The translations under genes and the position numbers were made by a program. A stretch of DNA of 64,000 bases from Gemmatales bacterium (lineage in GTDB: Bacteria > Planctomycetota > Planctomycetia > Gemmatales > HRBIN36): the NCBI GenBank assembly GCA_041640595.1, contig JBEPZY010000002.1, forward strand, positions 38,532 to 102,531, in the 5' to 3' direction. Position 1 is the stretch's first letter. Every line of letters begins with the position of its first letter. The notes under the pieces are model-generated. The model was not told the origin of the DNA. It saw nothing but the letters and a program-made list of their open reading frames with translations, and made no database searches. Of the stretch, positions 1-64,000 are shown piece after piece.

Positions 1-1527
1 ACAAGAGCGGCGGGCGTGAGCCCGCCGTGGTTCGGTGAACCGAGCGCTGTGCCGCGGAAACCACGCACTGTTCGGTGACCACGCGACGCAGGAACAAGAG
101 CGGCGGGCGTGAGCCCGCCGTGGGTCTGGTAACGCCATTGCAACGGTGTTCGCGTACAGACGGCCGGCGAGTCGTCCCTGCGCGACAATTGCGGTGTTGC
201 CGCTGCAAGCGCGTTTCTCGGAACCACGGCTGGCTCACACCAGCCGCTCCTGGCGCACGCACGCAGATGGTTGCAGAAAAGCGGTTGCGATTTGCAACGG
301 CGTTTTGTTTCCCACGGGGGGCTTACGCCCCCCCCGCTCTTGTTGCAGAGCGAACGTTTGCCGGCGAAAAACGATTTTTGCGATGCACGAACGCACATTC
401 GCAAGAGCGGCGGGCGTCAGCCCGCCGTGGGTATGAGTAACGCAACTGCGATTGTGGGCGCTTTCGTCCAACGGCGGGCGTCAGCCCGGCGCGGTATGTG
501 AGTAGCGCAATTGGAATTGCGGACGCTTTCGTCCGGGGACCAGCGTTAGCCCGCCGTTGGTCGGAAACTACGTTTGCGACGGCAACGCGCTGGATTTCCG
601 CGTTTCGAGTTCGCATACCGAGTACATCCCACGGGGGGCTTACGCCCCCCGCTCTTGGTGAACGGTGCCCGGTCGGTGAGGAAATGGGGATTTTTCGATG
701 CACGAACGCACATTCGCAAGAGCGGCGGGCGTGAGCCCGCCGTGGTTCGGTGAACCGAGCGCTGTGCCGCGGAAACCACGCGATGTTCAGCGACCATGCG
801 ACGCAGGAACAAGAGCGGCGGGCGTCAGCCCGCCGTGGTGTGGTAACGCCATTGCAATTGCGGACGCATTCGTCCAGCGACCGGCGTCAGCCCGCCGCCG
901 GTCGGAAACCGCGTTTGCAACCGCAACGCGCTGGATTTCCGCGTTTCGAGTTCGCATACCGAGTACATCCCACGGGGGGCTTACGCGCCCCCCGCTCCTG
1001 GTGCAGAGCGAACGTTTGCCGGTGAAAAAACGATTTTTGCGATGCAGGAACGCACGTTCACAAGAGCGGCGGGCGTGAGCCCGCCGTGCGTGTAAGGGAA
1101 GCGCACTTGCAGGAACGCTTCCGCAAAGTCGCGGGGGACTGCCGGCGGTGTGCTCGTGAACGCCGGCGCAGGCCCAGTAGCGAACCCACGGGGGGTTTAC
1201 GCCCCCCGCTCTTACGTTGCAGTGCGAGTGTTTGCCGGCGAAAAACGATTTTTGCGGTGCACGAACGCACATTCACAAGAGCGGCGGGCGTGAGCCCGCC
1301 GTGGTTCCGTGAACCGAGCGCTGTGCCGCGGAAACCAGGCACTGTTCGGTGACCACGCGACGCAGGAACAAGAGCGGCGGGCGTCAGCCCGCCGTGGGTG
1401 TGAGTAACGCAATTGCAACGGTGTTCGCGTAGAGACGGCCGACCGGTCGCCTCTGCGCCACAAATGCGAGCTAGCCGCTGCGAGCGTGCCTCCGAAACCA
1501 CGGTTGGCGCACGCCAGCCGCTCCTGG
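1..1527. repeat. REP/BIME-like mosaic array 1 (probably continues left of the window)
   Basis: More than a dozen copies, in both orientations, of a ~29-nt unit CA(A/G)GAG-CGGNNGGC-GT(G/C/A)A-GCCNNCCG-TGG (e.g. 2-30, 95-123, 402-430 forward; 224-252, 629-657, 1498-1526 reverse). Copies are separated by a small set of recurring 55-100 nt linkers. Confidence 0.9.
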
Positions 1528-1548
1528 GTGCACGGCGTGTGTTCGACC

Positions 1549-3201
1549 TTAGTTCACCGTGATGCCGGAGAGGGAGGGCATGGTGAAGGAGACGCCGGTA
1601 AGCGTCAGGCTCACCCCGTCGGCGTCTTTGATGCTGCTGCCCGAGGGGCGAAAGATTATGCTCTTTCCCGCACCCGCCGGCAGATACGGATTGAACGCTA
1701 TCCCATTCGTGTCATGATCGCTCGCTTGGATCGTGTAGCGGAAGACCAGCCGATTCGTGCCGCTGCCGGTCAGGTACGGCACATTGCGTACCGTCGAGCC
1801 GATGACAATCTGAATATAGGGCGTGCCGGTGACAAAGACCGGCTGGTTGAAGAAGAACTGGAAGGTGAGCACCTGGCCGGTGGTGTAGTGGCCATTGGCG
1901 GGAACCAGTATGGACGCGATACTGGCCGGGGCCGGCACATGGGCCCAGAGTTCGTTGCCAGTCGTGCCATCGTTGGCCCGGAAAAACAGCGTGCCGTTGA
2001 CGTTGGTGTGATAGTGAGGATAGGAGCCAGCCGTGCCCGGCCGGATGTCCTTGACCAGCACGGTGCCGGTGGACGTGCCATTGCTCTTCCAGAGTTCGAA
2101 GCCGTTCGTGCCCTCGTCGGCCGAGAAAAACAGCGTGCCGTTGACGTTGGAGAGAAAGGAAACATAGGAGCTAGCCGCGCCGGTCCGGATGTCCCTGACC
2201 AACACGGTGCCGGTGGACGTACCATTGCTCTTCCAGAGTTCGCGACCGTTGGTGCCATCGTTGGCCTGGAAAAACAGCGTGCCGTTGACGTTGGCGAACC
2301 AGGAAGGAAAGGAGTCAGCCGCGCCCGGCCGGATGTCCTTGACCAGCACGGTGCCGGTGGACGTGCCATTGCTTTTCCAGAGTTCGAAGCCATTCGTGCC
2401 ATCGTTGGCGTGGAAAAACAGCGTGCCGTTGACGTTGGTGAGTTCGCCAGGAGAGGAGCCAACCGCGCCGGTCTGGATGTCCTTGACCAGCACGGTGCCG
2501 GTGGACGTGCCATTGCTCTTCCAGAGTTCGTAGCCCTTTGTGCCATCGTTGGCCCCGAAAAACAGCGTGCCGTTGAAGTTGGTGAGAAAGAGAGGATAGG
2601 AGCCAGCCGTGCCCGGCCGGATGTCCTTGACCAGCACGGTGCCGGTGGAGGTGCCATTGCTTTTCCAGAGTTCGTAGCCCTTTGTGCCATCGTTGGCCTC
2701 GAAAAACAGCGTGCCGTTGACGTTGGTGAGAAACTCGGGATGGGAGCCAGCGGCGCCGGTCCGGATGTTCTTGACCAGCACGGTGCCGGTGGACGTGCCA
2801 TCGCTCTTCCAGAGTTCGTAGCCGCTTGTGCCATCGTTGGCGACGAAAAACAGCGTGCCGTTGACGTTGGTGAGACCGGAAGGATAGGAGCCAGCCGCGC
2901 CGGTCCGGATGTCCTTGACCAGCACGGTGCCGGTGGACGTGCCATTGCTCCTCCAGAGTTCGCTGCCGCTTGTGCCGTCGTCGGCGACGAAAAACAGCGT
3001 GCCGTTGACGTTGACGAAGTTACTCGGAAACGAACTGGAACTACCGGCAAAAATGTTGCGCACCAGGAACGTGGCCGGCACGGTGCGGTCTTCCAGTTGC
3101 TCGAAACCCAGCTGGGCCTTGTGAGATGGGCGGGACGGTTTCGGTTGCTCCGCCACCAATCCCAGACACATCCGCCACACGTTGAGCAGCCATTGGCGCA
3201 T
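1549..3201 (-). CDS. Exported ELWxxDGT-repeat (beta-propeller) protein with planctomycete LEDRxVPA N-terminal motif and C-terminal Ig-like domain
   Basis: 550-aa ORF; FEQLEDRTVPA motif; about 8 near-identical 48-aa repeats (NVNGTLFFxANDGTxGxELWKSNGTSTGTVLVKDI). Confidence 0.88.
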   Translation of the reverse strand: MRQWLLNVWRMCLGLVAEQPKPSRPSHKAQLGFEQLEDRTVPATFLVRNIFAGSSSSFPSNFVNVNGTLFFVADDGTSGSELWRSNGTSTGTVLVKDIRTGAAGSYPSGLTNVNGTLFFVANDGTSGYELWKSDGTSTGTVLVKNIRTGAAGSHPEFLTNVNGTLFFEANDGTKGYELWKSNGTSTGTVLVKDIRPGTAGSYPLFLTNFNGTLFFGANDGTKGYELWKSNGTSTGTVLVKDIQTGAVGSSPGELTNVNGTLFFHANDGTNGFELWKSNGTSTGTVLVKDIRPGAADSFPSWFANVNGTLFFQANDGTNGRELWKSNGTSTGTVLVRDIRTGAASSYVSFLSNVNGTLFFSADEGTNGFELWKSNGTSTGTVLVKDIRPGTAGSYPHYHTNVNGTLFFRANDGTTGNELWAHVPAPASIASILVPANGHYTTGQVLTFQFFFNQPVFVTGTPYIQIVIGSTVRNVPYLTGSGTNRLVFRYTIQASDHDTNGIAFNPYLPAGAGKSIIFRPSGSSIKDADGVSLTLTGVSFTMPSLSGITVN

Positions 3202-3561
3202 AGCGGGCTCCTTACGGTTGCCGCGACCTGGGAACTGTACTTGCTGGCAGGCAATACGGTCTCAGGTTCGCGCTGCGGTTTTGCTGGTAGTCGAAAATCC
3301 GTTGGCCGTGCTCCGGGCCGGTAACCAGCCAGCGCATTCCCAGGTGCATTCGCCAGCGCTGTGTGCACCTCGCCAGCGTTACCGAGCCGGTGCATGCGAC
3401 GGATACCCATACCGCGTGGCAACGGGCTGCAGATGCCAGGACAACCGGAAAGGAGAGCAGGAATGGCTGCAGAGGGCCAGCGATTCTCACCCGCCCGGCC
3501 AGTTGGATGACAGCCGTGGCTCGATGCCAGGTTCGATCTTACCAGACCCGCCAGCCACCGG

Positions 3562-3972
3562 CAAGCAAAAACTGGCGATGAGTCAGAAGTTGCGGCCGCC
3601 TTCGGGCGGCGAACGACCGAGTATGAGTTGGGCCATCAAACAAAAAACTGGGCATGGGTCAGAACTTGCGGCCGCCTTCGCCCCGCTAACGACCGAGTAT
3701 CAGCTCGGCCGTCAAACAAAAAACTGGGCATGGGTCAGAAGTGGAGGCCGGCTTCGGCAAAAATTGGTGTTGCGGCCATGATTCGAACGCATGGGATGAG
3801 TCAGAACTTGCGGCCGCCTTCGGCCCACTAACGACCGAGTATCAGCTCGGCCGTCAAACAAAAAACTGGGCATGGGTCAGAAGTTGACGGCAATACAAAT
3901 TTCGACTTAATGAAGGCAGTGTTTATGCAACGCCACAAATAAGTCAGAAGTTGAGGGCAATACAGATTTCGA
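3562..3972. repeat. Tandem array of 66-76 bp units anchored on GTCAGAA(G/C)T
   Basis: Anchor at 3582, 3658, 3734, 3800, 3876 and 3943. Units 1, 2 and 4 are nearly identical; units 5 and 6 share a different tail (GGCAATACA.ATTTCGAC). Confidence 0.85.
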
Positions 3973-4067
3973 CGCCGGGCTCACCTCCGGATAGTGCGGT
4001 CATCGGACCGGCAGCACGTCGTTCGCCCACCGACGACTGCCGAATCACGAGCGGCGGGTGTTGGCAA

Positions 4068-6773
4068 TCAGCCCCAGGTTACCAGGCCGAAACTGAGCGG
4101 ATTGATGGGATTTTTCGGTTTGGGTAACACACGTACGGCAAAGCCGTGCTGGCCGCTGGTCTGGCACAGCAGATAACCGACGTAGAGATGGCGTCCGTCT
4201 CCTTTGCTGCCACTGTGGGCCATGCTCACCGTCTGCGGTGCGGGAATCTCCCCGAGTGAATCCACCCGGCCGTGATAAAGTTGCACCTCGACATCGTCGG
4301 GGGAAAGCGGCCCGAGATGGACTAAAGCTTGCACCTCGATTTCCTGGCCGACGGCGATGTTTTCGAGATGGTCAGCTTCGACGTTTTCGACGCGTATGGC
4401 CGACCAGTTTTCGAGTATGCGACGACGCCAGCGGGCAAGCTGACGAGCCGGCTCAAGATTTTCCCCGCCCAGTTCCGCATAGTGCAACCAGGCCGGCCAG
4501 TAACAGCGCTCCATATACTCCTGCAGCATGCGATGCGTGTTAAACACCGGCGTGATCGTCTGCATAGACCGTTTCATCATGCGAATCCAGCCGCGGGGTA
4601 AACCGTCACTACCGCGGTTGTAAAAGAGCGGCACGATCTCCTGCTCGAGCAGGTCGTAGATCGCGCGGCTCTCGACTTCGTCCTGATAGTTGAGGTCGGT
4701 GTATTCCTCGCCGGCACCGATGGCCCAGCCGTTATCGGTCTGGTAGCCCTCACACCACCAGCCGTCGAGGATACTCAGGTTCAACCCGCCGTTGACGGCG
4801 ACCTTCATGCCACTTGTACCGGAAGCCTCGAGAGGCCGGCGAGGATTGTTGAGCCAGACATCCACGCCCTGCACCAGCGTGCGGGCCAGGCTGTAATCGT
4901 AGTCCTCCAGAAACACGATCCGCCGGCGAAACTCCGGTCGCCGTGCCACGTGCACGATCTGGGCGATTAACTCCTTGCCGCCGTGGTCGCGGGGATGGGC
5001 TTTGCCGGCAAAAATGATCTGCACCGGTCGGTCTTTGTTGTTGAGGATTTTTTCCAGCCGTTCGAGGTTGCGGAGGATCAGGGTGGCGCGTTTGTACGTG
5101 GCGAAGCGACGTGCAAAACCGATGGTAAGTGCTTCCGGATCAAGTACTTCATCGGCACGCGCGATTTCGCCGGGCGGAGCACCGCGTCGGCGTAACTGCC
5201 ATTTCAACCGCTGCCGGGCAACGATCACCAGCCGTTCACGTCGCCGTTCATGCGTCCGCCACAGTTCGGCATCTGGAATGTTCTCGACCCGTTTCCAGAT
5301 GCTATGGTCCGCCAGACGGTTTCGCCAATCCAGGCCGAGATAACGTTCGAACAGCAGATTCATGTCGCGGCTGACCCAGGTCGGCGTGTGTACCCCGTTG
5401 GTGATGGAGATAATCGGGACCTCGTTTTCCGGCAGTTGTGGCCACAGTCCGTGCCACATCCGCCGTGCCACTTTGCCATGAAGCTGACTCACGCCGTTAC
5501 TGATATGGGCGAGTTTGAGGGCGAGGATGGCCATGCTGAACGGTTCATTGGGATCATGGGGATTTTGGCGACCCAGGGCCAGCAATTGCTGCCGGTCGAT
5601 TTTCAACCGCCCCAGATAGGCGGAGAGGTAATGTTCGACCAATCCCGGCGGAAACAGGTCAATACCAGCCGGAACCGGAGTATGGGTGGTGAAGACGTTG
5701 CCGGCGGTAACCCATTCCCGCGCTTCCTCGAAACTCAGGCCGTATTTCTCCATCGCCAGGTGAATGCGCTCCAGTGCCAGAAAGGCCGAGTGGCCTTCGT
5801 TCATGTGGCAAACACTGGGCGGGATGCCCAGAGCATACAGGGCCCGCAATCCGCCGATGCCCAGCACCATTTCCTGGCGAATCCGCATGTCCTGATCCCC
5901 GCCGTACAGGTAGCCGGTGATCTCCCGGTCGGCGGGACTGTTCTGCGGCACATTGGTATCCAGCAGATACAGCGAAACACGCCCCACCTGAATCCGCCAG
6001 ATGCGTGCATAGACCTCGCGGTCGGGAAACGGAATGGAAACGAGAATGGGCCGTCCCTGCTTATCCAGTTCGGGAATGACCGGCAGGTTGAAGAAATCGT
6101 TTTCCGGATACATCTCCTGCTGCCAGCCGTCCACGTTGAGGTACTGGCGAAAATATCCCATGCGGTACATCAACCCGACACCAACCAGCGGCAGCCCGAG
6201 GTCGCTGGCCGACTTGAGGTGATCGCCGGCCAGCACACCGAGTCCGCCGGAATATACCGGCAGGCTTTCGTGCAGACCAAACTCCATGCTGAAATAGGCG
6301 ATGCGAAATTCGGCTTTGCCGAAATCGGCATGTCGAGCGTAGATGTCCGCCTGAGCTGGAACGGGACGGTTGCTGTCGTCCGGAGTAGAAGGATGAGCTG
6401 GGTCTGAATCGCGGGAGGATGCCTGACCGTCAGTAACTGGTGCCTGACTCGCCGCCAGCCGCCGCTTGTACGTCTCCTCATACCAGGTCGGAGCACGGAG
6501 GTACTCGTGGAAAGCATGCACCACCCGCTCCAGATGCGCCATGAACCCTTCGTCGTGAGCCAGCTCTTCAAAACGCCGCTGGTCAATCACGCCCAGCAAT
6601 TTGACGGCACTATGCTCGACTTCCTCGAAGACTCGTTCGTCAATGCGGCGAAAGAGTTGCACCGCGTCCGGGTTCCACGTCCACCACAAGTTGTAGGCGA
6701 GCTCTCGCAAGGGCTGGAGCGCTTCGGGTAGTCGCGGCGCCACCGCGAAAGTTCGCAAGGGTATGCCGGTCAT
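4068..6773 (-). CDS. glgP: Alpha-glucan (glycogen/maltodextrin) phosphorylase
   Basis: Motifs AYFSMEFG, YSGGLGVLAGD, HMNEGH, GFARRFATYKR, and the PLP site EASGTSGMK. Confidence 0.96.
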   Translation of the reverse strand: MTGIPLRTFAVAPRLPEALQPLRELAYNLWWTWNPDAVQLFRRIDERVFEEVEHSAVKLLGVIDQRRFEELAHDEGFMAHLERVVHAFHEYLRAPTWYEETYKRRLAASQAPVTDGQASSRDSDPAHPSTPDDSNRPVPAQADIYARHADFGKAEFRIAYFSMEFGLHESLPVYSGGLGVLAGDHLKSASDLGLPLVGVGLMYRMGYFRQYLNVDGWQQEMYPENDFFNLPVIPELDKQGRPILVSIPFPDREVYARIWRIQVGRVSLYLLDTNVPQNSPADREITGYLYGGDQDMRIRQEMVLGIGGLRALYALGIPPSVCHMNEGHSAFLALERIHLAMEKYGLSFEEAREWVTAGNVFTTHTPVPAGIDLFPPGLVEHYLSAYLGRLKIDRQQLLALGRQNPHDPNEPFSMAILALKLAHISNGVSQLHGKVARRMWHGLWPQLPENEVPIISITNGVHTPTWVSRDMNLLFERYLGLDWRNRLADHSIWKRVENIPDAELWRTHERRRERLVIVARQRLKWQLRRRGAPPGEIARADEVLDPEALTIGFARRFATYKRATLILRNLERLEKILNNKDRPVQIIFAGKAHPRDHGGKELIAQIVHVARRPEFRRRIVFLEDYDYSLARTLVQGVDVWLNNPRRPLEASGTSGMKVAVNGGLNLSILDGWWCEGYQTDNGWAIGAGEEYTDLNYQDEVESRAIYDLLEQEIVPLFYNRGSDGLPRGWIRMMKRSMQTITPVFNTHRMLQEYMERCYWPAWLHYAELGGENLEPARQLARWRRRILENWSAIRVENVEADHLENIAVGQEIEVQALVHLGPLSPDDVEVQLYHGRVDSLGEIPAPQTVSMAHSGSKGDGRHLYVGYLLCQTSGQHGFAVRVLPKPKNPINPLSFGLVTWG

Positions 6774-7691
6774 GGACTCTTTCCTGCTGGACGAGTTGGC
6801 TTCGCCTTCAGCTCCCCGCCACCTCGGGGGCAGTCAGGCAGCGCACCTAAAATTGTACCTCGCCAACGGACTCGTTGCTGCCAGGCCTTTCCGAGCCGGT
6901 CTGCAATTTCAGAAAGCCCCGCCCAAGTATAAATTCTGCCAGCACCGCGTCCATGCCGTTCACCAGCAGCGATACGCCAGCATCGGAGATTAGGGCGTGA
7001 AAATCCGTTACCCACCGACTTCGGCGGTTTCCTTGCGTCCGCAATCGGCTATTTAACCACGCGTCGCGATCGCTCGCTGGGGAGAATCTCCGCTACACGC
7101 GATTCGCGTAACCTCGCGGCACGTTTCGAGCAATCGGATTACGTCCGGTCTTCGCCGGCAGCGAAACAGCAACCATCGGCTGAACAACACCCGCTACCAT
7201 CACCCGCGTCGCACAACGAGCGTGGTGCAAAGCCGGATCCGTCCGTGGAACCATTTGGCTGAAAATGGGCCGATGTTCAATAATGGTAACATCATTATGG
7301 CGCAGAGCCGAACCGGTCGGTAGGACTATCTGGCTCCCTGCTGGCGTTGCCTCTGTCGCGCAACAGGCCGCGGGCTGCTGTGAGCCTGCAGGAAGAAAAA
7401 TCGGCCGCGATAGTTTTGTCATTGGTTATAATCCTTCAGGTGCCCGCGAAGCTGGAGCGAGGTTGACAGACTCTGGCGGAGGTGATGGTCGGTAAACCGG
7501 CAACGCTGGGCAGATGGTCGAAACCTACGCTGGGCGGGAAAGCAGGCAAGTGCTCGCGGTCTAGCTGCGCGGCTTGTCGGAACTGGCTGCGTGGGCAGAG
7601 CGTGCTACCAGATCACGCTCGCATTTCAGGCTATGGCTGGCAATGAACATCGCCTCTCAGCTTTCCGCGACTTATCAGGGGGATCGTTATC

Positions 7692-8393
7692 ATGGCCCGT
7701 GAAGCATTCATCCGGAGCGTCTGGAGGGCGCACCGACTGCTAGTTCGTCCCAGGGTATCGGTTGATGGCCCGAATCTGGATCCGGAAAAACTGGTGAAAG
7801 TTGTCGCAAAGGCGGACGTGTGGCTTACGCCTAACCTGCTCGAAGACTTCAAGCCGCAGGATTTCGCCGACGCTTCTCCGGAACAAAGAGCAGCCTTACA
7901 AAGGGCAGTAGAACAGTTCCAGGAAATAGCCCGTCAGGTACCCCCATCTGGTCCGGCCACGAAGAGACAGGCTCGCCTGGGCCGACGGTATTTGCTAACA
8001 GTTATCGAGGTTCTGCGACAAATCCTCCTGCCGGAATGGCTCGGTGCCCTCGAAAAGTTGTGTGGCGAGGTCGAAGAATGGGCAACTCGCCGGGATTGGG
8101 CTGTGAAACGCGATAAAAAGCATCTGAGCGAACCGCTACTTGGAGATTACTCTGCCCCCCGGCTACTGATTCACACACTCGAGGCTCGGCTGCTACTCGA
8201 CCCGATAACGCGTTTTGCTGCCGGTGCCGAAGGGCTGGCGGAGTTATGCGTCTTGCCGTCCTATGATTCGGCTCAAATCCTGCGGCACCGCAACCGCTGG
8301 TACATCCGCTTGCCGGACGCAGATAGCCGCTCTCAGATGCTTTCTGAAGCGACCTTCGTGAAAACCGTCCGGCAGTTGTTGAAGAGTTTATGA
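7692..8393 (+). CDS. Hypothetical protein (233 aa), putative partner of the downstream HEPN-like protein
   Basis: Clean ORF with a purine-rich RBS (AGGGGGA) upstream; protein-like composition; no motif recognised. Confidence 0.7.
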   Translation: MAREAFIRSVWRAHRLLVRPRVSVDGPNLDPEKLVKVVAKADVWLTPNLLEDFKPQDFADASPEQRAALQRAVEQFQEIARQVPPSGPATKRQARLGRRYLLTVIEVLRQILLPEWLGALEKLCGEVEEWATRRDWAVKRDKKHLSEPLLGDYSAPRLLIHTLEARLLLDPITRFAAGAEGLAELCVLPSYDSAQILRHRNRWYIRLPDADSRSQMLSEATFVKTVRQLLKSL

Positions 8394-8454
8394 GCAGCGC
8401 GGGCAATTTTTAGCATTGCACGTTTAGCTGGTCGCACGCCGTACCCTCCAATTT

Positions 8455-8898
8455 ATGAGTAAACGACAGCAACTCTTAGAGCGAATCAAAGCAGTGGAGC
8501 GCGAGTACCTGGTCATTAAGCAGGCGGTGCAAGAAGCTTTGTCTCGCAATCCCTCGCCGCTGCGTTCCGTCGGGCTGGAGTATGCCAATTTCCGACAGAT
8601 ACTGGAAAACTTAGAAGCCACATACATTGTCCGCTTGTTTGCCGTATTCGAAGCGGGCGTGCGAGAGGTGTGGGCGAACCGCTACAGAAGGCGAACTGCA
8701 CCGCCGATGGAAGTTTTGTTAGATTCGCTGGCAGCACGCCGCAACATCCCCCAGGAACATCTGACCAATGCTCATGCCATCCGCCAATACCGTAATGCCT
8801 TGCTTCATCAGGCTAGCGACGACATCGTGCCGATAACTATTGCCCAGGCACGCAGGTGTTTGTGCACGTTCTTTAGTTTTATGCCCGACCGTTGGTAG
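8455..8898 (+). CDS. HEPN-like protein (putative RNase toxin)
   Basis: 147-aa helical-looking ORF with N-terminal YIVRLFAVFEAGVRE segment and C-terminal RNALLH (Rx4H), the HEPN catalytic signature. Confidence 0.68.
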   Translation: MSKRQQLLERIKAVEREYLVIKQAVQEALSRNPSPLRSVGLEYANFRQILENLEATYIVRLFAVFEAGVREVWANRYRRRTAPPMEVLLDSLAARRNIPQEHLTNAHAIRQYRNALLHQASDDIVPITIAQARRCLCTFFSFMPDRW

Positions 8899-9015
8899 GA
8901 AGCTCGCATCCGCCCCAAAGCGTTTATCTGCCCGGTGCAATCCACTGTGGACGCCAGCGCGTCCGGGCAACTGCCTGGTTGAGCACAGGGATACGAAAAC
9001 CAGCCGAAGTGAAGC

Positions 9016-12000
9016 TTACCTGGCGGGATTTTTTGGCGGTAGCCAGATGGCAGGGACTTCCAGTTTTCGGGCTAAGTCATTGAGCGGTGCCAGCTCGTCG
9101 GCCACGAGTTTCTGCCACTGGTTGCGGTATTGTTCCAGCTCGGCTTCATGGTCGCGGAGCACCTCGCGCATGCCTTGGGTAACCGGCCCATCGGCATCCA
9201 GGCAAACATCGTAGAGCACCAGCAATTTCGAGTACAACCGTGCCCCGCCGCGCTCGGCCAGCAAATCGTAGGAAATTCGCGCCTTTGGATTATGCAGTTG
9301 CCCTTCCAGGGCGTCGAGCTTTTCTGCCAGACCTTGCGAGCGTTTTCGGAGATCGGCATAAGTCGGGTTGTCGCCGAGCCAGTGATTTCGCCGTTGCAGT
9401 TGTTCCCGGACCAGACGGATGTGCTCGACCAGTTCCGCTACCTCGCCAATGCGTTGCTGCACAAGGCGAGTGAACTGCCAGCGTTCGCGGTAAACACTTT
9501 CGGCCAGTTGCAGACGCGGGTCGGGCAGAACTTCCAGCGTTTGTTCCGAGCGCTGCCCATCTACTTCCAGCACCAGCCGATACTTTCCCGGTAACACCAT
9601 TGGGCCGGTCTCCGGGTTGGCTCCTTCGTGAACGGCACCGGGAATCTTGCGGGCACCTTCGGCGGTCAAATCCCAGACCACCCGCTGCAAACCTGGTTCT
9701 GCTATGAGCGGTGCTTTTTTCGGAGCGGGATCGCTGTATTCGCCGGGCTCGCGCGGTTCTTGTGGCGGCGGCGTGCTGGTGAGTGTCTTGACCAGCTGGT
9801 GGCTGGCATCGTAAATCTGCAAGCGCACTTCGCCTTTCGGTTTGACCGGCAGCCAGTAGTAAAGCAGGGCACCCGGCGGTGGATTTTCCCCGGCTCCCGG
9901 CCCGACTTCAGCGCTGTGATAACGCCACCGTATTGCCGGACGCGGCGGCAACAGCGTCGGCTTCTCGGTTCGCCAGCTGGATTCCGGCAGGCGTAACGGC
10001 GTCAGGTCGTCGAGGATGTAAATGGAGCGCCCATTGGTGCCGACCACCAGATCGTCGTTTTTCACCACCAGATCGTGCACTGCCACGGTCGGCAAGTTCC
10101 GGCGCAGGCGATTCCAGGTTTTGCCAGCGTCGCGCGAAAACCACAACCCTTTTTCGCTGCCCAGAAACAACAGTCCCTTCCGCTTCGGGTCTTCGCGGAC
10201 CACGTGCAGGTATTCATCCTGCGGCAACGATGACGACAGCACTTCCCAGCTCTGCCCGAAGTCGCTGGTCTTGAACAGATAGGGGCGAAAATCATTCAGC
10301 AGGTGGGCATCTACCACCACATACGCGGTGCCAGCATCGTGCGGCGAAGCTTCTATGCACTTGATCGTCGCCCATTCGGGAAAGGTCGGCAACCGGCTCG
10401 TCAGATTCATCCACGTCTTGCCGCCGTCACGCGACAGGTGTAAAAGGCCGTCATCCGAACCTACCCAGAGCACCCCTTTTTGCACCGGCGATTCCGCGAC
10501 AGCCGAAATGGTGCAATAATGCTCGGCCGAGGTGTTGTCGCCGGTGATCGGTCCACCCGACCAGCCCTGTTTGGATTTATCGTTGCGGGTCAGGTCGCCG
10601 CTCAACGCTGTCCAGGTCACACCGCCATCGCGACTGGCAAAAAGCACGTTGCCAGCATGATAAACCAGATTCGGATCGTGCGGGGAAATCAGAATCGGTG
10701 CCGGCCAGCGAAACCGATACCGCAACTCCGCCGCCTCTCCCGAAGTCCGATACGGATAGATACCGATATGCGGTGCCTGACGGTTGCGGTAATCGAAACG
10801 GGTAATGATGCCCGCATATTCACCGGCATAGATGATGTTGGGGTCGCGGGGATGGTGAGCGGTGTAGCCCGCTTCTCCGCCTCCAATGGGATACCACTCG
10901 TAATGACTGATGCCGCGGCGGTTGAGGCTATTGCTCGGCCCGGCCAGAGCCCCAATGTCCTGAATCGTGCCGGAGACCCAGTAAGGCGTGCGGTTATCCA
11001 CGTTGATACGGTAAAACTGGCACCAGGGTAACGGCGGTGCGTACCAGCTTTCCCCGCCATTGAGGGTGATATCCACGCCGCCATCGTTGCCGTCAATCAT
11101 TCGTTTGGGGTCTTTCGGATCGATCCACAAATCGTGATGGTCGCCGTGATGGAAACCGCGAACGGCGTGGAAAGTTTTGCCGCCATCGGTGCTGCGCATC
11201 ATGGCCACATTCGGACACCAGACAATATCGGGATTGGTCGGGTCCACGGTGATGGTGGAATAATACCAGGCGCGTTGCCGAATGCCGCGCTGACCACTCA
11301 TGCGTTTCCAGGTCTTGCCGCCATCGTCGGAGCGGAAAAGTCCCCCTTCGACGGCCTCGATGATGGCATAAACGCGGCGGCTATCAGAAGGAGCGACGGC
11401 GACACCGATTTTGCCGTAAGGTTTTTCCGGTAACCCGTGGCCGACTATCTCCTGCCAGGTATCGCCGCCATCGCGGGAAACATACAGACCGCTGCCCGGT
11501 CCGCCGCTGGTAAGCTCCCAGGGTCGGCGTCGCGCTTGCCAGAGCCCGGCGAAGATCACGCTGGGATTATTCGGATCCATGCACACATCGGAAGCCCCGG
11601 TGTCGGCATTTTTGAACAAGACCCGCTGCCAGGTGCGACCGCGATCGCGTGTGCGATACACTCCGCGATGCTCATCGGGACCGTAAGGGCTTCCCAGCAC
11701 CGCCGCGAAAGCAATGTCCGGATTGCTCGGATGAACAACGATGGTGCCGATGACCGCTCGGGCTTTCCAGGCATGACGCCAGGTCTGGCCACCGTCCTCG
11801 GAGACGAAAATGCCTTCGCCGATCTGAGCATTGTTGCGGATGTTGGCTTCGCCCGTGCCGACGTAAAGGATGTGCGGATGCGACGGCGAAACCGCGAGCG
11901 AACCGCAGGCGGAGGTCGGCTGATCATCGAAGATCGGTTTCCAGGTAAACCCGCCGTCGGTGGATTTCCACAGTCCGCTGGCAGCAGTGGCGGCGTAATA

Positions 12001-12189
12001 AATGCGCGGATCGCCGGGCACTCCCGCTACGCGACAAACCCGTCCACCGGCAGCCGGGCCGATCAGCCGAAATTGCAAACCTCGTCGCTCACCGTTCTCC
12101 AGCCGGCCATAAGGATCGCTCTGCCCCTGCGTAGCGCTGACCTGCACCAGCAGCAGGAGCGCCACCAGCCAGACTTCGGTTCGGCGCAT
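9016..12189 (-). CDS. Secreted VPS10/sortilin-like BNR-repeat glycosyl hydrolase-like protein
   Basis: Signal peptide; IGPAAGGR N-terminus; many SxDGGxTW Asp-box repeats; HGDHHDLWIDP motif. Confidence 0.88.
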   Translation of the reverse strand: MRRTEVWLVALLLLVQVSATQGQSDPYGRLENGERRGLQFRLIGPAAGGRVCRVAGVPGDPRIYYAATAASGLWKSTDGGFTWKPIFDDQPTSACGSLAVSPSHPHILYVGTGEANIRNNAQIGEGIFVSEDGGQTWRHAWKARAVIGTIVVHPSNPDIAFAAVLGSPYGPDEHRGVYRTRDRGRTWQRVLFKNADTGASDVCMDPNNPSVIFAGLWQARRRPWELTSGGPGSGLYVSRDGGDTWQEIVGHGLPEKPYGKIGVAVAPSDSRRVYAIIEAVEGGLFRSDDGGKTWKRMSGQRGIRQRAWYYSTITVDPTNPDIVWCPNVAMMRSTDGGKTFHAVRGFHHGDHHDLWIDPKDPKRMIDGNDGGVDITLNGGESWYAPPLPWCQFYRINVDNRTPYWVSGTIQDIGALAGPSNSLNRRGISHYEWYPIGGGEAGYTAHHPRDPNIIYAGEYAGIITRFDYRNRQAPHIGIYPYRTSGEAAELRYRFRWPAPILISPHDPNLVYHAGNVLFASRDGGVTWTALSGDLTRNDKSKQGWSGGPITGDNTSAEHYCTISAVAESPVQKGVLWVGSDDGLLHLSRDGGKTWMNLTSRLPTFPEWATIKCIEASPHDAGTAYVVVDAHLLNDFRPYLFKTSDFGQSWEVLSSSLPQDEYLHVVREDPKRKGLLFLGSEKGLWFSRDAGKTWNRLRRNLPTVAVHDLVVKNDDLVVGTNGRSIYILDDLTPLRLPESSWRTEKPTLLPPRPAIRWRYHSAEVGPGAGENPPPGALLYYWLPVKPKGEVRLQIYDASHQLVKTLTSTPPPQEPREPGEYSDPAPKKAPLIAEPGLQRVVWDLTAEGARKIPGAVHEGANPETGPMVLPGKYRLVLEVDGQRSEQTLEVLPDPRLQLAESVYRERWQFTRLVQQRIGEVAELVEHIRLVREQLQRRNHWLGDNPTYADLRKRSQGLAEKLDALEGQLHNPKARISYDLLAERGGARLYSKLLVLYDVCLDADGPVTQGMREVLRDHEAELEQYRNQWQKLVADELAPLNDLARKLEVPAIWLPPKNPAR

Positions 12190-12210
12190 GCGGTATTCCT
12201 CCGAAAAGCA

Positions 12211-15200
12211 TCACGGACGAGATTCGCTGGCACCGGGAACCGGTAGCGGCACCGGTTTGCGTTTGGCGAAGTAATCGCGGACTTCCTGCTTGAGAACTTC
12301 GACAGCCCTGGTGAGTTGTGGATCGCGGCCTGCCTGAAGATCGTCGGGATGGGGTTCGACCACGATGTCGGGAACCACCCCCGCTTTTTCCATGTTGATT
12401 CCCTGCGGTGTGTACACACCGAGTCGGGGCACGCGGAAAAACGAGCCATCAATCAGCCGTTCGTTCACCGTGCCAATGACCAGTCCGCCGGTTGGTACGC
12501 CGACCAGTTTCCCCAGCCCCAGTTCGCGGAAAGCATTGGGGAAAATCTCGGCATCGCTGAAGGAACGGTTATTACACAGCACAACCACCGGCTTGGTCCA
12601 CTTGCGATCGTAGGAGCGAAGCACCGTGCCATACTGACCCTCGCGGCTGACGAAGTAAGTGTGTTCTTTGCCCCCTAAAAAGGAAAGCACCTGATCGTGG
12701 GTAAACCCGCCACCGTTGAATCGCACATCGAGGATCAGCCCATCCTTGTCGAAATGCTCCGAGTAAAGCGCTCGCACAAACTCGTCCAGGCTCTCGAAAT
12801 CCATGGCGCGGAGGTGAATGTAACCGAGGCGGCCATTGGAAAGCTCGGCAACCATGCGTTCATTGCGGGCGACCCAGTGGCGGTAATAGAGCCGAGCCGC
12901 TTCCGATCGCCGGATAGGACGAATCTCAACGATACGCGAATCACGACCGTCGGGAAAGCGGCTGACCTGCAGGCGGAGGGGTTCGCCAGCCTTGTCGTTG
13001 AGAAGTCGGCTGAGGTTGGTCTGGTCGGTGAGCCGTTCTTCGTCTATTGCCACCACATACTCGCCGGGATGCAACTCGATTCCCTTGCGATCGGCCGGGC
13101 CGCCTTTGAGTATTTCGCGCACTCGCAAGGCCGGGCCGGGATAATTCTCGTCCCACAGGATACCCAGTTCGGCGGTCTGTTCTTCGGGGCTACGGTTCTG
13201 GCCACCGATGCCCAGATGGGAGGCGTTCAGTTCACCGAGCATGAGACTGACTAGGTCGTAAAAATCTTCGACACACGCAATGTGGGGCAAAAGGGCACTG
13301 TATTTCGCACGCACCGCTTCCCAATCGGCCCCGTGCAGCCGCGGATCGTAGAAGGAGTGCCGCAGCTTCCGCCAGCCTTCCGCGAACATTTCCTGAAACA
13401 GGGCCGGTCGTTCGATCCGCAATCGCGCCTCGAAGCGGAGCCTGGCGGGAGTTTCAGCCGTCGGTGCGGTTCCTGGCGTGAGATTCGGACGAACGCTGCG
13501 CAGGGCACCGAATTCGTCCAGAAACAGGAGCGCTCCCGAACGAGTCCAGGTGATTTGCCGCGGTCGTACATTGCCGACCGTCAGGCGGAAAACCTGTTCG
13601 CCAGTTACACTCGCCAGCCAAAGATCATCGCCTCCCAGGGCATTGGAACGAAAAGCGACGTAACGACCATCGGGGCGGATCACCGCTTCCGATTCGTCGC
13701 TGCTCATGGCCGTCACTCGCCGCACACGCAGATGAATGTCGTCCAGATCGATTGGCAGGCGTTGCTGGCCAGGCTTACTGCCGGGCGAAGCTGAAGGTTT
13801 CGACGGACTGGTCGCCTGGCTGCTTTCGCCAGCCGGTTTCTGCAACTGCATCACAAACACGTCCAGGTCCTGCCGACGCTGACTGATGAAGCAGAGCAGT
13901 CGGCCATCCTGACTCCACGAGACGCCGAAATTGCGGGTGGCATAGCGCGTGATGTTGACCGGTTGGCCACCGCTGGCCGGGATCAGATACAGCTCGCTGG
14001 CGAAATGGGAGTCCATCCGCGAATAGACAATCCAGGAACCATCCGGCGACCAGCTATACTCGATGACACGCGGTTGTGCGACCAGCGGTTTGGCGTCGGA
14101 ACCATCCCGATTCATCACCCAGAGCGTTCCCTGACGCAACACCGCCAGTTTCTTGCCATCGGGCGAGAAAGAAAGACCCGATTCCGGTCCCGCGTGGTGT
14201 GTCACTCGGCGAATGCGATACTGCCGGGCCTGACCGAGTTCAGCACCGGGCGGCTCAGCGGATTCGACCAGGTAAACGTTTTCCTCACCGTCGCGGTCGG
14301 AGATAAAAGCGAGAGCCTTGTTATCCGGCGACCAGACCGGCTCTCGATCGTGAGCCGGGCTGTTGCTGACATTTCGCGCCTTGCCCCCGCTGGCCGGCAC
14401 CAGGAAAATTTCCCCGTGCACCACGATGGCCAGGTGTTGTTCGTTCGGCGCCAGGGCGTATTCGGTAACTCCCTGGGTGAAAGTGCGATAGATGTCGGGA
14501 TTGCTGGCCAGATCAGCCCGCGCCACGATGGGTATCCGCTGCGGTTGGGCATGGACCTCGCTTACATGCAGCCGGTACAGCTCGAAGCCGCACTCGTAAA
14601 CAATCCATTCCCCATTGCGGGAAATGCGTGCCCGGCGCACGCCTTCCTGCGTGTGATGCGTAATTTGCACCGGCAATCCCGTGCCATCGGCAGCGCGACG
14701 GAAAATATTGCTGACACCGTTTTCCTCCGACACGAAATAAATCCACCGGCCATCCGCCGACCACATCGGCGATCCGTCCTGACCGTTGAAACTGGTCAGC
14801 CGGCGATGATGCGTGCCATCGGCGCGGCAAACCCAGATGTCATCGTTGGCCGAGCCTCGATATCCTTTGCGATACCATAGTCCGGGCCCGCGGATGTAAG
14901 CGAGTTCCAGACCGTCCGGGCGAAAGACACCGTCGCGGCCTTCGTCGAGCGGGAGTCGGCGTTCGCGGCCACCTTCGACCGGCACCAGATACATTTCCGG
15001 TAACGGCGGGAACTGCGGCGTGCGACGCGTGGAAAAAAGGATATATCGCCCATCCGGCGTCCAGTCGTTGACCAGTTCGTTTGCGGAATCGAAGGTGAGT
15101 CGCCTGGGCGGACCACCTTCCACACTGACCACGAATACATCGTAACTGCCGTAGCGATTCGAACTGAACGCCAGCCAGCGGCCATCCGGGCTGAACACCG

Positions 15201-15447
15201 GATTGATCTCGTGCGCCTCGTGAGTCGTGATTTGCCGCGCCACACCTCCTTCCGCCGAGACTATCCAGATGTCGCCCAGATAACTGAACGCCACCCAGCG
15301 ACCGTCCGGCGAAACATCCGGCGTCCGCGCAAAGCGAACGGTACCCGGCGACGCTTCCTGCGCACGAATCGCCTGAATTCCCCACAACCACACCAGCATT
15401 ACCAGCGCATTCAGCAGCATCGCGCGCAACAACTTCTGATGGCACAT
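12211..15447 (-). CDS. Tricorn-like S41 protease (PD40/WD propellers, PDZ, S41 core)
   Basis: Signal peptide; repeated PxFSPDGxWLAF segments; LGELNASH; LILDVRFNGGG; catalytic SFSDAEIF; GKLVGVPTGG. Confidence 0.92.
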   Translation of the reverse strand: MCHQKLLRAMLLNALVMLVWLWGIQAIRAQEASPGTVRFARTPDVSPDGRWVAFSYLGDIWIVSAEGGVARQITTHEAHEINPVFSPDGRWLAFSSNRYGSYDVFVVSVEGGPPRRLTFDSANELVNDWTPDGRYILFSTRRTPQFPPLPEMYLVPVEGGRERRLPLDEGRDGVFRPDGLELAYIRGPGLWYRKGYRGSANDDIWVCRADGTHHRRLTSFNGQDGSPMWSADGRWIYFVSEENGVSNIFRRAADGTGLPVQITHHTQEGVRRARISRNGEWIVYECGFELYRLHVSEVHAQPQRIPIVARADLASNPDIYRTFTQGVTEYALAPNEQHLAIVVHGEIFLVPASGGKARNVSNSPAHDREPVWSPDNKALAFISDRDGEENVYLVESAEPPGAELGQARQYRIRRVTHHAGPESGLSFSPDGKKLAVLRQGTLWVMNRDGSDAKPLVAQPRVIEYSWSPDGSWIVYSRMDSHFASELYLIPASGGQPVNITRYATRNFGVSWSQDGRLLCFISQRRQDLDVFVMQLQKPAGESSQATSPSKPSASPGSKPGQQRLPIDLDDIHLRVRRVTAMSSDESEAVIRPDGRYVAFRSNALGGDDLWLASVTGEQVFRLTVGNVRPRQITWTRSGALLFLDEFGALRSVRPNLTPGTAPTAETPARLRFEARLRIERPALFQEMFAEGWRKLRHSFYDPRLHGADWEAVRAKYSALLPHIACVEDFYDLVSLMLGELNASHLGIGGQNRSPEEQTAELGILWDENYPGPALRVREILKGGPADRKGIELHPGEYVVAIDEERLTDQTNLSRLLNDKAGEPLRLQVSRFPDGRDSRIVEIRPIRRSEAARLYYRHWVARNERMVAELSNGRLGYIHLRAMDFESLDEFVRALYSEHFDKDGLILDVRFNGGGFTHDQVLSFLGGKEHTYFVSREGQYGTVLRSYDRKWTKPVVVLCNNRSFSDAEIFPNAFRELGLGKLVGVPTGGLVIGTVNERLIDGSFFRVPRLGVYTPQGINMEKAGVVPDIVVEPHPDDLQAGRDPQLTRAVEVLKQEVRDYFAKRKPVPLPVPGASESRP

Positions 15448-15734
15448 GGCTAAGTCCCCGTGGTGCAGTTTCGCAATCGTAACGATTCCCCGTTGGTCAG
15501 GCTGGCCTTTGCCATGCTGGCACCCGACGCTTCTAAATTAGCAGACGACTGCTGGCGTGTCCAAGTCACAAACGCCCGGCTCCAGGGCTGCACCGCCACC
15601 GAGGTAACGGCAACTTCCCGCAAGAGGCCCGATGCAAGCTGCAAACACCGGATCGAGAGCAGCACCGAATCCGCGACGGCCGTGCGCCGAGGGCATATTC
15701 GGAAGCGGCGCACCAGGCGAGTAAGTCTTGCTCT

Positions 15735-17110
15735 TTGCGATGCACGAACGCATGTGCACCAGGAGCGGGGGGCGTCAGCCCCCCGTGGTTCACGGTAACG
15801 CACGTGCAAGGGCGTGGCGCAATTGTTCGGGGGACATCCGACCCATACACTGGCGAGCGCCAGCGCAGTTACGGTACCACATCCACTGCGGGCTGACGCC
15901 CGCCGCTCTTCCGTCCGAACGCGAACGTTTGCCGGCGAAATTGCGACTTTTGCGATGCACGAACGCACATGCACCAGGAGCGGGGGGCGTCAGCCCCCCG
16001 TGGTTCACGGCAACGCACGTGCAACGGCATTCGCGCCAATGTCGGTGCGATTGCCGACCGTGCATCAGCGGACTCCGACGCAGTCGTGGTGCTACATCTT
16101 CGACAACACCCACGGCGGGCTGACGCGCGGCGCTCTTGCGCCGGGCGAATCGGCGCCTGCTTGTGCGTGGCGATTTCCCTTGCACGCGCGTTCTCCTAAC
16201 CACTGCGGGCTGACGCCCGCCGCTCTTGCGTCGGAATGCGAACGTTTGCCGGCGAAATTGCGACTTTTGCCATGCACGAACGCACATGCACCAGGAGCGG
16301 GGGGCGTCAGCCCCCCGTGGCTCGCGGAACCGCACGTGCAAGGGAGTGCGACTTTTGCGATGGACGAACGCATGTGCACAGGAGCGGGGGGCGTCAGCCC
16401 CCCGTGGCTCGCGGCAACGCATCTGCAGCGGCGTGGCGCAATTGTTCGGGGGACATCCGACCCATACACTGGCGAGCGCCAGCGCAGTTACGGTACCACA
16501 TCCACTGCGGGCTGACGCCCGCCGCTCTTGTGTCGGAATGCGAACGTTTGCCGGCGAAATTGCCACTTTTGCGATGCACGAACGCACATGCACCAGGAGC
16601 GGGGGGCGTCAGCCCCCCGTGGCTCGCGGCAACGCACGTGCAACGGCGTTCGCGCCAATGTCGGTGCGATTGCCGACCGTGCATCAGCGGACTCCGACGC
16701 AGTCGTGGTGCTACATCTTCGACAACACCCACGGCGGGCTGACGCGCGGCGCTCTTGCGCCGGGCGAATCGGCGCCTGCTTGTGCGTGGCGATTTCCCTT
16801 GCACGCGCGTTCTCCTAACCACTGCGGGCTGACGCCCGCCGCTCTTCCGTCCGAACGCGAACGTTTGCCGGCGAAATTGCCACTTTTGCGATGGACGAAC
16901 GCACATGCACCAGGAGCGGGGGGCGTCAGCCCCTCGTGGTTCACGGCAACGCATCTGCAGCGGCGTGGCGCAATTGTTCGGGGGACATCCGACCCACACA
17001 CTGGCGAGCGCCAGCGCAGTTACGGTACCACATCCACGGCGGGCTCACGCCCGCCGCTCTTGCGTCGGAATGCGAACGTTTGCCGGCGAAATTGCGACTT
17101 TTGCGATGCA
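15735..17110. repeat. REP/BIME-like mosaic array 2
   Basis: About 13 copies of the same hairpin (CAGGAGCGGGGGGCGTCAGCCCCCCGTGG and reverse CCAC(G/T)GCGGGCTGACGCCCGCCGCTCTT). A higher-order block recurs at about 15812, 16431 and 16963. Confidence 0.9.
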
Positions 17111-17215
17111 AGAATGCACGGTGAACAGAAGCGGGGCGCAAACGCATAGTGGTGGTTGCCGCGGTGTCTATTGCGGTAAATTGCCTGGTGTCGAGGAGTA
17201 TTTCGAGCGGGGGTG

Positions 17216-20200
17216 TCAGCTATCCGACTGCGAAGCCAGTTGGAGGAACTCCTGAAAATCGGCACGCGAGCGGATAGGCTGAAGGCGTGTCGCCGTTCGG
17301 AGCCGACGCAGGAACTGTGCCCGCTCGGCTGGAGCGTTTTCTAGTTTTTTCCAGGCTTGCTGCACGATAGCGACTGCCGTTGCACCGAGCCGTTCAAGCA
17401 TGTCGTCCACCGTGGTGTCGGGAGAAGAGTGACTGGCCAGCCAGGTAATGGCGTTGGCTAAGGCGGTGGCAGCGGCGTAAGCATCTTCAGACGGATCAAA
17501 TCCCAGAGCAGCGAGGCGCTGGGCTGTCGAACATGCGGACTCGACTTGGTGACCGGCGGCCTGGTAAACGACCAGCGTGCTGAGGTATCGCCGATAGTCC
17601 TGGCGATAGAGCCTGTCCCGTGGCTGGGCATCCAGAGCGGATTCTAACAGTCGTTGCGCTGCATCCAGCTGCTCACGGATAGAGGCCAAATCCGAACGGC
17701 TTTCCAGGAACTGCTCGGCCTGCAGGGTATGCAAGTAACCCAGCCAGTGCCGGTAGTTGACTTCGTAGGGCAAACGCTGGTAGAGGGCGGTGACCAGTTC
17801 CTGGGCCCGTTGGAGGTGGAGCAATGCTGCGGTCGGCTTTTTTGGGCCGCCAGAATGCGTCCGAGGCGCTCTTCGGCCCGGGCCAAGTCCTCCTGCACTG
17901 TCGGCCAGCTGGGAAACCTGTTCGCCAGCTCCTGGTAAATCTGATGGGAGCGGCGAAAGAAATCCTCGGCCTCCTTATAGCGACGGGCACTGGCTAAACG
18001 ATTGCCTTTGAGGGCATATCCCGAAGCCAGTTCGCGGGCGTATTCTGGAAGGTGAGGAAAATGCTGCGCGAGCTTTTGGCGGATCGTCAGCGCTTCGTCG
18101 AGCAAGGCATCGCTCTGGCGAGTGTTGCCATTCTGCCGATGCCAGCTACTGTAGCGGAGCAAGGCAGAGGCGAGCGAATCCTGGTAACGTGGCGCTGCGG
18201 GAAACTCTGCGGCCAGCCGGCGATAAATGGCCACGGAATTCGCGAAAGCGCGGTCGGCATCGGTCTGTCTGCCCAGACGCTGCCAGCAACGTGCCAGCAG
18301 AATTTCCGCCTCGGCCAAGTTCGACTGTGCGAGGGGATTGTTGGGCTGATTGGCGAGCAAACGCTGAGCCAGATTTCGCGCAGTCTGCGCCAGGTGCTCG
18401 GCTTCAATGAAGCGGCCAGTTTCCAGGAACCGTTCGCTGAGCTCGACCAACAAATGGAAATATCGGCGGGTGGCACCAGTCGCGTTTGGCTGCTGCGCCA
18501 GGTGCCGCTCGCAGGCGTCTATGCCGTCCAGGAACGCTAATTCAGCTAACTGGGGCTTGCCCTGGATATCCAGCAATTGTCCGACGGCCTGGCAACTGTA
18601 GGCCCAGGCATCGAGCAGTTCAGGACTGAGCGGCTCGGTCTGCACCAGGGACTGGCGCAACTTCCAGCAACGCAGGTGGGTCTCCAGAGCCTCGTGGAAT
18701 CGGTATTGCGCGCGATACACGTAACCCAGCACCAGCCAGACGCGCGACAGCCCCAGGGCGTAGTTGCGATTGCCGCTATCCTGCCGGAGCAGAGATTCCC
18801 ATTCGTGAGCGGCACTCCGCAGGTACGTTTCAGCAGCAGCGAGTTGCTTCAGTCGGTAATTCAGGATACTCAGGCGCAAGTAGCCCTCAGCACGCAAGGA
18901 ACAACTGGCCGGGTCTTCGCCATGCACCCGCGCCAGCGCTTGAAAATGCTGGGCCAGCCGTTCCAGAAAAGCCTGGTCCTGTTCGTTCCATTGCGCGGCC
19001 CGCAGCACGAAACTTTCCAGGGTGTCGTCGGTGAGATCACGCAGGACCCGCAATACCTCCTCGCGGGCCCGACGCTCCTGGTGACGCGCCAGTTGTTCGG
19101 CGTGTCGGGCCTGTTGTTCGGCTAACAGAGCTTGTTCGGCACGGAGGCGATGATACTCTGCCTGTTCCTGCCGCTGTTGTGCTTCGAGGCGGGCCTGATG
19201 CTCGGCACGAGCAGATTCGCGTGCCCGTTGCCAGGCCACACCGACCAGCACCGTGCTCAGGCCGAGCACCAGGATTACTGCCAGACTCCAGATCAGCGAC
19301 TGCCGACGACGCTTGCGTTCTTCCACCTCGCGGATGGCGGCTTCGGTTCGTTCGCGTTCTGCACGCTGCGCCCGCTCTTCGGCCGCCTGCCGCAACTGCG
19401 CTACAATCCGAGCCAGCACTTCCGCATCGGAAAAGCGTTCCTCGGGAGCGAAATTCAGGCACTTCTTGCAAAGCTCCACCCATTCCGGACTCACAGGAGC
19501 CTGGGCTAATCGTTGCAGCGCGGGTTGGATTTGCCAGCAACACGCCTGTAAGCGGACTTCATGGGCCGTGGTGCCCACATAAGGAGGTTGACCGGTCAGA
19601 ATTTCACAAAGAATGGCTCCCAGGCCGAAAACGTCGCTGCGGGGATCAAGTTTATCCACTTCGCCGGCGGCCTGTTCGGGAGGCATATAAGAGGGTGTCC
19701 CCAGTACAGTGCCGGTTTCCGTGCGGATGGCACTGCCCCAGTCGGAAGTTTCCTCGGAGGACATCCCGTCGAACTGGACCGTTTCTTCGACCGCCGATGC
19801 AGCTGGCACAGTTTCCCCATTACTCAACCGATACTGGAAACATTTAGCCAGGCCCCAGTCCATCACCTGCACCTCCCCGTGGGCACCGACCATGATGTTG
19901 GACGGTTTCAGGTCACGGTGGATGTAACCTTGACTATGTGCGTAACCCACGGTCTGACAGACTTGCTCGAATATTCCCAGCAGCTGACCTAGTTTGTCAA
20001 GGCAAGGCAGACCAGGCCGGCCACCGGTTGTTCACAGATCGGCCAGGATGTCTTTGAGGCTGCGACCCTCCACCACACGCATCACGATGTAAGGCAAACC
20101 TTGTTCCAGGAAACCCAGATCGTGGACACTGGGGACACCGGGATGATCCAGCCGGGCGGTTATCTGAGCCTCCAGCAGGAACCGTTCCCAGGCGCCAGGA

Positions 20201-20376
20201 CGCGAAGCCCGATCCGCGCGGAGTAGCTTGACCGCAACGCTGCGCCTCAACTGGGTATCCTCCGCGAGCCAGACCTGGCTCTGTCCGCCCACACCGAGTA
20301 TCCGCAACAACCGATAACGCCCCGCGATCAAATCACCGACCTCGAACGACGGTAGCTCTTTGCTGTCGTCTGGCAT
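17216..20376 (-). pseudogene. Ser/Thr protein kinase with TM segment and TPR array, interrupted by an in-frame TGA and a 1-nt frameshift
   Basis: N-lobe ORF 20032-20376 (LGVGGQSQV, VAVK) is in frame with 17644-19950 (HRDLKPSN, DWG, GTPSYMPPEQ) across a TGA at 20032-20034. The TPR C-terminus continues in 17216-17824 after an A6 tract at 17838-17843; A7 would restore AQKKPTAALLHLQ. Confidence 0.85.
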
Positions 20377-20607
20377 GATCTTGTCTCTCCACGCTGCAGT
20401 TCACTCGGCAGCAAGCACAAGCCCGCCATGCGTCCCCAAAAGTGCCGGAAGCGCACGCTTCACCTGAACATGCGACCCCAGATCATCCTATCAGCACTCC
20501 GTGGTACGCGGAAACACATTGCCAACGAGGTTTAACTTTTGCGACGCACCAACGCCCATGCGCCAGGTAACCGTCTTTCCGGAATTCGAACTTCCCGTCG
20601 GGCGTTT

Positions 20608-22152
20608 GACTTTTGCGATGGACGAACGCACATGCACAGGAGCGGGGGGCGTCAGCCCCCCGTGGTTCACGGCAACGCACGTGCAGCGGCGTGGCGCAAT
20701 TGTTCGCGGGACATCCGACCCACACACTGGCGAGCGCCAGCGCAGTTACGGTATCACCACACCCACGGCGGGCTGACGCCCGCCGCTCTTGCGTTGGGCG
20801 AATCGCTGCCTGCTGGTGCGTTGCGATTTCTTTTGCACGCGCGTTTTCCTAACCACGGCGGGCTCACGCCCGCCGCTCTTGTGTTGGAATGCGAACGTTT
20901 GCCGGCGAAATTGCGACTTTTGCGATGCACGAACGTACATGCATCAGGAGCGGGGGGCGTCAGCCTCCCGCGGTTCGCGGCAACGCACTTGCAAGGGCTT
21001 CGCGCCAATGTCGGTGCGATTGCCGACCGTGCATCAGCGGACTCCGATGCAGTCGCGGTGCTACATCCTCGACAACATCCACGGCAGGCTCACGCCCGCC
21101 GCTCTTGCGTCGGAATGCGAACGTTTGCCGGCGAAGTTGCGACTTTTGCGATGCACGAACGCACATGCACCAGGAGCGGGGGGCGTCAGCCCCCCGTGGC
21201 TCGCAGTAACGCACGTGCAGCGGCGTGGCGCAATTGTTCAGGAGACATCCGACCCACACACTGGCGAGCGCCAGCGCAGTTACGGTACCACATCCACTGC
21301 GGGCTGACGCGCGGCGCTCTTGCGTCGGAATGCGAACGTTTGCCGGCGAAATTGCGACTTTTGCGATGCACGAACGCGTGTGCACCAGGAGCGGGGGGCG
21401 TCAGCCCCCCGTGGTTCACGGCAACGCACGTGCAAGGGCTTCGCGTCACGGTCAGCGCGATTGCCGACCGTGCATCAGCGGACCCCGACGCAGTCGCGGT
21501 GCTACATCCTCGACAACATTCACGGCGGGCTGACGCGCGGCGCTCTTGGCTGGGCGAATCGCCGCCTGCTTGCGCATGGCGATTTCTTTTGCACGCGCGT
21601 TCTCCTAACCACGGCGGGCTGACGCCCGCCGCTCTTGCGTCGGAATGCGAACGTTTGCCGGCGAAATTGCCACTTTTGCGATGGACGAACGCATGTGCAC
21701 CAGGAGCGGGGGGCGTCAGCCCCCCGTGGTTCACGGTAACGCACGTGCAAGGGCGTTCGCGTCACGGTCAGCGCGACTGCCGACCGTGCATCAGCGAACT
21801 CCCACGCAGTCGCGGTGCTACATCCTCGACAACATTCCCGGCGGGCTCACGCCCGCCGCTCTTGTGTCGGAATGCGAACGTTTGCCGGCGAAATTGCGAC
21901 TTTTGCGATGGACGAACGCACGTGCACAGGAGCGGGGGGCGTCAGCCCCCCGTGGTTCACGGTAACGCACTTGCAAGGGCGTGGCGCAATTGTTCGGGGG
22001 ACATCCGACTGACGCGCTGTCGAGCGCCAGCGCAGTCACGGTACAGCCACACCCACGGCGGGCTCACGCCCGCCGCTCTTGTCTCCGGCGAATCGCCGCC
22101 TGCTTGTGCGTGGCGATTTCTTTTGCACGCGCGTTCTCGGAACCACGGCGGG
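20608..22152. repeat. REP/BIME-like mosaic array 3
   Basis: Same hairpin, same linker types and same orientation as array 2 (e.g. GCGTGGCGCAATTGTTC..GACATCCGACCCACACACTGGCGAGCGCCAGCGCAGTTACGGTA). Confidence 0.9.
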
Positions 22153-22413
22153 CCGAGATGCGGAGCTCGCGATGCAGTTCGTTCACGGTGGGTAGTCGCA
22201 GTGCTCTGCCAGCGTGATTGTCGCAAGCCTGCGGCAGACCGACGCGCGCTGCTTGTCTCGCAGGGATCGGGGCCTGCTTGTGCGTTGCGATTTCCCTTGC
22301 CGGTGCGTTCGTTTGAACCCGGTTCCGCAAACACGCTATTGTGTACCGCAGAAGTCGCCTTTTCTCCCGCGACCGAATGATGTGCACCAGGGCCGCGGTT
22401 TTCGGTCAACGGC

Positions 22414-23190
22414 TCAAGCGTCGCCCCGAACACTGAAGTCGCGCTCAAGCATCTCGAGATGGCGGTAATCGGTCAGGTCGAAATGCAACGGGGTAATAGT
22501 GATGTAGCCTTCGGCCAGGGCGGTGACATCCGTGTCGGGCGTGGTTTGTAATGGCACCAGTTCGGGCATGCTCCAGAAATAGACCCGTCCACGCGGATCG
22601 GTGCGGCGCTGGAATTGTTCACGGTAACGCACAATGCCCTGGGGAACGACGCGCACACCTTTGGGCGGCCCGGCATCGAGACTGGGAATGTTGATGTTGA
22701 ACAGCCGACCACTGCCACGATATTTCTCCAGCAGTTGCACGATCAGCCGCCTCGCCCATCGGGCCGCTTCGGCAAAGTCCAGGTGCACCGGATCGCGGTA
22801 TTCCAAAGAGACGGCAATGCTGGTGATGCCGAAGAATGCTCCCTCGATTGCCGCCGCGACTGTGCCTGAATACAGCACGTTGATGCCGACGTTGGAACCG
22901 GCATTGATGCCGCTGACGATCAGGTCGGGAGTTTCGTCGAGGAGTTCGACAAGGGCGAGTTTGACACAGTCGGCCGGTTTACCTTCCACCGCCCAGCCCA
23001 GCAGCGAACCATCCACATCGTGAACGGGCTGGACAATCAGCGGGGTCAGGAGCGTGATGGAATGGCCGACGGCACTCTGTTCCGTGGCCGGCGCCACGAC
23101 ACTCACTCGACCCAGACTCAACAACTCCTGGCGTAACGCTCGCAGGCCCGGTGCATAGATGCCGTCGTCGTTGGTCAGGAGAATCTGCAT
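22414..23190 (-). CDS. surE: 5'/3'-nucleotidase SurE
   Basis: MQILLTNDDGIYAPG, VVAPATEQSAVGHSIT, GKPADCV, SGINAGSNVG, YSGTVAAAIEG. Start moved to the conserved Met at 23190. Confidence 0.96.
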   Translation of the reverse strand: MQILLTNDDGIYAPGLRALRQELLSLGRVSVVAPATEQSAVGHSITLLTPLIVQPVHDVDGSLLGWAVEGKPADCVKLALVELLDETPDLIVSGINAGSNVGINVLYSGTVAAAIEGAFFGITSIAVSLEYRDPVHLDFAEAARWARRLIVQLLEKYRGSGRLFNINIPSLDAGPPKGVRVVPQGIVRYREQFQRRTDPRGRVYFWSMPELVPLQTTPDTDVTALAEGYITITPLHFDLTDYRHLEMLERDFSVRGDA

Positions 23191-23243
23191 GGTTGTCTCT
23201 GGTGATGAGGCCGGTGGTCGCAACCGTCGGGGCTGCGGCGTGG

Positions 23244-24074
23244 TCAGGGTTTGGGCTTGCGGGTATCGGGCGGCAATTGCAAATCCTGGGCGGTCACCTC
23301 ACACGGGGCACCTTCCGCGGGTACTTCCAGGTGGGCAGTCCACAGAATGCCGTTGACCAGCAGGCGTCGAAACGCTTTTTCGCCGAAATTGGCGTGGAAA
23401 TGTCCGAGCACACAACCGAAACTGCGTCCTCCGTTGTTGCGTTCATACACCCAGCCCACCACATGTTTTTGCCCGTCGAGTTCTACGGTGAGCACCGGGC
23501 GAATCTTCGGCGAAAACTTCAAGTGCAGGTAATACTCATCGCGGAGCTCGAACGGTTGCCAGCCACGGGCAATCGGATGCTGCGGGTCGGCCTGTTGCAA
23601 TTTGGTAGTGCGGATGGCAAGTTTGCTGAATTTGGTGTGGAACCAGCCCCCGAGAATTTCCAGCCAATCCTCGCCGACTTCCGGACTGGCACCGGTGCTC
23701 CAGTGGATAGCGGTCAGCCCGACGCCCTGGTTCAGCAGGCTTTCCACCTGTTTGCGTTGCGGGCCACGCAGCAACACGTCGCCACCGTTAGCCGTATAAA
23801 GCACCACTGCCCGCACGCCCTGCCACTGCGCTTCGTCTTTGGGCCAGCCGTTGGACACGGTGGCTCGCACACCGGGCGTCTGCTCCAAACATTTCGCCAG
23901 CACCTGGCAGTCGGTCATGTACTCATGCGTGCCGAACGGATGGTCGCGATCCTTGCCAATGAGCAGGATGCGCACGCCCGGCGAAGGTTTGTCCGCAGCG
24001 GGAAGATTCGCACCCAAGGTCAGCAGCCCGACCAGCAAAACCGCACAGCTTCCGAGGCACAGCCACCAGCGCAT
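23244..24074 (-). CDS. Secreted ThuA-like (class I glutamine amidotransferase-like) domain protein
   Basis: Signal peptide from MRWWLCLG; DHPFGTHEY; GLTAIHW; HPIARG..DEYY; GGRSF..LGH..LLVNGILW. Confidence 0.82.
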   Translation of the reverse strand: MRWWLCLGSCAVLLVGLLTLGANLPAADKPSPGVRILLIGKDRDHPFGTHEYMTDCQVLAKCLEQTPGVRATVSNGWPKDEAQWQGVRAVVLYTANGGDVLLRGPQRKQVESLLNQGVGLTAIHWSTGASPEVGEDWLEILGGWFHTKFSKLAIRTTKLQQADPQHPIARGWQPFELRDEYYLHLKFSPKIRPVLTVELDGQKHVVGWVYERNNGGRSFGCVLGHFHANFGEKAFRRLLVNGILWTAHLEVPAEGAPCEVTAQDLQLPPDTRKPKP

Positions 24075-24104
24075 AAGTTTCCCCCGATTGCTCCGATGCA
24101 AGAT

Positions 24105-24346
24105 CGGCGGACGTAGGCCCGCCGTGATCGTATGCGGCAAGTGTGTTCCCGCGCCGAATCGGCGTTCGAGATCGGCACTCGTCACTCCGCCGTGCTGCGA
24201 AAATGCCAGCGTGATCGCGCAAGTTTCCCACGGCTGGCTTACGCCAGCCGCTCCTGGTGCACACCATCATGCCCATTGCAAAAAGCGACATTTTCGATGC
24301 ACATCCGCACATGTACCAAGTTCGGCGGACGTAGGCCCGCCGTGCT
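24105..24346. repeat. Degenerate REP cluster
   Basis: CCACGGCTGGCTTACGCCAGCCGCTCCTG at about 24227-24255, plus CGGCGGACGTAGGCCCGCCGTG copies at about 24105 and 24323. Confidence 0.7.
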
Positions 24347-24365
24347 GCCGTGCGACATGGCATTT

Positions 24366-25301
24366 CTATAAAGCCGCTTTTTCCTGGCGAGCGCTATCCT
24401 CCCGCGAAGCCGGCACCAGACCGAGATTGCTCAGCAACTCGCGGGCACTTTCGACACGGTTCAGGCAATAGATATGCAGTCCCGGCACGCCATAGTCCAA
24501 CAGGCGCATGCACAACTCCGTGCACACTTCCACACCATAGCGGCGAACCGACTCGTCATCGCCGAGCTGATCGAGCCGGCGATTGATTTCTGCCGGCAGT
24601 TTTGCTCCACACATCTGCGTAAAGCGGCGGATCTGCTCTTTGCTCAAAAACGGCAGAATTCCCGGCACCAGCGGCACGTTCACGCCACGTTTCTGGCGGA
24701 GGTACTCGACGCACTCGATAAAATCCTCGGCTACATAAAAGAGCTGGGAAATCAGGAATTCCGCTCCTGCTTCGACTTTCAAAGCCGCGTAGTCCCAATC
24801 GCGGTATTTGTCAGGGGCTTCCTGATGACCTTCGGGATAAAAGGCTGCACCGATGCTGAAGGAATACCGGCTGCGGATAAAGCGAATGAGATCGGTAGCG
24901 TGTGCGAAACCGTCGGGTTCGGCGATAAATTGCGTTTGTCCCCGGGGCGGATCCCCGCGCAACGCCAGAATATTCTCCAGGCCAAGGGTCTGGGCTTCGT
25001 CGAGCACTGCGGCGATGGTTTGCCGACTCTGACCCGTACAGGTGAGATGAGCCATGCTGGTCACGCCGAACTGCTGTTGAATGCGACTGGCAATGCGAAG
25101 GGTACGTTCGCGGGTGCCTCCACCGGCACCGTAAGTAACGGAAAAAAACGACGGCCCTAACGCCAGCAATTGCGGCAGGGTCTGGCGGAAAAGGAGAGCT
25201 TCGGCATCATCGGACTTGGGTGGGAACAATTCCAGCGAAATGACCAGATCGCGGCGGTTCACAACCGCTTGCGCTTGCCGATACAGTTGTGCAATCCGCA
25301 A
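24366..25301 (-). CDS. metF: 5,10-methylenetetrahydrofolate reductase
   Basis: SLELFPPK, SVTYGAGG, AHLTC, ILALRGDPP, FYPEGH, KVEAGAEFLISQLF, GLHIYCLN. Start is uncertain: TTG 25301 after GGAG, but the ORF extends to 25343. Confidence 0.93.
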   Translation of the reverse strand: MRIAQLYRQAQAVVNRRDLVISLELFPPKSDDAEALLFRQTLPQLLALGPSFFSVTYGAGGGTRERTLRIASRIQQQFGVTSMAHLTCTGQSRQTIAAVLDEAQTLGLENILALRGDPPRGQTQFIAEPDGFAHATDLIRFIRSRYSFSIGAAFYPEGHQEAPDKYRDWDYAALKVEAGAEFLISQLFYVAEDFIECVEYLRQKRGVNVPLVPGILPFLSKEQIRRFTQMCGAKLPAEINRRLDQLGDDESVRRYGVEVCTELCMRLLDYGVPGLHIYCLNRVESARELLSNLGLVPASREDSARQEKAAL

Positions 25302-25369
25302 TGCCTCCGCTCCCGTTCTTGGACCAGCTGACCGGGCCGGCAATTAACGACGCAGCCAGGTCAATCGCC

Positions 25370-27136
25370 TTATGCCTTGATTATATCGCGGACGGTCATG
25401 CCGCTGGGAATCATCGGCAAAACGTGTTCCTGATACGGTACCAGGACGTCGAGGACGAAGGGGAGTTTGGCGTCGAGCATTTCCCGCAGGGCATCATCGA
25501 GATCGGCCTTCTGCGTCACCTGCCGGGCAGCGCAGCGGAAACTTCTGGCCATCTGGACGAAATCGGGGTATGGCCCTTCGTCGGGGCCGGCCCCCAGGTA
25601 AGTGTGAGCGCGATTGCTGGCGTAGAAACGATCTTCCCACTGCACCACCATGCCCAGGTGCTGGTTATTGAGCAGCAGCACCTTGACGGGCAGCTTTTCG
25701 CAATAAGCACAGGCCAGCTCCTGCACGTTCATCAGGAAACTGCCGTCGCCATCAATGTCAATGGCGATTTTGTCCGGATGCGCAGCCAGTGCACCGATGG
25801 CGGCAGGTAAACCGAACCCCATGGCTCCCAGTCCGCCCGAAGTAAACCAGTGCCGCGGACGGGTGAATTTGAAATACTGAGCCGCCCACATCTGATGCTG
25901 ACCAACTCCCGTCGTGACGATGGTTCGATCCAGCCAGCCGCGTTCGTGGAGAATGTGCCACAACCGCTCGATGCAGTATTGCGGCATAATCGCATCGTCG
26001 CGGTCTTTGTAACGCAAAGGCTCGGTTTCTCGCCAGTAGTCAATCTGCCGGTACCAGTCGCGGTATTTCTGCTCCGGGGTCTCGCCCGGATACAGATGCA
26101 ATCCCTGGTCCACGAGCTTGAGGAGTTCCTGCAAGGCGTACTTGACATCGCTGCAGATGGGCAAAGTGGCAGGCTTGCATTTGTTGAGTTCGGCGGGGTC
26201 AATGTCAATGTGGACAATGCGGCCATGTTTGGCGAATTCGCTTACCTTGCCGGTCACCCGGTCGTCGAAACGCACGCCGAGGGCCAGCAGCAGATCGGCC
26301 TCGTTGATGGCGTAATTGGCATAGACAGTACCGTGCATTCCCAGCATTTGCAGGCACTGGTAATGCGTGCTGGGAAAGGCACTCAGCCCCATCAACGTCA
26401 ACGCCACGGGAATGCGCGTCTTCTCGGCAAACTGGCGCAGCTCTTCAGCGGCGTTGCCGGAAATGATACCGCCACCGGCGTAGATGATCGGTTTCCGGCT
26501 GTCGCGCAAAAGCTCCATTACCTGTCGCAATTCTTCGGGCTTTGCTTTGCGAAACGGTTTGTAGCCGGGCAGATTCATCGGCGGGTCCCAATCCGGCACC
26601 ACCTGGCGATTTTGCACGTCTTTGGGAACATCAATAATCACCGGCCCGGGCCGACCCGTGGTGGCGATGTAAAACGCTTCCTTCATGATCCGCGTAATGT
26701 CTTCAGTGCGGGTGATCAGGTAGTGGTGCTTGGTGATGGCGCGGCAGATTTCGATGGTGGGCGTCTCCTGAAACGCGTCGGTGCCGATGACCGGCGTGCT
26801 CACCTGACCGGTAATGGCGATGAGGGGCACGGAGTCCATTTTGGCGTCGGCCAGACAGGTAACGAAATTGGTCGCCCCGGGGCCGCTGGTGGCGATGCAA
26901 ACTCCGGGTCGGCCGGTGCTGCGGGCATAACCGCTGGCCATGAACCCGCCGCCCTGCTCATGGCGAGGCAAAATGGTGCGGATTTTGTCGGCGACACGGG
27001 TCAGCGCCTGGTGGATGGGCATGCTCGCCCCGCCCGGATAGGCAAAGACCACCTGCACACCGTGCCGCACCAGACATTGCACCAGAATATCCGCGCCCGA
27101 TAACGGCGCCGTTCCCGTCAGCAATGGTTGTTTCAC
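25370..27136 (-). CDS. ilvB: Acetolactate synthase large subunit, biosynthetic type
   Basis: [70 protein letters not shown]. Confidence 0.96.
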
Positions 27137-27510
27137 AGCCTGCTCCCATCTCGTCGTGATTGAAAAGCAACCTCGGTTCTGGGCAGGTTACCGCCAATTG
27201 TATTTTTATATGCACCGTGGCGAGGCAAAAGCCAGGTGCTGCCTTCACAATCGCACCATGATCGCGTGTTTCCAGGCAAGCGCGGCCCGAACAGACTGAA
27301 TTAATCGCTATTCCCGGCAGCCAGTACACCGGCAGAACGTCTGGCCATACGCACACCGTCGCGCAAGCAGGCCCGCAACCCACTCGCCCGCAGCACCGAC
27401 CCCCAGAGTCCCGCAAACGTTTCCCGAGCATATCGCATTTCAACTCAGCGCGCGGGTGGGGATGGAGCTCGGCACATCGGCCAGGCCGAAAGACAACCGA
27501 ACATGCCGTC

Positions 27511-29424
27511 CTAAGGCTTGACGGGGATCGGCACGGGTTTGGCCATCAGTCCGCCCAGCAATTGCTGCAGAACGACCTGCAAGGCATTTCCGAGGGCCGG
27601 ATAACTCGCCTCCAGACGAATAGTCGCGGTCCCTGTTTCGTCGCTACGGATTTGCAGGCTCTTTTCGACATCCTTGACCAGATCGGGAGCCAGGGCAGCG
27701 AACTGGACCAGTGCCGGTTTTAGTCCTTGCTCGTAGGCTTCCCGAGCTATGCTCTCCAGTTGTTTCGCAGCATTGGCATCGCCTAACCCGACCTGCAATT
27801 GCAAGGCCATGCTTTGCGGCAAGAACTCGATTTTGGCAAACGCCACGTGAATCTTCTCCAGCACAGTTGCGATCTTCTGCATTTCCGGAGGCAACGGGGC
27901 ACTGGCTAAGGCGGCTTTCAGGTCTATGTTGCGTGCCAGCACAGCCAGTTGCGCATTGCCAACCGCCTGGGCGAGCGGTTCCCAATCCTTGGACAAGCCT
28001 TCGCTCGACGGAGAACCAAGGCCAGGTACGGATTTAACGGCTTCCGGCGCACCGGTTAGGAGAACATCGGCCGCCGGCCAGGTCACAAACGCCTGCTGTC
28101 CCTGAACGGTGCCGAAGTAAACGGTCTGCTCGCCAATTTTTTCCTCGCGCCAGTCGGTCGAGGTTCGTTTGAGCTCCTGAAGGACCTTTTCGCGGTCCAC
28201 AGGGCGATGGAACCGCACACCGACCACCATCGTCGGCAACACTTCCTTCTCGTTCAACGAGTTCGGCACCCTGGTCCAATCTAATCGCAGGCTAATCATC
28301 ACTTCTGCTATGTCTGTCGGGGCGATCGCAGGAGGAAGCTGGCCTGTTTGCTTTTGCACTTCGGGCCGGCGAAGGAATTGTTGTACAAGTGGATGCTGAG
28401 TAAACTCCGCCGGGTTCAGGCAAACAACCACGTTCGCATCGGCCGGGACATAACGCCAGCACTGCATTGCCGCGACCGGTCGCGCAGGCGCTTCCTGGAA
28501 AATCTTTCCCAACTGTTCCACGATTCCCTGTTCCGGAGACGCCGCCGGGCCCGACGGGGTTTGCCCTGGTGAAGTATTCGTGCCGATCGGCTGTGGCCTG
28601 GATGGAATACCCGACGCATCGGGCGATGTGGATGATGTTGATGGAGAAGGCTCCGAGTTGGCGTTCGGCCCGGGCTTTCCACTGGCGACCTGCGGTGCGG
28701 TCTGCCCAACCTGGGAAACGCCGCCCAAACCGATGGCTTGCAAGACTGGGTCAAGCCAGCCCAGATACCAGGCGGTTGCCACGCCGCCCGCCAGCAGCAA
28801 GAGCAACACCACCAAAATCAGCCACACCCACCACCGCGACTTCTGCGCCGCGGGTTCCTGGCCGAAGTCAATTTCCTCCGGCTCGGTCGCCTCGACGTAA
28901 GGCTCTTCGCCGACTTCTTCCGGGACCTCGGCAGCTTCGGATACCGGTTCGCCAGCTTCCACCACTTCGCCGCCAGTTTGGGCCACCTCTCCGGAAAACA
29001 CATCGCCCGCTTCCTCTTCGGACCATTGCACCGTAGGCTTTTCCTCAGGGGCGGGCGGAGGGGATGCCGACTGCGCAAGCTCCTGTTCCCAGGGTTCTGG
29101 CTCAGGCACCGCCTTTGGGGTTGGTTCAGGAGGTGACGTGCTCGGAGGTGGTTGAGACTGAGCCTGGGTGGGCGTAGGTTCGGGACCGAGGATGTCTTCC
29201 ATCCCCACCAGTTTCACCCGCGGCGATTCAGCACCGACTCCCGAAGTAATGTCCGGCCCACCGGTCATGGTTCCCCCGGGCGAACTCGACGAACGCAACA
29301 GATGGGCAGGCACAGGGAAAATCGTTTCGCACTTCGGGCACAGAATGCGTTTGTCCGAGGTAAGTTCCGCGGAGGTTTTCAGAGGTGCCCCGCAGTGCAC
29401 GCAATTGAACCGCGTAATCGGCAT
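27511..29424 (-). CDS. Single-pass membrane protein with N-terminal Zn-ribbon, Pro/Glu-rich linker and extracytoplasmic domain
   Basis: From MPITRFNCVHCG...CPKCETIF (CxxC-x17-CxxC); long acidic/Pro-rich region; TM segment WWVWLILVVLLLLLAGGVATAWYL. Confidence 0.78.
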   Translation of the reverse strand: MPITRFNCVHCGAPLKTSAELTSDKRILCPKCETIFPVPAHLLRSSSSPGGTMTGGPDITSGVGAESPRVKLVGMEDILGPEPTPTQAQSQPPPSTSPPEPTPKAVPEPEPWEQELAQSASPPPAPEEKPTVQWSEEEAGDVFSGEVAQTGGEVVEAGEPVSEAAEVPEEVGEEPYVEATEPEEIDFGQEPAAQKSRWWVWLILVVLLLLLAGGVATAWYLGWLDPVLQAIGLGGVSQVGQTAPQVASGKPGPNANSEPSPSTSSTSPDASGIPSRPQPIGTNTSPGQTPSGPAASPEQGIVEQLGKIFQEAPARPVAAMQCWRYVPADANVVVCLNPAEFTQHPLVQQFLRRPEVQKQTGQLPPAIAPTDIAEVMISLRLDWTRVPNSLNEKEVLPTMVVGVRFHRPVDREKVLQELKRTSTDWREEKIGEQTVYFGTVQGQQAFVTWPAADVLLTGAPEAVKSVPGLGSPSSEGLSKDWEPLAQAVGNAQLAVLARNIDLKAALASAPLPPEMQKIATVLEKIHVAFAKIEFLPQSMALQLQVGLGDANAAKQLESIAREAYEQGLKPALVQFAALAPDLVKDVEKSLQIRSDETGTATIRLEASYPALGNALQVVLQQLLGGLMAKPVPIPVKP

Positions 29425-29774
29425 GACTTCTCTCCCGCTGCTACACCCTGGGTCTGGCTGAAAGTCCGCCCAATCGGCTCGGCAAGAGGAATGATTCCAG
29501 TCTGCCTGAAGCGGTCTCGGCCGCGCCTGCAAAGATACCGACCCTCTTCGCCTTGCATTCAGTCTAGCCCTGCCTGCCGGGCAATGCAAGCAGTCGGGCC
29601 AACCGCTTGCCTGACGGCGTGGCCGGGGTTCACCGATTTTTCGCAATTGCTTCACAATCCAACCTGCCAGCGGCTCATAAAATCTCCTGGCCAGAACCGA
29701 CCACGCCCCACAGAGCAAATGCATCTGTGCCGGGCTTGACCGACACCGATACGCTCGAAACAGGAAATCCTTTC

Positions 29775-30737
29775 ATGAACATGGCTCGCAGCAAACGAAT
29801 CATTGCCCTGGCCATCACCTTAGCCGCGACCCTGCTGGTCTCGTGCCGATCACAGGCACCCCAGGAACCCGGGCAGGAAGAACTCTCAGGCGAAATCAAA
29901 ATTGACGGTTCCAGCACCGTTTACCTCATCACCGAAAAAATGGCGGCCGCGTTTCGCTCCCTGCACCCCAACGTGAAAATCTCCATCGGTGTATCCGGAA
30001 CCGGCGGCGGATTTAAAAAATTCGCTAACAACGAAACCGACATCAGCGACGCCTCGCGGCCGATCCGCGCTGCCGAAGCGGAAGCCTGTCGAAAGAACGG
30101 CATCGAGTATCTGGAACTGAAGGTCGGCATAGACGGGCTGGCCGTGATTATCCACCCTGAAAACACCTGGGCCCGGAAACTGACGGTGGAGCAGTTGCAC
30201 CACATCTGGCGACCGAACAATCCCGCTCAGCGATGGAAAGACCTCGACCCGAACTGGCCCGATAAGAAAATCGAGCTTTTTGGCGCAGGCACGGATTCCG
30301 GCACCTTCGATTATTTCACCGAGGTCATCAACGGCAAGGAAAAAGTCAGCCGACCCGATTACACCGCCACCGAAGATGATAACGTCACGATCAACGGCGT
30401 GGCCAGGAGCAAGTATGCTCTGGGTTATCTGGGCGTGGCCTATTACGAAGAAAACAAAGACAAAGTCGCCGTCGCAGCCATCCGCGACCGCAACTCGGAA
30501 GAGTACGTTTTGCCGACCCCCGAAAACGTCCTCAGCGGCAAATATCGCCCCCTGAGCCGGCCCCTATTTATTTACGTGAAACTGGCCTCGCTGAAACGGC
30601 CGGAAGTGCAGGAATTCGTCCGCTTTTACTTACGCCGATCCGATCTGGTGCGGCAGAGCGGCTACATCGAATTGCCTCTCGCCGAGCAACTGGAACAACA
30701 GAAAAAGTTCGAAAGCGTGCTGGAACAATTGCGCTAA
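29775..30737 (+). CDS. pstS: Phosphate ABC transporter substrate-binding lipoprotein
   Basis: Lipobox LLVSC; IDGSSTV, SGTGGGFKKF, DASRPI, DSGTFDYF, EDDNV, PLSRPLFIYV. Confidence 0.93.
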   Translation: MNMARSKRIIALAITLAATLLVSCRSQAPQEPGQEELSGEIKIDGSSTVYLITEKMAAAFRSLHPNVKISIGVSGTGGGFKKFANNETDISDASRPIRAAEAEACRKNGIEYLELKVGIDGLAVIIHPENTWARKLTVEQLHHIWRPNNPAQRWKDLDPNWPDKKIELFGAGTDSGTFDYFTEVINGKEKVSRPDYTATEDDNVTINGVARSKYALGYLGVAYYEENKDKVAVAAIRDRNSEEYVLPTPENVLSGKYRPLSRPLFIYVKLASLKRPEVQEFVRFYLRRSDLVRQSGYIELPLAEQLEQQKKFESVLEQLR

Positions 30738-30815
30738 ATCGCCGAAGCGCGATCCTGGTTGCAGTACGCCCAACACTACCACAATGCTCTAACAATTGCG
30801 CTAAATCGCCGAAGC
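30724..30815. repeat. Exact 25-bp direct repeat spanning the pstS stop codon
   Basis: AACAATTGCGCTAAATCGCCGAAGC at 30724-30748 and 30791-30815. Confidence 0.9.
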
Positions 30816-30851
30816 CACGTTCGCTAACGCAGTCGCAACAACACTCACTTT

Positions 30852-31850
30852 CCACGGTCGGCTTACGCCAGCCGCTCCTGGTTCGGATGTGCCGATGCGT
30901 TTGCACAGTAACGCTTGTGTTCCGCCTGTTCGTTCTGCCTTGCACGATGGCTAACCACGGGGGGCTTACCCCCCCGCTCTAGCGTTGCGGTGCGGACGTC
31001 TGCCGGCGAAAAAAACGATTTTTGCGATATGCGAACGCACATTCACAAGAGCGGCGGGCGTCAGCCCGCCGTGGTACCGAAAAACGCATGTGCAACGGCG
31101 ATCATCTATGGCCGGGTGATTGCGTTTCTCGCGCATGACCGACACCGGCACCACGGTCGACTCACGCCAGCCGCTCCTGGTTCGGATGTGCCGATGCGTT
31201 TGCACAGTAACGCTTGTGTTCCGCCTGTTCGTTCTGCCTTGCACGATGGCTAACCACGGGGGGCTTACGCCCCCCGCTCTTGTGTTGGTGTGCGAACGTC
31301 TGCCGGCGAAACAACGATTTTTGCGATATGCGAACGCACATTCACAAGAGCGGCGGGCGTCAGCCCGCCGTGGTGAGGGCAACGTTCTGGCACAGGAAAA
31401 CGAATGCGTCGTGCGTGGCGAGCGTCAGGATCAAGAGCGGCGGGCGTCAGCCCACCGTGGGTGGGAAAATGCGCATCGGCAGACACGAGCGCCGTTCGTC
31501 GGCAGACCGGCGACGGTGTTGTGGATCGCCGTTGCGGTCGCGGGCATCGGGGCCACGGGGCTAACGTAGCGCCAGAATCGTTCATGGGCCATACGGCTCC
31601 GGATTACAATCGCGTGCATTGGCGCCACGGGGGGCTTACGCCCCCCGCTCTTGCGTTGGTGTGCGAACGTCTGCCGGCGAAACAACGATTTTTGCGATAT
31701 GCGAACGCACATTCACAAGAGCGGCGGGCGTCAGCCCGCCGTGGTACCGAAAAACGCATGTGCAACGGCGATCGTCAATGGCCGGGTGATTGCGTTTCTC
31801 GCGGATGACCGACACCGGCACCACGGTCGGCTTACGCCAACCGCTCCTGG
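30852..31850. repeat. REP/BIME-like mosaic array 4
   Basis: Same hairpin family; REP pairs joined by the conserved GCGAACGTCTGCCGGCGAAA..GATTTTTGCGATATGCGAACGCACATT linker; contains internal block duplications. Confidence 0.9.
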
Positions 31851-31911
31851 TTGCACGCGTGCATATCGTCGCAAATGCAGGGTGGCGATTTGCAACGGCC
31901 TCCGGCCAGGC

Positions 31912-32064
31912 TGGGGCTAGCGACGGGGTTCGGCCGCGAAACTTTTTATGTGTGATGTGATTCGGATTGCCGGCCTAGAGCTGGCGGTGGGATTCGAACG
32001 TGAAGACTTTATGCCTGCGATGTGATTCGGATTGCCAAACTAGAGCTAGCGGTGGGATTCGAAC
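31912..32064 (-). repeat. Tandem ~65-bp units each carrying a copy of the tRNA-Thr 3' end
   Basis: TAGAGCT(A/G)GCGGTGGGATTCGAAC at 32041 (in the tRNA) and at 31976; degenerate TGGGGCTAGCGACGGGGTTCGGCC at 31912; shared flank ACTTT..ATG..GATGTGATTCGGATTGCC. Confidence 0.8.
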
Positions 32065-32115
32065 CCACAACCTGCGGTTTACAAAACCGCTGCTCTACCG
32101 TTGAGCTACGCTAGC
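32044..32115 (-). tRNA. tRNA-Thr (anticodon UGU), CCA not encoded
   Basis: Reverse complement GCTAGCG-TA-GCTC-AACGGTA-GAGC-A-GCGGT-TTTGTAA-ACCGC-AGGTT-GTGGG-TTCGAAT-CCCAC-CGCTAGC-T folds as a canonical cloverleaf. Confidence 0.97.
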
Positions 32116-32514
32116 GTACCACTGGGCCATAGTTGCCGGGCAAGTTCTGCGTCATGGGTCGCATTATTATAGCCTATCGGAACGGCACGAAACTAGTTTG
32201 AAACCGTGATCGGTGCCCAATTGAGCGGGTCGAGAGCTCATGCGTTGGCGCGGAGCGTGCTTTTGCACTCTCGGCAATGCTGGCCCAGCTTGGGAGCAGC
32301 GTGGAGACCGTTATTCGAGCCGGGGCAGCCTGACGGTAACGGAAAAGGAATACCGCGGGGTCAACCCGACCCGCCGACGAAATAAGCAAACGCGGGTACG
32401 ATTCCGCCCTAGCTTGTGCGTTTCTTGGTGTTCTTGGCACTGGCGGACTGGCCGACGAAGAGCAAACGCGGGTACGGTTCCGCCTCTGCTTCGACTCGTC
32501 GCAGCCGGTGCCGT

Positions 32515-33939
32515 TCAGCGTCGCCACAACAGGAAGAAAATGCAGCTGCCGAGAAAACCGAGCAGCAGGCCAAGGTAGAGGAAAAACAGACGTTCCAGCC
32601 AGCCGAAACGACGAATGACAGCGAAGCCAGAAGACGTCGCGGAAGAATCGCTGGAGGAAGGTGGATCAGATGGAGAGGGCGAACCGGTGGCCTGCGTGGC
32701 TGCGGGATTTGCCGGTGTCTGCGAAAGCGGTACCGCCGACGCTCCCAGGTCGGGATTGGACAACGTTGCCGCCGAGTTTGGCACCAGAAGCCAGCCACTG
32801 CCCAGTTCGGGATTGCTCGGGGTAGCGCGAGGCGGGCCGGTCAGCGTGTCGAGACTGGAATAGCTGCGTGGTCCGGGAATGCCCAAAGGCTCGAGAGCTG
32901 CCAGCAGTTCGGCCGGGGTCTGGAACCGATCTTCCGGCGACTTGGCCAGCAGTTTGTGGATGATTTCCGCCAGGGGCACGGGAATTTCGGGACGCAGTTC
33001 GCGTATCGGTCGCGGTTCTTCGGTCAGGTGTTTGATCAGCTTCTCCATGGCCGTGTCGCCTGGGAATGGCACCCGACCGGTCAAGCCGTAATAGAAGGTG
33101 CAACCGAGACTGTACAGGTCGGAGCGGATGTCCACCTCGTGGAAATCGCGACCCTGTTCCGGGGACATGAAATCGGCGGTACCATAAACCTGACCGGCGC
33201 GGTTCTGGCGAATGACCGACTCAACCATACGCGAGACGCGACCGGAACGGAGATGGGCCAGGCCAAAATCCACAATTTTCAGCAGGTAATCGCCGCTTTT
33301 CCGCAAGTTGGAAGAAGTGGCCGAGGATTTGCTCCGACTTTTGGTCACCAGCAGGTTGGACGGTTTGAGATCGCGGTGAACCAGACCGAGTCCGTGGGCA
33401 TAATCGAGAGCGGAGGCAGCCTGGCGCATCAATTCCACAGCAAGACCGATCGGCAACGGTCCACGTTCCTGCACTAACTCCTGGAGCGATTTGCCCGGCA
33501 CGTATTCCATGGCGAGAAAATGCACCCCGCGACCGCGATTGGCATCGTAAGCCAGCACGATGTTGGGATGCTGCATCTGCGCCAGCACCCGAATTTCCCG
33601 CTCGAACTGCAACAACTGCTCCTTATCGCGAACGGCACTGAGTTTCAGTACCTTGAGAGCCACCAGCCGTCCCATCCCGGTGTGAACGGCCTTGAACACC
33701 GTCCCCATCGCTCCCTGGCCGAGACGATCCAGGATGCGGTATGGCCCCAGCCAGAATCCTTTTGACCGGCCCAGAAGAATCTGTTCCGCCTGGTAAGCAG
33801 TAAGTAAACCTTCGGCAACAAGCGTGCGGGCGAGCAGTATCGGATCCTTTTCTTGCAGCCGATGCTCCAGAGCGTGAATCTGATCCTCAGCCAGCAACTG
33901 ACTGCGGCGGAGATGGTAAAAGAATTGGTCGCGATCCAT
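32515..33939 (-). CDS. Ser/Thr protein kinase with C-terminal membrane anchor
   Basis: LGQGAMGTV, VALK, HPNIV, HRDLKPSN, DFG, GTADFMSPEQ, DLYSLG; hydrophobic C-terminus. Confidence 0.94.
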   Translation of the reverse strand: MDRDQFFYHLRRSQLLAEDQIHALEHRLQEKDPILLARTLVAEGLLTAYQAEQILLGRSKGFWLGPYRILDRLGQGAMGTVFKAVHTGMGRLVALKVLKLSAVRDKEQLLQFEREIRVLAQMQHPNIVLAYDANRGRGVHFLAMEYVPGKSLQELVQERGPLPIGLAVELMRQAASALDYAHGLGLVHRDLKPSNLLVTKSRSKSSATSSNLRKSGDYLLKIVDFGLAHLRSGRVSRMVESVIRQNRAGQVYGTADFMSPEQGRDFHEVDIRSDLYSLGCTFYYGLTGRVPFPGDTAMEKLIKHLTEEPRPIRELRPEIPVPLAEIIHKLLAKSPEDRFQTPAELLAALEPLGIPGPRSYSSLDTLTGPPRATPSNPELGSGWLLVPNSAATLSNPDLGASAVPLSQTPANPAATQATGSPSPSDPPSSSDSSATSSGFAVIRRFGWLERLFFLYLGLLLGFLGSCIFFLLWRR

Positions 33940-34116
33940 GTCGGCTGTTTCCCTGGTGCCGAGCCGCTTGCACCAATTGTTTTTCCGGTGCGATCTGCAC
34001 GGGGATGATTATAGGGAAAGTTCAGGCCTGCTGACAAAGGCGTGTCAGTGACCGGCCTGGTGTGCGCAAGCGAGCCCGCATGGGAATACACGCAGCAAAC
34101 GCTATGCCACTCCCTT

Positions 34117-35022
34117 TCAGGCTGGTCGCTGTAACAGATGCCGCAGCGCCGACTCCAGTTGCGGATAGTCAAACGTGAAGCCCTGCTCCTGGAGTTTGCG
34201 GGGTACAGCGCGGGCACTGCTCAAAAACAATGCGTCGGCCATTTCGCCAAACACCAGACGGGCCATGAAGCCCGGCATGGGAAACAGTGTCGGTCGCCGT
34301 AAGACTCGTCCGAGCGTGCGAGTAAATTCCGCATTGGTCACCGGCTGGGGCGAAACGAAATTAACCGGCCCCTGAACACTCTCCTTTTCCAGGACGAACT
34401 GAAAGGCCCGGACGGCATCGGCGATATGAATCCAGCTCCAGTATTGCTGGCCCGAACCGATACGACCACCCAGGCACAGCAAAAAAGGCAAGCGCATTTT
34501 CGCCAGTGCCCCACCGCGATCACTCAGGACAACTCCAAGCCGACAGCAAACGACACGGATTCCCGCTTCAGCAGCCGCTGCGGTCGCCGATTCCCATTCC
34601 TGACACACCTGGGCCAGAAAATCGTTACCTGGCGGACTGGATTCGGTCAATTCTTCGCTGCCGCGGTTACCGTAGTACCCGATGGCCGAAGCATTCACCA
34701 GCACACGTGGTTTCGGCTGGAGCCTGGCGAGGGTCTGCGCCAGCAAGCGTGTGCTCAGCACGCGGCTATTGCGAATCAGAGCTTTGACTTCCTCGTTCCA
34801 GCGCCGCTCGGCGATACCGTAACCGGCCAGGTTCACCGCGGCATCAATACCTGCCAGTGCCGCGCTATCCAGCTGTTCCCTGTCAGGGTCCCAGAAAATT
34901 TCCCCCGGTCCGACCGGTGGGCGGCGAACCAGACGAATTACCTCATGGCCAGCCGACTGCAACTGTGGAACCAGAGCCGACCCGATTAAACCCGAAGAAC
35001 CGCTCACCAGCACCCGTGCCAT
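34117..35022 (-). CDS. TIGR01777-type NAD-dependent epimerase/oxidoreductase (YfcH-like)
   Basis: SGSSGLIG, VNLAG, SAIGYYG, FLAQVCQEWE, GSGQQYWSWIH, GPVN, P..L..GF.F.YP. Confidence 0.92.
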   Translation of the reverse strand: MARVLVSGSSGLIGSALVPQLQSAGHEVIRLVRRPPVGPGEIFWDPDREQLDSAALAGIDAAVNLAGYGIAERRWNEEVKALIRNSRVLSTRLLAQTLARLQPKPRVLVNASAIGYYGNRGSEELTESSPPGNDFLAQVCQEWESATAAAAEAGIRVVCCRLGVVLSDRGGALAKMRLPFLLCLGGRIGSGQQYWSWIHIADAVRAFQFVLEKESVQGPVNFVSPQPVTNAEFTRTLGRVLRRPTLFPMPGFMARLVFGEMADALFLSSARAVPRKLQEQGFTFDYPQLESALRHLLQRPA

Positions 35023-35343
35023 GGTGATTTCTCCTATCCATGATGTGGCGATTCATTGAACTATTATACGGCACGCCCCACACAGAGATTGGCCGGGATG
35101 TTTCTCTCGCCGATGCGGTGTTGCGTGAGCCGGTGTTGCTTGCCAGGCCTATCGCCTGGTGTTCGCTGGATACATTACCGCTGGCCAATGCTTCCACCGA
35201 GCCTGGATTGTTTCAAGCCAGCGACAGTAAACAACCATGCACGCCGGGCAAGCCAGGGTCGTTCGCTGTTCGGTTTGCATTGCCGGATGCGGCATGATCA
35301 GGGAGACTGGTCAGCGTTGAGTGTGGGGCATAAGATCGCGGCA

Positions 35344-35707
35344 GCCGACAGGTGCCTGACGTGGTGCCAGTCCATCGCCGGGCAAGAGACGGCAGGTGTC
35401 AGTTCACCGACAATGCTGCGAGGAATGCGTCAGCCTGCCGGGATGCTCGGCATCTTGCCGCGGTGATCGGCTGAGCGCTGCGTCGGGAGAATAGGGAAGT
35501 ACGGTGCGAATCCGTCGCGGGGCCGCCGCTGTGTTCGGCCAGGCTCCACGGCTGGGGTAGCCCGAACGGGACTATCCGGCCACTGCGGTCTGTGCGTGGC
35601 GAACCAGTCTCCGCATCGGCAGGAGGCATTCGCCATGGACACGTTTGCCGTGGGAAGGCTGTCGTGGGGCCGCTATGAGCCGTCAGCCAGAAGACCTGCC
35701 TGTCGGC
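35344..35707 (+). ncRNA. Cobalamin (AdoCbl-type) riboswitch aptamer with extended P2
   Basis: P1 GCCGACAGG (35344-35352) pairs with CCTGTCGGC (35699-35707); AATAGGGAA; ACGG-TGCGAAT-CCGT; P5 GCGG-GGCCG-CCGC; GCCACTG; GGGAAG; B12 box GCCAGAAGACCTGCC. Confidence 0.92.
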
Positions 35708-35746
35708 GTCGGCAATCCACGGTGGGGAATGTCTCCGCTGTGGGGA

Positions 35747-35870
35747 GGATGCTTCGGCCCTCAAGCATCCGGCGGACGCGCGACTTTCTGCCAAACCCGG
35801 GCCGCGTCGGCGCCTCGGGGGCCGAAGCAGTATGCTTCCTGAAGCCCGGCCCGGCAGAAAGGAGCGTGTC
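35747..35870 (+). promoter_or_regulatory. Riboswitch expression platform (P13, anti-SD and alternative helix)
   Basis: P13 GGATGCTT-CGGCCCTC-AAGCATCC (35747-35770). Anti-SD GACGCGC..CTTTCTGCC (35775-35792) pairs with GGCAGAAAG-GA-GCGTGTC (35853-35870), covering AGGAG. A competing 11-bp helix forms between 35750-35760 and 35819-35829. Confidence 0.8.
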
Positions 35871-36797
35871 ATGCTGCACTGCTTCCTGTGCTCCCACTGC
35901 GCTTCTGTCCTACGCACGTCACAAGTGGACGTGGATTATGCTCGCCGGCTCGTCAAGCGGTCAACGGATCGCGTCCCGGCAACGTGTTCCCACCGGTTGT
36001 TCAGGTGGCGGAGCGGTTTTACGCTGGTGGAGCTGCTGGTGGTGATTGCCATCATTGGGCTGTTGATGGCCCTGTTGCTCCCGGCGATACAACGGGCCCG
36101 CGAAGCTGCCAACCGTGCCCGCTGTGCCAACAACCTCCGTCAGCTGCTCATCGCCGCCCATAACTACGCCACCGCGAACAGCGACGTCCTGCCGCCCGGA
36201 CTGATCAGCGACACCAGCGGCAATACCTACTGGTTCGGCAAAACGTTACCGGGTTCGCCTCTGGGTACGGTGGATGTGACCCAGGGCTGGCTCACCCCGT
36301 ATTACGAACGCAATCGGCAGGTCACCATGTGCCCGAATTTTCCCAGGGATCGCGTGGTGCTCAAGTACGAAGGAGGCACGGGTGGCTACGGTTACAACTA
36401 CAAATACCTGGCTCCAATCAGCTGGGCGAATCAGAGCGGCACCTGGATCACGCAGTGGACGCCGATCACCCTCGGCCAGGTTCAGGCCACCAGCCGCACC
36501 ATTGCCTTCACCGACAGCCTTGGCACCGACACGTTCTCGGCTGGGACGCCCAGCAATCCAGCGCTGATTGAAGTGCCGCTTATTGAACCGCCCAGCGGAC
36601 GTTATCCGACGGTGCATTTTCGGCATGGCGGCGGACGGGTGGCGAATGTGGCGTTCCTGGACGGCCACGTGGAAGGATTTTCCCCAGGCACCCGCAATCC
36701 CGCCGCACCGTGGGACCCACCGTCGCTTACCGCTTTCCGCGACCAGTGGAGCATCTTCGACATCGGCACCAACGACGAACTCTGGGACCGCGAATAA
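35871..36797 (+). CDS. DUF1559 prepilin-type N-terminal cleavage/methylation domain protein
   Basis: [45 protein letters not shown]-terminal [17 protein letters not shown] (H-X9-DG-type motif); AGGAG upstream of ATG 35871. Confidence 0.94.
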
Positions 36798-36861
36798 AAC
36801 CGCGATAACTCGCATACGCTGGCACCGTAACCACTGGAAACCCGCCGGCGTTTCCGGGTAG

Positions 36862-37403
36862 TGCGGCGGGCTCACGCCCCGCGACAACTTCTTCAAATTG
36901 GAAGTAAACGACACTCTGCCAAGTCCTGTTTCCCAATCCCACGGCGGGCTGACGCCCGCCGCTCTTGTGAATGTGCGTTCGCATATCGCAAAATCGCCGT
37001 TTCTCCGGCGAGCGGACACCATGCACCAAGAGCGGTCGGCGTAAGCCGACCGTGGAGCCCCAGCGACTCAGTTCACAAAAACCACCTGCATCTGCAAGTG
37101 CGTTACCGAACCACGGCGGGCTCACGCCCGCCGCTCTTGTGAATGTGCGTTCGCATATCGCAAAATCGCCGTTTCTCCGGCGAGCGGACACCATGCACCA
37201 AGAGCGGTCGGCGTAAGCCGACCGTGGAGCCCCAGCGACTCAGTTCACAAAAACCACCTGCATCTGCAAGTGCGTTACCGAACCACGGCGGGCTCACGCC
37301 CGCCGCTCCTGATTGTGGCGGCGACAGTTGCCGAACATTACGCAATTCTTCTCGCACACCGTGCGTAATGCGAACCACGGCGGGCTGACGCCCGCCGCTC
37401 TTG
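36862..37403. repeat. REP/BIME-like mosaic array 5
   Basis: Same hairpin family, including the stem variant CGGTCGGC-GTAA-GCCGACCG; near-exact ~172-bp tandem duplication at about 36939-37110 and 37111-37282. Confidence 0.9.
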
Positions 37404-37525
37404 ATCCTCGGAGTGATGTCGCTTCACCGACTGGCTCGGAATAGCGGCCGGAAGTGCGACTACTGATTCACGGCTAACGCTTGGGGCGAACGCTCGCGCT
37501 TGCTGATGGAACGACGCTGGCGACG

Positions 37526-38626
37526 CTAAACCTGGTACACGCTTTGCCAGGCGTGGCCGCGATGTCCGAACCCCAGCCGATCCGGATGCAGCATCTCCGC
37601 CAGAATTTCGACGGACTCGGCCAGACGTGGGCCGGGACGGTTGAAGTACTGGTTGCCGTCCGCGACAAAGACCTGGCGATGCCGCACTGCGTAGAGGTGC
37701 TGCCAGCCAGGCAATCGCTCCAGAACATGGATTTCCTGCAAGCTGCGCTGCATGTCCCAGCCGCACGGTATCAGGATGATGACTTCCGGATCGGCCTGGA
37801 CTAAATCCTGGTAACGAAGATAGGCCGAAGGTTTGCCGGCTTCGTCAAGAACAGGCACGCCACCGGCCAGGTGAACTAATTCCGGCATCCAGTTGCCCGC
37901 ACCCATAAGCGGATCAAGCCATTCCAGGCAGATGACAGTGGGACGATGGGCGTTCCTGGGCAAGACCAGGTTCACCTGCTGCATACGTTGCTTCAGGCGG
38001 GCGACAAGTTGCTCGGCTTTCTCGCTCGCGCCCAGGGCATTGCCGATGTCGAGCATTCCCTGCCAGACGTCAGCCAGAGAATGCGGCTTGAGGGCAACGA
38101 TGGTCGGTGGGCCGGAAGGTAGTTCCTCGGTGTCCTGCACGGCGAGGCGCTCAGTTGGGAAGTGGCCGGCACCCTGATGCGTTGCTCCATCCGTTGCTGC
38201 GGCATTCGGGGTGGATTCGGGACTGGCGGAATCCGCAAAACTCGCCGCTATTTCGTTCCCATCCGAAACCGGAGCCGGCATGTTCCACGTACAAATGGCC
38301 TGTTCTACATCGCGGAGACTGACGGCGCAGACCTCGCAATGATCCTGGGTAACGATCACTGTCGGGCGGAGCAGCCGCAGCAGTTCGGCATTGATCCAGT
38401 AAACCGGTTCGCCACGCCGGACTACCTCGCGTACCTGTTCGTCAATGGCACGACTGTTTCCGGAAACGTCAATGCGTGGCCCGGTCAGTACGGGCAGGCG
38501 TTCGACTTCCGGGGGATAATCGCACTCATGCGATCGGCCCACCAGAAACCGGCCCATACCCAGGGCGTAGATGGTTTCGGTAGCGCTGGCCAGTAACGAG
38601 ACGATTCGCGGCTGCATGTTTGGCAT
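37526..38626 (-). CDS. BtuF-like cobalamin/Fe-siderophore substrate-binding family protein
   Basis: RIVSLLASATE..ALG..LVGRSHECDYP, TQDHCEVCAV, LEWLDPLMGAGNWMPE, DGNQYFNRPGPRL; no obvious signal peptide. Confidence 0.85.
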   Translation of the reverse strand: MPNMQPRIVSLLASATETIYALGMGRFLVGRSHECDYPPEVERLPVLTGPRIDVSGNSRAIDEQVREVVRRGEPVYWINAELLRLLRPTVIVTQDHCEVCAVSLRDVEQAICTWNMPAPVSDGNEIAASFADSASPESTPNAAATDGATHQGAGHFPTERLAVQDTEELPSGPPTIVALKPHSLADVWQGMLDIGNALGASEKAEQLVARLKQRMQQVNLVLPRNAHRPTVICLEWLDPLMGAGNWMPELVHLAGGVPVLDEAGKPSAYLRYQDLVQADPEVIILIPCGWDMQRSLQEIHVLERLPGWQHLYAVRHRQVFVADGNQYFNRPGPRLAESVEILAEMLHPDRLGFGHRGHAWQSVYQV

Positions 38627-38727
38627 CCCGGCAGTGAGGCGACAGGCGAACCAGGATCGCTGCTGTCGCAGCCATTGCCTGCTGCATGATCGGTCGGCGA
38701 CGTGGATGGCAACAGGGCGCGGTTATT

Positions 38728-40461
38728 CTATTTCTGCCTGAGCAACTGCAGAGCCTGGGTTCGGGCAATTTCCAGAACAGCGTTGTCGAGGGCTTGTTGC
38801 ACGGCTGGGTCGTCCATCATTCCGGCCGGGTCGCCACCGTTGGGCAATTGCGGTTTGATCAGCACATCGGGCTGGATACCACGGCCGCTCACGGTTTCGC
38901 CGTTAGGCAACAACCAGCGGGCCGCCGTCATGCGAGTGCCGCCTGCCTGTCCCCGCGCCAGCTCCAGCACATACTGCACTTCCGCTTTGCCCCGGGTCGG
39001 TTGACCGGCGACCAGTGCCTGAATGTGTCCCAGTCGGGCATGCGCTTGCAGAGCTCCCGCCAGCATCTCGGCTGCGCTGGCCGTCTTTTCATCTACCAGC
39101 ACGACCACCGGCAACAGCCAGTCGTCGCCCCGCTGTGCCAGATAATGATGATTCCACTCCGGAATGCGGCTTTGCACCACCGCCAGCGTCCCTGCAGGGA
39201 TAAAGCGATCGGCAACCTGAAGAGCAGCCGTGACCAGTCCCCCGCGATTGCCCCGCAAGTCCAGCACCAGCGCACGCATTCCCTGACTGCTCAAATCCTG
39301 CAAAGCGCGATCAAACTCCCGCACCGTTCGTGTCTGGAACAACTCGACCCGAATGTACCCGACCCCTTCCATGCTATCGAGCATACTCCGCCGCACGGTT
39401 ACCGTATCCGCTGGCGTCTGGCGCGTCAGCAGGAATTCCCGCGTTTCACCTTCCTCGGTCTGAACCGTAACCGCGACCCGCGTCCCTTTGCGCCCCAGTA
39501 AACGTAACCAGACCCCTTCCAGACTCTCCTGGTCCACGGATTCGCTCTGAATAGCCAGGAGTCGGCTGCCGACACGCAGACCCTGTCGCGCAGCATCACT
39601 GTCCGGGGCGACACCGAGGATAATAATCCCGTCGTCAGTGGCAGTAATATCCAGGCCAGGCGTAGCTGTGTGCGGATCGGCGAGCAATTTCTCCAGCAAC
39701 ACAGCGGTCGGCGTCAGGTATTCGCCATACGCATCCAGAGCTTCGCAGCCGGCGGCGAGACATTCCCACACGGTCAACACCGGCCGCATTTGTTCCCGCA
39801 ACTGCATCCGTCGCGCCTGCCGACGCAGTTCGTGTAACAGTTCTGCCTTGTTTGACGGCTGCACCGTTGCCAGCTCGGCAAACCATTCCCGAAGCCGTTG
39901 CCTCCGTTCAGCTGTGGGTGCCCTGTCGAACGCCAGCTCGGCAAAGGCCGGGTTGTCCAGGGCCCAGTTCAGGTGTTCCCAACCGCGCCGCCAGATGGCC
40001 GCCAGCGTTAGCTCGCCGACAAAAACGTGCTCGGCATAATCCACAAACTCACTGTAAACGGCCAGCGCTTCGTCGAAATCCAGCTTAGCCAGCCAGGCTC
40101 GCAGCTGGCGATCCTGGTAGCGCTGGCGAATCCGCTCCTGGGTCAGGCACCGCCGCAACGCTTCCCGCCAGGCGGTTTGATCCGGCTCCCGTTCAAGCAA
40201 CCGGGCATAAATGGCGGCGGCAGTGAGCCAGCGGTGCGCCTGTTCGTGTTGTTCGGCCTGAGCGAGCAACTCCGGGGCATCGGTTACCGGGGCCGTCTGC
40301 GCCAGCGTCTCGCTTGTGATAAACACCAGTGCCAGCACGAAACCGCTGGCCAGCCACAAGCATTTCCGTCTGTTCCGTTGTGCCCGGTCAACGACCACGC
40401 CCATCCCCGTTTTTACCCGCAGGCCGACCTGCATAATCGCACTCCTGAGATTACTCCCCAA
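38728..40461 (-). CDS. S41A carboxy-terminal processing peptidase with PDZ domain
   Basis: GYIRVELF, LVLDLRGNRGG, catalytic TASAAEMLAGALQ, GQPTRGK, GRGIQPD; signal/TM segment. The true start is probably downstream of 40461. Confidence 0.88.
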   Translation of the reverse strand: MGSNLRSAIMQVGLRVKTGMGVVVDRAQRNRRKCLWLASGFVLALVFITSETLAQTAPVTDAPELLAQAEQHEQAHRWLTAAAIYARLLEREPDQTAWREALRRCLTQERIRQRYQDRQLRAWLAKLDFDEALAVYSEFVDYAEHVFVGELTLAAIWRRGWEHLNWALDNPAFAELAFDRAPTAERRQRLREWFAELATVQPSNKAELLHELRRQARRMQLREQMRPVLTVWECLAAGCEALDAYGEYLTPTAVLLEKLLADPHTATPGLDITATDDGIIILGVAPDSDAARQGLRVGSRLLAIQSESVDQESLEGVWLRLLGRKGTRVAVTVQTEEGETREFLLTRQTPADTVTVRRSMLDSMEGVGYIRVELFQTRTVREFDRALQDLSSQGMRALVLDLRGNRGGLVTAALQVADRFIPAGTLAVVQSRIPEWNHHYLAQRGDDWLLPVVVLVDEKTASAAEMLAGALQAHARLGHIQALVAGQPTRGKAEVQYVLELARGQAGGTRMTAARWLLPNGETVSGRGIQPDVLIKPQLPNGGDPAGMMDDPAVQQALDNAVLEIARTQALQLLRQK

Positions 40462-40650
40462 TTACGACGAACCGCAAGCCCATACGGCCTGCGCTCTTCA
40501 CGAAAATCGGCCAGCACTTTTCCGTATATGTTCCAATTACATCAGCGTCCAGCGGCACTGTCAACCTCGCTGGTCGAGCCTGAGCATTCCGCGATCCCGG
40601 CTGCGGATTCGCGCGAGTAGCCCGCCGTCTGCGCTCATCGCTTTGCTGGA

Positions 40651-41613
40651 TCATTCGGCGGGCACGGGCGTGTATTCGAGACGATAGCGCCAGGGACGCT
40701 GGGCCGATCGAAGCTCCGGTGTCGGACGGGCGGCGAATTGTTTCCACAGTTCTTCCGCACGTTGCCGCTGGACATCGCCGCGATGCACATGGAAACCGTA
40801 CCGCAAGGTCAGTGTCTCACCCTTGCGGAGCAGGTAAGCCTGGCGGAGATTGAAAGCAGCGCTCATCCAGCCATCGTCGCGGACATGCCAGCTGGTCGGA
40901 TGACCGGGATTGTCGCGATGGTCAAACCAGGTGATGCCTTCCCAATGCTCGGGGCTACGATCGGCTGCGCCCGATGCGCCCGCACTCGGGCCACTGTAAT
41001 CCGTCCAGCGTGCCGGTTTGGCGAAAATCTGGGCCTCGCCGATGCCCCCTTCGCTGTTGCTAAGACGACCGCCACCGTAATGGGCGGAGATACTCCGGGC
41101 CACACGCAGTCCGGCAAAACCGAAGTTGGTTTGTCCCAGCCGAAGCTCGGCCAGCGGCGTCGTGAATTGCAAACACCATTCGAGCCACAATTCCTCCTGC
41201 GGCAGTGGTTGCACGATGAGATAGAAATCCTGTTGCACCAGCAACGTGTTGTGGGCGTCGAACCAGCCGAGCCGAACCGCCATACCGCCGTAGCTTTCCC
41301 CGTCTTGATAATGCAACCATTGCATCTGGCGGATTTGCTGGCGATTGGTCGGTCGCTCTTCCCAGAAATTGATCCCGGCCACATCGCGGTGGCCGAACCA
41401 CCAGGAGCGATGGTGCTCGTGGTTGGAATCGGCAGGATGACCCATCCGCGTCAGCATTCGCCCGGACGGGCCGATCACCGGCCAGAAAAACGGCCGCGGA
41501 TGCCGGGCACCGTAGTGCCAGCGTAATCGTTCCTTTCCGGCCACGCAGAAGGAGACCTGTTCGTCGGGAGCGGGCACGACTTCGACCGGCAAGCTCGGTT
41601 TGCCTGCGGACAT
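40651..41613 (-). CDS. DUF6807 ('PmoA family' label) beta-sandwich protein of unknown function
   Basis: RPFFWPV.GPSG..LTR, HEHHRSWWFGH, NFWEE, FGFAGLRVA, ARWTDYSG, WHVRDDGWM; start at ATG 41613 after AGGAG. Confidence 0.78.
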   Translation of the reverse strand: MSAGKPSLPVEVVPAPDEQVSFCVAGKERLRWHYGARHPRPFFWPVIGPSGRMLTRMGHPADSNHEHHRSWWFGHRDVAGINFWEERPTNRQQIRQMQWLHYQDGESYGGMAVRLGWFDAHNTLLVQQDFYLIVQPLPQEELWLEWCLQFTTPLAELRLGQTNFGFAGLRVARSISAHYGGGRLSNSEGGIGEAQIFAKPARWTDYSGPSAGASGAADRSPEHWEGITWFDHRDNPGHPTSWHVRDDGWMSAAFNLRQAYLLRKGETLTLRYGFHVHRGDVQRQRAEELWKQFAARPTPELRSAQRPWRYRLEYTPVPAE

Positions 41614-42031
41614 GGCTGACTCCTTGGTGAGTCTGGCGACGCTCTGCCCAAACCATATCCCGCCACCCAGCGCCCGGCCAGCATTCCCGCTCAGAGAGTG
41701 GGAACGCGCTTGCTCTGTCGAAAACATAGTTGCGTGTGGGCGCAAACTAACGGCGAACGGCGTAAGCCACCACCCGCAGAGCCACTTCATTGTTCAACGT
41801 CCTCTCCCGCCACGTCCTCAACTGTGGCTGACAGTGTAGCGCCTGGCTACCAAGTTAACTCTACCGCCGCGCCGTCCACCGCGACTCAGTGCTACGCTCC
41901 AACCCACTGATGAACGATTCCACGTGCCAAAACCATTTCACTACCAACCTCGTCCTTAACTAAGTAAGATGGCGCCGCGAACCTTTCCGAGTGGCCCCAT
42001 TGGGCCGACAATTCAAGTAAGGAGAGCAGCT

Positions 42032-43660
42032 ATGTGTGGGAAGCTGCGAGGCAGAATGGCAACGGTGATGTTGGTTGGGATGATGCTCGGCATAGCGAGG
42101 GTTTTCCTCGCGGCCCAGGAACCGCCCGAACAAGAGGCGAAGCCTGTTGCCCAAGCGCCGGCGGAACAAAAGCCGACACCCTTGCCGGAGGCCATTGAAA
42201 AAGCCTGGGCCGCTGCCGGAGCCGAAATCGGCTGGATGCGAATACGAATGCAAATTGATGAGCAGCTCTGGCGCGCTCCTGGGTATACGCTCATGTTCGT
42301 GCCCCGAGATGAGGGTCAGAAGGGGGACATTCCCGCGTTTCGGCTTCGGGCTTGGCAGGCGGGGTTGCTTCCTAAGCTCCCAGAACCACAAGTCCCCTTT
42401 GGTCTGGACCTCACCGAGCTACCGTTGACCGACAGATGGCTGGTGGATTTGCGAGATCTGAAGAATCTGCAAGCATTGAATTTGGGCGGCAGGCAGGTAA
42501 CGGACGCGGGGCTGAAGGAACTGGCGGCACTGAAGAACCTGCAATGGCTGAACCTGTGGGGCGCGCGGATAACGGACGCGGGGCTGAAGGAACTGGCGGC
42601 GCTGAAGAACTTGCAATGGCTGAGCCTGGGCTGCACGCAGATAACGGATGCGGGGCTGAAGAAACTGGCGGCACTGAAGTACCTGCAATGGCTGGACTTG
42701 TCCCGGACGCAGGTAACGGACGCGGGGCTGAAGGAACTGGCGGCGCTGAAGAACTTGCAATGGCTGAGCCTGTGGGGCGCGCAGATAACCGACGCGGGGC
42801 TGAAGGAACTGGCAGCACTGAAGAGCCTGCAAACGCTCTACTTGGCGGCCACGAAGATAACGGACGCGGGGCTGAAGGAACTGGCGGCACTGAAGAACCT
42901 GCAAGGGCTAGACTTGGCCTTCACGAAGATAACGAACGTGGGGCTGAAGGAACTGGCGGCACTGAAGAACTTGCAAGGGCTGGACTTGGCGGCCACGAAG
43001 ATAACGAACGCGGGACTCAACGAACTGGCGGCACTGAATAACCTGCAATGGCTGAGCCTGTGCGAAACGAAGATCACCGACGCGGGGCTGAAGAAACTGG
43101 CGGCATTGAAGAACTTGCAATGGCTGAGCCTGGGCGAAACGAAGATAACCGACGCGGGGCTGAAGGAGCTGGCGGCACTGAAGAACCTGCAATGGCTGAA
43201 CTTGGCCTGGACGCAGATAACCGATGCTGGGCTGAAGGAACTTGCCGGACTGAAGCTGAAAGACTTGTCAATCCCCGACGCTGCTCAAACCGACCTGGGG
43301 CTGAAGCATTACCTGGCGCTGATCGAACGGCCGACGACATTGGACTTGAGATGCTGGCGAGTGACGGACGCGGGGCTGAAGGAACTGGCGGGACTGAACA
43401 ACCTGCAAACTCTGAACCTGAGCAAGACGCACATAACCGACGCGGGGCTGAAGGAGCTGGCCGGACTGAAGAACCTGCAATGGCTGAGCCTGGCATGCAC
43501 GGAGATAACCGACGCGGGGCTGAAGGAACTGGCGGCACTGAACAACCTGCAGGTATTGTTCCTCAACGAGGGCGTAACCGGACCTGGGGTCGAGGAATTG
43601 CGAAAGGCACTCCCGAAATGCGTCATCGACAGACTCGTCCCATTCAGGACCGGCGACTGA
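42032..43660 (+). CDS. Secreted leucine-rich-repeat protein A (24-aa LRRs)
   Basis: AAGGAG RBS; signal peptide; about 15 repeats LKELAALKNLQxLxLxxTxITDAG; C-cap VEELRKALPKC. Confidence 0.92.
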   Translation: MCGKLRGRMATVMLVGMMLGIARVFLAAQEPPEQEAKPVAQAPAEQKPTPLPEAIEKAWAAAGAEIGWMRIRMQIDEQLWRAPGYTLMFVPRDEGQKGDIPAFRLRAWQAGLLPKLPEPQVPFGLDLTELPLTDRWLVDLRDLKNLQALNLGGRQVTDAGLKELAALKNLQWLNLWGARITDAGLKELAALKNLQWLSLGCTQITDAGLKKLAALKYLQWLDLSRTQVTDAGLKELAALKNLQWLSLWGAQITDAGLKELAALKSLQTLYLAATKITDAGLKELAALKNLQGLDLAFTKITNVGLKELAALKNLQGLDLAATKITNAGLNELAALNNLQWLSLCETKITDAGLKKLAALKNLQWLSLGETKITDAGLKELAALKNLQWLNLAWTQITDAGLKELAGLKLKDLSIPDAAQTDLGLKHYLALIERPTTLDLRCWRVTDAGLKELAGLNNLQTLNLSKTHITDAGLKELAGLKNLQWLSLACTEITDAGLKELAALNNLQVLFLNEGVTGPGVEELRKALPKCVIDRLVPFRTGD

Positions 43661-44334
43661 CGCTGGCGTCTAGGAATTGCGAAAGGCGCACCCGAACTGC
43701 GACATCAGGAAGAAGATAAAGCCCGCCGCTTTTCAGGCAACTATACGGTCGAACCAGAGCATGGTCGCGCCGCTCACTCGCAAGATTGGCGGTTGGCGAA
43801 TCGCCGCAGAACCGCCTCGCTTGGGCCAGGGTCGAAGCTGGCGCCCGACCGCAACATTGGCGGTTGCCGAATCGCCGCAGAACTGCCACACCTGAGCCAG
43901 GGTCGAAACTGGCGTTGTCGAGGCTCCACCGGTTGTGCGGATGTTTGTGCACCTGAGCCAGGGTCGAAGCCGGCGCCCGACCGCAACATTCGCCGTTGGC
44001 GATCGTCGGAGAGGTGCCTGAGTCACGGTCGAAGCCGGCGTTGTCGTGGCTCCGCCGGTTGTGCGGATGTTTGTGCACCTGAGCCAGGCTCGAAGCTGGG
44101 CACCCGCTGCAAGATTCGCGCTTGGTGAATCGGCGCAGAGCCGGTTAAGGGTGGGCCAGGGTCGAAGCTGGCGCCCGACCGCAAGATTCGCGCTTAGCGA
44201 GTCCGCAGCCCCCGGGCTGCCACGAAGCGGCCCGCATCGCCGACTGCTGAAGCAGCGCGCATTACAATGACAGCAGCGGGCAGGCAACCGGTAAACGGTT
44301 CCCATCACCGAGCCGCAGGAGGAAAGACATGAGC
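43658..44334. repeat. LRR inter-gene spacer 1: relic C-cap, GCCAGGGTCGAAGCTGGC repeats, TACAAT and RBS
   Basis: Core repeat at about 43831, 43902, 43963, 44028, 44089 and 44161 with two alternating linker types; homologous to 45405-46005. Confidence 0.85.
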
Positions 44335-45462
44335 GTGTATCGGTTTCTGACCTTATGCGGCACAGCGGCACTGCTGCTGATTTTCTGTAGCGCCAAGAAC
44401 CCGGCACAGCAGCCTGGCTTGCAAAAGCCGACACCCTTGCCGGAGGCCATTGAAAAAGCCTGGGCCGCTGCCGGAGCCGAAATCGGCTGGATGCGAATAC
44501 GAATGCAAATTGATGAGCAGCTCTGGCGCGCTCCTGGGTATACGCTCATGTTCGTGCCCCGAGATGAGGGTCAGAAGGGGGACATTCCCGCGTTTCGGCT
44601 TCGGGCTTGGCAGGCGGGGTTGCTTCCTAAGCTCCCAGAACCACAAGTCCCCTTTGGTCTGGACCTCACCGAGCTACCGTTGACCGACAGATGGCTGGTG
44701 GATTTGCGAGATCTGAAGAATCTGCAAGCATTGAATTTGGGCGGCAGGCAGGTAACGGACGCGGGGCTGAAGGAACTGGCGGCACTGAAGAACCTGCAAG
44801 GGCTAGACTTGGCCTTCACGAAGATAACGAACGTGGGGCTGAAGGAACTGGCGGCACTGAAGAACTTGCAAGGGCTGGACTTGGCGGCCACGAAGATAAC
44901 GAACGCGGGACTCAACGAACTGGCGGCACTGAATAACCTGCAATGGCTGAGCCTGTGCGAAACGAAGATCACCGACGCGGGGCTGAAGAAACTGGCGGCA
45001 TTGAAGAACTTGCAATGGCTGAGCCTGGGCGAAACGAAGATAACCGACGCGGGGCTGAAGGAGCTGGCGGCACTGAAGAACCTGCAAGGGCTGAGCCTGT
45101 ACAAGACGCGGGTAACGGATGCGGGGCTGAAGGAACTGGCAGGACTGAAGAACCTGCAATGGCTGAACCTGGCCTTGACGCAGGTAACGGACGCGGGACT
45201 GAAGGAACTGGCCGGACTGAAGAACCTGCAATGGCTGAACCTGGCCTTGACGCAGGTAACGGACGCGGGGCTGAAGGAACTGGCAGGACTGAGGAACCTG
45301 CAAACGCTGAGCTTGGCGTTCACGCAGGTAACGGACGCAGGGCTGAAGGAACTGCCCGGACTGAAGAGGTTGCAGGTATTGGTCCTCTACGAGACGAACG
45401 TGACCGACGCCGGCGTTGGTGAATTGCGAAAGGCGCTGCCGAACTGCTACATCCGGAGATAA
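44329..45462 (+). CDS. Secreted leucine-rich-repeat protein B (paralog of A)
   Basis: AGGAGG RBS; different signal peptide; N-domain identical to A; 10 LRRs; C-cap VGELRKALPNC. Confidence 0.92.
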   Translation: MSVYRFLTLCGTAALLLIFCSAKNPAQQPGLQKPTPLPEAIEKAWAAAGAEIGWMRIRMQIDEQLWRAPGYTLMFVPRDEGQKGDIPAFRLRAWQAGLLPKLPEPQVPFGLDLTELPLTDRWLVDLRDLKNLQALNLGGRQVTDAGLKELAALKNLQGLDLAFTKITNVGLKELAALKNLQGLDLAATKITNAGLNELAALNNLQWLSLCETKITDAGLKKLAALKNLQWLSLGETKITDAGLKELAALKNLQGLSLYKTRVTDAGLKELAGLKNLQWLNLALTQVTDAGLKELAGLKNLQWLNLALTQVTDAGLKELAGLRNLQTLSLAFTQVTDAGLKELPGLKRLQVLVLYETNVTDAGVGELRKALPNCYIRR

Positions 45463-46005
45463 AGCCCGCCGCTTTTCAGGCAACTACACGGTCGAACCAG
45501 AGCATTTTGGCCCCGCTCACTGGCAAGATTCGCGGTTAGCGAATCGCCGCAGAGCCGCCTCACCTGAGCCAGGGTCGAAGCTGCAGCCCGACCCGCAAGA
45601 TTCGCGCTTGCCGACCGCCGCAGAGCCGCTTGAGTCACGGTCGTAGCCGGCGTTGTCGTGGCTCCGGCAGTTGTGCGGATGTTTGTGCACCTGAGCCAGG
45701 CTCGAAGCTGGCACCCGACCGCAACATTCGCGCTTGCCGATCGCCGCAGAGCCGCCTGAGCGTGAGCCACGGTCGAAGCTGGCGTTGTCGTGGCTCCGCC
45801 AGTTGTGCGGATATTTGTGCACCTGAGCCAGGCTCGTAGCTGGTGCCCGACCGCAACATTCGCGCTTAGCGAGTCAGCAGTCCCCGGCCTGCCACGAAGC
45901 GGCGCGCATCGCCGACTGCTGACGTAGGGTGCATTACAATGACAGCAGCGGGCAAGCGACCGGCAAACCGTTTCCACCACCGAGCCGCGGGGGAAAGACA
46001 TGAGC
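45463..46005. repeat. LRR inter-gene spacer 2, ending in RBS plus ATGAGC with no LRR gene behind it
   Basis: Collinear with spacer 1 up to GAAAGACATGAGC (ATG at 46000); the frame closes after 22 codons. Confidence 0.82.
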
Positions 46006-46064
46006 ATCGGCCCATTTGCACGCAGCCTTGGAGCTGTCAGTCATGTGCAACCGTTTCGCACGGG

Positions 46065-48749
46065 CTAGCGCCTGGCGCGAACGTAGAGAATCGCAAACAG
46101 GCCGACGAATCCGGCCAGCGTCAGCGTTGCCAGCCAGGCGAACGATTGCCCTGGACGATGCCGAACATCCCGCGGGAAATGGCGTTCGGCAATATCCGGC
46201 GGACGCATGGGTGCCGGCTGGTTACCTTGCCGCTCGGTGTTATTCTCGCGCTCCATAGCGTCTGCTTCCAGCACCACCATACCTTCATAGGCCCAGCGGG
46301 TCGGCATGAAACGGGAGACGAACTGCATTATGTCATGCATCTTGCCAATCGGCATCATGGCCCCACCCAGCACCACCATGGGGATCAGCACCAGCGGCAA
46401 CAGTGCGACCGCCATCTCCGAAGTGCGAGCCAGTGCCGAGATACTCAAACCCATAGCCAGCCCGGCCAGCGCTGCTGTCAGGGTGAATCCGTACATCGCG
46501 GCCAGATTCGCCTTCCAGCTACACGGCAGGGAAACCAGCAGCAGTAACACCAGACATTGCAGGAGGCATAGCCCGCCGAGAATAGCCAGCTTGGAGAGCA
46601 GATACGGCCACAGTTGCAAACCGACCATGCGTTCGCGGCGGAAGATCGCCCACTCGCCAACAATTTCACGCACCGCGTTGGAACAGCCAAACCATATTGC
46701 CGAAAGCCCCGTCAGGAAAAGCGTCAGCGGTTTGGCCTGCAAATAATCCTGCGGCTGGCTGCTGGAGGCATTACGTCCAAAGACCAGGGCGACAAGCATA
46801 GCCACCGCAGGAGCTTGTGCGATCAGCACGGCGCTGCCCCAGGTGTCGCGGCATTTGACACGAAAACAGCGGCGGATCAGCGTCCAGGCTTGCATCCAGC
46901 CAGGGGGACGGAGCGAGTCATCCGCCGAGGCTGGCTGGTGGCGTTCAGCTACCCGTTGCTGCTGCAATTCCACACGGCGACTTTCGACAAAGTCGCGGTA
47001 ATACTTCGATTGCCGGTACGTTTGTGCCCACTGGCTTGCCGGTCGCTTGCTCAAACCCCGCAGGATTTCGTCGGGCAGCGGATCCGCCCCCGGTTTGAGG
47101 TTCGGTATGCCCTGGGGATTGAAAAAGTGCACCGCGTCCGGATATGCTGGGCCGTAATAAACCAGTTCGCCCGGCCCTGGGCTGTTGCGATCTTTGGCGA
47201 TCAGAATGAGCTGGTCGAAGAGCCGATACACATCGAGGCCCGGCTGGTGGATGGTGACCACGACGGTTTTGCCACTGTCGGCCAGCTTACGCAACGCTTC
47301 CACCACCAGCAAAGCGTCCTCGGATGAAAGCCCGGAAGTCGGCTCATCGAGGAAAAGCACCAGCGGATCGGTAAGCAGTTCCATCGCCAGGTTGACGCGT
47401 TTTCGCTGACCGCCGCTGATCCCTTTGCGTTCCGGCGAACCGATCAGCACATCCTCGCAGCCTTCCAGGCCCAGCTGGGCGATGACCGTTTTGATTCGCT
47501 GGTGAATTTCCGCATCGGTATAGTCCGGCGGCAACCGCAGCCGCGCCGAGTAATACAGCGCTTCCCGCACCGTCAATTCGCGGTGCATGATGTCGTCCTG
47601 GGGCACGTAGCCCATAAACGGAGAAAAGCGGGCGTAATTGTCGTACAAACTTTCGCCATTGAAAAGCACCTCGCCCTGACTCGGCCGCAAATAGCCGCAC
47701 AGACACATCAGCAGCGTGGTTTTGCCGGCACCGCTGGGTCCCATCAGAGCAACGAGTTCGCGGGGAAACAGGGTCAGGGAGATGTCGCGGATGAGCCATT
47801 TGTCGCCGACACGCACGCCGACCTGCCGCGCCTCCACCACCAGCCGTTCGCGGTAGTTCCACTGTTCGAGCCGACCGTCCGGACTGATCCGCAGACAATG
47901 CGTCCCGATCTGCACCTGGTCGCCCGGTCGCAGTGCCACATTGCCCTGCAGTGGTCGGCCATTGACGAAGACGCCGCGTGCCGGACCCTGCGCTTGCAGC
48001 AGAAAGCCATTCCCCTGCTGCACCAGTTGCGCGGCCTGACGACCGAGCCAGGGATCGGCTCCGGGTTGCTGACGGCCCAGGATCAGCGGCTCGTTACGCG
48101 GTGTAACCAGCCCGGGACGCGATGGCCATTGCAGCAAACTGGCCACCGGCACCCGCAACGTTCCCAAAAACACCACATCCTGCGGTGAAACCCGCGCTCG
48201 CTGCACCCGCTGGTACACATGGTTCACCGCCGTACCGTTGTACGATTGCAAATCCTCGATGTACCAGCCGTCCGCCGTCTGCACCAGTCGGGCGTGATAC
48301 CGCGACACCGTGGGATTTTCCAGCACCACATCATTGTCCGGCGCCCGGCCGATACGGATGACACGACCGGCACCTATTACGGGAACCTGCGGCGCATTGG
48401 CTGGAGCAGGCGGGGGCGAAACCGGATTCGGCCTGGCGGCGACTGGGACATCCGGCGGAGCGACGGTATCGTCAGCCTGGGTGCCCCCTTCGCTTTCGGC
48501 ACGCAGGCTCGGCCAGGGAAACGGCACGCTGTTGGCCAGCAAAATTCTGTCCCCAGGCCGCACGGTTACCGTACCGTGGATCCGCACCCCGTTGACAAAC
48601 GTCCCGTTGGTCGAACCCAGATCCCGCAACAACCAACCTGCTTCGGTGCGTATCAGCTGACAGTGTCGGGCAGAAACCTGCGGGTCATTGACCACGATAT
48701 CGCAGTCCGGCGCCCGCCCAATCACCCACTGCCGCTTCCCCACGGCCAT
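46065..48749 (-). CDS. FHA-domain ABC transporter (Rv1747-like: FHA-FHA-degenerate FHA-NBD-ABC2 TMD)
   Basis: GRAPDCDI..VSARH..STNGTFVNG; GRAPDNDV..VSRYH; GPSGAGKTT; ISGGQRKR; LFLDEPTSGL; six TM helices. Confidence 0.93.
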   Translation of the reverse strand: MAVGKRQWVIGRAPDCDIVVNDPQVSARHCQLIRTEAGWLLRDLGSTNGTFVNGVRIHGTVTVRPGDRILLANSVPFPWPSLRAESEGGTQADDTVAPPDVPVAARPNPVSPPPAPANAPQVPVIGAGRVIRIGRAPDNDVVLENPTVSRYHARLVQTADGWYIEDLQSYNGTAVNHVYQRVQRARVSPQDVVFLGTLRVPVASLLQWPSRPGLVTPRNEPLILGRQQPGADPWLGRQAAQLVQQGNGFLLQAQGPARGVFVNGRPLQGNVALRPGDQVQIGTHCLRISPDGRLEQWNYRERLVVEARQVGVRVGDKWLIRDISLTLFPRELVALMGPSGAGKTTLLMCLCGYLRPSQGEVLFNGESLYDNYARFSPFMGYVPQDDIMHRELTVREALYYSARLRLPPDYTDAEIHQRIKTVIAQLGLEGCEDVLIGSPERKGISGGQRKRVNLAMELLTDPLVLFLDEPTSGLSSEDALLVVEALRKLADSGKTVVVTIHQPGLDVYRLFDQLILIAKDRNSPGPGELVYYGPAYPDAVHFFNPQGIPNLKPGADPLPDEILRGLSKRPASQWAQTYRQSKYYRDFVESRRVELQQQRVAERHQPASADDSLRPPGWMQAWTLIRRCFRVKCRDTWGSAVLIAQAPAVAMLVALVFGRNASSSQPQDYLQAKPLTLFLTGLSAIWFGCSNAVREIVGEWAIFRRERMVGLQLWPYLLSKLAILGGLCLLQCLVLLLLVSLPCSWKANLAAMYGFTLTAALAGLAMGLSISALARTSEMAVALLPLVLIPMVVLGGAMMPIGKMHDIMQFVSRFMPTRWAYEGMVVLEADAMERENNTERQGNQPAPMRPPDIAERHFPRDVRHRPGQSFAWLATLTLAGFVGLFAILYVRARR

Positions 48750-48854
48750 GTGCAGATCCTCACCAATCCCGTGAACCTGTTCCGCATCTTACGAAATCCA
48801 GCCGCCCGCAGGCCCAGTGCCTCTCGCTACAAATCGCCTCCACCGCAAGCGAGC

Positions 48855-51835
48855 TTATTCCACATTCAGGTTACCACCACGATTGCCTTCCAGAATATTT
48901 GGTCCCAGCAGCGGCTTGGCCCCCTTCCTTACGTAGATGCCGTTGTCCCCATTGTTGCGACAGATGTTGTTACGCGCAATGCCGCCGGCACTGCCGAAAT
49001 ACGCGATGCCGCTTTGCGTATTCCTTTCGCAGGTGTTGCCTTCGAGGGTCGGCTGCGCCTGGCCACTTAACGCGATGCCGTGCAATCCATTGTTGCGGCA
49101 GACACAGTTGCTCACCATTCCCCGAGCTGTTCCCATCAAACGTATACCGGTACCAACACCCTCGGCTTTCTCGCCGATGTCCCACAAACGCACCGTTTTG
49201 TCCCAGCTTCCCGAAACGACGTATTTGCCGTCGGGCGTAACCGCGACGCTCCAGACCGCATCCACGTGCCCCGTGAACCGCCGCACTTCTTTACCCGTCG
49301 CCAAATCCCATAAGCGCACGGTGTTGTCTCCGCTTCCCGAAACGATGTATTTGCTACTGGGCGTCATCGCCACGCTCCTGACTGCCCTCGTGTGCCCCGT
49401 GAACCGCCGCACTTCTTGCCCCGTCGCCAGGTCCCACAGACGCACCGTATTGTCCTTGCTTCCCGAAACGGCGTATTTGCCATCGGGCGTCACCGCGACG
49501 CTCCAGACCGCATCCACATGCCCCGTGAACCGCCGCACTTCTTTCCCCGTCGCCAGCTCCCATAAACGCACCGTGTGGTCCCAGCTTCCCGAAACGACGT
49601 ATTTGCCATCGGGTGTTACCGCCAAACTCAAAACGGTACCCTCGTGCCCCGTGAACCGCCGCACTTCTTTCCCCGTCGCCAGCTCCCACAAGCGCACGGT
49701 GTTGTCCACACTTCCCGAAACGACGTGTCGGCCATCGCGGGTGACCGCCAAGCTACTGACCCAATTGTTGTGCCCCGTGAACCGCCGCACTTCCTGCCCC
49801 GTCGCCAGGTCCCACAAGCGCGCGGTCTTGTCCTTGCTTCCTGAAACGACGTATTTGCCATCGGGCGTCACCGCCAAGCTACTGACCCAATCCGCGTGCC
49901 CCATAAACCGCCGCACTTCTTGCCCCGTCGCCAGCTCCCACAAACGCACCGTGTTGTCCCTGCTCCCGAAACGACGTATTTGCCATCGGGGGTCACTGCG
50001 ACAGTCTCAACCATATCCTTGTGCTCCGTGAACCGCCGCACTTCTTTCCCCGTCGTCGGGTCCGACACCGCCCCAGAGAAATGACAATTGCGAATCGTAA
50101 TCACGCCGCTATCCACCACGACAACATCCGCCGGCTTGTTGCCGACATGCTCAAGGGACAGGTTTTCCAGCGTCCACTGGCAGTCACCTGTGAATTTAAT
50201 GGCAAATTCCGGCTCCGAGGACAACAGAGTGGTTTTGTCTGGGCCGGCGCCGCGAATGGTAAGAGACTTGTTGACGAGGACGGACTGCGTCAGGGTGAAA
50301 CGTCCGGCAGGCACTTCGATGGTGTCTCCGGGTTGAGCACGGGCAACCGCTTGTTCGAATGTGAGATTGTTTTGCCCAACTCGCCAGATTCGCTCGCGAG
50401 GTTCGATGGAAGGAGAAGGAAGAGTGTCAAGACCTCCCCGGTTCATCGAAGGCCGGGATTCGGAACCACCTGTTGGCCCAGTAGGTACAGTTGCAGTGCC
50501 GGCAGGGTCTGGCGACGGCCCGGAGCCAGGCACTTGCTGCGCAGAATCAGGGCTGGACCTTAGATGGCCTACAAACATAGCAAGCAGCAACATCCCGGTA
50601 ATGAACACGCCGCCGGCAACGACGACGCCGAGCACCACAGGCTGGCTCAGCATCCGTTTCAGCCCCTGGAGGGGCGTCGGTTCCTGCTCCATTATCCGGC
50701 GAAGCGGAGCGGGAGCGGGAAGTGCGTCTGCTGGACTGCCAAAACCTTCAGCACGTGAAACACCACCTGGCTCGGCTGGGAGAGGCGAAGCGGCGACCTT
50801 TGGTGCGAGACCAGGCCCAACCGGAGCGGGAGTGTCTCCCGACGCCGGCCGGGCCTTCGCTGGTGCGATAACCGGGGGAGGCGTTCCCGCAGCTACGGTG
50901 GGCATCACCCGGGGCGACGGCCTGTCGCCTGCCGCAGCACCAGCTCCGGATGGCCGCGCCGGGCTCTTCAGCGTGGCCGGACTTCTCACAAACCCCACCC
51001 GCACAGCTTTCGCAAACTCCGTACAGCTGGGGAATCGCTGATTCGGGTCGCGTGCCAGACCCCGCGCCACCGCTTCGGCCACGCCTGTCGGGGCGCCGCA
51101 TCGCGAGTCCAGCCGTTCCGCCTCCGGCCCTTGCAGCGATTGAATCAGTGCTCCCAGTGAACTCGCGTCATAAGGATGCTGGCCAGTAAACGCTTCGTAC
51201 ACAATCACCGCCAGCGCATACTGGTCGGCTCGACCGTCGTAAGGCCGACCCAGGATCAGTTCCGGCGCCATGTACGGCGGCGTACCCAAGGCCGTGCCGG
51301 TTGCCGTCAATTTCGTGCGTGCATCTACGCTGGAACCTTCCTGAACCTTGACCGCCCCCAAATCGGTCAGATACGCGACTCCCTGCTCATCGAACAGCAC
51401 GTTGTCCGGCTTGACGTCGCGGTGCACCACATTCTGAGCATGCAGATAATCCAGCGCGGCAGCAATCTGCGCCAGCCACGGGAAAAGGTCGTCCGGACCC
51501 CTGGCCAGCTTTTCCTTGAGCCGCTGGCGTAAGTTGCCCCCGGACAGGTACGGCATCACAAAAAAGGGGATGCGTTTATGTTCGCCGACATCCAGCACCG
51601 GAACGATGTAGGGATGGCGTAACTGCAACAGCGCCTGCATTTCCCGCTGGAACCGCTTGAAGAAAGCCGGGTCTTCCAGCAGAGCAATGCGGGGCGTCTT
51701 CAGGGCAACGGTCTTACCGGATTGCAGGTCGGTGGCGCGATAGACGGTGCCCATGCCCCCTTCGCCCAAACGGTTGGTGATACGGTAACGGTCAGCGACC
51801 GTCTCCCCTTCCCAGTTGAGACGCACGCGTGCCAT
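48855..51835 (-). pseudogene. Ser/Thr kinase-TM-beta-helix-WD40x7-beta-helix fusion with a 1-nt frameshift (pseudogene or sequence error)
   Basis: Kinase motifs LGEGGMGTV, HRDVKPDN, GTPPYMAPE. The first WD40 unit reads GCTCCCGAAAC at about 49964 where sister units read (G/A)CTTCC(C/T)GAAAC. Adding one base joins ORFs 49868-51835 and 48855-49949 into about 993 aa. Confidence 0.85.
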
Positions 51836-51887
51836 GTTTCGCTCCTGGGTGAACTACCGGTCGGGCTTATTCTACCAGTCGGCCAAT

Positions 51888-52600
51888 CACTGTCCAACGG
51901 TTGCCCATCGCCGGCAAGTGGGAGCTAGCTGTGCGTCCTTGCCACTGTCCAACGATTGCCCGGCCCCGGCAGATGCGCTTATTTGGAGCGGCCGGCCCGG
52001 GGTAACGTGTGTCTGGCGACTGTAGTGGTTGAGCCGGTGGATAGAGTTGAAGTTGCTGAGGCCCACGGTAACCTGGGTCTGGCGACTGACCCGTTGAGCT
52101 GCGGTCGCAAGATGCAAAACGGAGGAACGGCCTTTACTGCGGTAACTTGTGGCTGCCGATTGGTTCCTTGAGCTGGCGGCGAGTGTCAGCGTGCTATCAG
52201 CCACTTGAGACTACCCTCTGACCAATGTCCACTGCCACGGATCGCAGGTCAGGCAACTCAGGGCAGGCTGCTCTTCCTGCCTTGATATGAGGGTAGTTTA
52301 ATCCTGCAAAAAGGTACAACTGGGTCAGATAACTCAGGTTAGGCTGCCCTTCCTGCTGGGGCATGACTGGCCACCGATCACCGCCCGCTGACCACAGGGC
52401 CAGATCCTGGTTGCTTCTCGGACTCAGCAGATTAAGGGCATGCTACGGGCTTCCTGCACCAGGGGCAGGTCGTGGTTGCTTCTCGGACTCGACCACCGGC
52501 GCGATTGGCCACCGATCACTGGCCACTCATCACCGCCACTGACCACGAGCCACCGACCACCAGCCACTGATCACCGGCCACCGATCACCGGCCACTGATG
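51888..52600. repeat. Intergenic patch of short local duplications and heptamer-like tandem repeats
   Basis: CACTGTCCAACG.TTGCCC at 51888/51943; GGTCAG..AACTCAGG..AGGCTGC.CTTCCTGC at 52247/52323; TGGTTGCTTCTCGGACTC at 52408/52473; CCACTGA/TCACCGG/CCACCGA heptamers at about 52505-52600. Confidence 0.75.
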
Positions 52601-52758
52601 ATGGGGACGCGATCACCGGTGAAATCGCTGGGCGCGTGGAATGCCGTGCCCCGCTGCCAAGGTTGGGCAGTCCGATTTCGTCGGAGCTGTGATGGCCTCG
52701 CGGCGGGTTGGAAGTTGTAGCAGGACGGCCAGGAGAAGCCGTGCGATACTAGCTCAGG

Positions 52759-53235
52759 TTAGCGGCGATGGCGAGCGGCAAATTCTCGAACGGCGTCCTC
52801 CTGTTCGGGAGTCTCGATAGAACCGGGACGCAGTTGACGAACGCGGCGAATGGCTTGTTCTGCACTGCAGCCGCGGAGAACGAAATAGCAGGCCAGGACA
52901 ACACCGGTTCGGCCCATCCCTGCTTCGCAATGCACGGCCACACCCATACCGCTTTTCCGTGCCCGCTCGATTGCCGACACGCACCGGTCTAAATCCTCCT
53001 GCGACGGTGGCTGCATGTCCTCAAGGGGAACATGGTAAAGCAACAGACCGGCATCCTCGACATCGCGGCGAGGCGGTGGTTCTTCGGTGAGGGAAATCAG
53101 CACCTCGATGCCATGCTGCCGAAGCCAGCGCAAGTCCTCCACGCCTGCTGGTCGAGCTAACGCCGCCAGATAAGGTTCTTCAATCCAGGAAAAACCCAGC
53201 GGTGCCTCGTCCACACTCTGGAAAATGGCCGGCAT
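52759..53235 (-). CDS. Dual-specificity protein phosphatase (CX5R)
   Basis: GFSWI, LISLTE, VPLEDMQPP, VHCEAGMGRTG, RQLRPGSIET.EQ; start uncertain. Confidence 0.92.
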   Translation of the reverse strand: MPAIFQSVDEAPLGFSWIEEPYLAALARPAGVEDLRWLRQHGIEVLISLTEEPPPRRDVEDAGLLLYHVPLEDMQPPSQEDLDRCVSAIERARKSGMGVAVHCEAGMGRTGVVLACYFVLRGCSAEQAIRRVRQLRPGSIETPEQEDAVREFAARHRR

Positions 53236-53360
53236 AAATTGACCGTGGTACACGCAGTTGTCGGCAGCCATCCTCGCGGTACGCTGCCGGGGCAGTGGTC
53301 GGCTTCGAGAGCGATTGAAGAACCAGCTCGGTCAGGCCGACCACAGGCGTTTGTGGCATT

Positions 53361-54788
53361 TTACGCCCGTCGCCGCCTTTGCCAGAGCTGGCGAAAGCTT
53401 TGCCGTGCTGGTGCGGGGAAATCTCGAGTTTTTGTCCATGCCGAAGCCGGTCCCGGCAAGGCCGAGCACCAGTCCCCGGCGGAGCCAAACCACCATTGCG
53501 CCAGCCGCACGGCCCAGCGATAGCGGCGAGGCGATTCCAGTACCCAGCGCCACAGGCGGTACGCCCAGCGCTCGCCGATTCCCCCCTGGCTTTCCGCCAG
53601 GTCGCGACGCAAGGCGATCAACAAGTGCGGCAGGTTGATCTTCACCGGACAGGCCGCCAGGCACGCTCCGCACAGCGAGGAGGCATGCGGTAACGGAGCG
53701 TAACCTTCCTTGCCGCTATAAAGCGGTGTGAGCACCGCCCCGATCGGGCCGGAATAAACTCCGCCGTAAGCATGTCCGCCAACCCGCCGATAAACCGGGC
53801 AGGCATTCAGACACGCACCGCAACGGATGCACTGTAAACTTTCGCGATAAGGCCCGCCCAGAATCCGGCTGCGACCGTTGTCGAGGAGGATGAGATGCAG
53901 TTCGTCCGGCCCATCCAGTTCGCCAGCTCGTCGCGGTCCGGTCACAAGCGTGGTGTACACCGAGAGGGGATGCCCCGTCGCTGCCCGTGCCAGCAACTTC
54001 AGAAACACCGGCAAATGTTCCCAGCGGGGAATGACCTTTTCGATGCCCATGATGGCAATGTGAATGCGCGGCCAGGTGGTGGTCATGCGACCGTTACCTT
54101 CGTTGGTGACCAGCACCAGTGTGCCGGTCTCGGCAACCGCGAAATTGACGCCGGTAATGCCCGCTTCCGCTTCGTAGAAGCGTCTCCGCAATACCTGCCG
54201 GCCAGTCTGGGCGATCGCCGGAGCCTCGTCCGGCACCGGCTGGCCGAGGTGTCGGGACAGAATGGCAGCAATATGTTCCCGGGTGTAATGGATCGCCGGC
54301 GCCACGATGTGCGAGGGACGTTCACCGCTTAGCTGGATGATAAATTCGCCGAAATCCGTTTCGGTCACCTCGATTCCCGCCGCCAGGAGTGCCGCGTTGA
54401 GGTGGATTTCCTCGGTGGTCATGGATTTGGCTTTGACCACGGACTTGACCTGGTGGCGCTGGAGAATTTGCAACACGGTTTGCCGCGCCTGCTCCGCATC
54501 CTCCGCCCAGTGCACCTGCCCTCCGGCCCGCTGTACCGCCGATTCCAGTTCTGCGAGGTACCGATCGAGGTGAGCCAGGGTGTGGGCTTTGATTTGTTTG
54601 GCATAAGTGCGCAAACGATCACTATCGGGCAATTCTGCAAAACCGCGGCGATTGCCCTGCTGCAGGGTCTGGGTCAGGCGTGCCAGAGCTTGCTGCAAAC
54701 GCGGGTCGTGCAAGGCCAGCCGACTGGCCGCCCGGAAAGCCTGATGCTCTTCTCGACGGTAATCGTGGACCATCACCCGTTTTGGCAC
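53361..54788 (-). CDS. lutB: Lactate utilisation Fe-S protein LutB/LldF
   Basis: KAKSMTTEEI, ETDFGEFIIQL, PSHIVAPAIH, NEGNGR, CIRCGACLNACPVY, SSLCGACLAACPVKI. Confidence 0.93.
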   Translation of the reverse strand: MPKRVMVHDYRREEHQAFRAASRLALHDPRLQQALARLTQTLQQGNRRGFAELPDSDRLRTYAKQIKAHTLAHLDRYLAELESAVQRAGGQVHWAEDAEQARQTVLQILQRHQVKSVVKAKSMTTEEIHLNAALLAAGIEVTETDFGEFIIQLSGERPSHIVAPAIHYTREHIAAILSRHLGQPVPDEAPAIAQTGRQVLRRRFYEAEAGITGVNFAVAETGTLVLVTNEGNGRMTTTWPRIHIAIMGIEKVIPRWEHLPVFLKLLARAATGHPLSVYTTLVTGPRRAGELDGPDELHLILLDNGRSRILGGPYRESLQCIRCGACLNACPVYRRVGGHAYGGVYSGPIGAVLTPLYSGKEGYAPLPHASSLCGACLAACPVKINLPHLLIALRRDLAESQGGIGERWAYRLWRWVLESPRRYRWAVRLAQWWFGSAGDWCSALPGPASAWTKTRDFPAPARQSFRQLWQRRRRA

Positions 54789-55495
54789 GCCAGAACCTCC
54801 GCCAGATGCATCGGCCGGACGCCAATCTTATGCCGACGCAGATACCCGCCGATGTTCATCAGACACCCGGCATCGGTGGAGATGACATAATCGGCACCGC
54901 TGGCCTGGATACAGCGGCATTTATCCCGCACCATGGCGGTGCTGATTTCCGGAAATCGCACGCTGAACGATCCGCCAAAACCGCAGCATTCGTCCTGCCG
55001 TTCCAGGGGCAACAATTCCAGCCCACGCACCTGGCGGAGCAGCCGCAGGGGATAATCGCTGATGCCCAGTGGGCGTAAATGACAGGCAGGATGGTAAACT
55101 GCTTTTCCCTTCAGGGTCGCCCCGACGTCTTCGCGTCTCAGCACTTCGATCAAAAACGCGGAGAGTTCCCAGGTCTTTTCGGCCAGCGCTTTCGCTCGCC
55201 GGAACCAGTCTGCATCGTCCCGAAACAATTCCGGATATTCCAGCCGCACCATGGCCGCACACGAACCGGAAGGCGTCACCACGTATTGCGCCTGCGAAAA
55301 AACCTGCACCGTGTGCCGTGCCAGTGCTCGGGCATCCTGCCAGTAGCCGCTATTGAAATGCGGCTGGCCACAGCAGGTTTGCCCGTTCGGAAACTCCACC
55401 TCCACTCCCAGACGCTCCAGCAATCGAACCGTGGCCCAACCGACCCGCGGAAAAAACACATCCCCCAGACACGTGACCAGCAAAGCGACGCGCAT
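54773..55495 (-). CDS. lutA: Lactate utilisation CCG-domain protein LutA/LldE
   Basis: MRVALLVTCLGD, QTCCGQP..NSG, PSGSCAAM, YHPACH, ECCGFGGSFSV, DAGCLMNIGG. Confidence 0.92.
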   Translation of the reverse strand: MRVALLVTCLGDVFFPRVGWATVRLLERLGVEVEFPNGQTCCGQPHFNSGYWQDARALARHTVQVFSQAQYVVTPSGSCAAMVRLEYPELFRDDADWFRRAKALAEKTWELSAFLIEVLRREDVGATLKGKAVYHPACHLRPLGISDYPLRLLRQVRGLELLPLERQDECCGFGGSFSVRFPEISTAMVRDKCRCIQASGADYVISTDAGCLMNIGGYLRRHKIGVRPMHLAEVLACQNG

Positions 55496-55496
55496 G

Positions 55497-56234
55497 TTAT
55501 AGAAGCCTGCGTGCCTGGCGTTCCAGCTCCTCCCGTACAAAACGCAGGGCCGGTTCCGCCATGCGGTAAAAGTAATCCCAGGAATGGCCGCCCGCGCTGG
55601 TGAGCAGGTCGCAGGTATGCTCGATCCCCAGGGCCGTCAGCTTTTCTCGCAGCCTCTCGTTGCCGCGGTACCAGAAGTCCGCCGGATCACAGCAAAAGTA
55701 AATGGCCCGCGGCCAAGATTCCAGTTGGATTTGCAACACCGCACTCGCCAGCCGACAGTGTTCCCGACTGGAATACATCACATCCAGTTCCGAACCCTGG
55801 CCCCAGGCCTCGTAAAAGTCAATGGTCGGGCTAATCGCAGCCACTACCGGAAACGTTTGCGGATAACGAAACGCCAGACGCAACGCCCCATGGCCACCCA
55901 GACTCACCCCGAACAGCCCAATACGTCCGGGCTTCAGTTGCCATTGCTCCTGCAACCACGGCAGCACTTCCTGCATCAGGTACTCCTCGGCAGAACGCTC
56001 AGCGTCAAAACTCGGAGCAATCCGATCCAGCCACCAGCCTTCTCCACCTAACGGCGCCACACACGCCAAACCTAACCGTTCCAGCCAGTAGGTGAAATAT
56101 GGTTCGTCGCGCAGTAAAACCCGATCGCGACCATGCAAATAAATCACGCACCAGACCGGTCGCCTGTCCTCCACCGGACAGAACCAGTCCAGTTCATGCC
56201 CTGCTACCTGGTAGCGCTGCCAATCTGCTGGCAT
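55497..56234 (-). CDS. Alpha/beta-hydrolase (putative esterase)
   Basis: IYLHG; nucleophile elbow GVSLGG; GGHSWDY. Confidence 0.85.
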   Translation of the reverse strand: MPADWQRYQVAGHELDWFCPVEDRRPVWCVIYLHGRDRVLLRDEPYFTYWLERLGLACVAPLGGEGWWLDRIAPSFDAERSAEEYLMQEVLPWLQEQWQLKPGRIGLFGVSLGGHGALRLAFRYPQTFPVVAAISPTIDFYEAWGQGSELDVMYSSREHCRLASAVLQIQLESWPRAIYFCCDPADFWYRGNERLREKLTALGIEHTCDLLTSAGGHSWDYFYRMAEPALRFVREELERQARRLL

Positions 56235-56446
56235 CGTCGCCCTTGTTCACTCTCGCCTTTGCTACCCCTCCGATAGCTCGATCGCTTCGTGCCTGGCGTC
56301 TCGCTGGCACCGCCGCTGGCATTGTATGGAAAATCTGTCACGTTTTTGATTCTCGCCGCGTTTTAAAGGCAAGCGGTTCCCGGATCGCCCAGCCAGTCGG
56401 CAGGGTAATGACTGGCACCGGAGCCGTCCTATCCAGGAGACAAGCG

Positions 56447-57373
56447 ATGATGAGTGTCGCCATCCACCCGCCCGTCACTTTCCACGGTCTCAGCGTCTAT
56501 TTCCTCGAAACACCAGCCTCGGCGAATTTGACCGATTGCGAGTTTACCACTTTGCTCGACGCTCTCGAAACCGGTCTGGTCATTATCCAGGAGCATCGCC
56601 AGCCGACCATCCGCCAACTGCGGGTGGAAAATCGCAGCGACAAACTGGTATTCGTCCTGCCCGGCATGGTGGTATTCGGAGGATACCAGGATCGCGTGAT
56701 TGCCACGGCCGCGGTTCTCGAACCCGGAGAGCAAACACTCGACCTGCCGGCATTCTGCGTCGAACCGCAACGCTGGCACCCCATTCGTGGGCGGGAATTT
56801 TACGTGACTCAGGCCAAAGAAATGCACTACGCTCCCCGCAAAGTTCGCACTGCTGCCCTGCTTCAGGAAGACCAGTTAGCTGTCTGGGAAGCCACAGATT
56901 CCTTCCGCAAACAGGCCCGCACCTCCGTACAGGCACCGCTTTATTCCAGTAGCCTGCGCGATGTTATCGAGTGCCAGGACCTGGTAAAGACCACTGCCAA
57001 CTTCAGCCGGCAATGCGATGACGCCCTGGCCTCTTATCCCAACGCAAATGGTCTGGCTTTCGTTCTTGGTAATTCAGTGGCCGAGATAGACCTGTTCGGC
57101 ACGCCCCAGCTTCTTGGTGTTTGTGCCCCTATCTTGATTCAAAGTTATGCCCGAGACGCTATTATCACCCGGCCAACTGAAAAGCAACCCAGCACCCAGG
57201 TCGAGAATCAGATTTACCAGCTGACACTTGCCGAGTTAGCCACTAAACATCACGAAGCCCGCCCCGCGAAACATAACCGGCTCTATCTTGGTTCGCACAA
57301 CGACACTTATGATGTTCTGCTGCTAACTTATCGTGACCAGCCCGTGTATAAGCAAATCCTTTCTCGCCTCTGA
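56447..57373 (+). CDS. ARPP-1 (DUF6569)-like domain protein
   Basis: AGGAG RBS; LDALE.G...L.VEN.S..VFV..G.V..GGYQDRV...FCVEPQRW...Q..VW pattern. Confidence 0.72.
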   Translation: MMSVAIHPPVTFHGLSVYFLETPASANLTDCEFTTLLDALETGLVIIQEHRQPTIRQLRVENRSDKLVFVLPGMVVFGGYQDRVIATAAVLEPGEQTLDLPAFCVEPQRWHPIRGREFYVTQAKEMHYAPRKVRTAALLQEDQLAVWEATDSFRKQARTSVQAPLYSSSLRDVIECQDLVKTTANFSRQCDDALASYPNANGLAFVLGNSVAEIDLFGTPQLLGVCAPILIQSYARDAIITRPTEKQPSTQVENQIYQLTLAELATKHHEARPAKHNRLYLGSHNDTYDVLLLTYRDQPVYKQILSRL

Positions 57374-57389
57374 ATTGCCCGATAAGCCA

Positions 57390-58373
57390 TCAGCCTGCTT
57401 TATTCGGCTTGCGTACATGGCCCAGGCATATTTCCATGGCGGGAATAAAGTATAAGATGGCCCCATGATGACTGCAATCGAACAAAATAAGTTTTGCGTT
57501 AGCGGCTCTGGCGAGATTCTCCGCTGCCTGAGCAGGAACAATCTCATCGCGCTTGCCCGCCAGCATGATCACGTCGCGATCCCGCAACCTCGCCGCATAA
57601 GTGAGTGGATCAAGCGGTGCGATAAGCTCCTGTAACCGCTCTTTCGTACCGCCGAGCGCCTCCCAGAGCTTTCTATAGGGGGCGATACGAGGATGATGAT
57701 AGTAGGCCTCCACCAGTCCTCCCCCGCCTAGCATCAACATCACCCGCCGAAAAGCCGGCTCCATTTCCGCAGATAAAGCCGCTACAAAACTGCCAAAACT
57801 GGTACCCAGAATCGCCAGCCGCTCATTATCTATCTCAGGCCGACTAAGCAAGATCGCTGCAGCACGCCGGACATCACTGACTGCTTGCGCCATGGCAGAG
57901 CGCGTGTGGTCGAGATTGAGCGAAAGAAAGCGAACGTTTCCTGGCCGACGCGGGCCATAATACGGAAGATAGAGCGTCATCGCAGCCACACCCCGCATGG
58001 CTAAATACAACGCCTGCGCTCGCGCCACCCGCTGCGTGCCATCTAATATGTCGAGCACAATTACCCCGGGCACGCGCTGACCGTTCGCCCGACGCGGCAG
58101 ATAATAGTGACCATATACCACATTATTCACCTCATACGGCGACGGACGGGCACTGGGAAACCTGATCTCATAAATAAACAGGTCTAAGTTCTCCACCTCC
58201 TGCACCAGGCGCATGCGATAACGAAACGGCTCCGCCGACATTCGATACAACTCTGGCTTAGTGGCTTCCGCCTGTTCATCTATGCGAGGCCGAACCTCAT
58301 GTTCTACACTGGCAGCCTCGTGGAGTCCGCACAGGAATGTCAGCACCACGCTGAGAATGCCGGCCGGGATCAT
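57390..58373 (-). CDS. Secreted alpha/beta-hydrolase family protein
   Basis: Signal peptide; LPYYGPRRP; GTSFGS elbow; DPL..A; DEIVP; H near C-terminus. Confidence 0.82.
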   Translation of the reverse strand: MIPAGILSVVLTFLCGLHEAASVEHEVRPRIDEQAEATKPELYRMSAEPFRYRMRLVQEVENLDLFIYEIRFPSARPSPYEVNNVVYGHYYLPRRANGQRVPGVIVLDILDGTQRVARAQALYLAMRGVAAMTLYLPYYGPRRPGNVRFLSLNLDHTRSAMAQAVSDVRRAAAILLSRPEIDNERLAILGTSFGSFVAALSAEMEPAFRRVMLMLGGGGLVEAYYHHPRIAPYRKLWEALGGTKERLQELIAPLDPLTYAARLRDRDVIMLAGKRDEIVPAQAAENLARAANAKLILFDCSHHGAILYFIPAMEICLGHVRKPNKAG

Positions 58374-58387
58374 AGGGAATACCTCAT

Positions 58388-60583
58388 TCAGTTTTCAAAG
58401 CGAGTGCCTCGTTCACTGAGAGCCAGAGCACTGCGGGCCACTTGTCGCACTGTTCGTTCCTTAACTTCGCGTTGCAGGCGTTCGATGACGGCAGCCAGAG
58501 GCATAAGTCCTAAGTCTCCTTCGAGCCGGTCGCGCAGGGCCACACCGCCGCTCTGTTGCTCTCGCTCACCCACGATAAGCATATAAGGAATTTTTTCTAA
58601 TTGAGCGTCGCGGATTTTGGCGCCAATTTTTTCCGGCCGCAGATCACAGGTAACGCGAAACCCGTGATCCCGTAATTGGGCTTCGATCTGCAAAGCGTAT
58701 TCCTGAAACCGATCACTCACCGGCAGGACGCGGGCTTGCTCCGGCGCCAGCCAGAGCGGAAAGGCTCCGGCAAAATGCTCTATCAAGATGCCGCAAAATC
58801 TCTCAAAGGAGCCAAAAGGAGCCCGATGAATCATAATGGGCCGATGCCGCTGATTATCAGCTCCGACATATTCGAGCTCGAACCGCTCCGGCAAGTTATA
58901 ATCGAGTTGCACCGTGCCCAGTTGCCACTCTCGACCTAAACAATCGCGCACCACGAAATCAATCTTCGGCCCGTAAAACGCCGCTTCGCCTTTTTCAGCA
59001 TGATAGGGCATCTGCAATTGGCGGACTATGTCTAATAAAGTTTGCTCTGCCCGATTCCAGTTCTCATCCTTGCCGACATATTTATTGCTGCCGGGATCAC
59101 GCAAACCCACACGCACGCGGTAATCGTTCAAGCCAACGCTCCGCAGGACGAACAGGACGAGCTCCAGGTTGGAAACCATTTCGGCCTCGACCTGTTCCGG
59201 CGTAACAAATAAATGGGCATCATCCTGCGTGAAACCGCGGACGCGAGTCATGCCCGAAAGTTCACCGGTCTGCTCATAGCGATAGACCGTGCCAAACTCC
59301 GCTAAGCGTACCGGTAAATCGCGGTAGCTGCGCAACTCCGCTTTGTAAATCTGAATATGATGCGGGCAATTCATTGGCTTAACTAAATACGCCTCCTGCT
59401 CCGCTAACCATTCCTGCAAAGCGCGCAACTTCTCAGTATCACTTCCTGCCCGCTCATAGTCGCCGATATTTAGACCGAAACTTTTTGCCAGAGCGAGAAA
59501 GGCAGCCTCCTGATCGGGTCTAAGCTTACCAGCAGCGAGTAGTTCTGCCCAGGTGTCCACTGTCTGGCCCAGCGGGTGCACATAAAGGGGAGGATACTGA
59601 GCATCGCGATAATAAGGAAAATGCCCGCTGGTACGATATAATTCCAGCCGTCCAAGATGCGGCGTATAGACCGGCTGATAGCCTCGCTTGACTAATTCCT
59701 CGCGGATAAAACTTTCAAGAATATGGCGAATCGTGGCACCGCGAGGCATCCATAGCACTAAACCGCTGCCCACCATCGGTGAGAGCGTGAATAAGCGCAA
59801 CTGCTTACCGAGAACTCGGTGGTCCCGTTTTTTCGCCTCCTCGAGTTGCTGTAGAAAAGCATCCAGGTCCTGTTGCCGGAAGAAAGCCGTGCCATAGAGC
59901 CTTTGTAATTGCGGACGGTTAGCATCATTTTTCCAGTAGGCCCCAGCGATACTAAGTAACTTGAAGGCGCGGATATAACCAGCATGCGGCACATGGGGGC
60001 CGCGACATAGATCGAGAAACTCACCCAGGCGGTAGAAACTTAGTCGGGGATACTGGTGAAGTTGCTCATCTATATGCTCGACTTTATAGGTCTGCTGCAG
60101 GTCTGCACAAAGTGCACGGGCTTCCGCTGTGGATAGTTCTAAGCGTTCGAAAGGCTCGGCTCGTTCCGCGAGCCGACGCATTTCCGCTTCGATGCGTGGA
60201 AAATCCTCTTCCCGAATCGGCGGCTGGACATCAATGTCGTAATAAAACCCGCTTTCTGTTGCCGGTCCGAATGCCAGTTTCGCTCCGGGAAACAGACGCA
60301 GCACCGCCCGCGCCATCAGATGCGCTGCACTGTGGCGCAATACGTCCAGGGCTTCCCGATCCGCCGATGTCAGTAAGCGCAGGCTCGCCGTCTTCTGCTC
60401 CAGGCCGAGTTCGCGCAGCAATTCCTGAGTAATCGGTCGGCTCAGATCGAGAATTTGGCCATCCAGAGCCGCAGCCACGTACTCTTTCTTATCCCGCCCT
60501 TTTAGCTCAGCGGCGATCTCCAGTGGCCGAATTCCTTCGGGGTATCCACGCACAGTTCCGTCGGGCAATTGCAAGCGAATCAT
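58388..60583 (-). CDS. thrS: Threonine--tRNA ligase
   Basis: TGS domain; RHSAAHLMA; GFYYD; DLCRGPH; RDHRVLG; KPMNCPHH; RVRGFTQDDAH; FYGPKID; HRAPFGSFERF; KIRDAQLEKIPY. Confidence 0.98.
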   Translation of the reverse strand: MIRLQLPDGTVRGYPEGIRPLEIAAELKGRDKKEYVAAALDGQILDLSRPITQELLRELGLEQKTASLRLLTSADREALDVLRHSAAHLMARAVLRLFPGAKLAFGPATESGFYYDIDVQPPIREEDFPRIEAEMRRLAERAEPFERLELSTAEARALCADLQQTYKVEHIDEQLHQYPRLSFYRLGEFLDLCRGPHVPHAGYIRAFKLLSIAGAYWKNDANRPQLQRLYGTAFFRQQDLDAFLQQLEEAKKRDHRVLGKQLRLFTLSPMVGSGLVLWMPRGATIRHILESFIREELVKRGYQPVYTPHLGRLELYRTSGHFPYYRDAQYPPLYVHPLGQTVDTWAELLAAGKLRPDQEAAFLALAKSFGLNIGDYERAGSDTEKLRALQEWLAEQEAYLVKPMNCPHHIQIYKAELRSYRDLPVRLAEFGTVYRYEQTGELSGMTRVRGFTQDDAHLFVTPEQVEAEMVSNLELVLFVLRSVGLNDYRVRVGLRDPGSNKYVGKDENWNRAEQTLLDIVRQLQMPYHAEKGEAAFYGPKIDFVVRDCLGREWQLGTVQLDYNLPERFELEYVGADNQRHRPIMIHRAPFGSFERFCGILIEHFAGAFPLWLAPEQARVLPVSDRFQEYALQIEAQLRDHGFRVTCDLRPEKIGAKIRDAQLEKIPYMLIVGEREQQSGGVALRDRLEGDLGLMPLAAVIERLQREVKERTVRQVARSALALSERGTRFEN

Positions 60584-60758
60584 GTATCACCTCTTTCGTA
60601 TTTTTGTTTTTCAGGCCTTCGCGCAGTAAGTGTACATTATCCGGCCACTCCTGTCAGCTGCTAAAATCCCCCAGGTTCGGTGGTGGACGGTTACGCTGGC
60701 CGTGGTTAGTACGCGCAGGCCAGCACACCTGCCAATCGTCCAGATTCGCTGGGAATAC

Positions 60759-60813
60759 TTGACGCATCGAGGCCATGAAATAAAATGGACGTATCAAACA
60801 AATGTTTGAAACG
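60759..60813 (+). promoter_or_regulatory. Sigma70-like promoter and palindromic operator of the TetR-ABC operon
   Basis: TTGACG (60759-60764)-16 nt-TAAAAT (60781-60786), followed by CGTATCAAACA-AA-TGTTTGAAACG (60790-60813). Confidence 0.7.
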
Positions 60814-60836
60814 AACGATCCAAACAGGCGCTGGCC

Positions 60837-61505
60837 ATGCACGAGAAGGTGTCAGAACACATTTTGCAGGTTGCCGGTCAGCTTTTTGCTGAGCGGGGTT
60901 ATCGCGCGGTGACGGTACGGGAGATTTGCCGACGGGCCGGCGTCAACATCAGTGCGGTAAATTACTATTTCGGCAGCAAGGAAACGCTGTATCTGGAAAC
61001 CGTTCGCTTTGCCGCCCGGCAGTGCACGAGAAATGTTCCAATCGTTACCTGGACCGAAACTGACCCCCCGGCAAGCCGGTTGCGACAATTCATTCACGGC
61101 ATGTTACATCGGGTGGTGCGCGATGAGGAGCCAAGCTGGCCGGCGCAATTGCTCATGGTGGAAATCGTCCGGCCAACACGCGCCTGTCAGCGTTTTGTCC
61201 GCGAATTTGTCCGTCCTAATTTCCAGGCTCTGCTGGATATTTTGCAACAATTCCTGCCCAGGCCATGCCCGGAAAAAACCCTCTACCGCCTGGCTTTCAG
61301 TATCGTCGGCCAATGTCTCTATTACCGAATGTGTCGGTCGGTGATGTCGTTGCTGGCAGGTCCTCAAGCACCTGCCTTATTAGACCTGGAGAGTCTTACC
61401 GAACATATTACCAATTTTAGTCTGGCCGGGATTCAGGGTATTGCTCGGCCGCTCCGTCGCCGTCGTCGCTATGCTCCTGCGACCACACGAGGAGAACTGT
61501 CATGA
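60837..61505 (+). CDS. TetR-family regulator (CecR/DUF1956-like C-terminus)
   Basis: LFAERGY..VTVREICRRAGVNISAVNYYFGSKETLY HTH; FSIVGQCLYY; HITNFSLAGI. Confidence 0.92.
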   Translation: MHEKVSEHILQVAGQLFAERGYRAVTVREICRRAGVNISAVNYYFGSKETLYLETVRFAARQCTRNVPIVTWTETDPPASRLRQFIHGMLHRVVRDEEPSWPAQLLMVEIVRPTRACQRFVREFVRPNFQALLDILQQFLPRPCPEKTLYRLAFSIVGQCLYYRMCRSVMSLLAGPQAPALLDLESLTEHITNFSLAGIQGIARPLRRRRRYAPATTRGELS

Positions 61506-62638
61506 TCTGGATTGCGTTCCAGATGCTGACCGGCGATAGAGCTAAGTATTTTGGCATACTGGTCGGCATTTCCTTCGCTACTCTGCTCATTGCTCAGCAA
61601 AGCTCGATTTTCTGTGGCCTGCTGCTCACTGCCAGCAGCCAGATTTATGACGCCAAGGATGCTCCCATCTGGGTTATGGACCCCGGTATGCAGTTCGTGG
61701 ATGATATCAAGCCCCTGTCTGAGAATGAACTTCTGCGCGTTCGCGGAGTTAGCGGTGTGGCCTGGGCTGCCCGATTTTATAAGGGACTCGGTCGGGCTCG
61801 TTTCAGTGACGGCAAATTCCAGCAGATGATGATTCTCGGACTCGATGACGCTTATATGGTGGGTGCCCCGCGGGAAATCGTCGTTGGCAGTCTGGATGAT
61901 TTGCGCCAGCCCGATGCGGTTATCATGGACGAACGCGGTTATCGTTATCTCTGGCCCGGAGAACCTTATATATTGGGACGAACCTTCGAGATGAACGATC
62001 GGCGGGCAGTGCTGGTAGGTATCTGTAAAGCCTCGCGCACATTCCAGACCTTCCCGATCATCTATACGCGATTCAGTCAGGCTCTTCGTTTTGCTCCTCA
62101 AGAACGCAAGGCTCTTTCGTTTATTTTAGCAGCACCGAAACCAGGCTTAGATGCTAAGGAGCTCTGCGAACGAATTACTAAGCAAACACGCCTCAAAGCT
62201 CTTACCCGAGAAGAATTTGCCTGGGTGACCATCTGGTACTATCTTCGGCGAACCGGCATTCCTATCAATTTCGGGACGACTGTGCTTCTGGGGTTTTTCG
62301 TGGGCACTGCTATAGCAGGACAAACGTTCTACCTCTTCACAATCGAGAACCTGCGGCAGTTCGGGGCGTTGAAAGCTATGGGTCTAACCAATCTGCGTCT
62401 TATCGGGATGGTTCTGTTCCAGGGACTTTTTGTCGGCACGGTTGGCTACGGGTTAGGCATCGGTCTGGCGGTGGGATTTGGCTTACTCGCCGACCGTTCC
62501 GATCGGCTCTCGTTTTTTATGCCCTGGCAGGTATTAGTGGGGACTGCGGTTGCGGTATTACTGATCGTGGTGCTTTCGAGTATTTTCAGCCTGCGCAAAG
62601 TGCTCGTATTAGAACCCGCGCAGGTTTTCCGTGCTTAG
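61502..62638 (+). CDS. ABC transporter permease (MacB/FtsX, DevC-like)
   Basis: N-terminal TM, periplasmic domain, three C-terminal TMs; ENLRQFGALKAMG; EPAQVFR. Confidence 0.9.
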   Translation: MIWIAFQMLTGDRAKYFGILVGISFATLLIAQQSSIFCGLLLTASSQIYDAKDAPIWVMDPGMQFVDDIKPLSENELLRVRGVSGVAWAARFYKGLGRARFSDGKFQQMMILGLDDAYMVGAPREIVVGSLDDLRQPDAVIMDERGYRYLWPGEPYILGRTFEMNDRRAVLVGICKASRTFQTFPIIYTRFSQALRFAPQERKALSFILAAPKPGLDAKELCERITKQTRLKALTREEFAWVTIWYYLRRTGIPINFGTTVLLGFFVGTAIAGQTFYLFTIENLRQFGALKAMGLTNLRLIGMVLFQGLFVGTVGYGLGIGLAVGFGLLADRSDRLSFFMPWQVLVGTAVAVLLIVVLSSIFSLRKVLVLEPAQVFRA

Positions 62639-63368
62639 GAAGCTAGAGATGAATGCTGCGGTGATTTGTCGAAAGGTAGTAAAGGTCTTTGGCGACGGCG
62701 AGCCAGTTTACGCCCTGCGCGGGGTGGACCTGCAACTTCCGTTCGGAGAACTGTCACTGCTGGTAGGGCCCTCCGGGTCAGGCAAAACGACGTTATTGTG
62801 TATCTTAGCGGGTCTCTTATATCCCACCTCTGGCGAAGTAGAGGTGCTTGGACATCGCTTACACGAGATGAGTGCCCGAGAGTTAGTGCGCCTGAGAGCC
62901 CGCGAAATTGGTTTCGTCTTTCAGCAGTATAATCTTTTGCCCGCGCTAACAGCTCAGGAAAACGCTGCGGTACCCTTGTTAATTCAGGGGGTGCCGCGTC
63001 GGCAAGCATTACAGCGGGCGGCAGAATTATTAGAAGAATTAGGCGTGGCCGATCGGATGCACGCTTATCCTCACCAGCTGTCCGGAGGTCAGCAGCAGCG
63101 GGTGGCCATTGCTCGTGCCCTGGTGCATCAGCCACGCTTCCTGGTATGCGATGAACCGACGGCAGCCCTCGATGCGGAATCTGGACGTCGGACTATGGAA
63201 CTGATTCGCCGGGTGATTGTCCGGCCCGATCGCGCTGTGCTGGTAGTCACGCACGATTCCCGCATTTTTGATTTTGGCCAGCGCATCATCTATATGAACG
63301 ATGGTGTGGTGGTCCGTGAGGAAGTTCCCAGCCAGCAAGGGCACTTGATTGCAGGAGCGCCGTCATGA
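62631..63368 (+). CDS. ABC transporter ATP-binding protein (LolD/DevA-like)
   Basis: GPSGSGKTT, FVFQQYNL, LSGGQQQRVAIARAL, CDEPTAALD, VTHD. Confidence 0.95.
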   Translation: MLRKLEMNAAVICRKVVKVFGDGEPVYALRGVDLQLPFGELSLLVGPSGSGKTTLLCILAGLLYPTSGEVEVLGHRLHEMSARELVRLRAREIGFVFQQYNLLPALTAQENAAVPLLIQGVPRRQALQRAAELLEELGVADRMHAYPHQLSGGQQQRVAIARALVHQPRFLVCDEPTAALDAESGRRTMELIRRVIVRPDRAVLVVTHDSRIFDFGQRIIYMNDGVVVREEVPSQQGHLIAGAPS

Positions 63369-64000
63369 TTCGCCGCTATATATTACCCGTGCTATCACTG
63401 CTCCTGGTAGCCCTGGCCATTTACCGGGTCTATTCCACACAACGCCAGGAGCCGATATTAGAGCCGGCCGTACCTCCGCCGAGCAGCCCTTATCAATATA
63501 CGGTTGCCGGAGCCGGGATGGTTGAAGCGCGGATGGAAAACGTGCAGATAGCACCGGCAATTCCTGGGTTGGTGCTGGAAATATATGTAGATGTCGGCCA
63601 GCGGGTGCGAAAAGGCGACCCATTGTTGCGAGTGGATGATCGTCATCTGCGGGCACAGTTGCAGCAAGCTGAGGCACAATTGCGATACGCCCAGGCTCAG
63701 TTAGCGAAACTCGAAGCCATGCCACGACCGGAAGAATTGCCGCCCGCTCGAGCACGAGTCGCTGCTGCTCAGGTAGCCCTGGCTCTGGCGGAAGACGCTT
63801 TCCGTCGCGCCGAGCGTGTCTGGATGACTAAGCAAATTGCCGAGGAAGAGTACGTGCAAAAGCGGTTACAACGTGACTTAGCCCAGCAGCAACTGGCTCA
63901 GGCGGAAGCAGATTTGCGTTTATTAGAAGCCGGCGCCTGGGAGCGAGATAAGGAAATTGCCCGCGCCCAGGTCGAGCAGATGCGAGCACAAATCGCCACG
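63365..64000 (+). CDS. HlyD/membrane-fusion (periplasmic adaptor) protein, truncated by the window end
   Basis: Own translation from ATG 63365: MIRRYILPVLSLLLVALAIY..VAGAGMVEARMENVQIAPAIPGLVLEIYVDVGQRVRKGDPLLRVDDR, followed by a coiled coil. Absent from the ORF track because it has no stop in the window. Confidence 0.9.
   Translation, partial: MIRRYILPVLSLLLVALAIYRVYSTQRQEPILEPAVPPPSSPYQYTVAGAGMVEARMENVQIAPAIPGLVLEIYVDVGQRVRKGDPLLRVDDRHLRAQLQQAEAQLRYAQAQLAKLEAMPRPEELPPARARVAAAQVALALAEDAFRRAERVWMTKQIAEEEYVQKRLQRDLAQQQLAQAEADLRLLEAGAWERDKEIARAQVEQMRAQIAT

Follow-up and report, generated by a model that had tools for sequence, protein, structure and literature searches.

A cobalamin riboswitch upstream of a divergent DUF1559-related pilin gene in planctomycetes

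The leader of Escherichia coli btuB is a cobalamin riboswitch with an L5-L13 kissing loop and sequestration of the ribosome-binding site (RBS), and the vitamin is taken up by BtuB-TonB and BtuFCD. Systems of the btuB type are also covered in the available part of PMC13616437. In Bacteroides, the lipoproteins BtuG, BtuH and BtuJ form a surface capture relay that feeds BtuB (available parts of PMC13616437 and of bioRxiv 10.1101/2025.08.21.671476). Here, we describe a locus that resembles these systems only in part. It lies in a stretch of 64,000 nucleotides from a Gemmatales bacterium (the window), where a cobalamin aptamer directly precedes a gene for a pilin-like protein. Like the btuB leader, it has L5-L13 and RBS sequestration, and the gene is the first of operons with BtuF, BtuC and BtuD in relatives. 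Unlike btuB, this first gene encodes a pilin-like protein and not a TonB-dependent barrel, and no such barrel was found in this genome. The likeness to BtuG, BtuH and BtuJ is that of envelope accessory proteins controlled by a riboswitch, with DUF4465 and BtuH-like domains in the operons of relatives. Yet, these partners have PEP-CTERM or dockerin-like tails, and the operons contain a pilin and no BtuB.

Other described systems resemble the locus in design. The bindosome of Sulfolobales (PMC13705601, in its available part) has a substrate-regulated pilin-type N-terminus, is linked to a transporter and lies away from the shared type 4 filament machine. It is however archaeal, made of sugar-binding ABC folds in cells lacking an outer membrane, whereas the system described here is bacterial, with a pilin-derived head and a putative vitamin substrate. 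The pilin fold also serves capture or attachment in minor pilins that bind ligands, for example Neisseria ComP, and in Akkermansia MUL2 (PMC13174399, available part), and ComP is among the structural matches of our head (Z 4.5). But these pilins take DNA or mucin and have no riboswitch control, and our protein has no sequence match to any solved chain. Dextran binds pili-like fibres of planctomycetes (PMC5394234, available part). The DUF1559/SBP_bac_10 family is expanded in these bacteria, with neither function nor ligand given in the available parts of PMC8567305 and PMC10632474; it is the largest paralog group of Planctopirus limnophila, without known function in the latter. By analogy, the locus recalls the btuB leader in how it is regulated and placed, and the bindosome in its design, and it is a member of neither: its product is a divergent DUF1559-related pilin.

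Our literature search, which stopped short of subscription papers, regulon databases and bioRxiv supplements (where pilin neighbours of DUF4465 may be recorded), returned no report of a riboswitch paired with DUF1559 or a pilin. The available text of PMC13616437 contains neither 'pilin' nor 'Planctomycet', that of bioRxiv 10.1101/2025.08.21.671476 does not mention 'pilin', and the available parts of PMC2667541, PMC5352709 and PMC13174399 contain nothing on the pairing.

The leader and its computed switch

The leader comprises the following features, all on the plus strand.

35344..35707, +, cobalamin riboswitch aptamer with large insertions, about 364 nt (RF00174 at 35451-35717, fold z -4.4)
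35521..35525, +, L5 loop GGCCG, kissing-loop partner of L13
35747..35770, +, hairpin P13, its loop L13 being CGGCC (35755-35759); L001, L028 and L003 have this hairpin too
35784..35804, +, anti-SD arm, pairing with 35847-35861 and flanking bases and burying the RBS when P13 is formed (compensatory version in L003)
35817..35829, +, anti-P13 arm, partner of 35750-35762 in the ON state inferred for the ligand-free leader (L003 and L001 show compensatory changes)
35860..35864, +, Shine-Dalgarno (SD) sequence AGGAG

The first-pass annotation had placed a cobalamin aptamer directly upstream of a DUF1559-type gene and had named Infernal with RF00174 as the way to check it. The covariance model matches the window at 35451-35717 (+) with 55.9 bits (E 3.5e-11) against a gathering score of 31.5, and this match is the sole one in the genome (cmsearch with 150 of 329 candidates scored, and an nhmmer profile). 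The only other Rfam match in the window is one tRNA. Upon folding, the aptamer exceeds the Rfam match: 35344-35352 pairs with 35699-35707 to form P1, so that the start originally given, 35344, is right. The score is modest because of the long insertions. The core motifs of the aptamer are intact, and the 386-nt region folds at z = -4.4 relative to 100 shuffles.

The elements of the switch were also found where they had been placed. L5 is complementary to L13, P13 lies downstream of the aptamer, and the 11-bp helix 35750-35760/35819-35829 grows to 13 bp when G-U pairs are counted. The logic proposed for them, in which P13 leads to burial of the RBS and the anti-P13 helix to its opening, agrees with the computed energies: opening the RBS costs 16.5 kcal/mol with P13 forced versus 5.6 with the anti-P13 helix forced. 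The direction is the same in all four relatives modelled in both states (P13/anti-P13 forced: L001 16.4/4.1, L028 16.8/4.4, L003 17.3/5.5, L213 12.5/6.3); L211 and L214 fitted no two-state model. In L003, both the anti-P13 and the anti-SD helices are kept through compensatory changes. The isolated expression platform without ligand is computed to prefer the OFF fold by about 9 kcal/mol. A perfect L5-L13 match within a hairpin of at least six pairs is present in only 4 of 21 leaders, and covariation of L5 with L13 across the clade was not demonstrable, the leaders with L5 TCCCG or CCCCG having no perfect strong-hairpin partner within 150 nt. Given the forced-fold energies, the compensatory changes, the OFF preference and the few L5 partners, we regard the leader as a translational OFF switch that is computed and conserved among close relatives. 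A first fold, on a longer stretch, paired much of the SD in both states and was replaced by the opening-energy calculation.

We found no sigma-70 promoter and no terminator on the plus strand. In two metatranscriptome studies of hot springs, RNA contigs start at 35354 and 35362 where a DNA run continues past, a weak hint that the transcript starts near the aptamer. An expression ranking from RNA contigs was abandoned, as X15 covers intergenic DNA evenly, and a reading of repression from X16 and X17, with deeper leader contigs and thin cover elsewhere, was not accepted as evidence.

The pilin clade and its association with the riboswitch

35871..36797, +, prepilin/DUF1559-like gene, 308 aa, with a 49-aa leader, a class III cleavage site at G49|F50, E at +5, a pilin helix and a conserved head (including C85 and C154)

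The ATG at 35871 is the only in-frame start with an SD. The protein has a class III signal (TIGR02532, 28.7 against a cut-off of 16.3; PF07963, N_methyl, 28.1 against 21.2), and F+1 and E+5 of the cleavage motif are invariant in 22 of 22 aligned sequences. With the DUF1559/SBP_bac_10 proteins of planctomycetes described in the available parts of PMC8567305 and PMC10632474 it shares N_methyl and PF07596 above cut-off and a C-terminal H-X-DG motif, the latter called by eye because the NCBIfam H-X9-DG model is not among its matches. The DUF1559 label is correct in that PF07596 scores 42.5 bits against the Pfam cut-off of 23.3, and goes too far as a full-length assignment, for unlike in typical members only model positions 1-61 of 268 match. 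PF00593 is absent from the protein, which is not a TonB-dependent barrel with a plug. The genome holds 28 PF07596 matches, and just one of them has the single riboswitch. In a tree of 100 pilins (FastTree, unrooted, displayed with midpoint rooting and no clade test) the clade of the 308-aa protein is separate from 21 paralogs of its own genome, which were picked by motif and score about 0 with the clade profile A2. The clade is usually single-copy per genome.

The soluble part of the protein models at pLDDT 94.7 (94 sequences). Its best structural match is a pilin (Z 5.5, rmsd 3.0, 100 residues), within the range of common arrangements. The 19 highest rows in VIA contain only pilins or pilus proteins, and the best of these matches, to type IV pilins and pseudopilins, have low Z. 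Foldseek against the PDB gave nothing at E 0.001 with either model, and a profile of 94 heads matched no solved chain. The models suggest a pilin-like core; since the best pilin matches have low Z over 100 residues, about half of the modelled head is without a solved counterpart. Known B12-binding folds are absent from the VIA, Foldseek and profile lists, an absence that does not exclude binding. Across 66 members, counted without the riboswitch-less and unknown sets, C85 is retained in 92% and C154 in 98%; for 21 riboswitch-less members the figure is 43%. The head also has conserved His, Asp and Glu residues, and its conserved positions include W121, N176, E234, H249 and R251. The ESM Atlas contains unnamed clusters only, most commonly from Verrucomicrobiota, one of them with PF07596 in 12% of its members. 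A complex predicted between the pilin head and the BtuH-like domain of the fusion protein P0012 (score 0.14, mark 0.32) gives no answer and counts neither for nor against the reading.

The first-pass annotation suggested surveying riboswitch linkage across planctomycetes, and the survey upheld the pairing. A gene-first GTDB set comprises 28 loci from Gemmatales, Singulisphaera, Kolteria, Planctomycetaceae and one Verrucomicrobia MAG. In 21 of these, RF00174 is found upstream in the same orientation as the gene, or in 21 of 23 once one non-member (L027) and four contig-cut loci (L011, L014, L018, L022) are set aside; L011 carries the 3' half of an aptamer. Two testable loci, L006 and L013, have no riboswitch. 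In the phylum sample the clade is present in 20 of 151 genomes, with one match each, and 16 of the 20 are riboswitch-linked within 3.5 kb. The class sample has 83 clade matches in 74 of 150 genomes, of which 62 matches in 60 genomes are linked (59 by listed coordinates and 3 on fetching). The 21 unlinked matches include 2 at contig edges, 7 in one genus (5 fetched), 2 singletons and 10 in close relatives from the window's own order, where 7 of the genomes have another clade copy with a riboswitch. Among metagenome loci with at least 700 nt upstream, a count that excludes 31 of 80 loci for short upstream DNA and includes a few near-duplicates, the riboswitch occurs in 31 of 36 when the A2 score is at least 50 and in none of the 13 low-scoring paralog loci (A2 <50). 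Because the searches score the best 15-20 candidates per genome, some riboswitches may have been missed.

Family f73, which is without TonB receptors, has no matches to the window's clade (0 of 36). In 7 of the 17 f73 loci fetched, the gene after the riboswitch belongs to a separate and typical DUF1559 clade, frequently together with DUF4465, and this clade precedes CobN in L191 (second-clade f73 loci in the tree: L187, L191, L193, L195, L197, L198, L200, L201). Since this clade also lies behind riboswitches, pilins seem to have been recruited to B12 control at least twice. The functional handle that the locus was thought to give on DUF1559 proteins holds for the window's divergent clade and one second clade, and not for the whole family.

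Some clade members merit separate mention. A riboswitch-less sub-branch (L165-L174) has lost both conserved cysteines and has an altered HFRH motif, making it a natural control for binding tests. At L006 1829-7786, a member without a riboswitch stands behind a ZnuA/ABC operon divergent from cobW, which might reflect re-use for zinc or another metal. Its contig is titled Alcaligenaceae, and a 51%-identical member in L013 is on a contig titled Pseudobdellovibrionaceae; transfer and mis-binning are both possible for the two loci.

Operon partners, host genome and TonB receptors

37526..38626, -, convergent BtuF-like (Peripla_BP_2) gene, no signal peptide evident; its homologues in relatives lie within the riboswitch operon

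The pilin gene had been described as stand-alone, which is right for the transcription unit and misses the convergent BtuF-like gene, a homologue of operon partners in relatives that is probably part of the same pathway. In the GTDB loci, the genes that follow the pilin code for BtuF-FecCD-ABC (scanned in L004, by homology in L005 and L009, in part in L008), DUF6580, an ATP pyrophosphatase of PF01902, a small lipoprotein-like CxxC protein and the homologue of this BtuF-like protein. The pilin gene is often directly before BtuF/BtuCD or DUF6580. A riboswitch-first set consists of 130 phylum loci with up to 6.5 kb downstream, drawn from the best 150 of 213 matches (63 weaker ones left out) after 20 tandem or neighbouring copies or contig-start cases were dropped. 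Several of the riboswitch pilin loci open with PEP-CTERM proteins, either DUF4465 or a family matching PDB 8BLW chain B, and such a partner is found in 9 of 19 pilin loci (8, and L114 on a by-eye call of its PEP-CTERM-like tail). The DUF4465 partner matches PDB 9HMU (E 3.9e-29), and DUF4465 binds B12 in Coraliomargarita and in the planctomycete Mucisphaera according to the available part of bioRxiv 10.1101/2025.08.21.671476. A 14-sequence profile of the other family, c8, matches residues 390-497 of 8BLW chain B (E 7.5e-8), and a single c8 protein found no BtuH-like structure. The PDB entry is labelled YncE family; we take the chain to be BtuGH and these residues to be its BtuH domain. The riboswitch pilin loci examined contain no pilus genes, and CbiM is in none of the 19.

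We also found 15 longer forms of the pilin. A PF01902-type ATPase is fused ahead of the prepilin leader in nine (P0004-P0011, P0013), and three others are annotated alike; two of these three, P0012 and P0015, carry in front of the pilin a BtuH-like domain and a helix of PEP-CTERM-like character.

Other recurrent neighbours of cobalamin riboswitches were observed. The PF01902 (diphthine-ammonia-ligase-like) ATP pyrophosphatase recurs in B12 operons (also at L069:1707-2405) and is possibly a corrinoid-modifying enzyme. BtuF-like proteins that carry an RSHECD motif and show no clear signal peptide (37526-38626; L021, L022, L023, L063) travel with DUF6580, a gene content suggestive of a corrinoid binder in the cytoplasm that partners a small transporter in the membrane. 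Four families of secreted proteins, 450-600 aa long and without Pfam match (clusters c5, c7, c14 and c19; L031, L033, L074, L107 and loci related to them), are encoded immediately after cobalamin riboswitches, in 16, 11, 6 and 6 genomes respectively, and are candidates for undescribed B12 binders.

The host genome (4.45 Mb, 95.5% complete) has genes for a B12-dependent acyl-CoA mutase of the split type together with MeaB, for a B12-binding radical SAM protein and for MetE. Genome searches found no CbiC, CobU, CobT, CobS, CobC, CobN or CbiM, no BtuC, DUF4465 or BtuH-like gene and, by profile, no PF00593 TonB receptor. DUF6580, the PF01902 ATPase and a BtuF-like gene are present but dispersed. 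Judged by these genes, the host apparently needs B12 and cannot make it. Its pilus machinery includes two PilB-like proteins, PilT, a PilC-like platform, three secretins and three A24 peptidases. The only B12 switch of this host sits on the pilin, and the standard outer-membrane importer was not found.

TonB receptors and the pilin tend to occupy different loci: among the 130 riboswitch loci a TonB receptor is present in 34, the pilin in 19 and both in none. At the level of genomes, 17 of 20 clade-positive genomes of the phylum sample lack a TonB receptor, versus 22 of 131 others, a strong anti-correlation, and the link is weak in the class sample (61 of 74 versus 52 of 76); both contrasts are confounded by kinship, as kin are not independent. 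TonB receptors are present in 13 of 74 (class) and 3 of 20 (phylum) clade-positive genomes, G071 has both kinds of riboswitch locus, pilin-type and TonB-type, and the Verrucomicrobia genome behind L020 has TonB receptors.

The window has further features of its own. Palindromic REP-like repeats (core of about 30 nt, tandem units of 172 nt) cluster at 36935-37405, between the pilin and BtuF-like genes, and at 30850-31850, near a tRNA, and their very high summed contig depth suggests a genome-wide family. This tRNA (minus strand, 32044-32115) has anticodon UGU, thus Thr by reading, and 59 nt that take in its 3' end recur at 31941-31999 as an 85% copy, which resembles an integration scar. A 563-aa leucine-rich-repeat protein with 24-residue repeats is encoded at 41969-43660.

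A probable role in corrinoid acquisition and competing readings

A role of the pilin in acquiring or scavenging corrinoids, already proposed at first reading, has strong support from the conserved riboswitch, the operon partners and the fusions, and on this comparative evidence we hold it to be very probable. The fold, the gene position and the absent TonB receptors suggest in addition a pilus-based route replacing BtuB, for which we see an even chance. The best explanation, to which we give slightly better than even odds, would be a dedicated minor pilin or pseudopilin that scavenges corrinoids (B12) and is made under cofactor scarcity. By analogy with known cobalamin riboswitches, the bound cofactor would lock L5-L13 and P13, the anti-SD arm would bury the RBS and translation would stop; without ligand, the anti-P13 helix would open the RBS. 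A prepilin peptidase might then cleave at the predicted site G49|F50, and the mature pilin might join the PilB/PilT/PilC/secretin machine of the cell. The head would capture the corrinoid directly, or via a BtuJ- or BtuH-like partner where present, and the corrinoid would cross the outer membrane with the pilin in place of BtuB-TonB, before inner-membrane uptake by DUF6580 or BtuCD.

One might instead see the protein as a corrinoid-binding relay or reservoir, whose pilin helix anchors it to the inner membrane in a large periplasm while B12 enters by another, unregulated pore. The same regulon evidence applies, the pilin often directly precedes BtuF/BtuCD or DUF6580, pilus genes are not in the loci, and N_methyl and SBP_bac_10 proteins of Tuwongella are in detergent-soluble fractions (PMC8567305, available part). 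But the invariance of F+1 and E+5 exceeds the needs of an anchor, and passage across the outer membrane is left unexplained in genomes without TonB receptors; we find this unlikely, if the most credible of the alternatives. The operons and fusions with PEP-CTERM proteins, with a partner in 9 of 19 phylum-survey pilin loci, would also suit a dedicated pseudopilin that does not itself touch B12 and acts as an adaptor, either in type II secretion or in displaying B12-binding cargo (PEP-CTERM DUF4465, BtuH-like) at the surface. This is at odds with the presence of the pilin in this genome and many relatives where no such cargo was found, and with its being the sole gene under the only riboswitch of the genome, and we consider it improbable.

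The regulated substrate might not be a corrinoid at all. Uptake of cobalt or another metal, or B12-repressed attachment to B12-producing neighbours, would fit the L006 copy next to cobW, the second clade before CobN in L191 and the His, Asp and Glu of the head. The cobalt reading, offered as an alternative in the first-pass annotation, loses weight because the searches of this genome turned up no genes for corrin synthesis or salvage, leaving cobalt without a known sink; moreover, CbiM is missing from the pilin loci and the partners are corrinoid binders and transporters, which makes this group of readings very unlikely. That the riboswitch is a degenerate relic and the gene escapes B12 regulation could be argued from the low Rfam score, the long insertions and the OFF preference of the isolated platform, but is hardly credible with the core motifs intact and P13, anti-P13 and anti-SD conserved with compensatory changes.

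The dedicated corrinoid pilin that we favour bears on how large molecules pass the outer membrane in planctomycetes with few or no TonB receptors. The pairing, spread over planctomycetes mostly lacking the usual outer-membrane B12 importer, points to a vitamin capture route that may be undescribed. More speculatively, planctomycetes and their relatives might import B12 by a type IV filament and a secretin rather than by a TonB receptor. One general nutrient-import machine might use the dozens of DUF1559/H-X-DG pilins found in each genome as interchangeable, substrate-specific heads, with this clade as the corrinoid head. The clade is usually single-copy, is tied to a defined, coloured and purchasable ligand with a built-in inducer, and is present in cultured strains (Singulisphaera, Kolteria), making outer-membrane import and DUF1559 function directly testable. 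If true, which we advance only tentatively, this would be a new class of outer-membrane import.
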